A model generated the notes under the pieces. That model was given only the letters and a program-made list of their open reading frames with translations. It searched no databases and was not told the DNA's origin. From an uncultured Chloroflexia bacterium (GTDB lineage: Bacteria > Chloroflexota > Limnocylindria > Limnocylindrales > CSP1-4), in contig CAVTKZ010000002.1 of NCBI GenBank assembly GCA_963735455.1, forward strand, positions 326,009 to 390,008: DNA of 64,000 nucleotides. Direction: 5' to 3'. Position numbers and translations under genes: made by a program. Shown piece by piece: positions 1 through 64,000 of this stretch; position 1 is the stretch's first letter, and the number at the start of each line of letters is the position of its first letter.

Positions 1-325
1 GGCGGCCGAAGAAGGCGGCCAGGTGGAGGGCCGTGAAGCCGTCGCCCGAGCGCTCGTCGATCGGCCCGGCGTCGGGCTCGTCGAGCAGCTCGGAGAGCCG
101 GCCCAGGTCGCCAACGATCGCGGCCTCGAAGCGGTCGAGGTCGGGCTGTGCGGCGAGGATGCGCTCGAGGATGGCCGGTTGGCGCTGGTAGGCGGCCACG
201 GTTATGGCCGACAGGCCGGCCGCGTCGCTCGCCCCGGCGAGGTACGGCCGCTCCGCCAGCAGCCGGTCGACGGCCACCAGGTCGCCGGCCCGGATCGCCC
301 TGAACAGCTCGTCGCTGGCGGTCAT
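1..325 (-). CDS. Ankyrin-repeat protein, N-terminal part (3' end lies beyond the window start)
   Basis: Not in the ORF track because no stop lies in the window. My reverse translation from ATG at 325 gives MTASDELFRAIRAGDLVAVDRLLAERPYLAGASDAAGLSAITVAAYQRQPAILERIL...ERSGDGFTALHLAAFFGR, with ANK-like blocks (G-x-TALHLAA). Confidence 0.6.
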   Translation of the reverse strand, partial: MTASDELFRAIRAGDLVAVDRLLAERPYLAGASDAAGLSAITVAAYQRQPAILERILAAQPDLDRFEAAIVGDLGRLSELLDEPDAGPIDERSGDGFTALHLAAFFGR

Positions 326-415
326 CGCGACACGGTAGCAGCGAGCACGGCCTGCGGCGCCGATGGCCCGGCGCCCGGCGGGCCGAGTCCCGCACGTCGC
401 CATGGTTGAGGGGCG

Positions 416-1023
416 ATGACTGCGTCGGTCGAGCTCGAGGTCCTGCCCGCGACGGCCGATCGCTGGCCGGACGTCGAGGTCCTGCTGGGGAGCGACGGCG
501 CCGAGCGGGGCTGCTGGTGCCAGCCCTGGCGGGGCCTCGGCCGCCGGCCCGGCGAGCCGGCCCTGGCCCGGCCTGCCCGATGCTCCTCGCCGAGATCGAC
601 GCCGGTCCGCCGCCGCCGGGCTTCATCGCCTACCTGGCTGGCCTGCCGGTCGGCTGGTGCGGGGTCAGCGTCCGAGGTGCGACGCCCAGGCTCGATCACT
701 CGCGGGTGATCCCGGCGATCGACGACCGGCCCGTGTGGGCCATCGGCTGCTTCCAGGATCCGGGTCGGCTACCGCCGGCAGGGCGTGGCCAGGGCCCTGC
801 CTGGCGGAGGTCGTCGAGGCCGCCCGGGCGGCCGGCGCGCCGGGCGTCGAAGCCTATCCGGTCGATCCCGGTGGGCCGTCGGATCGACACCGCCTTCGCC
901 TACGTCGGCATCGCCTCGATGTTCGACGCGGCCGGCTTCCGCCGGGTCGTGCTGACCGATGCCCGGAGCGCCGGCCTGCCGCGCTGGCTCGTCCGGCTCG
1001 ATTTCGAGGACCGCCGGGGATGA
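416..1023 (+). pseudogene. GNAT-family N-acetyltransferase, reading frame broken about 4 times as sequenced
   Basis: Protein-like segments are spread over three frames: MTASVELEVLPATADRWPDVEVLLGSDGAERGCWCQPWRG (416 frame); MLLAEIDAGPPPPGFIAYLAGLPVGWCGVSVRG...VWAIGCF (406 frame); RIRVGYRRQGVARAL; LAEVVEAARAAGAPGVEAYPVDPGG (657 frame); RRIDTAFAYVGIASMFDAAGFRRVVLTD...stop 1023. Shifts lie near 560, 753, 797 and 870. Confidence 0.6.
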
Positions 1024-1293
1024 GCGACCGCGTTGCCCGGTGCCCACGCTTTGCTGGCGAGAACGGCCCGTATCGACGCCGAATTCCGCACCGGATTCGG
1101 TGCTCGACCGCGAATATCGTGTTGACCAGGCTGCCAGGCCCGTGGCATCCTAGGCCCGATCCAGTCCCGTATCGCGCAACGGTCCGATGGGCGCGTTCCG
1201 TGAACCGGGCACCCGTCCCGCCTGTCGCACCGCGGCGCCGTCCTCCCGGGACCGGCGCAGCGGGGCGATCGGAGCTCCAGCCCGGAGGGATTC

Positions 1294-2723
1294 ATGGCCA
1301 CCGAACCCGCCATCCGCCCCACGCCGACCCTCAAGCGCGAGCGCCAGTCCGAGCTCTACCAGCGGGCGCTCAAGTCGATGCCCGGCGGCACCGACTCGAA
1401 CTTCCGGACCTGGGGCGAGGACACGATCTACGTCGATCGGGGCAAGGGCGGCCGGGTCTGGGACATCGACGAGAACGAGTACGTCGACCTGCGCCTGGGC
1501 TACGGGCCGGTCATGCTCGGCCACGCCGACCCGCGAGTCGACGACTACGTCAACGAGCGGATGCGCCGGGGCGTCAGCTTCTCGCTGACCAGCGAGGATG
1601 AGATCCGGGCCTGCGAGCTGATCAAGGAGATCACCGGCTGGGTCGAGATGGCCCGGATGACCGTCTCGGGCACCGAAGCCACGATGCACCTGATGCGGAT
1701 CGCCCGGGCGTACACCGGCCGCGAGAAGATCATCAAGTTCGAGGGCCAGTACCACGGCGTCCACGACTACGCCCTGATCAGCGTCCTGCCCAACGACATG
1801 GACGAGCTGGGCGACCGCGACAACCCGGTCCACCTGGCCTGGGGCCGGGGGATCCCCGAGGCGGTCACCCAGACGGTCATCCCGGTGCCCTACAACGACC
1901 TGGCGACGCTCCGCCGGGTCTTCGAGGCGCAGGGCGACGACATCGCCGGCGTGATCATCGAGCCGGTCCTGGGCAACGCCCAGGGGATCCTGCCCAAGGA
2001 CGGCTTCCACGAGGGCGTCCGGGCGATCACCAAGGAGTTCGGGGCCCTGCTGATCTTCGACGAGGTCAAGACCGGCTTCCGGATCGCCCGCGGCGGCGCG
2101 GCCGAGTACTTCGGGATCACGCCCGACCTGGCCTCGTTCGCCAAGGCGATCGGCAACGGCTATCCCGGCGGCGGCCTTCGGCGGCAGCCGCGAGGTGATG
2201 AGCATGCTGCCCGACAAGGTCAGCCACGGCGGGACGTACGCCGGCAACCGGGTCGCCGCGGCCGCCGCCGTGGCGACCCTGTCGATCCTCAAGGACGGCT
2301 CGGTGGTCGAGGGGATCCGGCAGCGGGGATTGTCGATCCAGGCCGGCCTGGCCGCGATCCTCGACCGCCAAGGGCCTGCCCTTCAACTTCACCGGCGTGC
2401 CGGCGATGTTCGGGATCATGTTCACCAGCGAGGACGTCCGCGAGTACCGCGACTGGGTCAAGACCGACCACGACCTGTACGACGCCGTCGCCGTCGGGAT
2501 GCATCCCCGGGGGGCGATGCCCGAACCAGACTCGCGCGAGCCGTGGTTCCTGTGCGCGGCCCACGACGACGCCGACGAGGCCAAGGTCCTCGAGGCCTTC
2601 GAGGGCTCGCTGGCGGCGGCGCTCGACGCCCGGGCCGCAGGGCATCGCCGCGCCGAGCCTCGTCCTCGACTGATGGTCGATCCGCGCCGGCCGGCCGCCG
2701 GCCCGCGACCGAGCGCCCGGTGA
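1294..2723 (+). pseudogene. Class-III PLP aminotransferase (glutamate-1-semialdehyde aminomutase-like), two frame breaks as sequenced
   Basis: ORF 1294 reads ...MPGGTDSNFRTWGEDTIYVDRGKGGRVWDIDENEYVDLRLGYGP...GTEATMHLMRIARAYTGREKIIKFEGQYHG...LIFDEVKTGFRIARGGAAEYFGITPDLASFAKAIGNGYP. It continues in the 2195 frame (EVMSMLPDKVSHGGTYAGNRVAAAAAVATL) and then the 2397 frame (PAMFGIMFTSEDVREYRDW...). Shifts lie near 2170 and 2373. GGAGGG precedes the ATG. The stop overlaps the next gene's GTG (GTGA). Confidence 0.75.
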
Positions 2724-3487
2724 TCGACGGGAATGCGGTCCGCTCGGTCGACCGGGCGGCCTCGCTCCTGCTGGCCCTCGGCGAATCGGCCGGCGAGGCC
2801 GGAGTGACCGAGCTCGCCCGGCGACTCGGCCTGCACAAGTCGACGGCCTCGCGCCTGCTGGCCACGCTCGAACGGCGGGGTCTCGTCGAGCAGGACGAGG
2901 AGAGCGGCAAGTACCGCCTCGGGTTGGTCGTCATCCGCCTGGCCGAGCGGGCCGAGCGGACGCTCGACCTGCGCGGGATCGCGATGCCCGAGCTCGAGCG
3001 CCTGGCCCGCCTGACCCGCGAGACGACCGGCCTGGGCGCCCTCGAGGGCGACCAGCTCCTGACCGTGGCCCAGGCCGACGGCCCGAACCTGATCGCCGTC
3101 GGCGACTGGACCGGCCGTTCGACGCCCCTCCACTGCGTCGCGTCGGGCAAGGTCCTCCTGGCGGCCCTCGCCGAGCGCGAGGTCCTGCGTGTCGTGCGCA
3201 AGGGCCTGGCCGCCTACACCGAGCGCACGATCACCGAGCTCGAGCCGCTCCTCGAGGAGCTCTCGCGGGTTCGCCGGCGGGGCTACGCCACGGCGATCGG
3301 CGAGTTCGAGCTGGGCCTCAACGCCGTCGCCGCACCGGTTCACGACGCCCGCGGCGCGGTGATCGCGGCGGTCGACATCTGGGGCCCGGCCTTCCGGCTG
3401 ACTCCCCGCCGGATCCCCGAGCTGGCGTCGCAGGCCCGCGAGGCCGCGGCCGCGATCTCGGTCCGCCTGGGCGGTGCCGCCGCCTGA
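2720..3487 (+). CDS. IclR-family transcriptional regulator
   Basis: In-frame GTG at 2720 inside ORF 2195..3487. Sequence is VIDGNAVRSVDRAASLLLALGESAGEAGVTELARRLGLHKSTASRLLATLERRGLVEQDEESGKYRLG (wHTH) followed by an IclR effector-domain-like C-terminus (GYATAIGEFELGLNAVAAPV). Confidence 0.85.
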   Translation: MIDGNAVRSVDRAASLLLALGESAGEAGVTELARRLGLHKSTASRLLATLERRGLVEQDEESGKYRLGLVVIRLAERAERTLDLRGIAMPELERLARLTRETTGLGALEGDQLLTVAQADGPNLIAVGDWTGRSTPLHCVASGKVLLAALAEREVLRVVRKGLAAYTERTITELEPLLEELSRVRRRGYATAIGEFELGLNAVAAPVHDARGAVIAAVDIWGPAFRLTPRRIPELASQAREAAAAISVRLGGAAA

Positions 3488-3540
3488 CCTGGGCCACGGT
3501 CCGGCAGCCCGGCACCCGGTCGCGCTAGGCTGGCGCGGAC

Positions 3541-4491
3541 ATGCCCGACACCTACTCCGGCTGGCTGGCGGTCATCGCCGACCGGCTCCTGATCGTCCTG
3601 GTCATCATCGTCGTCTGCATCGCGATCACCCGGCTGTCGCTGGGCGCCCTGCGCCGGGTCCTCGGGGCGATGCAGGCCCGGGCCCAGTCCGAGTCGAGCC
3701 TGGACGAGGCAGCCGAGGTCAGCAAGCGGTTCACGACGATCGAGGCCCTGGTCGGCTACGTCGTGAAGGGCTTCGTGCTGACGATCGGTGGCCTCCTGGT
3801 CCTGGAGCAGATCGGCCTCGACGTCGGGCCGGCGATCGCCGGCCTGGGAGTGGTCGGGATCGCGATCGGCTTCGGCGCCCAGGCGATCGTCCGCGACTTC
3901 TTCTCGGGGATCCTGATCCTGCTCGAGAACCAGTACGCCCAGGGCGACGTCGTGGAGATCGCCGGGGTCACCGGCACGGTCGAGGAGCTGACCCTCCGCC
4001 GGACGGTCCTGCGCGACGCCGACGGGGTGGTCCACAACGTGCCCAACGGCGAGATCAAGGTGGCCTCCAACCGGACCCGGGTGTGGCGCCGGATCAACTA
4101 CGACGTGGTCGTCGCCTACGGCACCGACATCGAGCGTGCGATCAGCGTCTTCGACGCGGTCGGCGCCGGCCTGGCTGCCGATCCGGCCTGGGCCGACCGG
4201 ATCCTCGAGACGCCGGTCGTCGACCGGGTCGACCAGCTCGGTGAGCGGGGGATCACCCTCAAGATCCTGGGCCGCGTCCGGGCCGGCGAGATGGTCGCCG
4301 TGACCGGCGAGCTGCGCAAGCGCCTCCTCGCGGCGATGGCCGCCAACGGGATCGAGATCCCCGCCCCGGTGCTGCCCTCCGGGATGCCGGTCAGGGGCCT
4401 GATGGCCGCCGCCGCCGACCCGCGTTCGCCCGGGGGCGACGACCTCCCGGACCCCGATCCGCCGCCCCCGGCGACGTCCTCCGACACCTGA
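3541..4491 (+). CDS. Small-conductance mechanosensitive channel (MscS family)
   Basis: N-terminal TM helices, then IAIGFGAQAIVRDFFSGILILLENQYAQGDVVEIAGVTGTVEELTLRRTVLRDADGVVHNVPNGEI, which is MscS core-like. Confidence 0.85.
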   Translation: MPDTYSGWLAVIADRLLIVLVIIVVCIAITRLSLGALRRVLGAMQARAQSESSLDEAAEVSKRFTTIEALVGYVVKGFVLTIGGLLVLEQIGLDVGPAIAGLGVVGIAIGFGAQAIVRDFFSGILILLENQYAQGDVVEIAGVTGTVEELTLRRTVLRDADGVVHNVPNGEIKVASNRTRVWRRINYDVVVAYGTDIERAISVFDAVGAGLAADPAWADRILETPVVDRVDQLGERGITLKILGRVRAGEMVAVTGELRKRLLAAMAANGIEIPAPVLPSGMPVRGLMAAAADPRSPGGDDLPDPDPPPPATSSDT

Positions 4492-4564
4492 GCCGGCCGG
4501 ACGGCCGCGGCTTGGCCTCGAGCGGCCCGCGTAGAATGCAGGCAGAAGCCGCAGGAGAAGCCTC

Positions 4565-6529
<1,965 letters not shown>

Positions 6530-7156
6530 GTGCCCTTCGGCTTCGGCAAACGGGAGGACAAGCCGGCCGAGCCTGAGGACGGCGCCGGGACCGCGCCGGC
6601 GAGCCCGGCGGTCGTGTCCCTCTCACCGGCCGGGGGCGGGGTCGCCTTCGACGGCCTGACCGAGGAGTGGCGGCTGGTGGGCGTGATGGAGGTCAGCGGC
6701 CGCCTCTCGGACGCCCTCAACCGGCGCGACGCGATCTCGATCCGGGACGTGAGCTGGGCGCCGCTGGATGGCTCGGAGCCGTTCAGCCCGGTGCCCGGCC
6801 TGCGCAGCATCGATCCCTACGACCTGATCGTGGTCCTGGCCGGTGAAGGATCGCTGCCGGTCTTCTCCGACGATGAGAAGGCGGCCCACCGGGTCCACAA
6901 GCTGAGCTACGGGGTGGCCCTCGAGGTCCCCCCGTTCCGGGTGAAGGGCACCGTCCACCTGTTTCCCAACTTCGAGCCCGAGCGCCTGCTGGACCGCTCG
7001 AACGACATGTTCTTCGCGGTGACCGGCGGGCTGGTGATGCTCAACGAGACGCGCATCGGCGACGACCCGACGGACACGATCCTGGTCAACCGCCAGTACC
7101 TGCGGCGGGTGGAGCAGTTCGAGCAGACGGGCGCCAGCGAGAACGCCGGCGGCTGA
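6530..7156 (+). CDS. Hypothetical protein (208 aa), function unknown
   Basis: GTG directly follows the acs stop (TAGGTG). The composition is protein-like and not Arg/Pro-skewed (…RLVGVMEVSGRLSDALNRRDAISIRDVSWAPLDG…VKGTVHLFPNFEPERLLDRSNDMFFAVTGG…). I recognise no family. Confidence 0.55.
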   Translation: MPFGFGKREDKPAEPEDGAGTAPASPAVVSLSPAGGGVAFDGLTEEWRLVGVMEVSGRLSDALNRRDAISIRDVSWAPLDGSEPFSPVPGLRSIDPYDLIVVLAGEGSLPVFSDDEKAAHRVHKLSYGVALEVPPFRVKGTVHLFPNFEPERLLDRSNDMFFAVTGGLVMLNETRIGDDPTDTILVNRQYLRRVEQFEQTGASENAGG

Positions 7157-7169
7157 GCCCGGCCCACGG

Positions 7170-7188
7170 GCCTGACTGAGGGTCAGGC
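7170..7188. terminator. Hairpin between convergent genes (GCCTGAC-tgagg-GTCAGGC)
   Basis: A 7-bp perfect stem with a 5-nt loop lies between the stop of 6530..7156 and the stop of 7183..8433. There is no U-tract. Confidence 0.3.
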
Positions 7189-8433
7189 TCGGGCGGGTTC
7201 CTTGGTCCGGTTGAAGATCCGGAAGGCCGGCTTCGTCGCGGCGGTCTTGTCGGTCGCCTGGAACTCGGTCCCAACCAGCTTCTGGGCCAGGATCTCGAAG
7301 TCCTCGGTGACCTTCTCCTTGGGGTACTGCTCGACGACCGAGCGTCCCTCGTTGGCCGCCCGGACGAAGAGCAGGCCGCCGGACCGGATCAGGGCCAGGG
7401 CGGTCATGCCGACCGTGCGCTCCATGTCGGCCACCGACACGCCGCTGTTGGCCCGATTGACGACCAGGGCGAGCTTGTCCCGGACGCCCAGCTCCTGGGC
7501 CACGTCGCGCATCTGGACGGCGGCCCGCAGGGCCGGCACGTCGGGCGTGACCGGGACCAGGATCCGGTCGCTGCGCTCGAAGATCTCCTGGTTGAGCGGG
7601 CTGTACGACGGATGCATGTCGACGATGATGAAGTCGAAGCCGCGCCGCGCCGCGCGAATCGCGTCGCCCACCCGCTCGGGCACCAGGATCTCGGTGTTGA
7701 GCGGGCTGGAGGTCAGGACGCAGACGGTCAGCCCGTTCTGGTGCTGGGTGGCGATGTCGATCAGGCTGCGCTCGGAGCGGCCCTCGTCCTCGTCCTCGGT
7801 CCAGGCGTCGACGACGGTCGTCACCGACTCCAGGCCGAGTGAGGTGGCGATGTGGCCGGTCACCGTGTCGGCGTCGATCAGCATCACCTTGAGGCCCATC
7901 CGGACCTGCAGCGCGGCCGCCAGGTTGAGGGCCGTGGTTGTCTTGCCGACGCCGCCCTTGGGGTTGAAGATCGAGACGATGGTGGCCCGCTTCGACCACG
8001 ATTCCGACTCGAAGTCGCCGCCCGACTGGAGGACCGGGCCACTGCCGTCGTCGATCGTCACCGATCGGATCAGCATCGCCTCGATCCGCCAGCGGAGGGA
8101 GTCGGTGGAATACGGGCGGGTGAAGAACTCGTCGTTGATGTCGGCCTTGGTGGCCGCGCCGGCGAGCCGGTCGAGGGCCCGCGGCGAGACGACCATCAGG
8201 GCCGGGATGTCCCGGTCCCCGTCGTGCAGCAGGGAGTAGTACTCGAGCGACCGGTCGAAGTCGCTCTCGCCGTCGAGGATCGCGACGCCCACCTCGCGGC
8301 GGGCGTTCAGGATTGCTTCGAGCTCCTCCGGTCCGCTCACCGCGAGGGCTTCGAAGCCGGCTTCGGTGAGCTCCCGGATGACCGCGACCTGCTCGTCGCG
8401 GGGCAGTGCGACGACGATCGCCTGGCGAGCCAT
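7183..8433 (-). CDS. Receiver-like domain fused to a ParA/MinD-type P-loop ATPase (CpaE/TadZ-like architecture)
   Basis: The N-terminus MARQAIVVALPRDEQVAVIRELTEAGFEALAVSGPEELEAIL...DIPALMVV is receiver-like. It is followed by a deviant Walker A (IVSIFNPKGGVGKTTTALNLAAAL) and FIIVDMHP (Walker B-like). It starts 7 nt after the upstream gene. Confidence 0.85.
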   Translation of the reverse strand: MARQAIVVALPRDEQVAVIRELTEAGFEALAVSGPEELEAILNARREVGVAILDGESDFDRSLEYYSLLHDGDRDIPALMVVSPRALDRLAGAATKADINDEFFTRPYSTDSLRWRIEAMLIRSVTIDDGSGPVLQSGGDFESESWSKRATIVSIFNPKGGVGKTTTALNLAAALQVRMGLKVMLIDADTVTGHIATSLGLESVTTVVDAWTEDEDEGRSERSLIDIATQHQNGLTVCVLTSSPLNTEILVPERVGDAIRAARRGFDFIIVDMHPSYSPLNQEIFERSDRILVPVTPDVPALRAAVQMRDVAQELGVRDKLALVVNRANSGVSVADMERTVGMTALALIRSGGLLFVRAANEGRSVVEQYPKEKVTEDFEILAQKLVGTEFQATDKTAATKPAFRIFNRTKEPARA

Positions 8434-8440
8434 GCTCGAC

Positions 8441-9970
8441 CTAGCTCCCGGACTCTGGATCGTGCGCGGTCACGGTCACGACGCCGTCGGCGGCGTTCGT
8501 GATCCTCGCCCGGAAGCCGGGCAGGCCAGGCACTACCTCGCTCAGGTTGACCGCCTCATCGTGATGGACCGTGAAGATGAACTCGCCGTCGGGACCCGAC
8601 GACACGCCCACCGACTGGACGCCGGAGACCCGGCCCAGGTGGCGCTTGAAGCTGGCGATGCTGGCCACGCTGACCAGGCCCGACACGACGACCTTGGACG
8701 TCTGCTCCGAGGCGGCCTTGGCCGGCCGAGCCTCGACTTCGCCTTCCACCGGGACGAGGCCGGCCAGCCGGGCGGCGACGGCGTCGTCGCCCATCGTCGG
8801 GATCTCGTCGTCGGCCGTTGTCGCCTCGGCGGCAGCCTCGGCCTCGGCGGCGTCGAAGTTCGGTGCCAGGGCCAGGGCGGCCAGGCGTGGATCGTTCTCG
8901 TCGGTGGTTGCCTCGGCGTTCGACTCGTTGCCGGCCTCGGCTTCGCCGGGCTGGCCCTCGGCCGAGCCGGCCTCGGCAGCTTCAGCGGCCTGGTGGGCCG
9001 CCTCGATGGCGGCCATGGCGGCCTCGCCTTCGCTCGGCCCGGCCTCGGTTGCCGCAGCGGAATCGGATCCCGCCTCGGTCTCGGCCGGGCTGGCGCTGGC
9101 GTCAACGTGGGTGTCGCCGATCAGCTCGGCGACCGCCGCCGACGGCTGCCAGGGCACGCTGGGATCGAACGATGGCGGCTCGGGCAGGGTCTGGGCCATG
9201 ACCGCGATCTGGGTCGGGTCTTCCTCGGTGACCAGGAGCTCGAAGAAGCGCTCCATCTCGAGCTCGAAGCCGGCGACCCGGCTCTGGACCCGGTCGATCT
9301 CATATTCAATCTGGCCGGCGTGCTCCTCGAGCTCGCGCTCGAGGCCCTGCTTGCGATCGGCGATCTTGGCCTGGGTCTCTTCGCGGATCCGGGCGATCTC
9401 GGCCTTGGACCAGTCCTGGATGCCGGAGATGTCGTCGTCCGACCGCTTGCGCAGGTCGGTGGCCTCGACCGCCGACCGGGAGTGGATGCCTTCGATGAAG
9501 GTCTTCGCGTCGGCCAGGAACTGGCCCATCGTCTGGGCGCGGGACTCCTCGGCCGCGGCCTGCATCGCGCGGGTCAGGTCGAGCACGAACTTCGTTGGCT
9601 TCTTGGCCAGGGAAGGCGTGCTCGTCGTTCGGGACGGCGCCGGCGCGGCTGTGGCGGTGGACTCCACGGAGGATTCCTTCGGGCTCGAGTCTGATGCGAT
9701 GGACTGATCGGTCTCGCTGGTCTCGGTCGCCTCGGACGTGGCAGTTGCCTCGGCGCCGGCCGCCTGGCCGGCTTCGGGGGCGCTCGCCTCGGCGTTCGCC
9801 TGGGTTGCCTCGTCGGTCGTCTCCGGGGCCGCGCTGCTTGCCTCGGTCACGGCGTCCGTCGCCTCGTCCGTGGTGGTTGCCTCCTCGGTCCGGTCAACGG
9901 GCGCCTTGTCACTCCGCTCCTCCGAACTCCAGGGGAGTCGGAAGCCGGTGCGTGATTCGGTCGTCGCCAT
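8441..9970 (-). CDS. Acidic low-complexity / coiled-coil protein with a compact C-terminal domain
   Basis: 509 aa. It has T/E/A/D-rich tracts, a central heptad-like segment (AEIARIREETQAKIADRKQGLERELEEHAGQIEYEIDRVQSRVAGFELEMERFFELL), and a C-terminus VVVSGLVSVASIASFKRHLGRVSGVQSVGVSSGPDGEFIFTVHHDE. GGAGGGAA lies upstream of the ATG. Confidence 0.7.
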   Translation of the reverse strand: MATTESRTGFRLPWSSEERSDKAPVDRTEEATTTDEATDAVTEASSAAPETTDEATQANAEASAPEAGQAAGAEATATSEATETSETDQSIASDSSPKESSVESTATAAPAPSRTTSTPSLAKKPTKFVLDLTRAMQAAAEESRAQTMGQFLADAKTFIEGIHSRSAVEATDLRKRSDDDISGIQDWSKAEIARIREETQAKIADRKQGLERELEEHAGQIEYEIDRVQSRVAGFELEMERFFELLVTEEDPTQIAVMAQTLPEPPSFDPSVPWQPSAAVAELIGDTHVDASASPAETEAGSDSAAATEAGPSEGEAAMAAIEAAHQAAEAAEAGSAEGQPGEAEAGNESNAEATTDENDPRLAALALAPNFDAAEAEAAAEATTADDEIPTMGDDAVAARLAGLVPVEGEVEARPAKAASEQTSKVVVSGLVSVASIASFKRHLGRVSGVQSVGVSSGPDGEFIFTVHHDEAVNLSEVVPGLPGFRARITNAADGVVTVTAHDPESGS

Positions 9971-10294
9971 GGATCGTGCGGTTCCCTCCAGGTGAGAGCT
10001 CGGGTTGCAGTCTCTGAGGACGTGTGGGCATCGTAGGAGCGGGTGGCGGTCCGGTGGAGTGCGCTAGTGGTACCAATCGGTCGATCCGGTGGTACCGGAG
10101 GTCCCGCACCGGGATCGCCTTGGTGTCCGCCGTCACCGCCAGTTGAGGACCGCCGTTGTCATCGCGCACCGACGCGCCGGCCGGCCGTGACGCGCGCGCC
10201 TTTTGCCCTGAATCCTGTTGATTCGACCCGGTCAGGGGCCGTCTGCCGGGCCTGTTCCTAGGGTCTGCGCCGGCGTCGGCGTTACCATGGCTCG

Positions 10295-11407
10295 ATGGTC
10301 CCCCTGGTTCGAGCCATGAGCGCAGCGACCGCCGAGCCGGCCGCGTCGCCGCTCGCGCCCGGCGGCGGTCAGGCCGCCGGCGCGGGCGAGCCGCGGCTCG
10401 ATCGGCTCGGGCGCCGCCTGCACGACCTGCGGATCTCGGTCACCGACCGCTGCAACTTCCGGTGCACCTACTGCATGCCCCGCGAGATCTACGGGCGCGA
10501 CTTCGCGTTCCTGCCCCGCTCCGAGGTCCTGACCTTCGAGGAGATCGAGCGGCTGGCCGCCGCCTTCGTGGCCGAGGGCGTCGAGAAGCTCCGGGTCACC
10601 GGCGGCGAGCCGCTCGTCCGGCGCAACGTGCCCGACCTGATCGCGATGCTGGCGGCCCTCCGCCGGCCCGACGGCGAGCCCCTCGACCTGACCCTGACCA
10701 CCAACGGCTCGGCCCTCCGCCAGCTGGCGGGGCCCCTGCGCAGCGCCGGCCTGGCCCGGGTGACGGTCAGCCTCGACTCGCTCGACGACGAGACGTTCCG
10801 GGCGATGAATGGGGTGGACTACCCAGTGGCCAAGGTCCTCGATGGGATCGCCGCGGCCGGGGAGGCCGGCTTCGGCCCGCTCAAGATCAACATGGTCGTC
10901 CGGCGCGGGATCAACGAAACGAGCATCGTGCCGATGGCCAGCTGGGCCCGCCGCGAGGGCCACATCCTGCGCTTCATCGAGTACATGGACGTCGGCCACA
11001 GCAACGGCTGGCGGCTGGACGAGGTCGTCCCGGCCGCCGAGATCCTGGCCCTGATCGACGCCGAGGCCGGCCTGGAGCCGGTTCCGCCCAACTATCCCGG
11101 CGAGGTCGCCGACCGCTGGCGCTATCGCGATGGCGACGGCGAGGTCGGCGTGATCGCCTCGGTCAGCCAGCCGTTCTGCAGCTCCTGCACGCGCGCGCGC
11201 CTGTCGGCCGAGGGCAAGCTCTACACCTGCCTGTTCGCGCTCGACGGCACCGACCTGCGCGGGCCGCTCCGGGCGGGTGCCTCGAGCGCCGACCTGCGGG
11301 CTGCCATCCGGGCGGTCTGGCGGATGCGCGCCGATCGCTACTCCGAGCTGCGCTCGGCGGCAACGACCGGCCGGCCCCGGATCGAGATGTTCGCGATCGG
11401 CGGCTGA
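10295..11407 (+). CDS. moaA: GTP 3',8-cyclase (molybdenum cofactor biosynthesis protein A)
   Basis: Radical-SAM motif [18 protein letters not shown], then GGEPLVR, and a C-terminal [20 protein letters not shown]. The start could instead be the ATG at 10316. Confidence 0.9.
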
Positions 11408-11414
11408 GGCCGCC

Positions 11415-11488
11415 TTGTCCACCGGCTGTCCACAGTCATGGTGGATTGGTGGAAACGGATTGGAGCATCTCCGATAACTCGTGGATAA
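11415..11488 (+). promoter_or_regulatory. Cluster of five DnaA-box-like TGTCCAC/GTGGA motifs
   Basis: TTGTCCACC (11415-23) and CTGTCCACA (11426-34) are 11 bp apart. Inverted GTGGA cores lie at 11441 and 11449. CGTGGATAA (11480-88) is TTATCCACG on the other strand. The cluster lies in a 430-bp lower-GC spacer upstream of the PNP gene. Confidence 0.4.
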
Positions 11489-11839
11489 CGCCGTTGCCAT
11501 CGGGCGTTGATCCGGCGATGATTCGTCTTGCCCGAAGGGGCCATCGGAGAGCGGAAGTTCGAGATCACATCAAGGGCATTCGCCGACTGACCGGTCGCTT
11601 CGGGCGCTTCTCTACCCGCCACGCGGCCTTCGGGCCCGCGCTCGACGGGGATCGCCCGAATGGACGTGATCGGCATCCCGGTGTCGATACTCCGCTCGGG
11701 CGATCGAAGCGTCCGGGCCCTTCTTTCGGGCGGTTTGTTGTACTGGGTACACATTCTGGTGGCCGCCGCAGGCCGGGACGGGCAACGACCCGCGAACCAG
11801 GCACGGCCCACGCCGCTCGCCTGCGGCTAGACTCAGCCG

Positions 11840-12697
11840 ATGAGCGACATCGACCGCGGCCGGCCGATCCCGCCGGCCGAGCAGCCGGCCCGGCTGGCCG
11901 CCCTCGAATCCGCCGTCCGGAGCCGGACCGACCTGGGTCCGCGGGTCGGGATCGTGCTCGGCTCCGGCCTGGGCAGCCTGGCCGACGAGCTGAGCGAGGC
12001 CGTCGTGATCTCGTTCGCGGACCTGCCCGGCTGGCCGGCGGCGACCGCGCCGGGCCACGCCGGGCGGCTCCTCCTCGGGCGGCTCGACGGCGTGCCGGTA
12101 GCCATGCTCCAGGGTCGCTTCCACTTGTACGAAGGCAACGATCCCGGGCTCGTCGTCCAGCCAGTCCTGCTGATGGGCCGTCTCCGGGCCCGGACGGTGA
12201 TCCTCACCAACGCCGCCGGAGGGCTGAACCCGGGGTACCGGGCCGGGACCCTGATGGTCATCTCGGATCACCTCAACCTGACCGGCCGGACACCCCTCCT
12301 GGGGCCGAACGCAGACCGACTCGGTCCGCGCTTTCCGGATCTGACCAACGTCTATGACCCGCTGCTCCGCGAGCGGCTGCACGCCGCGGCGCGCGCGGAG
12401 GGGACGCCGCTCGAGGAGGGGGTCTACGTCGGCCTCCTCGGACCGAGCTACGAAACCCCGGCCGAGGTCCGGATGTTGCGCGGCCTGGGTGGTGATGCCG
12501 TGGGCATGTCGACGGTCCTCGAGGCGATCGCCTGCCGCTGGGCGGGCATCGACGTGGCCGGCGTCTCGCTGGTCACCAACGCGGGAGCCGGCTACACGGG
12601 CGAGCCCCTCAGCCACGAAGAGGTGCTGGCGGCAGGGGCGGAGGCCGGACCGGCCCTGGCCCGGGTGCTCCGGCGCTTCGTCCGCGAGCTGCCCTGA
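11840..12697 (+). CDS. punA: Purine nucleoside phosphorylase (PNP/MTAP family, PunA-type)
   Basis: GIVLGSGLG, HAGRLLLGRLDGVPVAMLQGRFHLYEG, LTNAAGGLN, GPSYETPAEVRMLRGLGGDAVGMSTVLE. TAGACT at 11828-33 lies 6 nt before the ATG. Confidence 0.9.
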   Translation: MSDIDRGRPIPPAEQPARLAALESAVRSRTDLGPRVGIVLGSGLGSLADELSEAVVISFADLPGWPAATAPGHAGRLLLGRLDGVPVAMLQGRFHLYEGNDPGLVVQPVLLMGRLRARTVILTNAAGGLNPGYRAGTLMVISDHLNLTGRTPLLGPNADRLGPRFPDLTNVYDPLLRERLHAAARAEGTPLEEGVYVGLLGPSYETPAEVRMLRGLGGDAVGMSTVLEAIACRWAGIDVAGVSLVTNAGAGYTGEPLSHEEVLAAGAEAGPALARVLRRFVRELP

Positions 12698-12815
12698 CCG
12701 CCGGCGGACAGCCTAGGCCGGACGCCCGTCGCCAGACCGGGCCAGACCGGCTCGGACCAGGGAGCTCGGGGCCCGCCGGGAGCCCGGGTCGGGACGCGCG
12801 GACTACACTGCGGGA

Positions 12816-13697
12816 GTGACGGCCGAGACGACCCCAGCCCAGGAGCCGGCCCCCTCGTCGGCTCGCGAGAAGACCGGTATCCCGCGCAATCCGGGCCGCC
12901 ACGAGCTCGGGATGAAGGCGACCCTGCTCTTCCCCGACCGCGAGATCGTTGAGAAGTTCTACGTCCCCCTCATCTACACCGCCTGCCGGACGTGCTACTC
13001 CGAGCTGGCCCCCGACGAGATCTTCCGGCGCGCGGTCGACGGCCAGATCGACCCGGCCAAGCAGCGCAAGCTGATCCAGGGCGTGATCGAATCGGGTCAC
13101 GGCAGCACGATCGAGCACATCGTCTTCACCTTCGGGATCAGCGGCGTGTCGCGAACGCTCAGCCACCAGCTCGTCCGCCACCGGGCGGGCGTGGCCTTCG
13201 ACCAGCAGAGCCAGCGCTACGTCACCTTCAAGGGCGCCTCGACGATGCTGCCCAGCACCCTGGCCGAGGCCGAGCCCGACCTGCGCGAACGGTACGAGGA
13301 ACAGATCGAGGGCTCGATGGAGCTCTACGGCGAGCTGGTCGCGGCCGGCATTCCGGGCGAGGACGCCCGCTTCGTCTTCCCCAATGCGACCCGCACCAAC
13401 CTGGTGATGACCACCAACCTGCGGGCGCTGATCCACATGTCCGGCCTCCGCCTGTGCACGATGGCCCAGTGGGAGATCCGCCGGCTCTTCCAGCTGATCC
13501 GGCACGAGATCTTCGAGGTCAGTCCGTTCCTGGGCAGCTTCCTCGCACCCAAGTGCGTCGCCCTCGGCTATTGCGACGAGATGGGCAACCGCGACGAGCA
13601 CTGCCCGATCCGGCCCCACAAGGACAACGTCCTGGGCGCCTGGGCCGACAAGGCCAAGGCTGCCCGGGCGGCCGGCCGGGACCTGCCGGTCGGCTGA
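12816..13697 (+). CDS. thyX: FAD-dependent thymidylate synthase
   Basis: ThyX signature LSHQLVRHRAGVAFDQQSQRY plus GSTIEHIVFTFGISGVSR. TACACT at 12804-09, 6 nt before GTG 12816, supports this start over the internal ATG at 12912. Confidence 0.9.
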   Translation: MTAETTPAQEPAPSSAREKTGIPRNPGRHELGMKATLLFPDREIVEKFYVPLIYTACRTCYSELAPDEIFRRAVDGQIDPAKQRKLIQGVIESGHGSTIEHIVFTFGISGVSRTLSHQLVRHRAGVAFDQQSQRYVTFKGASTMLPSTLAEAEPDLRERYEEQIEGSMELYGELVAAGIPGEDARFVFPNATRTNLVMTTNLRALIHMSGLRLCTMAQWEIRRLFQLIRHEIFEVSPFLGSFLAPKCVALGYCDEMGNRDEHCPIRPHKDNVLGAWADKAKAARAAGRDLPVG

Positions 13698-13698
13698 C

Positions 13699-14109
13699 TC
13701 AGGGGCGGGGCAGGGGCTCCACGGAGACCAGCGCCCGGCGCCAGGCCGGTGGCTCGAAGGCCGAGCCGAAGCCGTCGGTCTTGCCCACGATCCGGCCGGC
13801 CCGGAACTCGAACAGGCTGATGTTCCGCCAGGGCACGCCGTCGCCGTAGTCGGCCGTCCAGATCGCGGCCACGAGATCCGGCCCGCCGATGATCCGATGG
13901 ACCAGGACGTGGGGCAGGGTCGGGGTTCGGCTGACGACCGCGCTGATCGCCGGCAGGCCCCGGATGACCTCCCCACTGCCCGGCCAGGACCACTCGGCGT
14001 CCTCGGCGACGTCGGCCAGGATGGCCGCCACGTCCCGGGCGTTGATCGCGGCGAAGTAGCGATCGACGGCCGACCGCTCGTCCCGGCCGGCTGCTGCCTC
14101 GTCCACCAT
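13699..14109 (-). CDS. SnoaL/NTF2-like fold protein
   Basis: 136 aa. SAVDRYFAAINARDVAAILADVAEDAEWSWPG...ISLFEFRAGRIVGKTDGF is typical of SnoaL-like polyketide-cyclase-fold proteins. Confidence 0.6.
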   Translation of the reverse strand: MVDEAAAGRDERSAVDRYFAAINARDVAAILADVAEDAEWSWPGSGEVIRGLPAISAVVSRTPTLPHVLVHRIIGGPDLVAAIWTADYGDGVPWRNISLFEFRAGRIVGKTDGFGSAFEPPAWRRALVSVEPLPRP

Positions 14110-14163
14110 CAGGCGTCGCCCAGCTTTCGTCGGAGCATCAGGGCAAGTATCCCCGGGAACAGA

Positions 14164-16968
14164 TCAGCTTGCGTTTGCCTGGTCGTCCACGATGGCGTAG
14201 GCGACCGCCTCGGCCAGGCTCATCGCCCGCCCCTCCGCGGCATAGCGCTCGATCTCGGCGCTGGTCAGCAGCGCGCGGATCGTGTCGGCGTTGGCCACAT
14301 CCAGGTCGTCGATCATGCTCGACAGGTTGGCGCCGGTCGTCTGGGCCAGGGCCCTGGCGGCGCCATGCAGGCGGGCCGAGCGGGGGAGATCGCCCCGGGC
14401 GGCCGCCAGCGCCGAGTAGTCGTCGAGGGCCAGGGTCAGGGCCGCGGCGTCACCGGCGCTCCGGAACTGGCGCATGGCCGCCGTGATGTGGTCGGCGGCC
14501 TCGTCGAGCTGCTCGAGCCGGAGCAGGGCGACGCCCAGCATCCGGTGGGCCCAGGCCACCATCGTCTGGTCGCTGGTGGCCGCGAACAGGCCGAGCGCCT
14601 CTCGGAACTTGCCCAGCGCGACGTCGCGCTGCTGGTGGAAGTAGTACCAGTTGCCGACCGCCCAGATCGCATTGCCGGCGCCGTGCTTGTCGTCGAGCTC
14701 GCGGTAGATCGCCAGCGCCTCCTCCATCAATGCCAGGCCCTTGCGATCGGGGTCGAGATTCGTGGCTTGGACACCGGGCCCCATGAACACGTACGAGAAC
14801 GACGCGTTGTACAGGGCGTTGGCGATCTCGGGCCGATCGTCGGTCGAACGCCAGCGCTCGAGAGCCTCCTCGTAGAAGCCGGCCATCGCCGGGATGTCGG
14901 CCTGCCACCAGGCGATCCCACCGAGGGCCTCCATCAGCCTGGCCCGCAGGGCAGGATCGTCGCTCGACCAGGGTTGCCCGGCAATCCGCTCGAGGCGGCG
15001 GCGGCCCTCGAGGAGGTAGCCCCGCTTCTGCCAGAAGCGCCACAGCGCAAAGCCGAGGGGGATCGCGACCTCCGGATCAGGCCGCGCCGTGGCCCACTCG
15101 AGGGCCGCCCGGAGGTTGTCATGCTCGACGTCGAGGCGATCGAGCCAGGCTCGCTGCTCACCGCCGGAGAGCTCCCTGGCAGCCTCCCGGGCGAGGGCCA
15201 GGAAGGCCCGGGCGTGGCGCTCGCTGATCGTGTCGGCCTCGCCGCTGGTGGCCAGCTGCTCGGCGGCGAAGGCCCGGATCGTCTCGAGCATCCGGAAGCG
15301 CGGCTCGCCGGCCACCTCCTCGGCCCGCAGGAGGCTCTGGTCGACGAGTGCCTCGATCCCGTCGAAGACATCGAGGCCAAGCTCGCTCGCCGGTCCGCAG
15401 ATCGCCTCGGCCAGCTCGAGGGTGCAGCCGGCGGCGAAGACGGACAGCCGTCGAAGGAGCCGGCGGCCGGCCTCGTCGAGCAGGTCGTAGCTCCAGGCGA
15501 TCGCCCCGCGCAGGGTCTGCTGGCGTTCGGGCAGGTCGCGGGCGCCGCCACCAAGGGTCGCCAGCTGATCACCCAGCCGGTCGAGGATCGCCTCGGGCGG
15601 CAGCAGCTTGACCCGGGCGGCGGCGAGCTCGATGGCGAGGGGCATGCCCTGCAGCCGGACGACGATGCCGGCCACCGCCGCGGCGTTCTCGTCGGTCAGT
15701 CGGAAGGCCGGCTTGACGGCCGTCGCCCGGGCGACGAACAGCCGGACGGACTCGTAGCGCGACAGCGTGGCGGGGTCCATGCCACCCGAGTCGGCCCCGA
15801 GCTGGGCCCGTTCGAAGGCGCCCTGGGCCGCCGGGTCGGGCGGCGTCGGCAGGCCCGGAACGGGATATTCCTGCTCGCCCGAGATGCGCAACGGGGACCG
15901 GCTCGAGACGATCAGCTTGAGCTCGGTCGTAGATCGGAGCAGCTCGCCGATCAGGGGTGCGGCATCGATCACCTGCTCGAAGTTGTCGAGGTCGAGCAGG
16001 ATCCTGCGTTCCCCGATCCAGGCACTGAGCCGGGCCCCGATCGGGGCGCTGCTGTCCTCCGTCACGCCGAGCACGGAAGCGATCGTGGTCCCGACCAGGG
16101 CCGGTTCCCGGATCGGCTCGAGGGCCACGAAGTAGACGCCCTCGGGAAACTCCTCGGCGACCGCGGCAGCGAGCTCGAGCGACAGGCGGGTCTTGCCCGT
16201 CCCGCCGGGGCCGGTCAGGGTCAGCAGGCGGGTGGCACCCAGCCTGGCGGTCGTCTCCTCCAGCTCGGCCGTCCGCCCGACGAACGAGGTGACCTGGGTG
16301 GGCAGGTTGTTGGGCCGGTCGTCGAGCGAGCGGATCGGCCGGGGATCGTCGGCCAGCCCCTCGATCTCGAGGATCGCCAGGCGTTCGGGGCGGAGGTCCT
16401 TCAGCCGGTGCTCCCCGGCGTCGCGGGTCCGGACACCGGCCGGGAGGCTGCCCTCCAGGAGCGGCACGGTGGCCGATGAGAGGACCACCTGGCCGCCATT
16501 GGCTGCACTCGCGACCCGTGCGGCGCGGTTCACGTCGGCTCCGACATACGTCCCGGCGTTGACCACGCCCAGGCCGGTATGGAGGCCCATCCGGACCCGG
16601 ATCGAGCCGACCCCGTGCGGGAACTCGGTGGCCGCCAGGGCGCGCTGCGCCTCGACGGCCGCCGCGACCGCGGCCGGGGCAGAGGCAAAGACGACGAAGA
16701 ACGAGTCGCCTTCGGTGCCGATCTCGATCCCGGCGTTCGCGGCCCAGGCCGCCCGGAGCAGGTCGCGGTGGAGCTCGAGCACCTCGCCGTAGGCCGCCGG
16801 GCCGAGCTCCTGGACGAGCCGGGTCGAACCCTCGATGTCGGTGAACAGGAAGGTCAGCGTGCCGGTCGGCAGGGGCGCGGTTGTGGTCTCCGCTGGGGTC
16901 TGGGCCACGAGGTCGGGACTCACCTCCGTCGTCGCGACTCGGCGCCGGCCGTCCGGTCCGAGGTCCAC
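14164..16968 (-). CDS. Class III adenylate/guanylate cyclase fused to a STAND (NB-ARC/AAA) NTPase and TPR repeats
   Basis: Cyclase domain: GTLTFLFTDIEGSTRL...GTEGDSFFVVFA...RVRMGLHTG...GADVNRAARV. P-loop: LLTLTGPGGTGKTRL. The long C-terminal half is TPR-like. The start is set at in-frame GTG 16968 (TAGCAT 8 nt upstream); the upstream 327 codons of ORF 14164..17949 are Arg/Pro junk. Confidence 0.85.
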   Translation of the reverse strand: MDLGPDGRRRVATTEVSPDLVAQTPAETTTAPLPTGTLTFLFTDIEGSTRLVQELGPAAYGEVLELHRDLLRAAWAANAGIEIGTEGDSFFVVFASAPAAVAAAVEAQRALAATEFPHGVGSIRVRMGLHTGLGVVNAGTYVGADVNRAARVASAANGGQVVLSSATVPLLEGSLPAGVRTRDAGEHRLKDLRPERLAILEIEGLADDPRPIRSLDDRPNNLPTQVTSFVGRTAELEETTARLGATRLLTLTGPGGTGKTRLSLELAAAVAEEFPEGVYFVALEPIREPALVGTTIASVLGVTEDSSAPIGARLSAWIGERRILLDLDNFEQVIDAAPLIGELLRSTTELKLIVSSRSPLRISGEQEYPVPGLPTPPDPAAQGAFERAQLGADSGGMDPATLSRYESVRLFVARATAVKPAFRLTDENAAAVAGIVVRLQGMPLAIELAAARVKLLPPEAILDRLGDQLATLGGGARDLPERQQTLRGAIAWSYDLLDEAGRRLLRRLSVFAAGCTLELAEAICGPASELGLDVFDGIEALVDQSLLRAEEVAGEPRFRMLETIRAFAAEQLATSGEADTISERHARAFLALAREAARELSGGEQRAWLDRLDVEHDNLRAALEWATARPDPEVAIPLGFALWRFWQKRGYLLEGRRRLERIAGQPWSSDDPALRARLMEALGGIAWWQADIPAMAGFYEEALERWRSTDDRPEIANALYNASFSYVFMGPGVQATNLDPDRKGLALMEEALAIYRELDDKHGAGNAIWAVGNWYYFHQQRDVALGKFREALGLFAATSDQTMVAWAHRMLGVALLRLEQLDEAADHITAAMRQFRSAGDAAALTLALDDYSALAAARGDLPRSARLHGAARALAQTTGANLSSMIDDLDVANADTIRALLTSAEIERYAAEGRAMSLAEAVAYAIVDDQANAS

Positions 16969-17034
16969 CGTATACGATGCTAGAACACGGCTGGTAACTG
17001 CAGGGCAAGGGCTGCTTGGAGGATAGACCTGGCA

Positions 17035-17457
17035 ATGGCCGATCGCGATCAGATTGCCGACGAGCTGGCCGGGTTTGCGCTGTTCGCCGACCTCAGCACG
17101 CCCCAGCTGAAGGGCGTCGCCCACGCCTTCGAAGAGGCCTGGTTCCAGGACGGCGAGCGGGTCCTCCGGCAGGGCATGACCGGTAGCGGCCTGTACCTGA
17201 TCCTCGATGGCCAGGCCTCGATCGTGGTCGACGGAGCCGAGCGGGCCAAGCTCGGCCGGGGCGAGTTCTTCGGGGAGGTCTCGATCCTGCTCGGCGAGCC
17301 GCCGGTGGCTGATGTCGTGGCGGTCGGTGCGCTGCGCTGCCTGGTCCTGGCCGGGCCGGCGGTCGAGAAGTTCCTGCATGACCACCCGAGCCTGATGTAT
17401 CGCATGCTGCAGGCCTCGGCCCGCCGGCTTCGGAACGCGAACCGTTGGCGGAGCTGA
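17035..17457 (+). CDS. Stand-alone cyclic-nucleotide-binding (CAP effector-type) domain protein
   Basis: 140 aa: FADLSTPQLKGVAHAFEEAWFQDGERVLRQGMTGSGLYLILDGQASIVV...GRGEFFGEVSILLGEP..ADVVA. No HTH follows the domain. Confidence 0.85.
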   Translation: MADRDQIADELAGFALFADLSTPQLKGVAHAFEEAWFQDGERVLRQGMTGSGLYLILDGQASIVVDGAERAKLGRGEFFGEVSILLGEPPVADVVAVGALRCLVLAGPAVEKFLHDHPSLMYRMLQASARRLRNANRWRS

Positions 17458-18956
17458 GCGACCGCCCGTTTCCGCCGGGCGACTATCCGCTGATCGTCGT
17501 CGGCAGCGGGCCGGGCGGCCTGCAGGTCTCGTCGGCCCTGCGCGGCTACGGAATCGAGCACGCCGTCCTGTCCGCGGACGAGGAACCCGGTGGGATGTTC
17601 CGGCGCTGGCCGTTCTTTCAGCGCCTGCTGTCGTGGACCAAGCCCTACGCCCCGGTCGCCCGCGGCACCCGGCCGTATGAGCGCTACGACTGGAACAGCC
17701 TGATCCCCGAGACCGACGAACATCGGGCCGTGATGGTCGGCCTGATGGACGGCACGTCGTACTTCCCGAGCCGGCCGGAGATGCAGGCCGGGCTCGAGGC
17801 GTTCGTCGGCCGGACGGCGCTGCCGGTCCGCTTCGGCTGCCGCTGGACCGCGACCCGGCGGTTGGACGACGGCCGCTTCGAGCTCGAGACGAGCGATGGC
17901 CGGTATACCGCCGGGACCCTCGTCTTCGCGGTCGGGGTGGCCCAGCCATGGCGGCCGACCAGCCCCGGGATGGAGCTGGCGGCCCACTACGCCGACACCC
18001 AGCCGGTGGAGCATTACGCCGATCGCCGGATCTTCATCATCGGCAAGCAGAACTCGGGCTTCGAGCTGGCCAGCGGGATGCTGCCGTGGGCCAAGCGGAT
18101 CGTGATCGCGTCGCCCTCGCCGGCCAAGCTCTCGGTCAACACCCATTCACTCGTCGGGATCCGGGCGCGCTACGTCCAGCCCTACGAGGACCACGTCCTG
18201 GGCGGCGGGGTGGCGATCCTCGATGCGGCGATCGAAGGGATCGAGCGGGGCGGGGCCGGCCTCGCGCCGTTCCGGGTGATCACCCGGCGCTCGACCGACT
18301 CGGTCGAGATGGTCTTCGAGGCCGACGACGTGATCGCCGCGACCGGCTTCGTGGCGCCCTTGCTCGACCTGCCGGACCTGGGCGTGGCCACCTTCGGTCA
18401 GAGCCGGCTGCCGGCCCAGACACCGTTCTGGGAGAGCGCCACGGTGCCCGGGATCTTCTTCGCCGGCACGATCGGGCAGGGCTCGCCCGGGCTCAAGAAG
18501 CATGGCATCCCGTCGAACTCGGGCGCGGTCCAGGGCGCCCGCTACAACGCCCGGGTGCTGGCCGGTCACATCGCCCGCAGCCGATTCGGATACGTCCCCG
18601 AGCGGCCGTCGGTCGCGCCAGCGGACGTCCTCGAGCTGCTCCTCGACGAGCTGACCCTGGGCCCCGAGCTGTGGCACCAGCGGGCCTACCTGGCCCGGGT
18701 CCTGAGCCTCGATCCTGGCGATGGCATCCGCGACGAGGGGATCCTGCCGCTGGCCTGGTTCGTCGACGCGGGCGGTCCCGACGCGATCGCGGCCACCCTC
18801 GAGACCGATGGCAGCGGGGCCGTCTACCCGGTGATCTACCTGCGCCGAGGTGGTGCCGTGAGCGAGCATCCGATCGAGCCCCATCCGTTGCTCGACTACC
18901 GGACCGATGCCGCCCGGCGTGACCTGGGCGCGATCCTCGCCCTGGCCCTCGCCTGA
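17445..18956 (+). CDS. FAD/NAD(P)-binding oxidoreductase with a roughly 120-aa C-terminal extension
   Basis: A dinucleotide-binding LIVVGSGPGGL is followed by a second Rossmann-like IFIIGKQNSGFE, then VIAATGF and PGIFFAGT. It overlaps the cNMP-binding gene by 13 nt. Confidence 0.8.
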   Translation: MAELSDRPFPPGDYPLIVVGSGPGGLQVSSALRGYGIEHAVLSADEEPGGMFRRWPFFQRLLSWTKPYAPVARGTRPYERYDWNSLIPETDEHRAVMVGLMDGTSYFPSRPEMQAGLEAFVGRTALPVRFGCRWTATRRLDDGRFELETSDGRYTAGTLVFAVGVAQPWRPTSPGMELAAHYADTQPVEHYADRRIFIIGKQNSGFELASGMLPWAKRIVIASPSPAKLSVNTHSLVGIRARYVQPYEDHVLGGGVAILDAAIEGIERGGAGLAPFRVITRRSTDSVEMVFEADDVIAATGFVAPLLDLPDLGVATFGQSRLPAQTPFWESATVPGIFFAGTIGQGSPGLKKHGIPSNSGAVQGARYNARVLAGHIARSRFGYVPERPSVAPADVLELLLDELTLGPELWHQRAYLARVLSLDPGDGIRDEGILPLAWFVDAGGPDAIAATLETDGSGAVYPVIYLRRGGAVSEHPIEPHPLLDYRTDAARRDLGAILALALA

Positions 18957-18975
18957 TCCGCGATCGAAAATCGCT

Positions 18976-19024
18976 GTTAGCCGTTTATGGCTGCCTATAG
19001 TACTATCAGCCATTGACGGCTAAC
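18976..19024. promoter_or_regulatory. Large palindromic operator-like element overlapping the promoter of the SatD-like gene
   Basis: GTTAGCCGTTTATGGCTG (18976-93) and CAGCCATTGACGGCTAAC (19007-24) form 16/18 inverted arms around a TAGTACTA palindrome. TTGACG (19013-18), N17 and TAGCGT (19036-41) follow, and GTG 19048 lies 6 nt after the -10. Confidence 0.5.
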
Positions 19025-19047
19025 GCCTGATCAGTTAGCGTCTGGCG

Positions 19048-19689
19048 GTGAATTCCCGCCGCGCGCTCGTCATCTTCGGTGACGTGATCCACTCCCGTCG
19101 CGATCCGGCCGGCTCGTCGGCCTGGTTGCGGGCGCTGTGCGCCGACCTCGAGTCCGCCGCCGGCAGCTCGGTGCTCGCCCCGTTCGGCTTCACCCAGGGC
19201 GACGAGCTCCAGGGGCTCCTCCAGCCGGCCGGCGATCCGGTTGGCCTCGTCCTCCGCGCTGCGCTGGCCGACGATGCCCGCCCGATGCGCTGGGCGATCG
19301 CGCTGGGCCTCGTCGAGCCCGGCCGCGGGCCGGCGACCCAGCGCGCCGGACCGGCCTTCGTCAGCGCTCGACTCGCCCTCGACGAGACGCGCCGCCAGCG
19401 GATCAGCCTGCGGATCGTGACCGGCGTCCCCGAAGTCGACGCCCTCCTGGACGACCTCGCTCCCGTCCTCGGCGAGGCGCTCGGCCAGCTCAGTCCAACC
19501 CAGCGCCGGGTCGCCCGGCTGATCCTGGTCGAGGGTCTCCGCCGCTCGGAGGTGGCTGACCGCCTGGAGGTCAGCCGGGCGACTGTCTCGGTCGCGGCCA
19601 ACCGCGGCGGGGTACCCTCCCTCGAACGGCTGGCCCGGGCCATTCGGGCCCTGATCGAGCGCAGCCTGCAGCCGGAGCTGGGAGCCTGA
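19048..19689 (+). CDS. SatD-family protein with a C-terminal sigma-70 region-4-like HTH
   Basis: ALVIFGDVIHSRRDP...GFTQGDELQGLL is SatD-like. The C-terminus LSPTQRRVARLILVEGLRRSEVADRLEVSRATVSVAANRG is HTH-like. Confidence 0.65.
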   Translation: MNSRRALVIFGDVIHSRRDPAGSSAWLRALCADLESAAGSSVLAPFGFTQGDELQGLLQPAGDPVGLVLRAALADDARPMRWAIALGLVEPGRGPATQRAGPAFVSARLALDETRRQRISLRIVTGVPEVDALLDDLAPVLGEALGQLSPTQRRVARLILVEGLRRSEVADRLEVSRATVSVAANRGGVPSLERLARAIRALIERSLQPELGA

Positions 19690-20624
19690 TGTCGCATTCG
19701 GCAATCCTGCTGGTCGCCCTGGCCATCCTGGCCCACCTGGTCGCCGACTTCGTCCTCCAGACGGACGCGATCGCCGAGGCGAAGGCCGCGGCCGACGGGC
19801 GGGCCTGGCGCGGCCTGGCGCTGCATAGCGGGATCGTGGCCGCCTGCCTGCTGCCCTTCGTCGTGGCGTACGGCGCCCGGGGCCTGGGCTACCTGCTGAT
19901 CGTCGCGCTGGCCCACGGCCTGATCGACCGGAGCAAGATCGTCCTCCATCGGCGGGCCCTGGCGCCGGCCGTCGGGCCCGCGCCGAACCCGCCGGCCGCA
20001 CCGGTCGCTTCGGTCGCCCCGGAGACGCCGGCGGCGGTCGAGCCGGCGCCCAAGGCCGAACCCATGTCCGCGCCGCCCGATGCCCCCGGTGATCGGGCCT
20101 GGACGCCCCTCCCGGCGACGCTCTTCCTGGCCGACCAGGTTGCCCACTTCGTGGTCCTCGTCGTGGGGGCGGGCGCCCTGCTCCTTGGCCAGCCGACGCT
20201 GGGGGCCTGGAACGACATCGTCAACGGGATCGGCGCCAACCTCCTGCCGGTGGCCGACCTGGGCGCCGCGATCACGGCGATCGTGGTCATCCTCGACCTG
20301 CTGATCGTCAACGTCCGGGGCGGCTTCTTCCTCGTCGGGATCCTGCTCGCCCCGCGCGGCTACGCGCCGGGCTCGGCGCCCGGACCGGAGCGGGTCGGGG
20401 CGACGATCGGGATCCTCGAGCGGCTGATCGTGTGCGTCCTGGTCCTGGCCGGCCAGGCCGCGGCGATCGGGTTCGTGATCGCGGCCAAGACCCTGGCCCG
20501 CTTCCGGCAGCTCGATGACCGCCACTTCGCCGAGTACTACCTGGTCGGCACCCTGGCCAGCGTGACGCTCGCCCTGTCAACCTCAATCGTGGCCGCGGCC
20601 GCGATCAGCGCCGCGCTGCACTGA
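19689..20624 (+). CDS. DUF3307-like integral membrane protein with a long Pro/Ala linker
   Basis: The N-terminus LLVALAILAHLVADFVLQTDAIA has the H..DF..Q motif of DUF3307, and several TM helices follow. The ATG shares one nt with the satD-like stop (TGATG). Confidence 0.65.
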   Translation: MSHSAILLVALAILAHLVADFVLQTDAIAEAKAAADGRAWRGLALHSGIVAACLLPFVVAYGARGLGYLLIVALAHGLIDRSKIVLHRRALAPAVGPAPNPPAAPVASVAPETPAAVEPAPKAEPMSAPPDAPGDRAWTPLPATLFLADQVAHFVVLVVGAGALLLGQPTLGAWNDIVNGIGANLLPVADLGAAITAIVVILDLLIVNVRGGFFLVGILLAPRGYAPGSAPGPERVGATIGILERLIVCVLVLAGQAAAIGFVIAAKTLARFRQLDDRHFAEYYLVGTLASVTLALSTSIVAAAAISAALH

Positions 20625-21792
20625 GCCGGCCCAGCCGCTCGGCGGCGGCCTCGAGCGTCGCGTGGCGCTTGGGGAACGCGAATCGGAGCATCGTCCGGCC
20701 GAGCTCGGGGCGCGAGAAGAATGACGATCCGGGAACCGCGGCAACGCCCGGGTCGGCAATCAGCTGGCGGGCGAAGGTGACGTCGTCGAGGTCGGTGATC
20801 GCACCGATGTCGGTCATCGCGTAGTAGGCCCCGTCCGGGATCCAGACTCGGAAGCCGGCGGCCGTGAGGGCCGGCACGATCAGGTCGCGGCGGGCCTGGT
20901 AGTCGGCCGCGAGCTGGCGGTAGTAGCTCTCCGGGAAGCCCATCGCCACGACCGCGGCCTGCTGCAGGGGCGCCGCCGCCCCGACGGTCAGGAAGTCGTG
21001 GACCCGGCGGATGCCGACCGTCAGCTCGGGGCTGGCGATCGTCCAGCCGACCCGCCAGCCGGTCACCGAGTAGGTCTTGGACAGCGAGTCGATCGCGACC
21101 GTCCGCTCGGCCATGCCCGGCAGGGTGGCCAGCGGGATGTGCTCGCCGGCGTACACGATGTGCTGGTAGATGTCGTCGGTGATCGCCAGCACGTCGTGCT
21201 CGACGCACAGGCCGGCAATCAGCTCGAGCTCGGTCCGCGAATAGACCTTGCCGGTCGGGTTGTGGGGCGAGTTGACGATCACCGCCCGGGTCCGCCTGGT
21301 GAACGCTGCCCGCAGCTCATCGGGGTCGATCGACCAGTCGGGCTGATGGAGGGTCACGTAGCGGGGGACGGCCCCGGCCAGGATCGCGTCCGGCCCGTAA
21401 TTCTCGTAGAACGGCTCGAAGATCACCACCTCGTCGCCCGGGTTGAGCACGCCCAGCATCGTCGCGATCATCGCCTCGGTCGCCCCGCAGGTCACCGTGA
21501 TCTGGGTCTCGGGGTCGATCTGCCAGCCTGGGTGGAAATGCTCGACCTTGGCCGCGATCGCCGCCCGGAGCGCCTTGGCCCCCCAGGTGATCGCGTACTG
21601 GTTGACGTCGTCGTAGATCGCCCGGCTGGCCGCGTCCTTGAGCTCCGGCGGGCAGGCGAAATCGGGGAAGCCCTGGGCCAGGCTGACCGCACCGGCATCG
21701 ACGGCCAGCCGGTTCATCTCGCGGATCACCGACTCGGTGAAGCTGGCGGCGGCGTTCGAGATCTGCCCGACGGCGGGCGCGGAGCGGGACAT
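20605..21792 (-). CDS. Class I/II PLP-dependent aminotransferase
   Basis: FPDF, VNQYAITWG, NSPHNPTGKVY, the PLP-lysine region SLSKTYSVTGWRVGW, and LRFAF. The start is set at ATG 21792, which overlaps the upstream stop (TGATG). Confidence 0.9.
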   Translation of the reverse strand: MSRSAPAVGQISNAAASFTESVIREMNRLAVDAGAVSLAQGFPDFACPPELKDAASRAIYDDVNQYAITWGAKALRAAIAAKVEHFHPGWQIDPETQITVTCGATEAMIATMLGVLNPGDEVVIFEPFYENYGPDAILAGAVPRYVTLHQPDWSIDPDELRAAFTRRTRAVIVNSPHNPTGKVYSRTELELIAGLCVEHDVLAITDDIYQHIVYAGEHIPLATLPGMAERTVAIDSLSKTYSVTGWRVGWTIASPELTVGIRRVHDFLTVGAAAPLQQAAVVAMGFPESYYRQLAADYQARRDLIVPALTAAGFRVWIPDGAYYAMTDIGAITDLDDVTFARQLIADPGVAAVPGSSFFSRPELGRTMLRFAFPKRHATLEAAAERLGRLSAARR

Positions 21793-23846
21793 CAGACCAA
21801 CCTCCGGGGAATCGACTCGGCCCATTGTCGGCGATGGAAGGGCCGGCCATCGAGGCTGACGTCGAGGTCGACCGCGAGCTCGAAGTCCGTCTCGGTCGAG
21901 GTCATCAGGCCATTGGCCAGGATCGCGATCGAGTGGCCGTCCTGGTCAAGGCGGTAGACCACCTCGGTCCGCATCCGGGCATGGGCTGGATCGGCGTCGG
22001 CGACGGTCATCTCGAGGAGCTCCGCGACGAGTACAGCCGGGTTCCGTCGGGCAGCCGGCTCGTCTCGCCGCCGCCGGTCGTGACCGTCACCGTCCCGGCG
22101 ATCACGTCCTCGCTGGATCCGCCAGACCGGCTGGTCCTCGGCGTGCTCGCCACCTGCCTCCGGAAGGCCGGGCGGCGTAGTCCGGAAGGCGGGCGGGGCA
22201 AGGCTCGCCTCGCTGGGGATCGCGGGCAGGACCAGGCGCGAACCAGCCAGGTGGATGGCCAGCTCCCCCCGGAACGGTGACGGCCAGATCACCGGCCAGT
22301 AGGCGGACGCCAGCGACAGCCGGATCCGGTGGCCGGGCAGGTAGCGATAGCCGGTCGCTCGCAGGCTGATCTCGACCTCGGCCTGCTCTCCGAGCAGCAG
22401 GGGCTCCGGCCGGCTGTGCCCGTGGCGGTGGGTCAGGTTCAGGACGCCGGCGGTCACCTGGGCGACGGTGCCGTCCGGGGCCACGTCGCTCAGCCGGACG
22501 ACGAGGGTCGCGACGGGCATGGCTGTGCTGACCGCAACGGTCACGACCGGCCGTCCGAACAGGTCGAGCGGCCCATCCAGGGGCTCGCTCGTCCAGGCCG
22601 GCAGGAGCGCGTCGTCCGGGCGCAGGTCGCGGGCGAGCCCATTGGGCGGCCAGCCAGCGCCCCACGACAGGGCGGAACGGGTTCCGATCGTCGGCCGATG
22701 GACGAGCCGTTCGAGACCCCCGGCAGCCGGCCCGTCGGCGGCCAGCCGGCCGTCGGCGGCCGGCCACAGGACCCGCTCCGTCGCGCCCGGGTGGGGCAGG
22801 CCCGGCTCGCTCCGCCAGTGACCTGGCCAGGTCACCGGAAAGGCTTCGGGCGGGGCGTACTCGCGCTCGAAGAAGGTCAACGCCGGCTCGGCCATCGTTC
22901 CGTTGGCGACGCCCTTGAGCCAGTGGTCGAAGAAGCGCAGCAGCTCGTGCAGCCAGTCCAGCGTCGGGCCCGGATAGGCGTCGTCGGGCAGCGCGTGGAC
23001 CCAGTTGCCGATCAGCGCCCGGCGCGGCGCGTTGACGCAGCGGTCGAGCATCCGGATCGCGGAATCGACGTAGCCGTCCATCCAGCCCGCGATCAGCAGG
23101 GTGGGCACCGTCAGCGCCGGCCAGTCGGGGGCCAGCGAGCCCTGCCGCCAGAACGGCCCATCGTGCTGCTGGCGGAGCCACTCGAAGAGCCAGATCGGGG
23201 TCTCCTCGAGCCGCTGGCGCCATTCGGCCTCCCAGTCCGCGCCGCGATAGGCCGGCCGGGCCGGCAGGGCATTCGAGCCGACCATGCTCACCGCGTACTG
23301 GCTGAGCTCGCTGGCCGTGGCGCAGCCGCCCACGTAGTGGACGTCGTCGGTGTAGCGATCGTCGGAGGCGTAGACCGGCACGATGGCCCGCAGGTGCGGC
23401 GGCCGGAGCAGGGCCACCTGGATCGCCGAGAAGCCGCCCCAGCTGATCCCCCACATCCCGACGGCGCCGTTGCTCCACGGCTGGGCGGCCAGCCACTCGA
23501 CCGTGTCGTAGCCGTCGTTGGTCTCATCGAGCGTGTACTCGCCGCGGGCAACCCCGGGGCTGCTGCCCGTCCCCCGGATGTCGAGCCGGCAGAAGGCGTA
23601 GCCCCGGGCGGCCAGCCACTGGCCGCGGGCCTCGTCACTGGCCCACCGCCAGTCGTCCTTGCGGTAGGGGATCATCTCGAGGATCGCCGGCACGCCGGCT
23701 GGGTCGAGCGGGGCACCAGGGGAGGCCACCGGCAGCCACAGGTTGGCCGACAGCTGGAGGCCGTCGCGCACCGGGATCCGGACGTCACGCCGGACGTCCA
23801 CGGCGAACTCGGGCAGGGATGCCGGCCGGTCGTCGCTGGGCGCCAT
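21792..23846 (-). CDS. CocE/NonD-family hydrolase (X-Pro dipeptidyl-peptidase S15-like); contains a locally out-of-frame segment
   Basis: LEMIPYRKDDW, RGYAFCRLDIRGTGSSPG, TVEWLAAQPWSNGAVGMWGISWGG and GWMDGY. TAGACT lies 6 nt before the ATG. Codons at about 22028-22112 read GRDRRDGDGHDRRRRDEPAARRNPA, whereas the alternative frame reads DVIAGTVTVTTGGGETSRLPDGTRLY. Confidence 0.85.
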   Translation of the reverse strand: MAPSDDRPASLPEFAVDVRRDVRIPVRDGLQLSANLWLPVASPGAPLDPAGVPAILEMIPYRKDDWRWASDEARGQWLAARGYAFCRLDIRGTGSSPGVARGEYTLDETNDGYDTVEWLAAQPWSNGAVGMWGISWGGFSAIQVALLRPPHLRAIVPVYASDDRYTDDVHYVGGCATASELSQYAVSMVGSNALPARPAYRGADWEAEWRQRLEETPIWLFEWLRQQHDGPFWRQGSLAPDWPALTVPTLLIAGWMDGYVDSAIRMLDRCVNAPRRALIGNWVHALPDDAYPGPTLDWLHELLRFFDHWLKGVANGTMAEPALTFFEREYAPPEAFPVTWPGHWRSEPGLPHPGATERVLWPAADGRLAADGPAAGGLERLVHRPTIGTRSALSWGAGWPPNGLARDLRPDDALLPAWTSEPLDGPLDLFGRPVVTVAVSTAMPVATLVVRLSDVAPDGTVAQVTAGVLNLTHRHGHSRPEPLLLGEQAEVEISLRATGYRYLPGHRIRLSLASAYWPVIWPSPFRGELAIHLAGSRLVLPAIPSEASLAPPAFRTTPPGLPEAGGEHAEDQPVWRIQRGRDRRDGDGHDRRRRDEPAARRNPAVLVAELLEMTVADADPAHARMRTEVVYRLDQDGHSIAILANGLMTSTETDFELAVDLDVSLDGRPFHRRQWAESIPRRLV

Positions 23847-23916
23847 CGGCCGAGTCTAGCGAGCCGTGCCGGCGGGCCGCCAGCGGGACCCGGCGCCTGG
23901 GACGTACGATTCGAGG

Positions 23917-24471
23917 ATGACCGACGCCGATCCCACCGAGTCGCCCTGGCGTCGCCGCTCTCGAAGCCTGGTCTACGAGAACGCCTGGCTCAGCGTCCTC
24001 CACGACGAGGTCGACCGGCCCGACGGCCAGCCCGGGATCTACGGCGTGATCCACTTCCAGAATCATGCGGTGGCGATCGTCGCGATCGACGCCGAGGACC
24101 GGGTGGTGCTGGTGGGCCAGTGGCGCTACACGCTCGACGGCTACTCATGGGAGCTGCCCGAAGGCGGCGTGCCGAGCGATGAGGCACCCCTGGCGGGGGC
24201 CCAGCGCGAGCTGCGCGAGGAGACCGGGCTCCAGGCGGCGACCTGGCGGGAAGTCGCCCGGATCGCGGTGTCGAACTCGGTCACCGACGAGCTCGGCACG
24301 ATCTTCCTGGCGACCGACCTGGTCCAGGGCGAGGCCGCCCCAGACGGCACCGAGCAGCTCCGCCGGCGCTGGGTCGCCTTCGATGAGGCGCTGGCGATGA
24401 TCGACGACGGCCGGATCACCGACCTGATGTCGATCGCTGGCCTCGAGCGCGTCGGGCGGCTGCGCCGATGA
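23917..24471 (+). CDS. NUDIX hydrolase (ADP-ribose pyrophosphatase-like)
   Basis: The Nudix box is ELPEGGVPSDEAPLAGAQRELREETG. TACGAT at 23905-10, 6 nt before ATG 23917, supports this start rather than 23866. Confidence 0.85.
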   Translation: MTDADPTESPWRRRSRSLVYENAWLSVLHDEVDRPDGQPGIYGVIHFQNHAVAIVAIDAEDRVVLVGQWRYTLDGYSWELPEGGVPSDEAPLAGAQRELREETGLQAATWREVARIAVSNSVTDELGTIFLATDLVQGEAAPDGTEQLRRRWVAFDEALAMIDDGRITDLMSIAGLERVGRLRR

Positions 24472-24504
24472 CCGCCACCCTCCACGTCGTGCGCGCCCGG
24501 CCGT

Positions 24505-25694
24505 ATGGCTGAGCCGCCGCGGCGCGAGTTCGCGGTGGCGGTGATCGGCCTGGGCGGGATCGGCAGCGGCGCGGCCTACTGGCTGAGTCGGAGGCTGGGC
24601 CCCGCCGTCCTCGGCCTCGAACAGTTCGAGCTGGGCCACTCGCGGGGCGCCAGCCAGGACCATTCCCGGATCATCCGGCTGTCATATCACCGGCCGGATT
24701 ACGTCCGCCTCGCGAAACGAGCCTACGAGACGTGGGCCCTGCTCCAGGCCGAGTCCGGCGTCCAGGTCGTGACGACGACGGGCGGCCTCGACCTGTGGCC
24801 GGCCGGCGCGCGGATCCCGATGGCCGACTACACCGCCAGCCTGGCCGCTGAGGGCGTCCCGTTCGAGATTCTCGACGCCGCCGAGACGATCCGCCGCTGG
24901 CCCCAGTGGCGGCTGGCCGAGGACACGGTCGGCCTGTTCCAGGCGGCCGGCGGCCTGGCCGACCCGAACCGGGCCAATGCGGCCCACCAGCGTCTGGCCC
25001 GGGCCCATGGCGCGACGCTCCTCGAACGGACGCCGGTCACCGGGCTGCGCGAACGGGCGGGCGAGATCGAGATCGAGACCCCGGACCAGGGCACGTTCAC
25101 GGCCGGCGCCGTGGTCCTGGCGGCCGATGCCTGGACCAACGAGCTGCTGGCTTCGTTCGGCCGGCGAGCTGCCCCTGACGATCACGCGCGAGCAGGTGAC
25201 CTACTTCGGCTGCCCGCACCCCGCGGACTTCGCGCCGGACCGCTTCCCGGTCTGGATCTGGATGGACGAGCCCTGCTTCTACGGCTTTCCGACCTATGGC
25301 GAGGCCGGTCCCAAGGCGGCCGAGGACGTGGGCGGCCAACCGACGACGGCCCGCGCGCGCAGCTTCGAGCCGGACCGGGTTGCCGGCGCCCGCCTCGATG
25401 CGTTCATGGCTGCCCATCTGCCGGGCAGTGTCGGGCCCGAGATCCTGACCAAGACCTGCCTCTACACGCTGACCCCGGATCGCGACTTCGTGATCGACCG
25501 GCTGCCCGACCATCCGGCCGGTGCTGGTGGCCCTCGGCGCGGCCCATGCCTTCAAGTTCAGCTCGGTCATCGGCCGGATCCTGGCCGAGCTCGTCGTCGA
25601 CGGCGCGACACCCTCGGCGGCCGAGCTCGACCGGTTCCGGATCGACCGCCCGCTGCTGCTCGCCGACGATCCGCCGACGAGCTTCATGGTCTAG
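24505..25694 (+). pseudogene. Monomeric sarcosine oxidase / N-methyltryptophan oxidase-like FAD oxidoreductase, two frame breaks
   Basis: FAVAVIGLGGIGSGAAYWLS...GASQDHSRIIRLSYH (24505 frame); ELPLTITREQVTYFGCPHP...KTCLYTLTPDRDFVIDRLPDHP (24977 frame); VLVALGAAHAFKFSSVIGRILAELVVDG...SFMV stop at 25694 (third frame). Shifts lie near 25160 and 25520. Confidence 0.8.
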
Positions 25695-25831
25695 CCCGTC
25701 CCGTCCGATGGAACAGGGGTGCGCCACGTGGTCGGGCCTTGCGCACCGTCAGTGCCGTTGTGCAACCCTGCCCGAACGACGCGGCCGGAGCCGGCGGAGC
25801 AGACAGGGCCGCGCCGAGGAGGACTCACCCG

Positions 25832-27742
25832 ATGCGATCGCCCCTGCGCGACCGGTTGCGCGCACCCTCGCCGCGCTCGGCCTGGCCCTGGCCTCCCTGC
25901 TGCCGGCGGCGTCCGTCCGGGCGACGGACATCCTGACCCTCCGGGTGGGCACGGTCGAGAGCCTCGATTCGCTCAACCCGTTCGAGACCGCGCTCAACGT
26001 CGGCTACGAGGTCTTCACCCTCAACTACGACCTGCTGGTCAACTTCGGCCCGAACAACGAGCCCGGTTCCCGGCTTCGCCGACAAGTGGACCCAGTCGGC
26101 CGACCAGCTGAGCTGGACCTTCCACATCCGCGACGGGATGAAGTGGTCGGATGGCGTCGCCGGCGACCAGCGCCGACGTCGTCTACACCTACAACCTGGA
26201 GCTGGAGGGGACCAAGGACGACGGCGTCGTCGGCCTCGGCTACCTCGACCCGTACCTCAAGGATTCGTTCGTCACCAGCGTCACCGCGCCCGGATCCGTC
26301 GACGGTCGTGATCACCTCTTCGCGACCGACCACGCAAGCTGACCCACTCGTACATCCCGATCGTGCCCCAGCACATCTGGAAGAACGTGACGCCGGCCAA
26401 CGTCGCCGACTTCGAGAACAACGTGCCGGTCGTGGGCACCGGCCCCTACCAGGCGGTCGAGTTCGACCAGCCAGTACGTGCGCTGGTCCGCAACCCGTAC
26501 TACTGGGGCAAGCAGGGCGCCGAGGACGAGGTCGTCATCCAGTACTACCCGAGCGCGCCGGACACGATGGTCGCGGCCTTCAAGAACAACGAGCTCGACT
26601 ACATCCACAGCCCCAGCGCCGGAGTCGTTCAACCAGCTCAAGACGCTGCCCAACACGGTCGCCCTGGCCAGCGAGGGCAATGGCTTCACCCAGCTCAACT
26701 ACAACACGTACACGAAGGGCGGCGGGGCGTCGACCACGGCCATCCAGGATCCGGCCTTCCGGCAGGCCCTCGGCTACGCGATCGACAAGCCGACCCTGAT
26801 CCAGAAGGTCCTCCTGGGCTACGGCTCGCCCGGGCACCACCCAGGTCCCGCCCTGGGAGAAGGCCTGGCACACCGACCCCACCGACATCCGGACCTTCGA
26901 CATCGACAAGGCCAACCAGATGCTCGACGCCGCCGGCTACCCCCGGGGCAGCGACGGGACGCGGGTCGACAAGCAGGGCAAGCCGATCAACCTCCGGCTG
27001 TACGCGCCCAACACGACCCCGGACTACGCCAAGGACGCCCAGTTCATCCAGGGCTGGTTCGGCCAGGTCGGGATCAAGGTCAGCGCCCAGGTCCTCGACG
27101 AGGGCACCCTGGTCGACGACGAGGCCCTCGACACGACCAAGCCGGCCAAGGGCCAGCTCGACTACGACATGGTGATCTGGGGCTGGGTCGGCGACCCGGA
27201 TCCCAACGCCCTGCTCCAGATCCTGCTGACCTCGTCGATCGGCAGCACCAGCGACAGCCAGTGGTCGAACGCCCAGTACGACCAGCTCTACGACCAGCAG
27301 AACCAGGCGGCGACCGACGCCGAGCGCAAGACGTTCATGGACCAGATGCAGCAGATCTTCTACGACGAGGCGCCCTACGACATCCTGTACTACGACAACA
27401 ACCTGGACGCCTACCACACCGACAAGTTCGCCGGCTGGCAGAACCAGCCGGTCGGTCGGCGGCGCGCCGTTCTTCCAGGACGGCTCGATCAACTACACCC
27501 TGCTGACCGACGCGACGAAGGCGACCCCGGCGCCGGCATCCACGGCCAACGCGGCACCGAGCGCCGCCGGCTCCAGTGGGCCGGCGCCGAGCGTCGCCCC
27601 GGCCCCGGCGCCGACCGACTCCGGCAGCAGCGGCAGCGCCCTGCCCCTGATCGTGGGCATCATCGCGATCGCGGCCCTGCTCGTTGGATTCATCGGGCTG
27701 ACCCGCCGACGGAGAGCCGCCGCAGCCGAGGACGACGAGTGA
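25832..27742 (+). pseudogene. Peptide/nickel-type (family 5) ABC substrate-binding protein with a C-terminal TM anchor, about 8 frame breaks
   Basis: I reassembled it from all three frames: MRSPLRDRLR/RTLAALGLALASLLPAASVRATDILTLRVGTVESLDSLNPF.../VPGFADKWTQSADQLSWTFHIRDGMKWSDGV/PATSADVVYTYN.../LTHSYIPIVPQHIW.../ESFNQLKTLPN.../TTQVPPWEKAWHTDP...DAAGYPRGSDG.../FFQDGSINYTLL...ALPLIVGIIAIAALLVGFIGLTRRRRAAAAEDDE. Shifts lie near 25855, 26066, 26157, 26290, 26338, 26628, 26835 and 27455. Confidence 0.8.
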
Positions 27743-27795
27743 CCAAGGGCTCGCAAGAGCCTCCCGCCCGGGTCGCCGGACCGGCCTGACCCCAG

Positions 27796-28773
27796 ATGGG
27801 CAGCCGCTACCTCATCCGGAAGGTCGTGGGTGCCTGCCTCACGATCTTCATGATCGTGATCCTGAACTTCGTGCTCTTCCGGATGATGCCCGGCTCGCCC
27901 GACCGGATCCTGCTCCGCAACCCGAACGTCACGGCCGACGCGATGGCCGCGGCACGCATCCGCTGGGGCCTCGACAAGCCGCTGCTGCCCGACCAGCTCG
28001 TCGACTACCTCGAGGCGACCGCTGCCGGCGACCTCGGCTTCTCGTTCAAGTTCCACGGCGAGCCGGTCACCGACGTCCTCGCCGGGCGGCTGTGGCCGAC
28101 CGTGATCCTGTTCGGGGTGGGCGAGGTCCTGGCGATCATCCTGGGCCTGGCCCTGGGCGCCTACTCGGGCTGGAGACGCGGCGGCCCGATCGACTACATC
28201 GGCAACGGCCTCAGCCTGGTCCTGTACTCGATGCCCTACTTCGTGATCGGGATCCTGATCCTGGGCGTCTTCGCGGTCGGCCTGCACTGGTTCCCGACGA
28301 GCGGGATGCTCACGATCGGCGGCGGCGACGGCACGCTTCCCCAGCCAGCTCCTGGACTTCTTCGGCCACCTGGCCCTGCCGGTCACGACGGTGGCGATCG
28401 GCCTGATCGGCCAGTACTCGATCCTGATGCGCTCGTCGGTGATCGAGACGCTCGGCGAGGACTACGTCACGACCGCCCGTGGCAAGGGCCTGACCTCGGG
28501 CCGGATCCTGCGCTCGCACGCCCTGCCCAACGCGCTCCTGCCGGCGGTCACCCTGATCGCGATCAACCTGGGCTACGTGATCGGCGGCGCGATCACCGTC
28601 GAGGTGGTCTTCAACTGGCCGGGCCTGGGGACCCTGACCGTCGACCGCCCTCGAGGCGCGTGACTACCCGGTCCTGCAGGGGATCTTCCTGCTCCTGAGC
28701 ATCTCGGTCGTCGCTGGCCAACCTGGTCGCCGACCTGATCTACGGCCGGCTCGACCCGCGGGTGCGCTCGTGA
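27796..28773 (+). pseudogene. ABC peptide transporter permease (DppB/OppB-like), about 3 frame breaks
   Basis: MGSRYLIRKVVGACLTIFMIVILNFVLFRMMPGSP...; then FPSQLLDFFGHLALPVTTVAIGLIGQYSILMRSSVIETLGEDYVTTARGKGL...; then ALEARDYPVLQGIFLLLSISVV; then ANLVADLIYGRLDPRVRS. Shifts lie near 28335, 28645 and 28712. The stop overlaps the next GTG (GTGA). Confidence 0.8.
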
Positions 28774-29724
28774 CCGCCCCGGCGCATCCCCGAGCAGACC
28801 GTCCGCAACGAGCGGCTGCGCCTCCGGCTGCAGGCGATCCGCTCGTTCGCCCGGCGCTTCGCCAGCCGGCCGGACGGGGTGATCGGGGTGATCGTCCTGC
28901 TCGTGTTCACGGTCCTGGCGCATCGCCCCGAACCTGTTCGTCGGCGACCTCCAGACGGCGACGACCGCGACCGGGCCGTCGCTCTCGCGCACCGAGCGCG
29001 GCGAACCTGCTGGGCACCGACGAGCTCGGCCGCGACATCCTCAACCTGACGATCCACGGCACCCGGATCTCGATGGTCATCGGCCTCCTGGCGACGATCG
29101 TGACGATCTTCCTGGGCGCCCTGGTCGGGATCGTGTCGGGCTACGTCGGCGGCCGGGTCGACACCGTCCTGATGCGGATCACCGACTTCTTCCTGGTCCT
29201 GCCGACGTTCGTCCTGGCCCTGATCCTGGCCCCGATCATCCTCGACCTCGTCGGCGCGAACTCGGAGTTCTTCGGGATCCGGGTGACGCTGCTGGTGATC
29301 GTCGTCGTGATCGGCGTGACGAGCTGGGCCTCGACGGCCCGGATCATCCGCTCGCAGGCGCTGTCGGTGAAGGAGCTGGCCTTCGTCGGGCGGGCGCGGG
29401 TGATCGGCTCGGGTCCCGGGCCACATCATGTGGCGGCACATCCTGCCCAACGTGATGAACCTGATCGTGGCCAACACGGTCCTCGTCTTCGGGGGCTCGA
29501 TCCTGACCGAGACGACGCTGTCGTTCATCGGCCTCGGCGACCCGTTCGCGCCGTCGTGGGGCCAGGTCCTGAACGCCGCCGAGTCGGCCGGGGCGATGGG
29601 CCTCGGAGCCTGGTGGTACGTCGTCCCGCCGTCGGTCTGCATCGTCCTCGTCGTGCTGGCCTTCACCCTCGTCGGCTCGGCCCTCGACGACGTCCTCAAC
29701 CCGCGCCTGAGGGTCCGCCGATGA
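28770..29724 (+). pseudogene. ABC peptide transporter permease (DppC/OppC-like), about 4 frame breaks
   Basis: IPEQTVRNERLRLRLQAIRSFARRFASRPDGVIGVIVLLVFTVLA / IAPNLFVGDLQTATTATGPSLS / ANLLGTDELGRDILNLTIHGTRISMVIG...TSWASTARIIRSQALSVKELAFV / MWRHILPNVMNLIVANTVLVFGGSILTETTLSFIGLGDP... Shifts lie near 28785, 28918, 28985 and 29420. Confidence 0.8.
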
Positions 29725-31040
29725 CCGAGCCCGGCCGCCCCGTCGGCAGCCCACCGATCGACCCCGAGGCGGCCGAGGCGGCCGCCGTGGCGGCCCGGGC
29801 CGCCGCCCTCGACGCCCAGGCCCTGATCCGCGGCCGGCGCCAGTGGCCGCTGCCCAAGCAGGCCGATCCGAACGCGCCGCTGCTGGTCGTGGAGCACCTG
29901 ACGACCCGGTTCAAGATGGCCGGCGGCTCGATCAAGGCCGTCGACGACGTGAGCTTCACGCTCAACGACGGCGAGGCACTGGGGATCGCCGGCGAGTCCG
30001 GCTGCGGCAAGACGACGACCGCCCTGTCGCTGGTCCGACTCCTGCCGGCCAACGGCCGGATCGGCAAGGACAGCAGCGTCAAGCTCTTCGGGATCGACCT
30101 GGCCCGGAAGTCCGAGGACGCCCTCCGGCGCTATCGCTGGCGGGAGATCTCGATCATCTTCCAGGGCGCGATGAACGCCCTCAACCCGGTTCGCCGGGTG
30201 AACGAGCAGATCGCCGAGCCGGTCGAGCTGCGCCTGAAGGTCAACAAGGCCGACGCCATGAAGCGGGCCGGCGAGCTGCTCGAGCTGGTGGGCATCCCGG
30301 CCCGCCGCGGCCAGGCCTATCCCCATGAGCTGTCGGGCGGCATGCGCCAGCGGGCGATGATCGCGATGGCCCTCGCCTGCGACCCGGCGGTGGTGATCGG
30401 CGACGAGCCGACCACGGCCCTCGACGTGATGGTCCAGGCCCAGATCCTGGAGCTCCTCGAGCGTCTCCGGCGCGAGCTCGGGCTGTCCCTGATCCTGATC
30501 ACCCACGACCTGTCGGTGATCGCCGAGACCTGCGATCGGGTGATGATCATGTACGCCGGCAAGGTGGCCGAAGAGGGCGCGGTCAACGTCATCTTCCGGA
30601 CCCCGCGCCACCCCTACACCCAGAAGCTGATCGGCGCGTTCCCGAACATCCACGCCGATCGCCGGACGCTCGACGTCATCCCCGGCTCGCCGCCCGACCT
30701 GCGCGAGCCACCGCCCGGCTGCCGCTTCCACCCGCGCTGTCCGTTCGCGATGGCCGTCTGCTCGGTCGAGGTGCCGCCCGAGGTCACCTTCGCCGATGGC
30801 GTCCGGGTGGCCTGCCACCTCTATCCGCCGGGCAGCGCCGGGGTGCCGGTCACCCGGCCGACGAAGGACGCCCTGGTCCAGCCGGCCGCGGATGGCGGTC
30901 CCGGGCTGGGCGCGGGCGTCTTCGGCGACCGGGACGAGGCGATCGACGAGCTGGAGGCGGCGGTTGACCCGGCGCCGGCCCATCTCCTGACCCCGGGCCA
31001 CGGCCTGGGCGACGACCAGGCGCTGGACGACCATCAATGA
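29721..31040 (+). CDS. ABC peptide transporter ATP-binding protein (DppD/OppD-like), intact
   Basis: The ATG overlaps the permease stop (ATGA). Walker [10 protein letters not shown], signature LSGGMRQR, Walker [13 protein letters not shown], and an oligopeptide C-terminal motif [10 protein letters not shown]. It carries an unusually long C-terminal tail. Confidence 0.9.
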
Positions 31041-32149
31041 CCGAGCTCCTCCGGCTGACCGGCCTCAAGGTCCACTTCCCGATCCGGGGCGGGATCTTCG
31101 ACGCGCTTCGGCGCCGGCCGCGGGGCTACGTCCGGGCGGTGGACGGGATCGACCTGACGATCAACAAGGGCGAGGTGCTGGCCCTCGTCGGCGAATCCGG
31201 CTCGGGCAAGACGACCACCGGCCGGGTGATCGTCAAGCTCACCCGCCAGACCGGCGGGACGGTGGTCTTCGACGGCCAGGACGTCAGCGATCGGTGGGGC
31301 GTGTCGAAGCTGCGCGAGTACCGGCGCCGGGTCCAGATCATCTTCCAGGATCCGTACGAGACGCTCAATCCGAAGCAGACGATCCACGATTTCGTGGCCG
31401 AGCCGCTCGAGGTCAACCACCTGGTCGAAGACGCGCGGCCGAGAAGGAGCGCCGGGTGGCGGCGGCCCTCGAGAGCGCCGGGCTGCGGCCGGCCCGCGAG
31501 TTCGCCTTCCGCTTCCCGCACGAGCTGTCGGGCGGCCAGCGCCAGCGGGTGGTGATCGCCGGGGCGCTGGTCATGAACCCCGAGCTGGTCGTCGCCGACG
31601 AGCCGGTCTCGATGCTCGACGTCTCGATCCGGACCGAGCTCTTGCGGCTGATGCTCGACCTGCGCCGGGACTTCGGGCTGACCTACCTGTTCATCACCCA
31701 CGACCTGTCGCTGGCCTGGGTGATCGCCGACCGGATCGCGGTGATGTACCTGGGCAAGATCATGGAGATCGGCCCGGCCGAGGCGGTGATCCGCTCGCCG
31801 CGCAACCCGTACACCAAGGCGCTCGTGAGCGTCTCGCCGACGCCCGAGCCGGCCGATGCCGCCGACCCGCGCCACCCGCTACATCCTCCAGGGCGAGACG
31901 CCCGACGCGGCCCACATCCCGAGCCGGCTGCCGCTTCAATCCGCGCTGCCCGCTGGCCTTCGACCGCTGCCGGGTGGAGGAGCCCCCGTTGTTCGACGTC
32001 GGCGCCGGCCACCAGGCGGCTTGCTGGCTGGCCGAAGGCGGGGCCGAGCTGCCGCCGTTTCCGGCCCGGCCGGGGCTGCCGGCGCTGGCGGTCCTCGGAG
32101 CCCCGGGACCCGCGGAGGCCGTCCTGTCCGGGGCGGCCCCCGAGCCATG
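31037..32149 (+). pseudogene. ABC peptide transporter ATP-binding protein (DppF/OppF-like), about 3 frame breaks
   Basis: Walker A GESGSGKTT (31037 frame); LSGGQRQRVVIAGAL..VVADEPVSMLD (31294 frame); RYILQGETPDAAHIPS (31856 frame); GCRFNPRCPLAFDRCRVEEPP (third frame). Shifts lie near 31430, 31865 and 31925. The stop overlaps the next ATG (ATGA). Confidence 0.8.
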
Positions 32150-32665
32150 AAGCCGCTGTCGCCCGACGAGATCGCGCCGCTCCTGGCCGCGACCGTGGCG
32201 ACGCTCCGGGCCGAAGTCCGCGGACTGGCCCGCGAGGCAGCCTGGCGGCCGGCGCCCGGTGAGTGGTCGGTCAATGAGTGCGTCGGCCACCTGGTCGAAG
32301 CCGAGCGACGGGGCTTCGCCGGCCGGATCCGGCTGATCCTGGAGACGGACGGGGTCGCCCTGGCGGAGTGGGATCCCCCAGCCGTGAGCGCTGCCCGCCA
32401 CGACGAGCTGGCCGACCCGATCGAGCTGGTCGAATCGTTCGCAGCCCTCCGGAGCGAGGGGATCGCCCTGGTCCGCGGGCTCGCCCCGGCCGACCTCGAG
32501 CGGGTCGGCAACCATTCCCGCGTCGGGCCATTGACGATCGGTGACCTCCTCGGTGAGTGGGTCCACCACGACCGGGCCCACGTCCGCCAGGCCCTGGCCG
32601 TGACCCAGGCCCGGGTGTGGCCGCAGATGGGCCGGAGCCAGCGCTTCAGCGAGCTCGGCGACTAG
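32146..32665 (+). CDS. DinB/YfiT-like (DinB_2) four-helix-bundle metal-binding protein
   Basis: EWSVNECVGHLVEAERRGFAGRI...LGEWVHHDRAHVRQ carries the His triad pattern of the DinB superfamily. The gene is translationally coupled to the ABC operon. Confidence 0.7.
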
Positions 32666-33326
32666 CCTCGATCAGGAGCGCGTCGCGGCGGACCCGGCAG
32701 AGCAGGTCGACCAGCTCGAGCCGGTCGACGGCGGCCTCGAGGGTGGTGCCAACGGTGACGGCGCCATGGCGCTCCTGGAGGACGGCCATCGCGAACGGCT
32801 CGGGCGGCTCGGTCAGGGCCGTCGCCACGGCGGCCGCGATCTCCGGGCTGCCCATCGGCAGGAGCGCCACGAAGGGCAGGCGGGGCAGCAGGAGGCGTGT
32901 CTCGGGCAGGTCGTCGGGGCTTGGCCGCTCGCCGGCGATCGTCAGCCCGAGCGAGGCAGCCAGATGGGCGTGGGCGACGGCCCGGACGTCGGGCCGGGCG
33001 CGATAGACCGCACGATGGACGGCGATGTCGGAGCTCGGCCGCGGATCGCTGCCCTCGCCGTAGCCGGCCTCGCCACCGGTCGGTCCGCCGGCTTTGGGGC
33101 CGGCGTCGGAGCCAGGATCGAGGGGGACGAGGAGCAGGTCCTCGACGCTCAGCTCGTCCTTGCGCGCCCCCGACGGGGTCACCAGGAGCTGGTCGCCGAG
33201 GCGGATCGACAGGTTGCCCTCGGCCGCGACGATCAGGCCGCGCGCCCCGAGCCGGGCCCCGGCGCGGACGATCGCCTCGGCGGCCTCGAGGTGGGCGAAG
33301 GCGTCCATGGCCAGATGATCGGGCAT
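32646..33326 (-). CDS. Class II aldolase/adducin-family protein
   Basis: GNLSIRLGDQLLVTPSGARKDEL...IAVHRAVYRARPDVRAVAHAHL...ERHGAVTVG are the characteristic motifs. Confidence 0.8.
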   Translation of the reverse strand: MPDHLAMDAFAHLEAAEAIVRAGARLGARGLIVAAEGNLSIRLGDQLLVTPSGARKDELSVEDLLLVPLDPGSDAGPKAGGPTGGEAGYGEGSDPRPSSDIAVHRAVYRARPDVRAVAHAHLAASLGLTIAGERPSPDDLPETRLLLPRLPFVALLPMGSPEIAAAVATALTEPPEPFAMAVLQERHGAVTVGTTLEAAVDRLELVDLLCRVRRDALLIEASRRAR

Positions 33327-33369
33327 CCGGGCCGCGCCCGTCGGCGGCTCGCTCCGGACCGGCGCAGGG

Positions 33370-34488
33370 TCAGCCCCGCGGGCGGAGCTTCTCCGGGTCG
33401 TAGAGCGCCGGCTCGCCGACCCGGGCGGGGGCCGAGCCGCCGGCGCCGCCTTCGCCCAGGGCGACCTCGACCCGCGTGCCGGTCACCGCCGCGGAGCGCT
33501 CCAGGATGGCCAGGGCGATCGTGCCCAGGAGCGGCGAGGAGGTCGGGCTGGTGGCGCTGCCCACGGACGTGCCCTCGATCGTGACCTGCGCGCCGGCCTC
33601 GGGCACCTCGTCGCCCTCGATCCGGAGGGATGCCAGGCGCAGGGCGGGTGGGCCGGCTTCGCGTTCGGCCCGGATCGCCGCGTCACCGTGGAACGACCGC
33701 CCGTCGATCTTCATGAACCGCTCGAAGTTGATGTCGAACGGGCTCGACTCGCCCGGCGTGTAGTCGTAGCCGGGCAGGATCATGCCCGACTCGATCCGGA
33801 GCACGTCGAGGGCGTCGAAGCCATACGGCCGGACCTCGCCCGATGCGGTCAGCGTTCGCCACAGCGGCTCGGCGTGCTCGGGCCGCACGAACAGCTCGTA
33901 GCCGATCTCGCCCGACAGGCCCGTCCGGGCGATCCAGGCCGGCACGGGCCCGACCTTGACCGGCTCGGTCAGGAACCGGAAGTAGGGCAGGCCAGCCAGG
34001 TCGACGCCAACGTGGCGCTGCAGGATCTCGCGGGTTCGCGGGCCCTGGAACTGGACGTGGGGCAGGTCGTGGACGATCAGCTCGATCGCGACGTCCAGGT
34101 CGGCCGCGACATCGCGCAGGTGGTCGCCCAGGTCGAACCGGTTGGTCATGAACCAGACGTGGTCCGGGCCGAAGACGTAGACCGTCGCGTCGTCGATGAT
34201 CCGGCCCTGCTCGTCGAGGAGCGGTGCGTAGCGGACCCGGCCCGGGCCATAGGCCAGGACGTCGTTGGCGATCAGCCGGTCGGCGGCGCGCAGGGCGTCA
34301 GGGCCGTGGAAGTCCCACTTGATCAGGGCCGAGCAGTCCCATATCCCGGCGCCCTGGCGAACCCCGGCATATTCGCCGTCTCGATCGCCGAAGCCGGTTG
34401 TCCACAGCCAGCCGTCCCAGTCGCCAAACTCGGCGCCGAGCTCTTCCTGAACCTGATGAAAGGCGGAGTGGACGGGCGAATCAGTCAT
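33370..34488 (-). CDS. Aminomethyltransferase (GcvT/DmdA) family, folate-binding protein
   Basis: GIWDCSALIKWDFHGPDA, RTGLSGEIGYELF and ALDVLRIESGMILPGYD. The start is ATG 34488, with TACCCT 6 nt upstream. Confidence 0.8.
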   Translation of the reverse strand: MTDSPVHSAFHQVQEELGAEFGDWDGWLWTTGFGDRDGEYAGVRQGAGIWDCSALIKWDFHGPDALRAADRLIANDVLAYGPGRVRYAPLLDEQGRIIDDATVYVFGPDHVWFMTNRFDLGDHLRDVAADLDVAIELIVHDLPHVQFQGPRTREILQRHVGVDLAGLPYFRFLTEPVKVGPVPAWIARTGLSGEIGYELFVRPEHAEPLWRTLTASGEVRPYGFDALDVLRIESGMILPGYDYTPGESSPFDINFERFMKIDGRSFHGDAAIRAEREAGPPALRLASLRIEGDEVPEAGAQVTIEGTSVGSATSPTSSPLLGTIALAILERSAAVTGTRVEVALGEGGAGGSAPARVGEPALYDPEKLRPRG

Positions 34489-34732
34489 GGCTGGAGGGTA
34501 GGGGCCGTCCGGGCCGCCGGGCGGCGCGTGTCCCGCTTGGCGCGACGGGCGGCCGGCGAGACCGAGCTCCAACCCGGCCGGCGACAGGCGTTACGCTGGA
34601 CCGGGCACGGCGATCGAGCAGCGGAGCGGGCAATGGCTGATCAGTGGAGCGGCGGCGAATCCGGTCGGGGCGAGTGGACCGGGATCTCGATCTTCGGCGT
34701 GGTCCTGGTCGTCGTCGGCGCGATCTGATCGG

Positions 34733-35992
34733 GTGATCGAACCCGAGGCCCAAGCCCCCACCACGCGGGTTCGCGAGGAGCCCCTCAGCCACAACCGGGA
34801 CTTCCTGCTGCTCCTCGGCGGCCAGGGCATCTCGGCCTTCGGCGATGCCCTCAGCCTGACGGCCCTGCCGTTGCTTGTCCTGGCCCTGACCGGCTCGGGC
34901 ATCGCGATGGGCATCGTCGGCGTCCTGAACACGATCCCGGACCTGGTCTTCGGCCTGCTCGCCGGGGTGATCGCGGACCGCAGCGACCGGCGCCTGATGA
35001 TCCTCGGCGCCGATTTCGGCCGGGCGATCCTGACCGGCCTGATCCCGCTGTCGATCCTGCTCGGCGGCCCGACGATCGGGGTGATCCTGCTGATCGCGGC
35101 GCCGATGGCCATGCTCCGTTCGATGTTCCTGGCGGCCTACACCGCCGCCATGCCCAGCCTCGTCGGCCGGCCGCTGCTGGCCCGGGCCACCTCGACCCTG
35201 GAGACGGTCTACAGCCTGAGCTTCGTCATCGGGCCGAGCATCGCCGGCCTGCTTGCGGCGACCGTCGGGTATGGCCCGACGATCGCCGTCGACGCCCTGA
35301 GCTTCCTGGCCAGCTCGCTGGCGATGGCCCTGATCCGGCGGCCGCTCCAGGAGCGCCAGGATCGGCCGCCGCTCAACCTGCGCGCCGAGATCGGGGAGGG
35401 GATCCGCTACATCGCCGGCCACCCAACCCTGCGCATCGCGGTCTCGTTCTGGGGCCTGAGCAGCGTGATCACCGCCGGCCTGATCCCGGTCCTGACCTAC
35501 TTCGTCACCCGCCAGCTGCAGCTCGGGACGGCCGACTTCGGGATCCTCCTGTCGATCAACGGGATCGGCTACCTCGGCGGCGCGATCGTGATGAACCGGG
35601 TCCGGCTGCGATCGGCCGGGAAGCTGATGCTGGCCGGCACGGCGATCGAGGCGATCGCGCTGGTCGCGGCGGTCAACGGCCAGCCTGTGGTCCTCTTCCC
35701 GGCCGCGTTCGTCGTCGGCGCGGCGTCAGCGGCGGTCGCGATCACCTATATCACCCTGCGTTCGGCGGCCGCGCCGGACGAGCTCCTGGGCCGGGTCGGC
35801 TCGACCGCCCGGACCCTGTCGATCGGCCTCCAGCCGATCGGGATGATCACGGCCGGCGTCCTCCTCGATGCGATCGGAGGCGGAGCGACGCTGCTGCTGA
35901 TGGGCAGCGGCCTGCTCCTGGCCGCGGCCGGCTTCTCGCTGTCGGCGTCACTCCGCCGGGCGCTCGTGATCGGCGGCCAGGTCCCGCGCTGA
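34733..35992 (+). CDS. MFS transporter (EntS/MFS_3-like)
   Basis: About 12 predicted TM segments. Sequence includes FLLLLGGQGISAFGDALSLTALPLLVL and GVIADRSDRRLMIL. Confidence 0.85.
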   Translation: MIEPEAQAPTTRVREEPLSHNRDFLLLLGGQGISAFGDALSLTALPLLVLALTGSGIAMGIVGVLNTIPDLVFGLLAGVIADRSDRRLMILGADFGRAILTGLIPLSILLGGPTIGVILLIAAPMAMLRSMFLAAYTAAMPSLVGRPLLARATSTLETVYSLSFVIGPSIAGLLAATVGYGPTIAVDALSFLASSLAMALIRRPLQERQDRPPLNLRAEIGEGIRYIAGHPTLRIAVSFWGLSSVITAGLIPVLTYFVTRQLQLGTADFGILLSINGIGYLGGAIVMNRVRLRSAGKLMLAGTAIEAIALVAAVNGQPVVLFPAAFVVGAASAAVAITYITLRSAAAPDELLGRVGSTARTLSIGLQPIGMITAGVLLDAIGGGATLLLMGSGLLLAAAGFSLSASLRRALVIGGQVPR

Positions 35993-36001
35993 GCGGCCCA
36001 G

Positions 36002-36184
36002 CTACGCGGCGACCGCTTCGAAGGCGGCAGCGCCGAGGATCGGTTCGACGATCGAGAACGCCACCAGGCAGCCCTCGCAACGGATCTCGCCGTCGAGGTC
36101 GAGCTGGTCGACCAGGATGGTCCCGTCGCAGGTGGGGCAATCGACGGCGATCAGCGGGTTGGCGATGAAGGTGTTGGTGTCCAT
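36002..36184 (-). CDS. Small Cys4 zinc-ribbon-like protein (60 aa)
   Basis: MDTNTFIANPLIAVDCPTCDGTILVDQLDLDGEIRCEGCLVAFSIVE has CPxC...CxxC spacing. It is the last gene of the ABC-2 operon on the minus strand. Confidence 0.45.
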   Translation of the reverse strand: MDTNTFIANPLIAVDCPTCDGTILVDQLDLDGEIRCEGCLVAFSIVEPILGAAAFEAVAA

Positions 36185-36250
36185 GGCCGAAGATTGGCAG
36201 CGGCCTGTGACAGCTTGCCTGTCACGCCCCGATTCCGCCTCACGGATCGC

Positions 36251-37129
36251 CTACAGCTCGCGCCGCCGGAAGGAGACCACGGCCAGGCCCAGGACGATCA
36301 CCAGCCAGGCCCCGACCCAGGCGCTGTACTCGAGCGACAGGCCGCTTGCGGCATAGAACGGATTGGCCGCCAGCTGCTCGCTCGAGCGGCCGCTTTCGGA
36401 GGCAACGGCGATCACGACCTGGGGCTCGAGGGCGAAGATCGCCCCGCGCCAGACGCCGTCAGTCGGCAGCAGGATCCGGCTGACGACCGCGATCTGCTCC
36501 ATCAGGTCGGCCTTGAGGTATAGCCCCAGGCCGCCCAGGACCCCCGCCATCCAGCACAGCCCGAAGAGGACCACGACGATCGCCCCGCCGGCAATCGAGG
36601 GCAGGCGGGTCGACAGGAGCAGGGTCAGGGTCAGGACGAGGATGGCCTGCAGGGCGATCGCCCCGGCTGCCCCGAGCGGATCGGGCGGGCCGTAGCCCGA
36701 GGCGAGCTTCATCGCCCCGATCTCGAGCAGGCCCGCGGCCAGGGCGTAGGCCCCGGCCACCACGACCAGGCCCAGCCAACGGCCGACGAGGAAGGTCGAG
36801 CGGCCGATCGGGCGGGCCAGGATCGCCAGCAGGATCCCGCTGTCGATGTCGGCCGACACGGCCGGAGCGCCGATGAACGCGGCGGTCATGGCCAGGATGA
36901 AGCTGAACATGAAGGCGACCACGATCAGCATCTGGCTGACCCCCAGCTGGATCACCGTCTCGCTGCTGCCATTGGCCCGGGCCAGGGACACCAGCCGCTC
37001 GAAGCCGAGACCCGAGAGGCCGACGACCGCGACGGTCAGGACCACGAGGACCCACAGGATCCGGCGCCGGAAGGCGTCGAGGAGCGTCAGCCGGACGATC
37101 GCTAGCAAGGGCAGAACGATCGAGCTCAT
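36251..37129 (-). CDS. ABC-2-type transporter permease
   Basis: 292 aa with six hydrophobic segments. The start overlaps the upstream ATPase stop by 4 nt. Confidence 0.75.
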   Translation of the reverse strand: MSSIVLPLLAIVRLTLLDAFRRRILWVLVVLTVAVVGLSGLGFERLVSLARANGSSETVIQLGVSQMLIVVAFMFSFILAMTAAFIGAPAVSADIDSGILLAILARPIGRSTFLVGRWLGLVVVAGAYALAAGLLEIGAMKLASGYGPPDPLGAAGAIALQAILVLTLTLLLSTRLPSIAGGAIVVVLFGLCWMAGVLGGLGLYLKADLMEQIAVVSRILLPTDGVWRGAIFALEPQVVIAVASESGRSSEQLAANPFYAASGLSLEYSAWVGAWLVIVLGLAVVSFRRREL

Positions 37130-38127
37130 CGCTGCGCCCTGCCCTCGATGACCCGCTGGGCGGCTTGTGCGCCTTCCGGATCGGGCGTCGCCCCGAGCAG
37201 CTCGAGGAAGCGCTCCTCGAGCGTCTCGCGGGCCTGGGCCACGCCATGCACCCGGCCGCCGGCGCCGACGACCGCCGCGACCACGTCCGGGATCCGGGCC
37301 GGCTCGATCGGCCGGATCGTGATCTGCTCCAGATCGGCCGGATCCGTGCTGACCGTTCCGAAGCGGCCCAGCCCGGCCCGGGCCTCGGCCGGCAGGTCGC
37401 TCACCCGAAGGACCACGGCCTGCTCGCCGAGGAGCTCGTCGAGCGTGCCGCCGGCGACCAGCCGGCCCCGGTTCACGACCGCCACCCGATCGCAGACCAG
37501 CTCCACCTCGGACAGCAGGTGGGAGTTCAGGAAGACCGTCACGCCACGATCACGGGCCGCCCGGATGACCTGGCGGACCTCGGTCCGCCCGACGGGGTCG
37601 AGGGCGGATGTGGGCTCGTCCAGGAAGACGAGCTCAGGCGAGCCAAGCAGGGCGGCGCCCAGGCCCAGGCGCTGCTGCATCCCCTTCGAGAAGGTTCCGA
37701 CGGGGTCGTCGGCTCGATCGCCGAGGCCGACCGTCGCCAGGGTCGCCTCCACTTCGGCGGCTCGCCGCGCGGCGGGCAGCCGGGCCAGCTGGGCATGGAG
37801 CTGAAGCACTTCCCGCGCCCGCAGCCAGGACTGGTAGCGGAACAGCTCGGGCAGGTAGCCGATCCGGCGGCGGGTCTCCCGGTCCCCGAGCGGAGCGCCG
37901 AGGACCGTGCCGCTGCCTGAGGTCGCCGCCGTGAGCCCGAGGAGGAGCTTGACCGCGGTGGTCTTGCCGGCGCCGTTCGGGCCCAGGAAGCCAAAGACCT
38001 CGCCGGGCTCGACCCGCATCGACAGGCCGGCCAGGGCGGTCTTCCGGCCGAACCGCTTGGACAGCTCGAACGTCTCGATGGCGGGCGCCGACGGCGCCGG
38101 ACCGGGGTGGCTGGACATCTCGGGCAT
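37126..38127 (-). CDS. ABC transporter ATP-binding protein (ABC-2/drug-exporter type)
   Basis: Walker A GPNGAGKTT, signature FSKGMQQRLGL and Walker B LVFLDEPTSALD. Confidence 0.9.
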   Translation of the reverse strand: MPEMSSHPGPAPSAPAIETFELSKRFGRKTALAGLSMRVEPGEVFGFLGPNGAGKTTAVKLLLGLTAATSGSGTVLGAPLGDRETRRRIGYLPELFRYQSWLRAREVLQLHAQLARLPAARRAAEVEATLATVGLGDRADDPVGTFSKGMQQRLGLGAALLGSPELVFLDEPTSALDPVGRTEVRQVIRAARDRGVTVFLNSHLLSEVELVCDRVAVVNRGRLVAGGTLDELLGEQAVVLRVSDLPAEARAGLGRFGTVSTDPADLEQITIRPIEPARIPDVVAAVVGAGGRVHGVAQARETLEERFLELLGATPDPEGAQAAQRVIEGRAQR

Positions 38128-38262
38128 CGTCGCATGGACGGCCGACGATGGAGAGCTGTGCCGGAGGTGGGGGAGTTTGGGTCGCGGCGATCAGACCAAC
38201 CGGCACGGCGGGCCCCCCGATCCGAAGAGCGAGACGGACCGACCGGCGCGAACCCAGAAGCC

Positions 38263-38292
38263 ACGGTAGGTCCAGTGGGGGTCCGGTGTCAA
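38263..38292 (-). promoter_or_regulatory. Putative sigma-70-type promoter of the ABC-2 operon
   Basis: On the minus strand, TTGACA (38292..38287), an 18-nt spacer, then TACCGT (38268..38263). This would give a leader of about 130 nt. Confidence 0.35.
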
Positions 38293-38449
38293 TAGATGCT
38301 GTCCGCCTTAGTTCAGCCGTACATGACTACCAGCTCGTCAATGAGGCCCCCCGGGCGTGCTCGACCCGGGCGGGACGCGAGGTCGTTGTGCCAACACCGG
38401 ACCACGGATCGAGCCAGGAACACCGAGTCAGGAATGAACGAAGACCGAC

Positions 38450-38572
38450 CTAGTGCGGGATGGGGCCCGTATCACCTCCTGCGAAGACCGTCGCGGCCGT
38501 TGCCAGCACGAGGAGTGCGGCGAAAAGCCAGGACGCGACGACGGCCCGGGACGGGCGAAGCCTGGAACGCAT
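38450..38572 (-). CDS. Unannotated 40-codon ORF encoding a signal-peptide-like pro-peptide
   Basis: Below the ORF-track size cut-off. My translation is MRSRLRPSRAVVASWLFAALLVLATAATVFAGGDTGPIPH. It has a basic n-region, a hydrophobic core and VFA|GG. GAAGGG lies 10 nt before the ATG, and TACCAT (38632..38627) is a possible -10. Confidence 0.35.
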   Translation of the reverse strand: MRSRLRPSRAVVASWLFAALLVLATAATVFAGGDTGPIPH

Positions 38573-38642
38573 GTGCGGACGACCCTTCTACAAGCAGGGG
38601 CTCGTCCGGTCCGGGTTGGCTCGATGATGGTAGGCTGGCTCC

Positions 38643-38960
38643 ATGGGATTGTCAAGTCTGACTAAACAACGACCCGGGGGACCGCCCGCGGACCTGGCGA
38701 TCGAGCTCGGGCGGCGGATCCGGCTCGCTCGCGAGACGCTCGGAATGAGCCAGGCTGAGCTCGGCCGCCCCCTGACCCGAGCCTACGTGTCCCAGGTGGA
38801 GTCGGGCCGGACCCTGCCCTCGCTGCCGGCCCTCCTCCATCTCGCGGAACGGCTGGGGGTCGCGCCCGGCTTGCTCCTCCAGTCGCGCCAGGCTGACCCG
38901 CAGGGGTACACTCGCGTCGATGGCATCACCAACTCGCTCGATCGGCCGCCCTCCGGCTAG
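38643..38960 (+). CDS. XRE-family helix-turn-helix protein (105 aa)
   Basis: LGRRIRLARETLGMSQAELGRPLTRAYVSQVESGRTLPSLPALLHLAERLGV. TAGGCT at 38631-36 lies 6 nt before the ATG. Confidence 0.75.
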   Translation: MGLSSLTKQRPGGPPADLAIELGRRIRLARETLGMSQAELGRPLTRAYVSQVESGRTLPSLPALLHLAERLGVAPGLLLQSRQADPQGYTRVDGITNSLDRPPSG

Positions 38961-40215
38961 GACCGCCTCGGGAATTGGGGGCCGCATCCGGGCCGCCCGG
39001 ACCGCGGCCGGCTGGACCCAGTCCCAGCTCGCCGGAGAGCGCTTTTCGAAGGCCTACATCTCGGCCCTCGAGAACGGCCTGGTCCAGCCCTCGATGGCCG
39101 CCCTGGCCTACCTCGCCGAGCGCCTGGGCACCTCGTCGGCCGCCCTCCTGGCGCGCGACGATCACGCCTGGACGCGCCTCGAGGCCGATCTGCGCCTGGC
39201 AGCCGGCGACTGGCAGGCGGCGGCGGACGCCTTCGAAGCGCTCCTGGCGACGGCGACCGAGCCGCTCATCCGGGCGGAGCTGCTGCGGGCCCAGGCCGAG
39301 GCGCTCTGCCGTCTTGATCGCGGCCGGGAGGCGATCGGTCCGGCCAGCGAGGCGCTGGCCCTCTTCACCAGGGCCGGCCGGGTCGCGGATGCCGCCCTGG
39401 CGACGTACTGGCTGGCGGGCGCCCACTACGCCTCGGATTCGCTGACCGAGGCGCGCAGCCTGCTCCGTGGCCTGATCGACGATCGGGGCCCAGCGGTCGG
39501 CATTGACCCTGACCTCCACGTTCGGGCCCTCGTCGCGGCGGCCAACATCGACACCCGGACCGGCGCTCATGCCCAGGCCCTGGCCCTGCTGGCCGAGGCC
39601 CAGCGACTGGGCGACGGATTCGACGACCTGCGCCGGGCGACCGTCGCCTACGCCCTGGCCGCGAGCTATCGCGAGCTTGGGGACCTCGAGGGCGCCCTCC
39701 GCCAGGGCCAGCGCAGCCTGGCTCTCTTCCGGGCCGCGGCGTCCGAGCGTGATGCGGCTTCGATCGGCAACAACATGGCCCTGACCTACCTGGCCCTGGG
39801 CAACCTGGCCGAGGCGACGCGCTACGCGGACGAAGCCGCCGCGACCCTGACCCGATTGCCCGACACCCGCAAGCTGGCCCACGTGATCGACACCCAGGCC
39901 CAGATCGCCCTTGCCCACGGCGATCTGAGCACGGCCTCCGAGCTGGCCACCAGGGCGGTTGGCCTGTCCGAGGAGACGGGCAACACCAAGGCGCTCGTGG
40001 ACGCCCTGACCACCCGGGCCCGGGCCGCGTCAGCGGCCGGCAGCCGGGATTCCGCCGCGGCCGACTTCGAACGGGCGGCGGGACTGGCCGATGAGGTCGG
40101 CTCCACGCTGCGCCGGGCCGAGGTGCTCCACGCCTGGGCCGGGATGCTGGCCGAAGCGGGCGACCATCGCCGGGCCTACGAGCTGATGCAAGAGGCGGCC
40201 GGTCAGCCTCGGTAG
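38920..40215 (+). CDS. XRE-HTH N-terminal domain fused to a TPR-repeat domain
   Basis: IGGRIRAARTAAGWTQSQLAGERFSKAYISALENGLVQPSMAALAYLAERLG is followed by about 330 aa of Ala/Leu-rich TPR-like repeats (…AASIGNNMALTYLALGNLAEATRYADEA…). The start is uncertain; the listed ATG overlaps the previous gene by 41 nt. Confidence 0.8.
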   Translation: MASPTRSIGRPPARTASGIGGRIRAARTAAGWTQSQLAGERFSKAYISALENGLVQPSMAALAYLAERLGTSSAALLARDDHAWTRLEADLRLAAGDWQAAADAFEALLATATEPLIRAELLRAQAEALCRLDRGREAIGPASEALALFTRAGRVADAALATYWLAGAHYASDSLTEARSLLRGLIDDRGPAVGIDPDLHVRALVAAANIDTRTGAHAQALALLAEAQRLGDGFDDLRRATVAYALAASYRELGDLEGALRQGQRSLALFRAAASERDAASIGNNMALTYLALGNLAEATRYADEAAATLTRLPDTRKLAHVIDTQAQIALAHGDLSTASELATRAVGLSEETGNTKALVDALTTRARAASAAGSRDSAAADFERAAGLADEVGSTLRRAEVLHAWAGMLAEAGDHRRAYELMQEAAGQPR

Positions 40216-40784
40216 CGGAAGCAGCCCGGCAGGTGGTCGTCGACCAGCCCGACGCTCTGCATGAAGGCGTAGCTGATCGTCGGCCCGACGAATCGGAAGG
40301 AGCGAGCCTGGAGGTCCTTCGACAGGGCGACTGACGCCGGCGTGCTGGCCGGGATCTGGCCGGGCAAGGTGCCCGCCGGCAGCGTGCGTCCGGCGTCCGG
40401 GATGATCGTCCGCAGGTAGGCCGCGAAGCTGCCGAATTCCCGGCCGATGGCCAGCCAGCCGGCCGCGTTGCCGATCGTCGCCTCGATCTTGGCCCGATTG
40501 CGGACGATCGCCGCGTCGGCCATCAGCCGGGCCCGGTCCTCCTCGCCGAAGGCGGCCACGATCGCCGGATCGAACCCGCGGAATGCCGTCCGGAAGGCAG
40601 CCCGCTTGCGCAGGATCGTCGTCCAGGACAGGCCGGCCTGGAACGATTCGAGGCTGAGCCGCTCGAAGAGCTCCACGTCATCGCCCGTCGGACGGCCCCA
40701 TTCGTCATCGTGGTAGGCCGTCATCATCGGGTCCGGCCGGGGTCCGTCGGCGGCCGCCCACGAGCAGCGCGGGAGCGAGATCAC
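40203..40784 (-). CDS. tag: DNA-3-methyladenine glycosylase I
   Basis: RCSWAAAD..MTAYHDDEWGRP, LSLESFQAGLSWTTILRKR and FVGPTISYAFMQSVGLVDDH. The start is GTG 40784, which overlaps the upstream stop (GTGA). Confidence 0.85.
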   Translation of the reverse strand: MISLPRCSWAAADGPRPDPMMTAYHDDEWGRPTGDDVELFERLSLESFQAGLSWTTILRKRAAFRTAFRGFDPAIVAAFGEEDRARLMADAAIVRNRAKIEATIGNAAGWLAIGREFGSFAAYLRTIIPDAGRTLPAGTLPGQIPASTPASVALSKDLQARSFRFVGPTISYAFMQSVGLVDDHLPGCFRYRG

Positions 40785-42161
40785 GGGATTGGCCGGGTGT
40801 CGATCAGGGTGCTCCACATGTACGGATCGGTGGCCGGCGAACCGGCGTTGAAGACCTCCCGGAAGACCTCGGCGCTGACCGACTTCGTGCCCTTGCTGCC
40901 GCTCAGGATCACCTTGATCGGGCGGCCCGAGACGCCCTTGTCGGACAGGTCGAGCGTGCGCAGGGCGCCGACATCCGTGCGGGCGTCGCTGGCGAGGATC
41001 GCCGACAGCTGGGCCAGGCTGTAGGTCGCCGTCTGCCAGGTCGCGTGCGGCGAGGCGCTGTCATAGGCGACGCCGCTCGGGTCACGGTCGGACGAGCCGC
41101 GCAGGTAGCTGGCCGGCCCGGCCACGATCTGGCCGGTCGCCGAGGTGAAGACATTCTCGTTGTCCTCGGTCGCCCCGCCGTCGGCCGAGTGGTACAGGGC
41201 GTTGATGATCAGCGAGCCGCTGCGGAGGACCTGGCCGGCCGTGGCGGTCACGCTGGCGTTCGTCGCGGCGGTCTCGCCCAGGGCCCCGTGATAGACCTGC
41301 GAACGGGTATCGTCGAACAGGTCGTAGGCCCCCACCCCGACATGGACGTGGTTCTCGGCGTAGCTCCGGGCGGCAATCGCCTGGGCTCTCAGGGCTTGTG
41401 CCGGCCAGCTCGCGGGCATCTCGGCCGGGACGACTCCGAGCAGGTATGAGATCGAGGCCGACCTCGTTGACCGCGATCACCCCGGGCGTCGTCCTGAGCA
41501 GCCGGATCGCGCCCCGGTAGGTGTCGTCGGCAACCGGCTTCGTATCGACCTCGATCCGGCCTGGATCGGCCCCCGAGCGCAATCGAAGGTCGGCGACGGT
41601 GGTCGTCGCCGTGCGCAACAACGCGCCACCGGCCGAGTTCACCTGGATCGCGAAGCCGGCAGCCGCTGGCCAGACCTCGACCCGGGCCCCGATCGGGAAG
41701 GTCCCGGCCAGGCCGTCGACGGTGAATGGCGCGCCCCGACCGTGGAGCACGATCGACTTCGCGGCCGTCGGCGCGGACGGGGCCAGGACCAGGATCCGGA
41801 CCGGCGCGTTGGGGCTGACCGTCGAGGTCGTCGTGCCCTGGTAGTAGTGGGCCAGGATCGTTGCCGCGGCCTGGCCGGCCAGCGCCCGGCCGCGAGCCCC
41901 GTACTGGCTCATGCCCACGCCGTGGCCGTAGCCGCGGCCGTAGAAGGTGATCGCCGCCGGCCGGGCCCCCTTGACCGGAGTGAGCCCGCTCGGCGCCGGG
42001 CCGATCCGCGATGTTGGCGCGGCGGCGGCCGGCGAGGCGGCCGCTGACTGGGGTCCGCCGGCGGCGACCGGTCCGGCCGTCCCGAAACCAGCCACGATCA
42101 GCAGGACCAGGATGGTCGCGGTCGCGATCGCTCGCCCGACCCTGCGTGGCGAATCTGGCAT
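40781..42161 (-). pseudogene. SpoIID/LytB-domain protein (amidase enhancer-like), one frame break
   Basis: ATG 42161 is preceded by GGAGGAGCAG. Signal/TM segment MPDSPRRVGRAIATATILVLLIVAGFG, then FYGRGYGHGVGMSQYGA. After a shift near 41445 the sequence continues YLLGVVPAEMPASWPAQALRAQAIAARSYA...ALYHSADGGATE. Confidence 0.8.
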
Positions 42162-42218
42162 CTGCTCCTCCGGATGGGACGGCCCGTCGCCGGCCATTCG
42201 TTCGTGTAGCGTACCGCC

Positions 42219-43302
42219 ATGGAGACCGCGGTCCACGTCGTCGAGGTGCTCCTCGGGCTGTTCCTGATCGGGTACGTGGCCTGGGACGTCTTCAACACGG
42301 TGGCCCTGCCGCGGCCGACGCCGTCGGTCTACCGGCTGGCCCGCAACCTGACCCGCTGGTCGTGGCGAGCCTGGCGCTGGCAGGCGAACCGGATGACGAA
42401 CAGCCAGAAGCGGGAGCGCTGGCTGGGTGGCTTTGCGCCGCTGCTGGTCCTCGTCCTGCTCGTGACCTGGATCCTCTGTCCTGGTCATCGGCTTCGCCCT
42501 GATCGACCTGGCCGATGGCTCCGACTTTGCCCCGGCGATCGACAACTTCGGGACGGCCTTCTACGCCGCGGGGACCGGGCTCCTGACGATTGGCTTCGGC
42601 GACATCGTGCCGACCGCGATGCTCACCCGGCTGATCGTGCTCGCCTCGGCCGGGCTGGGCCTGGGCACGGTCGCCCTGGTGATCACCTACCTGTTCTCGC
42701 TGTACGGCTCCTTCCAGCGCCGGGAGGTCCTGGTCACGACCCTCGATGCCCGGGCAGGGGCGCCGCCGTCGGGCGTCGCACTGCTCGAGACCATCCAGCG
42801 GGCCGAGCTGCTCGACGAGCTGCCCGAGCTGTTTGCCGCCTGGGAGCGCTGGGCTGCCGAGGTCCTCGACAGCCACGTCGCCTACCCGGTCCTCGGCTAC
42901 TTCCGGTCGAGCCACGACAACGAATTGTGGATCGCCTCGCTCGGGGCGATGCTCGACGCCGCCGTCCTCGTGCTGACCACGGTCGAAGGCCAGCCGCGTG
43001 GCCGGGCCGAGATGCTGGTCGCGATCGGGGTCCACCTGGTCGAGGACGTCTCGAACTTCTTCGGCTTCCGGAACGATGGCCGGGTGGGGGTCGAGCGGGC
43101 CGAGTACGACACGGCTCGGGAGCGCCTCGAGGCGGCCGGCTATCCCGTCGAAAGCCCCGAGATCGGCTGGATCCTGTTCGCCCAGATCCGGGCCCGCTAC
43201 GCGTCCCGGCTCAATGAGCTGGCCGGCTTCTGGATGACCCCGCCGGCCCTCTGGATCGGCGATCGCAAGCTCGACAAGCACCATCCCAGGGTCATCGCCT
43301 GA
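42219..43302 (+). pseudogene. Two-TM potassium-channel-family protein with a cytoplasmic C-terminal domain, one frame break
   Basis: METAVHVVEVLLGLFLIGYVAWDVF... (42219 frame) continues, after a shift near 42478, as SVLVIGFALIDLADG...FYAAGTGLLTIGFGDIVPT (selectivity-filter-like TIGFGD) and joins ORF 42607..43302. TAGCGT lies 6 nt before the ATG. Confidence 0.75.
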
Positions 43303-46196
43303 CCGCCGCAGCGGGCCTCGCCGGACGCCAGCCCGGGCTCAGCCCCGGGCGAGCCGGCGGCAGCTCGATCACCCTCGCCGGCTTGAGCGGCGTGCCCGGA
43401 GTGGCAGGTGAAGTAGAGCACCTGGTGGCGGGTCGCGAGGTCCTCGATCGAGCGGGCGGCCCGCTCGGCCCGGACCGGGTCGAAGTTGACCAGGATGTCG
43501 TCCATCACGACCGGCAATGACTCGGCCTGCCGGGCGAAGTGCTCGACGAGGCCGAAACGCAGGGCGAGGTACAGCTGCTCGGCGGTCCCCGTCGACAGGC
43601 CGGCCAGGGGCACGATGACGCCGTCGTTGCGTTCCAGCTCCTGGACCTGCTTGCCGAGCGGGGCGAGGATCCGGACGTAGCGCCCGTCGGTCCACGTCGA
43701 CAGCAAGTGCCTCGGCCGCCTTGAGCACGTCCGGCCGGTGCTCTCGCTCGTAGCGGTCGCGGGTCCGGCGCAAGAAGGCGAGCGCGATTGTGGTGACGGA
43801 CCACGATTTCGGCGAGCTCCCGGATCTCGGTCAGATCCGGTCGGCCCGACGCTGGCGCAGGTCGGCCGATTGCCGCCGATCGTTCGATCCGGGCGATCGT
43901 CTCGCGCTCGGCGCCGAGTCCCTCGAGGACGGTCGCCCGGCGCTCCTCCAGGTCCGGTCGACTCGATTGAGCACGACGGCCAGCTCCGCCTGGATCCGCG
44001 GCGAGGTCGCCGATCGCGCGGAGGTCGATCTCGAAGGCAGCTAGCGCCTCGCCCGGACCGGACAGGGCCACGAGGGTCTCCTGCGCCGATTCGATCGCCC
44101 GCTCTGCGTCGGCCCGGCGGCCGGCCAGCGCGACCGCCGCCCGCAGCTCGATGGCATCGGCCGCTCCGCCTTCGGCGAGGATCGCAGCCTGATCGCCCCG
44201 GGCCGTCGCGAGGGCCGTCTCGTTGGCGGACAGGAGCGAATCGATCCGGACGAGCTCCGAGATCGCGCGATTCCTCGTGGCCGCTGCGCTGGATGTCACG
44301 CCAAGGTCGCGCCGGACCGCCTCGAGACCGGCAATCTGGTCGTCGGCCGGGCGGTGGAGGCCGGCGAGGAACGCGGCGCCGCGATCCTCGAAGTCCTTGA
44401 GCCGGGCGGCCGTCTCGGTCCGCCGGTCCTGGGCCGCGACCAGGCCGAGGAGCCCGGTGCGGACGCTCCGGACTCCCTCGATGAGGCGCGTCGCCGTCTC
44501 CCGGTCCAGGTCGGGCGGTAGGCCGTGCCCGGTCAGCCATGCATTCCAGGCGGCGGCCGCCGCGTCCGAGGCCGTCGTGGCCTGCGCGAGTCGCGCCTGG
44601 GCGTTGCCATTCCGTTCGACGAGCACCTGCAGGCGCTCGGTCCGCTCGGCGATCCGGGCGGCCCGCGAGTCGTCGATGGAGTCCGTTCGGAAGGACGGTC
44701 GGACGCCCGGCCCGCGCACGACCGGCCCAAGGAGCGCGGCGGCGACGCCGACAACAAGCCCAACCACGGCGCCGCCGGGGCCACCCAATCCGATCAGCAG
44801 CGCACTCTCGCCCGCGGTCAGGCCGACGAGCAGGCCGACGAGGAGCCAGGTCAACGAGGGGCGCCGCCCAGCGGCGGCGGCTCGCTCCGTCCCGGGACCG
44901 ACGGGAGTGGCAACGAGCGGGGCGATGGATCCCGGCGTCGCGATCGCCGCGAGCTCGGCGTTGGCATCACTCTGGTTCTGGGCGGCGGTGCTGGCTGCCG
45001 TCCGCGCCGCAGACAGGTCGCGCTCGACCGCCTCGAGCAGCGTCCGGAACTGTCCCGAGATCGCCCCCTGCGCCTCCAGGGAGTCGTCCACGCCGGCGAC
45101 CCGGGCCTCGTCCCAGCCGGGACCGAGCCGGCGAACAGCGTCGGCGACCGAGGCCGAGCGCTCCGCCAGATCGCGCTCCCGATCCACGAGGCGAGCCCGG
45201 TCGCCGCGGGCCTCGGCCAGCTCGGCCAGGAGCGCCTCGGCGGTCGGACGAGCGGCCAGCAGCCGCTCATCCACGGCGACACTGTCACGCTCGAGAGCCG
45301 CCTCGGCGCGCAGCGCCCTCGAGCTCGGCCCGCCGCTCGAGGAGGCCGGTGAGCTCACCCTCGACCCGGACGATGCGTTCGAGCAGGGCCGGTGACGGCT
45401 CCGGCCTGTCGGCCGCCGCGGGCGGCAGCTCGCCGAGCCGGGCCCGGGCCGAGGCGAGGGCCAGCCAGGCCGGCCAGCCATCGCGCAGGCGCTCGAGCCG
45501 CTGGCGGTCGACCGCGCTCGAGCCCAGCGCCTCCTTGAGCGCCCCGAGCTCGGCCTCGAGGGCAGTGCGTCGCTGGCCGGCCTCGCGGAAGGCCTCAGGC
45601 GGGTTGCTGGCCTCAATCCGACTCTCGAGATCGTCGATCTCGGTGAGCAGGACGTTGATCCGCGGGTTGCGGCCGCGCGGGACGAAGACCTCGGCGCGGA
45701 CCTTCTCGAGGGCATTCTCGACCTCGACGACCGAAGTCGCCCCGGTGCCCATCCCCGCACCGTAGATCCGATCGGCGATCGCGGGCCCGGTGAGCGTCTC
45801 GAACTCGGTCAGCTCCGACAGTCCGAAGGCAAAGATATTGCGGTAGACCGCCTTCTCGACGCCCTGCAGGATCCGCCCGAGGCGGTCAGGGCCGAGGTCG
45901 TCGCCGTCCCGGTCGAGGAGGCGCAGCTGGCCGCCGCCGCCGGTGGTGCCATAGCGCTCGACCCGGACTTGCTCGCCGCCGGCCGGGCTGACGATCAGCC
46001 AGCCACCGCGGCGGCCGCCGGCCAGCGCCCCGGGACTCTTCGGATCGAAGCCAAAGAGGATCGCCCGGATGAACGCCAGGAGGGTCGACTTGCCGGCCTC
46101 GTTCTCACCCCGGATCAAGGTCAGGCCTGGGGCGGGCTCGAGGCGCCGGTCGCGCAGCAGGCCGAATCCATCGACCGCGATCTCGTCGATCCGCAT
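43292..46196 (-). pseudogene. YhaN/SbcC-like AAA ATPase with long coiled coils and a central hydrophobic segment, at least 7 frame breaks
   Basis: The N-terminus is MRIDEIAVDGFGLLRDRRLEPAPGLTLIRGENEAGKSTLLAFIRAILFG (Walker A). A central SLTWLLVGLLVGLTAGESALLIGLGGPGGAVVGLVVGVAAALLGPVV follows. The C-terminus is LSTGTAEQLYLALRFGLVEHF...LPVVMDDILVNFDPVRAE...VLYFTCH (signature plus Walker B/D-loop). Shifts lie near 45315, with about six more between 43690 and 43990. The 3' end is ambiguous (43197 or 43292). Confidence 0.7.
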
Positions 46197-46200
46197 CGGC

Positions 46201-47472
46201 CTAGCCAGCCTCGTCGAGCTGGTCGATCACTCGGGCTTCGGCCGCGTCGAGATAGGCCAGGAGGTCGCTTGTCGACGGCTGGGCGCCGGCCAACGCTCGG
46301 CGGACCCGGGGCTGGTCGTACAGCTCGGCCAGCAGGTCGTGGAGGTCGGCTTCCTGGCCCTGGCGCAAGGCCGCCCGGCTGCGATCGAACTCACGGAGTG
46401 CCTCGCCGAGCAGGTCGCCGGTCTCGCGCCGAGCCGCCAGGTCGATGGACGGCCGGGTTTGGTCCCGGAGCGTCTCGAGCCAGGCAAACGGCTCGCCCGC
46501 CCCGAATCGCTGGCGGACGAGGTCGTGAGCATCGCGCAGGACCGCCGTTCGGCGGAGCGAGCCATGGAGAGGCCCTCGGCCGACCAGGGTCACGAGGGCG
46601 ACGATCGAGCGACCGGCGGCGTCGGCAGCCGCCTCGATGGCATCGCCGATCGCCTGGATCAGGACCTCCTCGGTCGCGACTCCGTCGATCGGCACGCTCA
46701 ATCGCTGCCATCGGACGACGTCCATCGGCCGGAACTCGGCCTCGACCCGGCCGTGCTCATCGACATTGACGAGGTAGCAGCCCCGGGGATCGGTCTCGCC
46801 CGGATCGCGGCCCTGGGGATTGCCGCAGTACACGATGGTCGGATCTGCCGCCCGCAGGATCCCGTGCCTGTGGATGTGACCGAGCGCCCAGTAGTCCATT
46901 CCGCTCGTGGCGAGGTCCGTGATCGAGCATGGCGCGTAGTTCGCATGGCCCTCGATCCCGCCGACATTGGCGTGGAGCAGGCCGATCGCGAACGGCTCGT
47001 CGCCGTCGCGGTGGAACGTGGCGGCGAGATTGCGGTTGACATCGCGAGTTGCGTAGCTGATGCCATGGACCCGGGCCAGCTCGACGCCGTCCCGGACCAG
47101 GGGTCGACTGGTGACCCCCGTCGCCGGGAAGCGGTAGGCCAGCTCCGGCCATGTCACCGCCGGCTCCCAGCCGTTCAACGGGTCGTGATTGCCTGTGACA
47201 ACGAAGGACGCGATGCGCTCACGCGCCAGCCGGTCGAGGCCGTCCCGAAACGCGACCTGGGCGCGCAGGGTCCGGTTGGCGCCTTCGAAGACGTCGCCGG
47301 CCACCAGCACAGCGTCGGCGTGGCTGTCAAGGGCCAGGGCCACGATCCGGTCCCAGCTGCGCAGGGTCGCGTCCCTGAGGGTGGTTGCGATCCGCTCGGG
47401 AACCGCCTGGCCGAGACCGAGGAACGGACTGTCGAGGTGCAGGTCGCCCGTGTGGACGAACCGGAGCCCCAC
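46201..47472 (-). CDS. Metallophosphoesterase, SbcD/YhaO-like DNA repair exonuclease
   Basis: FVHTGDLHLDSPF, VLVAGDVFE, VVTGNHD, GLLHANVGG and WALGHIH. It starts 4 nt after the greA stop. Confidence 0.85.
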   Translation of the reverse strand: MGLRFVHTGDLHLDSPFLGLGQAVPERIATTLRDATLRSWDRIVALALDSHADAVLVAGDVFEGANRTLRAQVAFRDGLDRLARERIASFVVTGNHDPLNGWEPAVTWPELAYRFPATGVTSRPLVRDGVELARVHGISYATRDVNRNLAATFHRDGDEPFAIGLLHANVGGIEGHANYAPCSITDLATSGMDYWALGHIHRHGILRAADPTIVYCGNPQGRDPGETDPRGCYLVNVDEHGRVEAEFRPMDVVRWQRLSVPIDGVATEEVLIQAIGDAIEAAADAAGRSIVALVTLVGRGPLHGSLRRTAVLRDAHDLVRQRFGAGEPFAWLETLRDQTRPSIDLAARRETGDLLGEALREFDRSRAALRQGQEADLHDLLAELYDQPRVRRALAGAQPSTSDLLAYLDAAEARVIDQLDEAG

Positions 47473-47476
47473 GCCG

Positions 47477-47939
47477 TCAGCGAACCTCGAGGATCCGGAA
47501 CCCGATCCGCCCCGACGGGATCACGACCTCGACGGCATCGCCCGGCTTCCGCCCGATCAGCGCCGCGCCGATCGGCGAGACGTTCGAGATCTTGTCAGTC
47601 CTGGGGCTGGCTTCGGCGGCTCCCACGATCTTGAACGTCGTCGTCTCGAGCGCGCCGGCCGGATCCATCCGCTCCACGACCACGGTCGAGCCGATCGCCA
47701 CGACACTGCCCCCGGTGCCCTCGACGACGACCGCATTGCGGAGCTGGTCCTCGAGCTGGCGGACGCGGCCTTCGGCGAACGACTGCTCGCGCCGAGCCTC
47801 GTGGTAGTCCGAGTTCTCCTTCAGGTCGCCCGAGCTCGCGGGCCGCGGCGATCCGGGTGACGATCGCCGGGCGCTGGACGTTGATCAGCTCGTCGAGCTC
47901 GGCCCGCAGGGCGATCAGGCCCTCGGGTGACAGCTGCAC
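47477..47939 (-). pseudogene. greA: Transcription elongation factor GreA, one frame break as sequenced
   Basis: GTG 47939 opens VQLSPEGLIALRAELDELINVQRPAIVTRIAAARELG. After an extra base in a CCC/GGG run at 47829-31 it continues DLKENSDYHEARREQSFAEGRVRQLEDQLRNAVVV...GSTVVVERMD...KISNVSPIGAALIGRKPGDAVEV. Confidence 0.8.
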
Positions 47940-48139
47940 GGCGGGTCCGGCCGGCCGGCCGGCAGCCTTGATCGCGGCGGCGGCGGCCCGCGCTGCCGCT
48001 CGGCGCCCGGGGCGTCGTGCTCCGTGGGCGGGCGCTGCTCGAGCGCAGCACCCCGGTCCGGCGGGTGGGATCCGAGGCCCCCCGCCTGCCGCTCGCCCCG
48101 GTCGCCCCGCGGGCGGCCGCCGCGGCTGCCGCGGCCCGT

Positions 48140-48766
48140 TCAGCCTTGCTGACCGGACCGTCGGCCTCCTCGGCCAGGAGCGCGCCCTTGATCCCATGCT
48201 GCTTGCGCTCGTTGGTGGCCGACTGGAGATTGGCCCAGGGCAGGACGACGCTCCGGTCGCGCAGGGCCGCCGCTGCCTCGGGGGTGACCCCCTGGGCAAA
48301 CGCCGACAGCAGCGCGTCTTCGTACTCCTCGGGCGCGGACGTCGGCGCCCACCAGACGCGCAGCTCGGACAGCACGGTCAGGGTCTTGAGCCAGTGACCG
48401 CCGGCGTGCGGCCGACGGTCGCCGAGGGGCGTCTTGACGAATGCGCCGACCCGGCCGCCAATCGACAGGTTGGTCATCCCGATGTACACGACGGTCTCGT
48501 CGGGCAGCCAGAACTCGCCCATCCGGACGGCCAGCTCGCGCTGGGTGGGCCGAGCGCCGTCGAGGGTCAGGCCGGGGACTCGCTCGATCCAGTGGGCGAC
48601 GAGGGTATGGTCGACTCGGCGCGGTCTTGAGCGGCGTGGCCAGCTCGACAACGTAGACCCCTGGGCCGCCAACCCGGATCGGGCTGCCCCAGCGGACCGG
48701 ACCGTCGGCGAGCAGGCCGACGGACCGGAGGAGCTCGGCCGCGCCGAGCGAGCGAGGTTCGGTCAT
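48140..48766 (-). pseudogene. Hypothetical protein with weak GIY-YIG-like motifs, at least one frame break, 3' end unresolved
   Basis: MTEPRSLGAAELLRSVGLLADGPVRWGSPIRVGGPGVYVVELATPL (48766 frame) continues, after a shift near 48620, as VDHTLVAHWIERVPG...ETVVYIGMTNLSIGGRVGAFVKTPLGDRRPHAGGHWLKTL.... The downstream 47940-48140 stretch is Ala/Arg/Gly-rich in every frame. Confidence 0.4.
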
Positions 48767-48803
48767 TCAGGATCCCAGTGCGGGACTCCCAGTGTAACCG
48801 GCC

Positions 48804-48836
48804 GCCTCTTCGCGGCGGCTTGCCCGCCGGAAGAGG
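48804..48836 (-). terminator. GC-rich hairpin just downstream of the helicase gene
   Basis: CCTCTTCGCGGCGG-cttg-CCCGCCGGAAGAGG forms a stem of about 13 bp with one bulge. It lies 20 nt after the stop at 48856. There is no clear U-tract. Confidence 0.35.
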
Positions 48837-48855
48837 AGCAGATAGGCGGGAGCGG

Positions 48856-50157
48856 CTAGCTCGACGCTCCGGAGTGACCCCGGATCGGCTTGCGGTGGGC
48901 GTGGCCGTGCTCGGGGGTGGCCGCCCCGGCCCCGAAGCCGTTGCCGCGACCCGAGCCGGAGCCCGCCCGGCCGCCCGGCCCGAAGCCGCGCAGGGGCCGC
49001 ACCTCGACCGAGCGATCGGGCACGAACTCCTCGACGACCTGGTAGGGGATCTGGTGCTTGAGCAGGCGCTGGACGCCCTTGAGCAGCTCGACCTCGTCCA
49101 TGCATACCAGGGAGATCGCCATCCCGGACGCGCCGGCCCGGCCGGTCCGGCCGATCCGGTGGATGTAGTCCTGGGGCTCGAACGGCAGCTCGAAGTTGAC
49201 GACGTAGGGCAGCTCTTCGATGTCCAGCCCGCGTGACGCGACGTCGGTCGCGACGAGGCAGGTCACCTCGCCGGTCTTGAAGTCCTCGAGGGCCCGGGTC
49301 CGCTCGGGCTGGCTCCGGTCGCTGTGGATCGCGACCGCCGCCACGCCGCGTCGGTCGAGGTACGACGCGAGGCGGCTGGCCGCCAGCTTGGTCCGGGTGA
49401 AGATCAGGACCTGCTGCATGTGATCGCGCCGGATCAGGTGCAGCAGCAGCTCTTCCTTGCGCTCCCGATCGACCGGGTAGAGGACCTGCTCGACGCCCTC
49501 GGCGGCCGTGTTCCGCCGGGCGACCTCGACGATCGCGGGATTGGTCAGGAACTCGCTGGCCAGGCGCCGGATCTCGTCCGAGAAGGTTGCCGAGAAGAGC
49601 ATCGTCTGGCTGCGACTGGGCAGCACCGCGACGATCTTGCGGATGTCGGGGATGAAGCCCATGTCGAGCATCCGGTCGCCCTCATCGAGGACCAGGACCT
49701 CGACCTGGCTCAGGTTCACCGTGCGCTGGCCCATGTGGTCCATCAGCCGGCCCGGGGTGGCGACCAGGATCTCGATGCCGCCCCGGAGCTCCTTGATCTG
49801 GGGATCGATCGGGACCCCGCCGTAGACCACCGCCGAGCGCAGGGGGACGTACTTGCCATACGTGGCGACGCTCTCGGCGATCTGCATCGCCAGCTCGCGG
49901 GTTGGCGTCAGGACCAGGGCCCGGACGGGATGGCGGGCGGGCGAGAAGCTGGTGTTGGCCTGGACCTTGAGCCGCTCGAGGATCGGCAGGGTGAACGCGG
50001 CGGTCTTGCCGGTTCCCGTCTGCGCGGCGGCGAGCACGTCGCGGCCCGCGAGTACCAGGGGGATCGCCTCGGCCTGGACGGGCGTTGGCTCGGTGTAACC
50101 CTCCTCGGCCACAGCCTTGAGGATGTCGGCCGAAAGGCCGAGGGTATCGAACGACAA
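48856..50157 (-). CDS. rhlE: DEAD-box ATP-dependent RNA helicase (RhlE-like), motif II reads DEGD
   Basis: The start is set at in-frame TTG 50157, giving MSFDTLGLSADILKAVAEEGYTEPTPVQ (Q motif). Other motifs are AQTGTGKTAAF, PTRELA, VLDEGDRMLDMGF, SAT and HRIGRTGRAG. The C-terminal tail is Gly-rich. The upstream 273 codons of ORF 48856..50976 are not protein-like. Confidence 0.9.
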   Translation of the reverse strand: MSFDTLGLSADILKAVAEEGYTEPTPVQAEAIPLVLAGRDVLAAAQTGTGKTAAFTLPILERLKVQANTSFSPARHPVRALVLTPTRELAMQIAESVATYGKYVPLRSAVVYGGVPIDPQIKELRGGIEILVATPGRLMDHMGQRTVNLSQVEVLVLDEGDRMLDMGFIPDIRKIVAVLPSRSQTMLFSATFSDEIRRLASEFLTNPAIVEVARRNTAAEGVEQVLYPVDRERKEELLLHLIRRDHMQQVLIFTRTKLAASRLASYLDRRGVAAVAIHSDRSQPERTRALEDFKTGEVTCLVATDVASRGLDIEELPYVVNFELPFEPQDYIHRIGRTGRAGASGMAISLVCMDEVELLKGVQRLLKHQIPYQVVEEFVPDRSVEVRPLRGFGPGGRAGSGSGRGNGFGAGAATPEHGHAHRKPIRGHSGASS

Positions 50158-50292
50158 GCGGCGGGTGGCTCCTGTGCGCCCATCGTGAACGGCGTCGGGG
50201 TTGGGCAGCCGGACGGGCGGGTCGAGGCCGAGTCTACGGGATTCGCCCGGAACGCGAAGGCGATCGAGGCTCCAGCGGATTACGATTGGCCG

Positions 50293-50865
50293 ATGAAGAG
50301 TCCCGATCGCCTCCACTACACCGGTGACGACGCCGCGGACCGCCTGATCGCGGTCGATCCATTGGCCCTCCTGATCGGCTTCACCCTCGACCAGCAGGTG
50401 ACCGTCCAGAAGGCGTTCAGCGGCCCGCTCGAGCTGACCCGGCGGACCGGCCGGGCCCTCGACGCCCGGGCGATCGCGGCGATGGATCCCGCCGAGCTGG
50501 CCGGGATCTTCCAGGAGCGGCCGGCGATCCACCGCTTCCCGGGCGCGATGGCCGGCCGGGTCCAGGCCCTGTGCAGCGCGATCGCGACCGACTACGACAA
50601 CGACGCCGCCTCGGTGTGGACCGGCGCCAAGGACGCCCGCGACCTCCAGAAGCGCCTGCTGGGCCTGCCCGGGATCGGCGAGATGAAGGCCCGCACGATC
50701 ACCGCGGTCCTGGCCAAGCGCTACGGCCTCGAGCTGCCGGGCCTGGCCGAGGCGCTGCCCAGGCACCCGACCCTGGGCGACGTGGATTCGCCCGAGGCCC
50801 TGGCCTCCTACCAGGCCGGCAAGCGAGCCCACAAGGCGGAGCTGCGAGCCGCCGCCAAGGGCTAA
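50293..50865 (+). CDS. HhH-GPD-type base-excision-repair family protein
   Basis: MKSPDRLHYTGDDAADRLIAVDPLALLIGFTLDQQVTVQKAFSGP...LLGLPGIGEMKARTITAVLAKRYG includes the helix-hairpin-helix. TACGAT lies 6 nt before ATG 50293. Confidence 0.7.
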   Translation: MKSPDRLHYTGDDAADRLIAVDPLALLIGFTLDQQVTVQKAFSGPLELTRRTGRALDARAIAAMDPAELAGIFQERPAIHRFPGAMAGRVQALCSAIATDYDNDAASVWTGAKDARDLQKRLLGLPGIGEMKARTITAVLAKRYGLELPGLAEALPRHPTLGDVDSPEALASYQAGKRAHKAELRAAAKG

Positions 50866-51162
50866 GCGCCTCGACCTGGGGCTGTGGAGCGGTCTGTCGT
50901 TGGCATAAGTGGGGTGATTACCGAGGCGGGTTGGTCCGCCATCGAGAGCCTGTCGGCGCATTCCCGGCCGGATCATTCGGCGATTCCGTGCGTGCCGTCA
51001 GCCCCGCAGCGCCGAATCCGGCGCGCTATTGGCCAGGACTGGGGTCGGAGCCGGCCCTTGAGGCACCTGTAGTTGTATGGCTTATCCGACCGACGCCGAT
51101 AAGCGCGGCGGATGGCCGACCCGGTCACGAAGGCTTCACAAACCACGAGTAGAATCGCGTGC

Positions 51163-51834
51163 ATGTGGTTCACCGACTCGAACAAGCAATCCCTTCCTGA
51201 TCCAGACAAGGCCCTGCCCGGCCGCGCCGAGGCCGTCGAGGTCCCCGAGCGGCACTTCGTCAACGGCGCCAAGCTGACGCCGCCCTATCCCGCCGGCAGC
51301 GAGGTCGCGACCTTCGCGATGGGCTGCTTCTGGGGCGACGAGAAGCTCTTCTGGGAGACACCCGGGGTGATCGTCACGGCCGTCGGCTACGCCGGTGGCT
51401 ACACCCCGAACCCAACCTATCGCGAGGTGTGCACCGGCAAGACCGGCCACGCCGAGGCCGTGCGGGTGGTCTTCGACCCCAAGGTCATCACGTACGAGCA
51501 GCTCCTGGCGATCTTCTGGGCGAACCACGATCCGACCCAGGGCATGCGCCAGGGCAACGATGCCGGTACTCAGTACCGCTCCGTGATCTTCACCTCGAAC
51601 GACGAGCAGCGCCGGATCGCCGGGGCGTCACGGGACGCGTTCGAGCCGCGCCTGGCGAAGGCCGGCTATGGCCACATCACGACGGCGATCGTGCCTCTCG
51701 GCGACTTCTACTTCGCCGAGGACTACCACCAGCAATACCTGGCCAAGGTTCCGAACGGCTATTGCCCTGACCACTCGACCGGCGTGAAGCTGCCCGACGA
51801 CTTCGTGGTCACTCCGCTGCAGTACGTGGACTGA
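51163..51834 (+). CDS. msrA: Peptide-methionine (S)-S-oxide reductase
   Basis: [58 protein letters not shown] and [15 protein letters not shown] at 51150-55 lies 7 nt before the ATG. Confidence 0.9.
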
Positions 51835-51981
51835 GGCGCGCCTACTTGGTGGCGTAGCCGAGGTACGTCACCCCCGACGCGAACGTCCGGGTCTCGGCGA
51901 GGCGAGGGCGGATTGGCGCGTCGAGGCGCGGGAGGGACGCCGTCCCACGCCGGCCTGGCCTGGGCCCGCTACGCTGGACCC

Positions 51982-52548
51982 GTGCGATCAATCGAGTACT
52001 ACGTCATCCTCACCGCCGACGGCATGTACGCCGACCCGGTCGGCGGCCTCGACCACTATGACCCCGCCGAGGATGAGCACCGGTACGCCAACGAGCTGCT
52101 GAAGACCGTCGGTGCCGAAGTGATCGGCCGGAAGATGTACGACGAGATGTCCTATTGGGACGGGCTCGACATCGATGATCCCGCCACACCCGAGGTTGGT
52201 GCCGAGTTCGCCCGGTACTGGCGCGAGACGCCGAAGCTCGTCGTGTCACGCGGCCACCCCGAGCTGGGTCCAAACGCGACGAAGCTCGAGGGCGATGTCG
52301 TCGAGGCGGTCCGCGCAATCAAGTCCACCGATGGCCCGCCGATCTCGGTCGGCGCCGGCGCGGACCTGTTCGCCACACTGGCTGAGGCCGGCCTGATCGA
52401 CCGGTATCGCTGGCTCGTCATCCCCAAGGCGATCGGCCAGGGCAAGAGTCTATTCTCGTCGCTCACACGACCGCTGGACCTGCGCCTGGTGGGCACGCGC
52501 ACGTTCAACTCGGGCGCGGTCCTGCTCGAGTACGAGCCGGCAGGCTGA
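51982..52548 (+). CDS. Dihydrofolate-reductase-like (RibD C-terminal domain) family protein
   Basis: VRSIEYYVILTADGMYADP...VIGRKMYDEM...ISVGAGADLFATLAEAGLIDRYRWLVIPKAIGQGKSLF. TACGCT lies 6 nt before GTG 51982. Confidence 0.7.
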   Translation: MRSIEYYVILTADGMYADPVGGLDHYDPAEDEHRYANELLKTVGAEVIGRKMYDEMSYWDGLDIDDPATPEVGAEFARYWRETPKLVVSRGHPELGPNATKLEGDVVEAVRAIKSTDGPPISVGAGADLFATLAEAGLIDRYRWLVIPKAIGQGKSLFSSLTRPLDLRLVGTRTFNSGAVLLEYEPAG

Positions 52549-52586
52549 CGACAATTCCCCACGGGGCCGGCCACCCATCGATCGGG

Positions 52587-53507
52587 TCAGCCCTGGCCGG
52601 CGAGCCAGGCCATGTCGCGCTCGACGTCCTCGTCGTCACCCAGGTGACCGGCGTCGTCCTTGACCCGGGTCATGGGGTGTGGGATGTGGGCGGCCAGCCA
52701 ATCCCCGTGGGCTGCCGGGACGAGGGTGTCGTGGCGGCCATAGCTGAGCAGGACCGGCACCCGGATGTCGGCCACGTCGAAGCCCCAGGGCTTCGTGAAG
52801 GCGATGTCGTCGTCCACCCAGCCATCGACGCCGTGGGCCAGGCCGGCCCGCAGGTTGATCGCAATCCGGCCGGCATGCTTGAACATCTGGGCGCGATCCG
52901 CCTCGGGCATCTCGTAGCTGTCGCCGAGGAAATTGGCGTCCCCAGCGTCGAAGCGCGCGAGCATCGTCGCCGACTCTGTCTCGACGAGCGGGCGGATGTC
53001 CTGCTCGCCGCGCAGGGCGGCCTCAAACTCGTCGATATTGCCCTGGGTCAGGCCGGCCAGGAAGTCGAGCCCCTCGGCTTCGAACGGCGCAACGGACACC
53101 TCGGCAAGGCAGCGCAGGACGCGATCCGGCAACAGCGCGGCGCAGGCCAGGGCGTGGGGGCCGCCGCCTGATCCACCGGTTACGGCAAACGAGCCGATGC
53201 CGAGCTGGTCGGCGATGGCCACCAGGTCGGGCACGAAGTCGGCCACGATCCGGCCAGGCTGGCGGGTCGACTCGCCGTAGCCGGGACGGTCAACGGTGAT
53301 CCGGCGCAGCCCGTGGCGGGCATAGATCGTCGGGTCCTGCCAGAAGCTGATCCGGCCACCGGGTGTGCCATGCAGGGCGAACAGGGGGACGCCGTTCGGA
53401 TCACCCCATTCGGCCGCGGCCAGGGTCCGGCCGTCGTCCGTCCGAATCCGGTGCTCGATGTGCTCCGGAATCGTGGCGTCTGTCCGGGCCAATGATTCGG
53501 TGCTCAT
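52587..53507 (-). CDS. Alpha/beta-fold hydrolase
   Basis: PLFALHGTPGG is followed by a nucleophile-elbow-like region (VTGGSGGGPHA) and a C-terminal DDAGH. The start is set at ATG 53507. Confidence 0.8.
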   Translation of the reverse strand: MSTESLARTDATIPEHIEHRIRTDDGRTLAAAEWGDPNGVPLFALHGTPGGRISFWQDPTIYARHGLRRITVDRPGYGESTRQPGRIVADFVPDLVAIADQLGIGSFAVTGGSGGGPHALACAALLPDRVLRCLAEVSVAPFEAEGLDFLAGLTQGNIDEFEAALRGEQDIRPLVETESATMLARFDAGDANFLGDSYEMPEADRAQMFKHAGRIAINLRAGLAHGVDGWVDDDIAFTKPWGFDVADIRVPVLLSYGRHDTLVPAAHGDWLAAHIPHPMTRVKDDAGHLGDDEDVERDMAWLAGQG

Positions 53508-53541
53508 GCTCGGGCCCCGGTCCCGAGCCGCGAGTGATCGA

Positions 53542-53973
53542 TCACGATGACGCTCCTTCGACTGAGGCCAGGCTGGCCGCTGCCCAGCGGGCGAGTTCGA
53601 TATCGGCATCTTCGGGGAGGCCGCTGATCCCGATGGCGCCGATCACCTCGCCGCCGGCGATGATCGGGACCCCGCCACCCCAGCCGACGTAGCGCAGGTC
53701 GCCGAAATTGGTGAGCGGGAAGCCCTCGCTCCGTGAGCGCTCGCCCAGGCCGCCCGATTCGGCCCGTTCACGAGCTGCGGTGAAGGCCTTGTTGATCGCG
53801 ATATTGATCGACGCCAGGCCACAGCCGTCCGTCCGCAGGAAGGCGACGAGCTCGCCGTGGGGGTCGACGACCGCCACCGCGGCGCGCCCTGCCTGGGCGT
53901 CGAGGCGGTCCCCGATCAGCGCGATCAGGCCGCGAGCTTCCCGGCTGCCGATCTCCCTGCGCTGGGACATCAC
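53542..53973 (-). CDS. GlcG/HbpS-like (DUF336) haem-degrading-domain protein
   Basis: AAVAVVDPHGELVAFLRTDG...SINIAINKAFTAA...GGVPIIAGGEVIGAIGISG. The start overlaps the upstream stop (GTGATG). Confidence 0.75.
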   Translation of the reverse strand: MMSQRREIGSREARGLIALIGDRLDAQAGRAAVAVVDPHGELVAFLRTDGCGLASINIAINKAFTAARERAESGGLGERSRSEGFPLTNFGDLRYVGWGGGVPIIAGGEVIGAIGISGLPEDADIELARWAAASLASVEGASS

Positions 53974-55166
53974 CCGTGCTCCTCGAGGCCGAGGCTGGCA
54001 TCGGTCCAGGCGCCGTTGGCCCGGCTCGAGGCCACGGCTGCCTCGACGAACTTCACGCCGATGGCGCCGTCCCGCTCATTCGGGAACTGGAGCGCCAGCG
54101 GATCGGGCGATTGGCCGGAACGCCGCGCGGCGATCGCCTCGGCCGCATCGGAGTAGATGTTGGCGAAGGCCTCATGAAAGCCTTCGGGGTGCCCGGCGAC
54201 GATCCGGCAAGCCCGGCTTGCAGCCGGCAGCGACCCCGGTCCGTTGGGCGTGTAGACCCGGGCAGGTCCATCGAGCGGCTTGAATGCCAGGCGTGTCGGT
54301 CGTTCCTGCTCCCACTCCAGGCTGCCTTTGGTGCCCGACACGCGCAGGCGGAGGCAGTTCTCCACCCCGGCTGCGGTCTGGGTGACCCAGAACGTGCCCC
54401 GGGCGCCACTGTCGAAGCGGAGCATCGCCCCGCCGTAGTCGTCGACCAGCCGGCGCGGCACGACGTGGCCCAGCTGTGCAGCGACTTCGGCCACCTCGAG
54501 ACGGCTCACGAAGCGAGCCAGGTTGTGGGCATGGGTGCCGATATCGCCCATGACCAGCGATGGTCCGCCGCGCACGGGGTCGTAGCGCCAGGGCAGCCCA
54601 CCCGCGGGATCCGGGTCGGACTCGTCGGCCTTGCCGCCCTGGACGTACTCGACCTGGACCAGCCGGATCTCGCCGACCTGGCCATCCTCGACCAGGGCGC
54701 GCGCCTGGCGGACCATCGGGTAGCCGGTGTAGTTGTGCATCAGGCAGAAGACCAGTCCGCTGGCCCGAACCTTGGCCACGATGTCGAGGGCCTCGTCGAG
54801 GGTGTTCGTCATCGGCTTGTCGCAGATCACATCGAAGCCGCGATCGAGGGCCGCAAGCGTGTAGCGATGGTGGCTGTCGTTGGGCGTGATCACGGCGACG
54901 ACTTCGGCACCGTCCGGGCGCTGGCGCTCGGCCTCGAGCATCGCCATCGCATCGGGATAGGCGCGCGAGGGATCGATTCCCATGCCCGCGGCGGCTCGGC
55001 GGGATCGCTCCGGGTCGGACGAGACCACCCCCGCCACGAGGTCGTAGCGGCCGTCGAGCCGGGCAGCCGTTCGATGCATCGCGCCGATGAAGCTGCCCGG
55101 CCCGCCGCCGATCACGGCCAGGCGCAGCGGACGCCCGAGCATCTCGATGACCGGATCAGGATCCAC
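53970..55166 (-). CDS. Gfo/Idh/MocA-family NAD(P)-dependent oxidoreductase
   Basis: LRLAVIGGGPGSFIGAMH, VVAVITPNDSHHRYTLAALDRGFDVICDKP. The start is set at GTG 55166, 6 nt after AAGGAG. The upstream 140 codons of the listed ORF are not protein-like. Confidence 0.85.
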   Translation of the reverse strand: MDPDPVIEMLGRPLRLAVIGGGPGSFIGAMHRTAARLDGRYDLVAGVVSSDPERSRRAAAGMGIDPSRAYPDAMAMLEAERQRPDGAEVVAVITPNDSHHRYTLAALDRGFDVICDKPMTNTLDEALDIVAKVRASGLVFCLMHNYTGYPMVRQARALVEDGQVGEIRLVQVEYVQGGKADESDPDPAGGLPWRYDPVRGGPSLVMGDIGTHAHNLARFVSRLEVAEVAAQLGHVVPRRLVDDYGGAMLRFDSGARGTFWVTQTAAGVENCLRLRVSGTKGSLEWEQERPTRLAFKPLDGPARVYTPNGPGSLPAASRACRIVAGHPEGFHEAFANIYSDAAEAIAARRSGQSPDPLALQFPNERDGAIGVKFVEAAVASSRANGAWTDASLGLEEHG

Positions 55167-55353
55167 GCTGAACTCCTTCAGGACGGTGCGCGCCAGCTCG
55201 ACTTCGGCCTGACAAAAATAACCGCGCGCAAGCTGACCTGCGCGGGAGCTGGCGGGGCGGGTCCGCGCTCCGAATCTGCGGTTAGACTGGGAGCCACCCG
55301 AGGTCGGCGCCCAAGCCCGGGGCCACGATTCGGGCCGTGATCGGAGGCGTTCG

Positions 55354-56025
55354 TTGGATACCCGGATGGATACCCGGAAGCTGCTCGCCGAGCTCGTGGG
55401 AACCTTCGTCTTCTTCCTGATCGGGCTGATGTCGATCCTCTCCACGAAGTCGATGGCCAACGGCCCGGACTTGCTCGTGATCGCCTTCGGGTTCGGCCTC
55501 GGCCTGTTCGCGGCGATCCAGATCGCGGGAGCCGTGTCAGGCGGCCATTTCAATCCGGCCGTGACCCTTGCCGCGGTGCTCGACAAGCGCCTCGATCCGA
55601 TGACCGGCGTCGGCTATGTCGTGGCCCAGCTGATCGGCGGCATCGCGGCGGCGGCCTTCGTCCTGGTGATGTCCAACCAGGCTGCCGTGGCGGGTACGAT
55701 CACCGGCCACCCGGCAGCGATCAGCGACATCCAGGCGGTCGTGATCGAGGCCGTCTTCACGGCCATCTTCATCGCCGTGATCCTGACCGTGACCAAGCTC
55801 GATCCGGGCAAGGCCGGGTTCGCGATCCCGTTGACCCTCGTGGTGATCCACCTGGCCCTGGTCCCGATCACCGGCTCGTCGGTCAATCCGGCACGCTCCC
55901 TCGCCTCGGCCCTGGTCGGCGGCGACCTGACCTCGATCTGGGTCTACATCGTCGGCCCGCTGGTCGGCGCCGCCGGCGGTTGGGCGGTCTATCGCGCCCT
56001 TTTCGACAAGCGCTCCGGGGGGTGA
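55354..56025 (+). CDS. Aquaporin / MIP-family channel
   Basis: Two NPA boxes (SGGHFNPAVT and GSSVNPARS) and six TM segments. The start is TTG 55354 or ATG 55366, because of a 12-bp duplication (MDTR-MDTR). Confidence 0.9.
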   Translation: MDTRMDTRKLLAELVGTFVFFLIGLMSILSTKSMANGPDLLVIAFGFGLGLFAAIQIAGAVSGGHFNPAVTLAAVLDKRLDPMTGVGYVVAQLIGGIAAAAFVLVMSNQAAVAGTITGHPAAISDIQAVVIEAVFTAIFIAVILTVTKLDPGKAGFAIPLTLVVIHLALVPITGSSVNPARSLASALVGGDLTSIWVYIVGPLVGAAGGWAVYRALFDKRSGG

Positions 56026-56034
56026 CCCCGTCGC

Positions 56035-56412
56035 GTGGATGACGCCGTCCGGGCTGCGCTCGACCACTCCCAGGCGATCGATATCACGACGACCGGGGCG
56101 AAGACCGGCCTGCCCCGGCGGCTGGAGATCGTCCTCCACAACTTCGGGCGGCATCTCTACATCAGTGGCATCCCGAACCCGGCCCGCAAGCGCGGCTGGC
56201 TGGCCAATCTCGAGGCCAACCCGGCCCTGACCGTCCATCTCAAGCGGTTCGTCCAGGCGGACCTGCCGGCCACCGGCCGGGTGATCCGCGACCCGGTCGA
56301 GCGCAAGGCCGTCCTCGAGCAGGTCGCCGGAGTCTGGAACCGGCGCGACCTGGGGGTCATGCTCGAATACAGCCCCCTTGTCGAGATCTCGATCGAGGGC
56401 TATCCGGCCTGA
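56035..56412 (+). CDS. Deazaflavin (F420)-dependent nitroreductase-family protein
   Basis: ITTTGAKTGLPRRLEIVLHNFGRHLYISG...RGWLANLEANPALTVHL...VIRDPVERKAVLEQV matches the DDN/PPOX-like split-barrel family pattern. Confidence 0.7.
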   Translation: MDDAVRAALDHSQAIDITTTGAKTGLPRRLEIVLHNFGRHLYISGIPNPARKRGWLANLEANPALTVHLKRFVQADLPATGRVIRDPVERKAVLEQVAGVWNRRDLGVMLEYSPLVEISIEGYPA

Positions 56413-56421
56413 GCCAGGGTC

Positions 56422-56820
56422 CTACTGGCCGCGCCCGCGGACGAGCGTCGCGAAGAGGCGCTCCAGGGTGGCCGCCGGGTCATCGGTCAGGCCGGTGTGG
56501 ACGGCCGACGGCTGGACCATCGTGCTGCTCGGTGAGACGAGCCAGTGGAAGCGTTCCGGCCGGCTGAGGCGGGCGATCGGGCCCGCCGCCGGGTCACCCG
56601 AACAGATCCGTGGGATCGCGTCGAGCTGGGCCTGGACGATCCCCGGATCGCAGTCCGGGGCAAGCGCCCGGAGGAGATCGACATCGAGCTCGACCCGGGC
56701 AGCCAGGAAACGTCGCGGCCGCGAATGGAGCACGATCCCGGCATTCAGTGACTCGCCCCGATCCTCGCGCGGAACGACGCGCAGGATCGCGTACTCGAAC
56801 GGGCTACGGCCGGCGGGCAT
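56422..56820 (-). CDS. DUF3037-like protein
   Basis: The start is set at ATG 56820: MPAGRSPFEYAILRVVPREDRGESLNAGIVLHSRPRRFLAARVELD...RFHWLVSPSST. It overlaps the HipA-like gene's 3' end by 17 nt. Confidence 0.6.
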   Translation of the reverse strand: MPAGRSPFEYAILRVVPREDRGESLNAGIVLHSRPRRFLAARVELDVDLLRALAPDCDPGIVQAQLDAIPRICSGDPAAGPIARLSRPERFHWLVSPSSTMVQPSAVHTGLTDDPAATLERLFATLVRGRGQ

Positions 56821-57625
56821 GGTCGGCCTCCTCGACGAACGGCCGCGGCGACTCGAGCCGGGTGAGCAGGTAGTCGACATAGGCCTGGCGGTGCTCGCCG
56901 GGGTTGGCCAGGCTGCCCGCCCCGTCGCGCAGCCAGGCATCGGGCACGGCGCTCGTGATCCGCTCCAGCAGCTCCCGGGTCACGAGCGGCGCCAGGCGTT
57001 CATCGGCCGCCGCGATCGACGAGGCGAAGGGCAGCAGGACATGGTCGGAGATCCGGGGGAACGAGCGCCGGGCATGCCGGGCCGGATCCCGCCAGGTGAA
57101 GTGGATGTAGAGAGCCGCGCCATGGTCGATCAGCCACAGCCGCCGGCCCCACATCAGGAGGTTCACGTTGCGCGCGGTGCGGTCGACGTTGGTGATCAGG
57201 CCGTCGAACCAGACGATGCTCGCGGCCAGGTCCGGATCGACCTCGGTCGTCGGCCGGTAAGCGAGCGCGCCGGGCAGGAAGTCGAGGCCCAGGTTCAGGC
57301 CTGGACTGCGGGCCAGCAGCTCCTGGATCTCCGAATCCGGCTCTGCCGGCGCGAGCGCCGGGTCGAGCTCGACCAGCACGATCTCGGGCACGAGCAGGCC
57401 CAGGGCCCGGCCGAGCTCGCCGGCGATCAGTTCGGCGACGAGGACCCGGGGGCCCTGGCCGGCACCATGGAACTTCAGGACGTACAGGCCATCGTCGTCG
57501 GCTTCAACCAGGCCGGGCAGCGAGCCACCCTCGCGCAGGGCCGTCACGTAACGGGTTGCGCTGACGGTCCGCAGGGGCACGGAGGTCGGGGCCCCGGTTT
57601 CCAGGGTGGTCGGCAAGGCAGCCAT
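56804..57625 (-). CDS. HipA-like (HipA_2) serine/threonine-kinase-fold protein
   Basis: GSLPGLVEADDDGLYVLKFHGAGQGPRVLVAELIAGELGRALGL, FDGLITNVDRTARNVNLL and LWLIDHGAAL (catalytic-loop-like). TACGCT lies 7 nt before the ATG. Confidence 0.65.
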   Translation of the reverse strand: MAALPTTLETGAPTSVPLRTVSATRYVTALREGGSLPGLVEADDDGLYVLKFHGAGQGPRVLVAELIAGELGRALGLLVPEIVLVELDPALAPAEPDSEIQELLARSPGLNLGLDFLPGALAYRPTTEVDPDLAASIVWFDGLITNVDRTARNVNLLMWGRRLWLIDHGAALYIHFTWRDPARHARRSFPRISDHVLLPFASSIAAADERLAPLVTRELLERITSAVPDAWLRDGAGSLANPGEHRQAYVDYLLTRLESPRPFVEEADHARRP

Positions 57626-57657
57626 CGCGAGGAGCGTAGCCGAGTAGAGTCTCGCTC

Positions 57658-58254
57658 ATGCAGCTCGGGCGATCGGCACTGGCGAGCCTCGTCCTGCTCG
57701 CATTGCTGGGCCTCAGCCTTGGCGCCTGCACCGTCACGCCGAGCGCCTCGGCCAGTCCGCTCGCTTCAGGCGGGTCCCCCGAACCCAGTGACAGCCTGGC
57801 CGATCCGGTGATCGACAGCGCCGGCCTGCCCTCGCTGACGGCCGTCCAGGTGTGCGCCCTGCTGAGCGAGGCCGAGGCGTCGGCCGCCCTGGGCTCCCCG
57901 CTCAGCGACCGGCCGCAGGGCGAGGCGCAACCGGATGACCACGCCCAGTGCACCTACCAGGATGCCGATCCGGCCGTGGCCGGGACGTACATCCTGATCG
58001 GCTTCAACCTGCGCGGGTTTGCCGGCGAGGCGACCCTGGTCAACCTCCACCGCGGGGCGCATACCCTGCGCGTCGGTGGCTTCGAATCGATCGGCGCCGA
58101 CGCGGAGACCGACCCGGCCGTCGAGAACGCTGCGCTGAGCGTCAAGCTCGGGCCGTCGGGCAGCGAACCGGCGCTGTGGATCGAGGCGCCAACCCTGGCC
58201 ATCGCCAAGCAGGTTGCCCTGCTCGTCCTGCCCCGCCTGGCTGTCGAGCCCTAG
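57658..58254 (+). CDS. Putative lipoprotein
   Basis: The signal peptide has a lipobox: MQLGRSALASLVLLALLGLSLGAC|T. TAGAGT lies 7 nt before the ATG. Confidence 0.7.
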   Translation: MQLGRSALASLVLLALLGLSLGACTVTPSASASPLASGGSPEPSDSLADPVIDSAGLPSLTAVQVCALLSEAEASAALGSPLSDRPQGEAQPDDHAQCTYQDADPAVAGTYILIGFNLRGFAGEATLVNLHRGAHTLRVGGFESIGADAETDPAVENAALSVKLGPSGSEPALWIEAPTLAIAKQVALLVLPRLAVEP

Positions 58255-58273
58255 GCCTGGCGTCGGGCGGCGG

Positions 58274-59125
58274 TCAGGGCCGCGAGCTGCCGCCGCTGCC
58301 GGTCTCGCGCAGGAAGCGCTCGATCTCCGAGATCAGCTCGTCACCGGCCGGCAGGCGCTCCTCGTCGACCATCGCCTCGAGCCGCTCGACATAGGCCCGG
58401 GTCGTCTCGTCGCCCTTGGCCAGGGCATCGAGGTGGGTGCCCAGCTGGCGCGCCTCGTCCTCGAGCGCGCCGGCCGGGATCGTCACCCCAACGTGGCGCT
58501 CGAGCGAGCGCAGGAGCGCCAGGGCGGCCACCGGGTAGGGCCCCGAGACGTAGTGGGGGACCTGGGCGAAGTAGCCCACGGCGGCCGTGCCCGAGCGGGC
58601 CATCATCATCTCCAGGACCGAGATCGCCGCCGCGGGCACCCGCAGGAGGCCCTCCGGACCGGGCTGGATGTTCCCGCGCAGGAGGCCGGCCTCCGACTCG
58701 GTGCCGATGATCGGCACCGCCCGGGTATGGGGCACCGCGGCCGGGATCGCCCCCAGGCTGATCCACTGGGCGACGCCCAGGCGGCTGGCGATGTCGAGGA
58801 CCGCGTCGCAGAACTCGCGCCACCGGAAATCGGGCTCGACGCCGGTCAGCACGAGCAGGTCGCGATCACCGATTCGGCGGTGGCGAATCGTCAGCTCGCG
58901 CCAGGCCAGCGACGACATCCGGCCATCGCGGATCTCGAGGATCGGGCGCCGGGCACGGTAGTCGAACAGGACGTCGCCCTCGAAGCTGGCGACCAGGTCG
59001 CCGCCCTCGGCCACCTGGGCCGCGGCGGTCGTCGCGGCCGTGCCCGCGTCGACCCAGCCGTCGAAGGCGGCGATCATCGTCGGCGCGACGAGATCCTTCG
59101 GTTCGGTCAGTCGATAGAGCGCCAC
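58274..59125 (-). CDS. PAC2 (proteasome assembly chaperone 2-like) family protein
   Basis: LVAPTMIAAFDGWVDAG...LLVLTGVEPDFRWREF...WISLGAIPAAVPHTR...AAISVLE. The start is GTG 59125, with TATCCT 6 nt upstream. Confidence 0.75.
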   Translation of the reverse strand: MALYRLTEPKDLVAPTMIAAFDGWVDAGTAATTAAAQVAEGGDLVASFEGDVLFDYRARRPILEIRDGRMSSLAWRELTIRHRRIGDRDLLVLTGVEPDFRWREFCDAVLDIASRLGVAQWISLGAIPAAVPHTRAVPIIGTESEAGLLRGNIQPGPEGLLRVPAAAISVLEMMMARSGTAAVGYFAQVPHYVSGPYPVAALALLRSLERHVGVTIPAGALEDEARQLGTHLDALAKGDETTRAYVERLEAMVDEERLPAGDELISEIERFLRETGSGGSSRP

Positions 59126-59252
59126 GGACACAGGATAGGCCACCCCACCGGGCGCGCCAGGGCTCGCCCGGTCCGGACATGCCGAGGGGCCCGGTCGATC
59201 GACGCGGGCCCCTCGTCGCGCTCGAATTGGCACGCAACGGCGTGCCCGGAGA

Positions 59253-62200
59253 TCAGCTGCAGCCCGAGGTCGAGCCGCAATTCAGGCACTTGTAGCAGCT
59301 CCCGTTGCGGACCATGATCGAGCCGCACTCGGCGCAGGAAGGCGAGTCTTCCTGGACCTGGAACGCGACCCGGGTGGTGCCCAGGGAGCCGCCGGCGACG
59401 GCTGCATGGCCGTTGCCGTTGCCGTTCGAATGGCCGTTGCTCGTGGCGGTATGGCCGATCGATTCGACGACCGGCAGGTTGATCGAGGTGACCGGCGGGA
59501 CCTCGAGCGCGACCGCCGTCGGGCGGCTGCCCTGAGACTCGTCGGGCTCCTCGGCCGCGGCCGGCGAATCCGACTCGGGCGCGACGGCCAGCGACACGGC
59601 ACCGAACGAGACGGGTGCCGAATCGACGACCGCGCCGCGGTCGATCAGCCCGATCTGGGCCTTCTCGTCGGCCGGCAGGAAGCGGCTGCCCATCCAGCGG
59701 AAGACGTAGTCGACGATCGACTTGGCGATCGGGATCTCCTGGTTGCCGGTGAAGCCGCTCGGCTCGAACCGGACATGGGCGAACTTGTTGACCAGGTCGC
59801 GCAGCGGAACGCCGTACTGGAGGGCCAGGCTGACCGAGGTGGCCAGCGAGTCCATCAGGCCGGAGACGGTCGAGCCTTCCTTGGCCATCTTCAGGAAGAT
59901 CTCGCCCGGCTGGCCGTCGGGATACAGGCCGACGGTGATGTAGCCCTCGTGCCCGGCGACGTCGAACTTGTGGGTCACGGCGGCCCGCTCGACCGGCAGT
60001 CGCCGGCGATGGGGCTTCTTGGCCTCGGCCTGGGCCACCGCGAGCTGGGCTCGAAGCTCGGCGACGACGCCCGTGTCGACCTCTTCGCCGGAGTCCTTCT
60101 TCTTGCCGGTGCTGAGCGGCTGGCTGCGCTTGCTGCCATCACGGTAGATCGCGATTGCCTTGAGGCCCAGCTTCCAGCCCTGGAGGTAGACCTCCTCGAT
60201 CTGCTCCGGGGTGGCCGCTTCGGGCATGTTGACGGTCTTGCTGATCGCGCCGGAGATGAACGGCTGGATCGCGCCCATCATCCGGACGTGGCCCATGTAG
60301 GCGATCGAGCGCTCGCCGTTGACCGGCTTGAAGGCGCAGTCGAAGACCGACAGGTGCTCGGCCTTGAGATGGGGCGCGCCTTCGATCGTCTCGCGCTCGT
60401 TGATGTAGGCGAGGATGTCCTCGACCTGCTCGGGCGCGTAGCCCAGCTTGCGCAGCGCCGCCGGGACCGTCTGGTTGACGATCTTGAGGAAGCCTTCGCC
60501 GACGAGCTTCTTGTACTTGATCAGGGCGATGTCCGGCTCGACCCCGGTCGTATCGCAATCCATCATGAACGCGATCGTGCCGGTCGGGGCGAGGACGGTG
60601 ACCTGGGCGTTGCGGTAGCCGTTGGCTTGGCCGAGCTCGAGGGCCTCGTCGAAGACGGACCGGGCAGCCGCGATCATGTCCGCCGGCACGGCCTGGTCGG
60701 CCGGGATCTGGTAGGCGGCGTCGCGGTGCTTGCGGATGACCCGCAGGAACGGGCCCTCGTTGATCGAGTAGTCGTGGAACGGCCCACCGTGATCGCGGGC
60801 GATGACGGCGCTCTGGCGGTAGGCCTCGCCGTGCATGATCGCGGTCAAGGCTGCGGCGTAGTTGCGGCCCTCATCGCTGTCGTAGGCCAGGCCCCGGCTC
60901 ATCAACAGGGCGCCCAGGTTGGCGTAGCCCAGCCCGAGCGGCCGGAAGCGGTGCGAGTTCTCCTCGATCCGCGGCGTGGGGTAGCTGGCGTTGTCGACCA
61001 GGATCTCCTGGGCGGTGATCGTCAGCCGGGCGGCATAGCGGTAGGACTCGACGTCGAACTCGCCGTCCTCGCGCACGAACTGCATCAGGTTGAGGCTGGC
61101 CAGGTTGCAGGCCGTGTCGTTCAGGAACATGTACTCGGAGCAGGGATTGGAGGCATAGATCCGATCCGAGTTGGCCGAGGTGTGCCAGTCGTTGATCGTC
61201 GTGTCGTACTGGATGCCGGGGTCGCCGCACAGGTGGGCTGCATCGGCCATCCGCTTGAAGATGTCGCGCGCCTTGTAGGTGCCCATCGGCGCCCCGTCGA
61301 CGACGGCATGGGTGGTCCACTCGCCATCGGCTTCGACGGCATTCATGAACTCGTCGGTGACCCGCACCGAGTGGTTGGCGTTCTGGAACGAGACCGAGCC
61401 GTAGGCCTCACCGGTGAACGACGGGTCATAGCCCTGCTCGATCAGCGCCCAGGCCTTCTTCTCCTCGAGCATCTTCGAGTCGATGAAGTCGAGCACGTCA
61501 GGGTGATCGGCGTCGAGGATCACCATCTTGGCCGCCCGCCGGGTCTTGCCACCCGACTTGACCACGCCCGCGAAGGCGTCGTAGCCGCGCATGAAGCTGA
61601 CCGGGCCGGAGGCCGTCCCGCCACCCGACATCCGCTCGCGCGAGGACCGGATGGGGCTCAGGTTGGAACCCGCGCCCGAGCCGAACTTGAACAGCATCGC
61701 CTCGGTCTTGGCCAGGTCCATGATGCTGCTCATCGAGTCCTGGACCGAGTTGATGAAGCAGGCGGAGCACTGCGGCCGGGCCTCGATGCCGACGTTGAAC
61801 CAGACCGGCGAGTTGAAGCTCATCTTCTGGTGGACGAGCAGGTGGGCCAGCTCGGCCTTGAACGTGGCGAGGTCCTCGTCGGAGGCGAAGTAGCGCTGGG
61901 TCTCGGCCCACGCGGCGATCGTGTTGACCACCCGGTCGATCAGCTGCCGGACGCTGGTCTCGCGTTCGGGCGTGCCGACATGGCCGCGGAAGTACTTGCT
62001 CACGACGACGTTCGTGGCGAGCTGGCTCCAGAAGCTCGGGACCTCGACGTCCTTCTGCTCGAAGACGAGCTTGCCCGACTCGTTGCCGATCGCGGCGGTC
62101 CGGGTCTCCCAGGCGATCTCGTCGTAGGGATGGACGCCCGGCCGGGTCCAGCGCCGTTCGAAGGTCAGGCCCTTGGCCGGCCGGCCATCCGGCCGACGAC

Positions 62201-62384
62201 CGTCGAAGCTGGCACCGTACGGACCGGCGTGGCGGGCCTGGGTCTTGAGCAGGACCTTGCCCCCGGCCTTGTCGGCCGCCTTGCTCGCCCGTTCCGGGCG
62301 ACCCGAGCGGCGCTTGTCCTGGCTCACGTCGAGGCGTGCGCCGTCATCCACCATCGAGATCGAATCCGGGGCGACACGGACCAC
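59253..62384 (-). CDS. nrdJ: Adenosylcobalamin-dependent (class II) ribonucleotide reductase with a C-terminal Cys-rich zinc-ribbon
   Basis: 1043 aa. Motifs are VVSKYF, SACFI, FKFGSGAGSNLSPIR, the catalytic-Cys region NPCSEY, TNLAPTGTI-like LAPTGTIAF and KTVNMP. The C-terminus is CAECGSIMVRNGSCYKCLNCGSTSGCS. GGAGGAGAGGAG lies 6 nt before GTG 62384. Confidence 0.95.
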   Translation of the reverse strand: MVRVAPDSISMVDDGARLDVSQDKRRSGRPERASKAADKAGGKVLLKTQARHAGPYGASFDGRRPDGRPAKGLTFERRWTRPGVHPYDEIAWETRTAAIGNESGKLVFEQKDVEVPSFWSQLATNVVVSKYFRGHVGTPERETSVRQLIDRVVNTIAAWAETQRYFASDEDLATFKAELAHLLVHQKMSFNSPVWFNVGIEARPQCSACFINSVQDSMSSIMDLAKTEAMLFKFGSGAGSNLSPIRSSRERMSGGGTASGPVSFMRGYDAFAGVVKSGGKTRRAAKMVILDADHPDVLDFIDSKMLEEKKAWALIEQGYDPSFTGEAYGSVSFQNANHSVRVTDEFMNAVEADGEWTTHAVVDGAPMGTYKARDIFKRMADAAHLCGDPGIQYDTTINDWHTSANSDRIYASNPCSEYMFLNDTACNLASLNLMQFVREDGEFDVESYRYAARLTITAQEILVDNASYPTPRIEENSHRFRPLGLGYANLGALLMSRGLAYDSDEGRNYAAALTAIMHGEAYRQSAVIARDHGGPFHDYSINEGPFLRVIRKHRDAAYQIPADQAVPADMIAAARSVFDEALELGQANGYRNAQVTVLAPTGTIAFMMDCDTTGVEPDIALIKYKKLVGEGFLKIVNQTVPAALRKLGYAPEQVEDILAYINERETIEGAPHLKAEHLSVFDCAFKPVNGERSIAYMGHVRMMGAIQPFISGAISKTVNMPEAATPEQIEEVYLQGWKLGLKAIAIYRDGSKRSQPLSTGKKKDSGEEVDTGVVAELRAQLAVAQAEAKKPHRRRLPVERAAVTHKFDVAGHEGYITVGLYPDGQPGEIFLKMAKEGSTVSGLMDSLATSVSLALQYGVPLRDLVNKFAHVRFEPSGFTGNQEIPIAKSIVDYVFRWMGSRFLPADEKAQIGLIDRGAVVDSAPVSFGAVSLAVAPESDSPAAAEEPDESQGSRPTAVALEVPPVTSINLPVVESIGHTATSNGHSNGNGNGHAAVAGGSLGTTRVAFQVQEDSPSCAECGSIMVRNGSCYKCLNCGSTSGCS

Positions 62385-62783
62385 TGGTTGCTCCTCTCCT
62401 CCAATCCGCCCATCGTCTGATCGATGGGGCGGCTGGTTTGCTCGGGGTCCATCCCTGCCTGGTCTGGCGGCAAGGCGATGAACCGATCGTTCCAGATCAG
62501 GCTCGTGCGACGGGTAGGCCGACGGCCGGGTCTGGGCGGTGGCTGGTTGGACGGCTCCCGGTCCGAAGGTCGGACCCGGAGCGATGGTGTGACGGCGCTG
62601 CGGCTAGGGGCGCTGCAGAAACCGGAGCCAGTTTTGGGCGATGCCGGTCCTCGGTCCGGTAGCTGCGACCACGATCCGATCAAGCCGCTCGATCTGGGGC
62701 CGATGATCGTCTTCCGCGGAGGTCCGACCTGACGGCCGGCGGCCTCCCGAGCGATCCTTCGGGGCGTCCCGAGTGACCCGTCT

Positions 62784-62812
62784 ACGTTACGCTTCGGGCG
62801 ACGCGCCGTCAA
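62784..62812 (-). promoter_or_regulatory. Putative nrdJ promoter (TTGACG-N17-TAACGT)
   Basis: On the minus strand, TTGACG (62812..62807), a 17-nt spacer, then TAACGT (62789..62784). This implies a 5' leader of about 390 nt. Confidence 0.4.
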
Positions 62813-62819
62813 CCCCAAA

Positions 62820-62866
62820 ACACAAGATCTAGTGGTGCCTTTCATCACGGCACCGCTACATCGTGT
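62820..62866. promoter_or_regulatory. Tandem NrdR-box-like palindromes
   Basis: ACACAAGATCTAGTGG (62820-35) matches the acaCwAtATaTwGtgt consensus at 13/16. A weaker GCACCGCTACATCGTGT lies at 62850-66, about 31 bp centre to centre. Confidence 0.45.
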
Positions 62867-62891
62867 GCCTGTGGGCAATTCCGCCCCAGCG

Positions 62892-62953
62892 CGTGGATAG
62901 CCCCTCCGACGTTGTGGAGAGGTGCCCAGGCGGCGTGGACAACGTGTGGACGA
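62892..62953 (-). promoter_or_regulatory. Four co-oriented DnaA-box-like TCCAC motifs with helical phasing
   Basis: On the minus strand: TCGTCCACA (62953..45), TTGTCCACG (62942..34), CTCTCCACA (62921..13) and CTATCCACG (62900..892). TCCAC cores are spaced 11, 21 and 21 bp. Confidence 0.4.
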
Positions 62954-63101
62954 GGTGGCCCGCCGAGGCCGGATCGAGGATCGAGGCCGGCCGCTTCGGG
63001 CGCCCGCGGCAGTGGCTCCAGCCGGGCCAACATTAGCACAGCTGTTCGGTTCACCGCGGGTTTCCTCGGTCCATTCCGGCCTTAGGCCATGCCGCGCTCT
63101 G

Positions 63102-63264
63102 TGCATGGTCATTGTGAGCACAAGGCGGGTCGTCAAGGCCCCGTCTGAGGCCTCCAGGCGCGGGCCAATGTGTTCGGGCTGAGCGTGGATTGAGCGTGAA
63201 TTGAGGCGCCGACCATCAGGGCCAGAGGCCTTACGGCCGGCGTTCCCCTTGGAATGACCATGCA
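63102..63264. repeat. Perfect 12-bp inverted repeat bracketing 139 bp
   Basis: TGCATGGTCATT (63102-13) pairs with AATGACCATGCA (63253-64). The interior carries no credible ORF. Confidence 0.8.
63181..63206. repeat. 11-bp tandem repeat, 2.4 copies
   Basis: GAGCGTGGATT GAGCGTGAATT GAGG. Confidence 0.8.
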
Positions 63265-63338
63265 GCGAGAATCGGATGGGCTAAGCCGGCCAAGGTGGGC
63301 AAACGGCCGACCCCACCCGGGACCAACTGACGGGCGCC

Positions 63339-63430
63339 GGGTCGCGCCACTCACCCGGGGCTCGCGCCACGCACCCGGGGCTCGCGCCACGCACCCGGTG
63401 GTCGCGCCACTCCCCACGGCCGCGCCAGTT
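63339..63430. repeat. 20-bp tandem repeat, about 4.5 copies (core TCGCGCCAC)
   Basis: Units are GGGTCGCGCCACTCACCCGG, GGCTCGCGCCACGCACCCGG (twice), TGGTCGCGCCACTCCCCACG and a partial GCCGCGCCAG. They are contiguous, with no spacers. Confidence 0.85.
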
Positions 63431-63451
63431 CGCGGAGAGCTTAGGGGACCC

Positions 63452-64000
63452 TCAGCGGCCGAAGCGGCGGGCCCGCAGCTGGAACGTGCGCAGCGCGCGC
63501 AGGAAGTCGATCTCCCGGAAGGCCGGCCAAAAGGCCTCGCAGAACTGGAGCTCGGAGTAGACCGACTGCCAGGGCAGGAAGCCCGACAGGCGGACCTCGC
63601 CCGAGGTCCGGATGATCAGGTCGGGCTCCGACGAACCGCGGGTGTAGAGGTGATCGGCGACCGATTTCGGCGGTCAGCTGGTCGGCGATGCCCTCCGCCG
63701 GGATGCCCGACGCGGCGGCTGCCCGGACCGTCGAGCGGAAGGCCTCGAGGAGCTCGTCCCGGCCGGAATAGGCCAGGGCGACCGTCACGTCCATCGTGCC
63801 GTCCTCGCGCGACAGGTTGGCCGAGGACTCGACCACCGAGCGGAGGCCCTCGGGCAGCAGGTCGCGCCGGCCGATCACCCGGAGGTGGATCGGCAGGCGG
63901 GTCTTGCGCCGGCCGTCGGCCATCGCCCGGATCGCCTCCTCGGCCACGTCGGTGATGGTGCCCACCTCGTCGGCCGGCCGGCCCAGGTTCTCGAGCGAGA
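63452..64000 (-). pseudogene. uppS: Undecaprenyl-diphosphate synthase (cis-prenyltransferase), 5' end beyond the window, one frame break as sequenced
   Basis: LENLGRPADEVGTITDVAEEAIRAMADGRRKTRLPIHLRVIGRR...MDVTVALAYSGRDEL (63441 frame) continues, after a shift near 63665, as [69 protein letters not shown], with the stop at 63452. Confidence 0.85.

Follow-up and report, generated by a model that had tools for sequence, protein, structure and literature searches.

Comparative sequence evidence indicates that a 40-codon open reading frame (ORF) on the minus strand of the window (the whole 64,000-nucleotide stretch analysed; 71% GC) is a real, translated and conserved gene whose product has the anatomy of a Sec pre-peptide, and that the pre-peptide and a divergently encoded cytoplasmic XRE-HTH/TPR regulator are genetically inseparable throughout the class Limnocylindria. 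We consider it somewhat more probable than the reverse that the two form a peptide–receptor regulatory cassette working like an RRNPP system. The nearest relatives carry the names Candidatus Limnocylindria or Chloroflexota. The genes and products concerned are the following.

38450..38572, minus strand: pre-peptide gene, 40 codons plus stop, translated as MRSRLRPSRAVVASWLFAALLVLATAATVFAGGDTGPIPH
Residues 1–31 of the pre-peptide: predicted Sec-type signal peptide, with n-region MRSRLRPSR and h/c-region AVVASWLFAALLVLATAATVFA
38479..38453, minus strand: predicted mature tail, residues 32–40, GGDTGPIPH
38643..38960, plus strand: small XRE-family HTH protein of 105 aa, whose gene opens the regulator operon
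38920..40215, plus strand: candidate receptor of 431 aa, XRE-HTH (about residues 13–77) followed by about nine TPR-like helix pairs (about 86–427)

The linkage was assessed in 80 related Limnocylindria loci (81 with the window), of which 74 hold enough upstream DNA. In all 74 the small ORF lies divergent from and directly upstream of the HTH-TPR gene, as a signal-type ORF in 59 and a 12-codon mini-type ORF in 15, while the genes flanking the pair vary from clade to clade. The first-pass annotation had proposed checking whether an intact small ORF recurs beside HTH-TPR orthologues, which it does in every informative locus; the layout it described, a small pre-peptide with a Sec-type signal next to an HTH-TPR regulator, appears from these comparisons to be real and conserved class-wide. 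Reverse look-ups with six peptides returned a divergent XRE or HTH-TPR neighbour wherever the neighbour had domain hits (four peptides, 13 places); for the two remaining peptides the neighbours were truncated or unannotated, on short contigs. Among the genomes scanned, the cassette mostly occupies one locus per genome, and it looks vertically inherited.

Substitution patterns point to coding function. In the closest clade, pN/pS of the pre-peptide ORF is 0.33 in frame versus 1.35–2.32 in four other frames, and variable columns number 17/14/33 at codon positions 1/2/3 (of 40 each). Five more subclades and the mini-ORFs gave 0.45–0.51 in frame and 1.0–2.1 in shifted sense frames, so that the in-frame coding signature is found in six independent subclades and the purifying selection anticipated for the small ORF is borne out (pN/pS 0.33–0.51 in frame). 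The closest orthologues (L001–L007) have exactly 40 codons each and 68–90% amino acid identity to the window pre-peptide, and their DNA identity, 0.78 up to the stop codon, drops to 0.30 beyond it. Gene callers of public databases predict the pre-peptide independently, under the label "hypothetical protein".

The signal-peptide anatomy is kept although the family diverges to ~25% identity. Signal-type members (37–47 aa in the 59 loci) follow one plan: a basic N-terminus, ~22 uncharged residues, [V/A]-x-A and a tail of ~9 residues, usually x-G-G-x-x-P-[FILWY]-P-[KRH]. By our own heuristic, which predicts a Sec signal from N-region charge, the uncharged stretch and the residues at −3/−1, the N-region carries +2 to +5 in 59 of 60 pre-peptides (the 59 loci plus the window), position −3 is V or A in 56 and position −1 is A in 58; the tail has 9 residues in 45. 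Some variants have Cys at +1, in the same position. Only R9, A31 and P39 are near-invariant columns. In the remaining 15 loci all that is encoded is the tail, as a 12-codon version (MRSAHTGGGWPS) that has no signal peptide; the first-pass annotation had not anticipated this form. These mini-ORFs have a pN/pS of 0.45 and an identity of 0.79 versus ~0.3 in their flanks, and the alignments identify the tail as the conserved moiety of the pre-peptide, which the mini-ORFs keep alone. Since the signal peptide is missing, the peptide in these 15 loci cannot be a Sec-exported signal, and these loci do not agree with a model of purely extracellular signalling; they would make the tail directly in the cytoplasm, which argues for a tail acting inside the cell, as expected of a ligand of a cytoplasmic receptor.

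As a separate observation, the tail codons GGA GGT GA (38479..38472) are invariant in the eight closest loci and form an SD-like GGAGGTGA. A family-wide constraint on this element was considered and rejected, GGAGG occurring in only 17 of 60 tails; it is a clade-level oddity.

The DNA between and around the divergent starts carries expression signals for both genes.

38583..38588, minus strand (38588..38583 read 5' to 3'): SD-like GAAGGG, 10 nt before the pre-peptide ATG
38627..38655, minus strand: predicted peptide promoter, −35 TTGACA (38655..38650), 17-nt spacer, −10 TACCAT (38632..38627)
38656..38669, minus strand: conserved AT-rich block, TTGTTTAGTCAGAC, adjoining the −35 upstream
38649..38669, plus strand: imperfect dyad TTGTCAAG-N5-CTAAACAA, comprising the AT-rich block and the −35
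38628..38636, plus strand: extended −10-like TGgTAGGCT for the xre/HTH-TPR operon, with TAGGCT at 38631–38636

At the SD, the block GAAGGGTCGTC is invariant in the eight closest loci; sites of the GGAG/GGAGG type stand 5–10 nt before the start in all family members, and the mini-ORF loci also have an SD at the right distance. The peptide promoter, with its perfect −35, shows 10 of 12 consensus matches (the promoter scan expects 0.1 such sites from shuffled versions of the region), and TTGAC[AT]-17/18-TA[GC]CAT-like promoters with at least 9 of 12 matches occur in 30 family loci including the window. Over these 30 loci the AT-rich block has the consensus TGTTTAGnAATAC. The 21-nt dyad pattern occurs once in the window (0 expected) and, in the eight closest loci, shows no variation at the third positions of the xre codons that it overlaps; block and dyad may represent an operator or UP element. 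On the opposite strand, TGgTAGGCT overlaps the −10 of the peptide promoter in the window, with 6 nt separating it from the xre ATG, which suggests a leaderless xre mRNA. GATGnTAGGCTG is conserved in the eight closest loci, with equal ATG spacing in seven of them (L005 has ATA), and most of the 30 aligned loci have CAT, the complement of ATG, no more than ~8 nt into the spacer of the peptide promoter. The 515-nt intergenic region gave no match to an Rfam element at E up to 1, and no intrinsic terminator was found. At the level of the letters, the first-pass annotation proved accurate: the 40-codon minus-strand ORF with its basic n-region, hydrophobic core and VFA|GG site translates as it had described, GAAGGG lies 10 nt before the ATG, the TACCAT (minus) and TAGGCT (plus) −10s stand back to back, and the XRE gene overlaps the HTH-TPR gene by 41 nt. 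A promoter and an SD, the signals it would have expected of an expressed small ORF, are both recognizable in the sequence.

The candidate receptor scores above cut-off against Pfam TPR_12 (48.5 bits, cut-off 30.1) and HTH_3 (30.6 bits, cut-off 23), and its AF2 model (mean pLDDT 89.3, pTM 0.75) is all-helical, with about nine helix pairs after the HTH. Orthologues have 427–451 aa; relatives number 960 in the protein collection and at least 303 in species-representative genomes. By sequence profile, the top PDB match is PlcR (E 1e-10), mostly through the HTH (29.5 bits), with 13 bits from the TPR stretch; RapH and NprR also match, and ComR matches the HTH. Foldseek retrieved Rap (8rsv, 4gyo, 6t3h) and PlcR (3u3w, 2qfc) at E 1e-6 to 1e-5 and TM 0.4–0.67, PlcR with PapR7 and RapJ with peptide among them, behind generic eukaryotic LGN/Pins TPRs at E 1e-8. 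RRNPP-specific Pfam and NCBIfam models, including the Rgg C-terminal models, did not match the receptor even at E up to 10 or 0.1. The kinship of the TPR domain to RRNPP receptors raised in the first-pass annotation therefore stands in part: some sequence and fold similarity to PlcR and Rap is present, but generic TPRs match better and no RRNPP HMM recognizes the protein. RNPP receptors hold the peptide backbone with TPR asparagines. An invariant receptor asparagine, Asn284, aligns with PlcR Asn159, an observation that we do not use as evidence.

The other neighbours belong less firmly to the unit. The small XRE protein (Pfam HTH_31 42.7 bits, HTH_3 36.6 bits; GC3 0.83) had been counted as part of the layout; it is present in the window, and a look-up from a distant peptide found the identical trio including the 41-nt overlap, but it is optional: of 80 loci, 34 have it between the peptide gene and the receptor gene and 46 lack it. 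An ABC-2 transporter with a zinc-ribbon protein had been suggested as an export or target module. This idea has to be given up: the transporter is adjacent in only 4 of 81 loci (the window, L007, L035 and L055), which places both genes outside the cassette, and L007 alone gave a match to the zinc-ribbon ORF.

The published RRNPP signature comprises five criteria: a propeptide of 10–100 aa, a Sec/SPI signal (SignalP) or PptAB export, a receptor of 250–500 aa, C-terminal TPRs (with an N-terminal HTH in DNA-binding subfamilies) and direct-neighbour genes (PMC10075063). Four of the five are found in the window if the Sec signal predicted by our heuristic is counted: the propeptide has 40 aa, the receptor has 431 aa, and TPR_12 and HTH_3 score above cut-offs in the C-terminal TPR and N-terminal HTH arrangement. 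On the same count, all five are found in the 46 loci without the small XRE gene, where peptide and receptor genes are direct divergent neighbours; in the window and 34 loci the 105-aa XRE gene lies between them.

For such a cassette we infer peptide binding, export, re-import and density dependence. The pre-peptide would be exported and cut after Ala31 (VFA|GG), releasing GGDTGPIPH, which would return to the cell, probably via an oligopeptide permease, and bind the 431-aa regulator on the concave side of its TPR superhelix. Binding would alter occupancy of the dyad by the HTH-TPR regulator together with the small XRE protein; as this AT-rich dyad, the putative target, overlaps with both the peptide promoter's −35 and the start of xre, production of peptide and regulator would thereby become a feedback switch. 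The 12-codon variants of one subclade would deliver the same tail directly in the cytoplasm.

Known systems resemble this arrangement in different respects. PlcR/PapR of the Bacillus cereus group likewise combines a receptor with an N-terminal XRE-type HTH and a C-terminal TPR superhelix (PlcR 3u3w matches over 311 columns of the receptor in Foldseek) with a pre-peptide of ~40–48 aa that has an N-terminal Sec signal, predicted here, and an active part, presumed here, at the extreme C-terminus. Unlike PlcR, the receptor is ~140 aa longer with more repeats and has no PlcR-type HMM membership; the peptide gene lies upstream in divergent orientation, whereas that of PlcR/PapR is downstream and co-directional; in the window an additional small XRE gene stands in between; the host is a member of Chloroflexota rather than Bacillota; and the tail is Gly/Pro-rich and class-wide conserved. 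Streptococcal Rgg/SHP and ComR/ComS share the small peptide gene divergent from an HTH-repeat regulator, with a common intergenic region at which regulation takes place there and would take place here, and some of their peptides have no Sec signal, as in the 12-codon mini-ORFs; SHP and XIP, however, are hydrophobic and PptAB-exported, whereas the present tails are Gly/Pro-rich and have no linked exporter. With AimR/AimP of Bacillus phages and Rap/Phr the cassette has in common a ~40-aa pre-peptide with Sec signal and short C-terminal peptide and a cytoplasmic TPR sensor (a putative sensor here), phage phi3T Rap, RapJ and pLS20 Rap being among the Foldseek hits (E 1e-6 to 1e-5). AimR/AimP and Rap/Phr are accessory and mobile-element-borne with fast-diversifying peptides, as the pherotypes of Firmicutes RRNPP systems are accessory and fast-diversifying, whereas this cassette is chromosomal, occurs in all informative related genomes sampled and keeps its tail motif class-wide; Rap proteins, moreover, have no HTH.

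Three other readings were weighed against a peptide–receptor cassette. It is rather unlikely that the product of the small gene is a secreted or membrane-anchored micro-protein and the gene simply a local target of the divergent XRE/HTH-TPR regulators, with the TPRs sensing something else and the tail having an unrelated extracellular or membrane function. Divergent regulator–target pairs are common, adjacency alone being no proof of a ligand relation; the 22-residue uncharged stretch suffices as a membrane anchor and could remain uncleaved, Cys +1 variants could be lipid-anchored, the fold matches of the receptor TPRs are generic, and the tail motif is conserved across the class instead of diversified. 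Yet the signal-less mini-ORFs keep the tail under purifying selection, which an extracellular or membrane function would hardly explain, peptide gene and regulator stay together in 74 of 74 loci while their surroundings change, and the receptor needs a ligand, TPR superhelices typically taking extended peptides.

A cis-acting leader of the SecM/MifM/VemP/ApdA type, in which the C-terminal Gly/Pro-rich motif would stall the ribosome until export relieves it, seems to us highly improbable. It shares with those peptides a small ORF with an N-terminal export signal and a conserved Pro-containing motif at the extreme C-terminus beside the stop; the mini-ORFs retain that motif alone, and the tail codons GGA GGT GA of the closest clade, with their SD-like GGAGGTGA, would suit it. 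But those leaders precede and control a Sec/YidC gene of the same operon, whereas here the constant partner is the divergent regulator. The genes downstream are an ABC ATPase, histidine kinases, unknowns and convergent NifU/LigD, none of them Sec/YidC, and because no co-directional downstream gene is conserved, the next gene being convergent in many loci, we reject an arrest or leader function. The motif-to-stop distance also varies (FP*, FPK*, FPRLK*), GGAGG is restricted to 17 of 60 tails and no Rfam element was detected. Least of all do we credit, at a barely perceptible probability, a spurious ORF in a GC-rich genome full of chance ORFs, the conserved part being non-coding promoter or operator DNA of the divergent regulator operon. 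The window does contain 598 start-to-stop ORFs of 30–60 aa, so that the size of this one is ordinary at such GC; its GC3 of 0.78, against ~0.9 in neighbouring genes, makes its composition by itself weakly coding-like; and the single antisense frame with a common wobble position also has a low pN/pS (0.42 in the closest clade), that shared position being the reason why composition or GC3 cannot tell the two frames apart. Only the 38450..38572 ORF passes a pre-peptide filter, devised after the family was known, that asks for a basic N-terminus, 18 or more uncharged residues, a small-x-small site and a short tail. It stands out from chance through its conservation, all 74 of the 74 informative loci of relatives carrying it. 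Its start, stop and length are kept, conservation ends at the stop codon, the signal-peptide anatomy persists down to ~25% identity, every locus has a correctly spaced SD, the in-frame coding signature recurs in six independent subclades and independent gene callers predict the gene. The spurious-ORF reading is effectively already refuted.

A peptide–receptor cassette in this class would be new, as the first-pass annotation had supposed and in agreement with the literature searched, where TPR-receptor peptide quorum sensing (RRNPP) is described only for Firmicutes and their mobile elements and no published description of this cassette was found; the RRNPP survey tool was applied only to Firmicutes and viruses (PMC10075063). 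More tentatively, at a little under an even chance, this may be the first RRNPP-type peptide–receptor communication outside Bacillota, a vertically inherited core cassette of Limnocylindria that forms a series from a Sec-exported pre-peptide (a cell-to-cell signal) to a signal-less 12-residue peptide (a cell-autonomous ligand) by in-frame loss of the hydrophobic core. The modest reading, too, offers a new family, at least 300 protein clusters of 37–47-aa "hypothetical protein" entries, together with a dedicated regulator. If true, the fuller reading would extend the RRNPP design principle to another phylum, in a high-GC Chloroflexota class known here only from MAGs, and would provide a testable handle on cell–cell signalling in Limnocylindria as well as a natural experiment, exported versus signal-less peptide, on the route from exported signal to intracellular ligand.

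The small ORF proposed here lies where the first-pass annotation put it, with the same strand and 40 codons, and its other landmarks were confirmed in the sequence: GAAGGG before the ATG, back-to-back TACCAT/TAGGCT, and an XRE gene overlapping an XRE-HTH/TPR gene by 41 nt.

Features of the cassette in the window
38572..38450, minus strand: small ORF (peptide gene), 40 codons, product MRSRLRPSRAVVASWLFAALLVLATAATVFAGGDTGPIPH
10 nt 5' of the small-ORF ATG, minus strand: GAAGGG, Shine-Dalgarno (SD)-like
38655..38650, minus strand: TTGACA, -35 of the peptide-gene promoter, 17 nt from the -10 TACCAT; 10/12 consensus matches
38643..38960, divergent from the small ORF: small XRE gene, 105-aa XRE-HTH protein
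38920..40215, divergent from the small ORF: HTH-TPR (receptor) gene, 431 aa, Pfam HTH_3 and TPR_12 above cut-offs

The -35, absent from the earlier description, is a perfect consensus, and sites of TTGACA-17-TACCAT grade are expected 0.1 times in shuffles (consensus scan). The -10-like hexamers TACCAT (minus) and TAGGCT (plus) overlap. The window has 71% GC, and its nearest relatives are MAGs of Candidatus Limnocylindria, phylum Chloroflexota. A 322-nt untranslated gap (38128-38449) separates the peptide gene from an ABC ATPase gene; it holds a CCCGGG...CCCGGG hairpin (~38349-38369) and showed no T-tract terminator and no Rfam match.

One alternative, a very unlikely one, was a spurious ORF: the window contains 598 start-to-stop ORFs of 30-60 aa, and the GC3 of the small ORF (0.78) is only weakly coding-like. 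Since such short ORFs are ubiquitous at this GC and GC3 is weak, the question was decided by conservation. A genome scan with the HTH-TPR protein profile yielded 80 loci, all in Limnocylindria-type MAGs. All seven closest loci carry the ORF at the same divergent position, always with 40 codons, an ATG start and 68-90% protein identity. Among these, variable columns at codon positions 1/2/3 number 17/14/33, pN/pS is 0.33 in frame versus 1.35-2.32 in four other frames (0.42 in the antisense frame sharing the wobble position), and DNA identity, 0.78 over the final 30 nt of the ORF, is 0.30 over the 30 nt past the stop. Searching six-frame translations of all loci with an HMM of the closest peptides (one iteration) recovered signal-type members from 59 loci and the window, each immediately upstream of the regulator and on the other strand. 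Five more subclades gave pN/pS of 0.45-0.51 in frame versus 1.0-2.1 in shifted sense frames, and GGAG-type ribosome-binding sites lie 5-10 nt 5' of the start in all family members. Seven of ten exact peptide sequences were already in the protein collection, predicted by public gene callers; a profile search of that collection returned 311 clusters, nearly all named ones being 'hypothetical protein' and none with a Pfam domain. Judged by conservation, the small ORF is a real gene: as the synteny and purifying-selection check envisaged at the outset, it recurs beside HTH-TPR orthologues with constrained codons.

The peptide gene, in its long signal-type or 12-codon (mini-ORF) version, was present in 74/74 loci with sufficient upstream DNA; the other 6 of the 80 are cut by contig ends and were left out. 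In a reverse test, the neighbours of six diverse peptides from the protein collection were inspected. Where the neighbour carried domain hits (four peptides, 13 places), it was divergent and encoded either an HTH + TPR_12 protein (431-432 aa, once 361 aa) or the preceding 101-105-aa XRE. For one distant peptide, the trio of the window recurred exactly, 41-nt overlap included, in two unlike genomic contexts; the contigs of the sixth peptide are < 1 kb, and the divergent gene on them is cut short, with no domain record. The extra small XRE gene is optional: it separates peptide gene and receptor in 34 loci and is missing from 46. Flanks beyond the peptide gene are not conserved and differ by clade, indicating that the gene is monocistronic in many genomes.

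Genes beyond the peptide gene
Window, L007, L035 and L055 only: ABC ATPase/ABC-2 pair
Some clades: PAS or KdpD-like histidine kinases
Some clades: unknown genes
Some clades: convergent NifU-like and LigD genes

With the ABC pair so restricted, the ABC-2/zinc-ribbon module, once considered a possible export or target module, was ruled out as part of the unit. The 60-aa CxxC...CxxC zinc-ribbon ORF (36002-36184, minus, GC3 0.92), downstream of the ABC-2 permease, resembles LysW/MJ0042-type zinc fingers only weakly, below threshold, and was refound in L007 only. Several small-XRE loci (L016:2242-3438, L036:2180-3346, L024:2012-3718 and others, minus) have a PAS- or KdpD-type sensor histidine kinase gene on the peptide gene's strand, 50-230 nt downstream, a feature that is not family-wide. 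Without the small XRE (L029-L080 type loci; L081-L090), the cassette occupies a conserved neighbourhood ordered LigD, NifU-like gene, peptide gene, HTH-TPR, unknown gene, DUF3090, phosphatase-like gene.

Thirty loci, the window and most small-XRE loci among them, have a TTGAC[AT]-17/18-TA[GC]CAT-like peptide promoter preceded by an AT-rich conserved block, TGTTTAGnAATAC; most of the 30 also have CAT (complement of ATG) near the spacer start. The xre start codon (ATG in 7/8 loci; ATA in L005) begins 7 nt past its own -10, TGnTAGGCT, in the window and the seven loci closest to it. From this spacing we infer complete overlap of the two promoters, which face opposite ways, and a probably leaderless xre mRNA. 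An in-frame TTG (window 38649), kept in 8/8 closest loci, could be an alternative xre start. The AT-rich block and the -35 form an imperfect dyad, TTGTCAAG-N5-CTAAACAA (38649..38669), unique within the window and invariant in the closest clade even at xre third-codon positions; it is a candidate operator to which one of the HTH proteins might plausibly bind. Where the small XRE is absent, the conserved intergenic blocks are different ones, and the HTH-TPR gene likewise starts 7-9 nt past a TAGACT-like hexamer.

AF2, run with 25 homologues, confidently models the receptor (pLDDT 89.3, pTM 0.75) as all-helical, with about nine helix pairs behind a five-helix HTH. Among solved structures, PlcR ranks first in the sequence-profile search (E 1e-10; HTH 29.5 bits, TPR stretch against PlcR residues 156-263 13 bits), ahead of RapH, NprR and ComR. 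The fold search is led by LGN/Pins TPRs (E 1e-8), with Rap of phage phi3T, PlcR-PapR7-DNA, RapJ-peptide and pLS20 Rap lower (E 1e-6 to 1e-5; TM-scores 0.4-0.67 for RRNPP proteins), and no RRNPP-specific Pfam or NCBIfam model matched. Some of the proposed kinship is thus seen: the receptor has the RRNPP architecture and a weak affinity to PlcR, and its placement in the family would be tentative. In the closest genome-collection relative (L007, MAG palsa_1033, 90% identity), the HTH-TPR gene (L007:4215-5455) has a frame shift near 4601-4604 with ~18 residues unmatched, apparently either a pseudogene or an assembly error; P0001, from elsewhere, is an intact homologue (91%).

Anatomy of the pre-peptide in 60 signal-type members (59 loci and the window)
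Length: 37-47 aa
N-region: 4-16 residues, usually 7-11; net charge +2 to +5 in 59/60
Uncharged stretch, h plus c region: ~22 residues
Position -3: V or A in 56/60
Position -1: A in 58/60
Tail length: 9 residues in 45/60
Usual tail pattern: [G/D/S/E]-x-G-G-x-P-[F/I/L/W/Y]-P-[K/R/H]-stop

Only R9, A31 and P39 are near-invariant. Across the alignment, the signal part evidently drifts freely with its character kept, and the tail motif is the retained element; signal-sequence rules predict export and cleavage. A lipobox-like Cys at predicted +1 occupies the same aligned position in L012, L013, L020, L044, P0159, P0162 and P0170 (..TVAA/CSNGNGFP, ..VMA/CTGGGDFPR; slash, predicted cut). Since A, S, G or V stands there in close relatives, any lipidation would not be a conserved trait. 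At 38472-38479 (minus), GGAGGTGA corresponds to codons 32-34 (Gly-Gly-Asp), which read GGA GGT GA[TC] in 8/8 closest loci though 33/40 third positions vary; GGA and GGT are rare Gly codons here, and together the codons make a perfect SD-like sequence. GGAGG occurs in 17/60 tails, so this feature is not family-wide.

Fifteen loci (L010, L032, L038, L043, L045, L046, L049, L051, L060, L065, L067, L069, L072, L078 and L079) lack the long ORF despite enough upstream DNA and have a 12-codon ORF in the same place on the same (minus) strand, ~180-230 nt upstream of the HTH-TPR match start. Its product, M-R-S-A-H-T-G-G-G-W-P-S (MRSAHTGGGWPS) or a close variant, keeps the tail motif without a signal peptide. 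The mini-ORF has its own GGGAGA-type SD 6-8 nt upstream, identity between loci of 0.79 versus 0.31-0.34 in ungapped flanks, and pN/pS of 0.45 in frame versus 1.15-1.26 in shifted sense frames. The receptor tree places these loci together, as an almost monophyletic group nested among those with pre-peptides ending .../STGGGDFPR and similar; the simplest reading would be in-frame loss of the hydrophobic core, with start and tail retained. The signal-less variants favour intracellular action of the tail, which would fit a cytoplasmic receptor and speaks against a role confined to the membrane or the outside of the cell. With such variants, the system cannot be a cell-to-cell signal in every case.

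Of the models considered, the best supported is an RRNPP-like circuit in which the pre-peptide would be exported and cut after Ala31, and the 9-mer taken up again to bind the receptor TPR domain, altering HTH occupancy of the overlapping promoters; we infer these steps, and the sign of the regulation. The layout claimed originally stands in that a small peptide gene is divergent from HTH-TPR in all 74 loci with sufficient upstream DNA, and is qualified by the receptor's tentative family placement and the signal-less loci. Alternatively, the small gene may be a regulated target with an unrelated function or, much less probably, the ORF a cis-acting arrest peptide. Against the RRNPP-like circuit, the TPR matches are generic in nature, the tail motif is conserved class-wide, and the scan usually found one locus per genome, apparently vertically inherited, unlike Firmicutes pherotypes.

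In the literature searched, descriptions of RRNPP systems concern Firmicutes with their plasmids and phages; RRNPP_detector was run on genomes of Firmicutes and viruses (PMC10075063). RRNPP and Chloroflexi co-occur there in a single paper, about a Streptococcus Rgg regulator, which names each once in passing, and no paper linking Limnocylindria with quorum sensing was found, consistent with the initial claim that such systems are known essentially from Firmicutes and their mobile elements and would be new in a high-GC Actinomycetota/Chloroflexota-type chromosome. The cassette would carry a known design into a new phylum, its receptor lineage and peptide family being new as well; it also has an optional extra XRE gene and signal-less forms.
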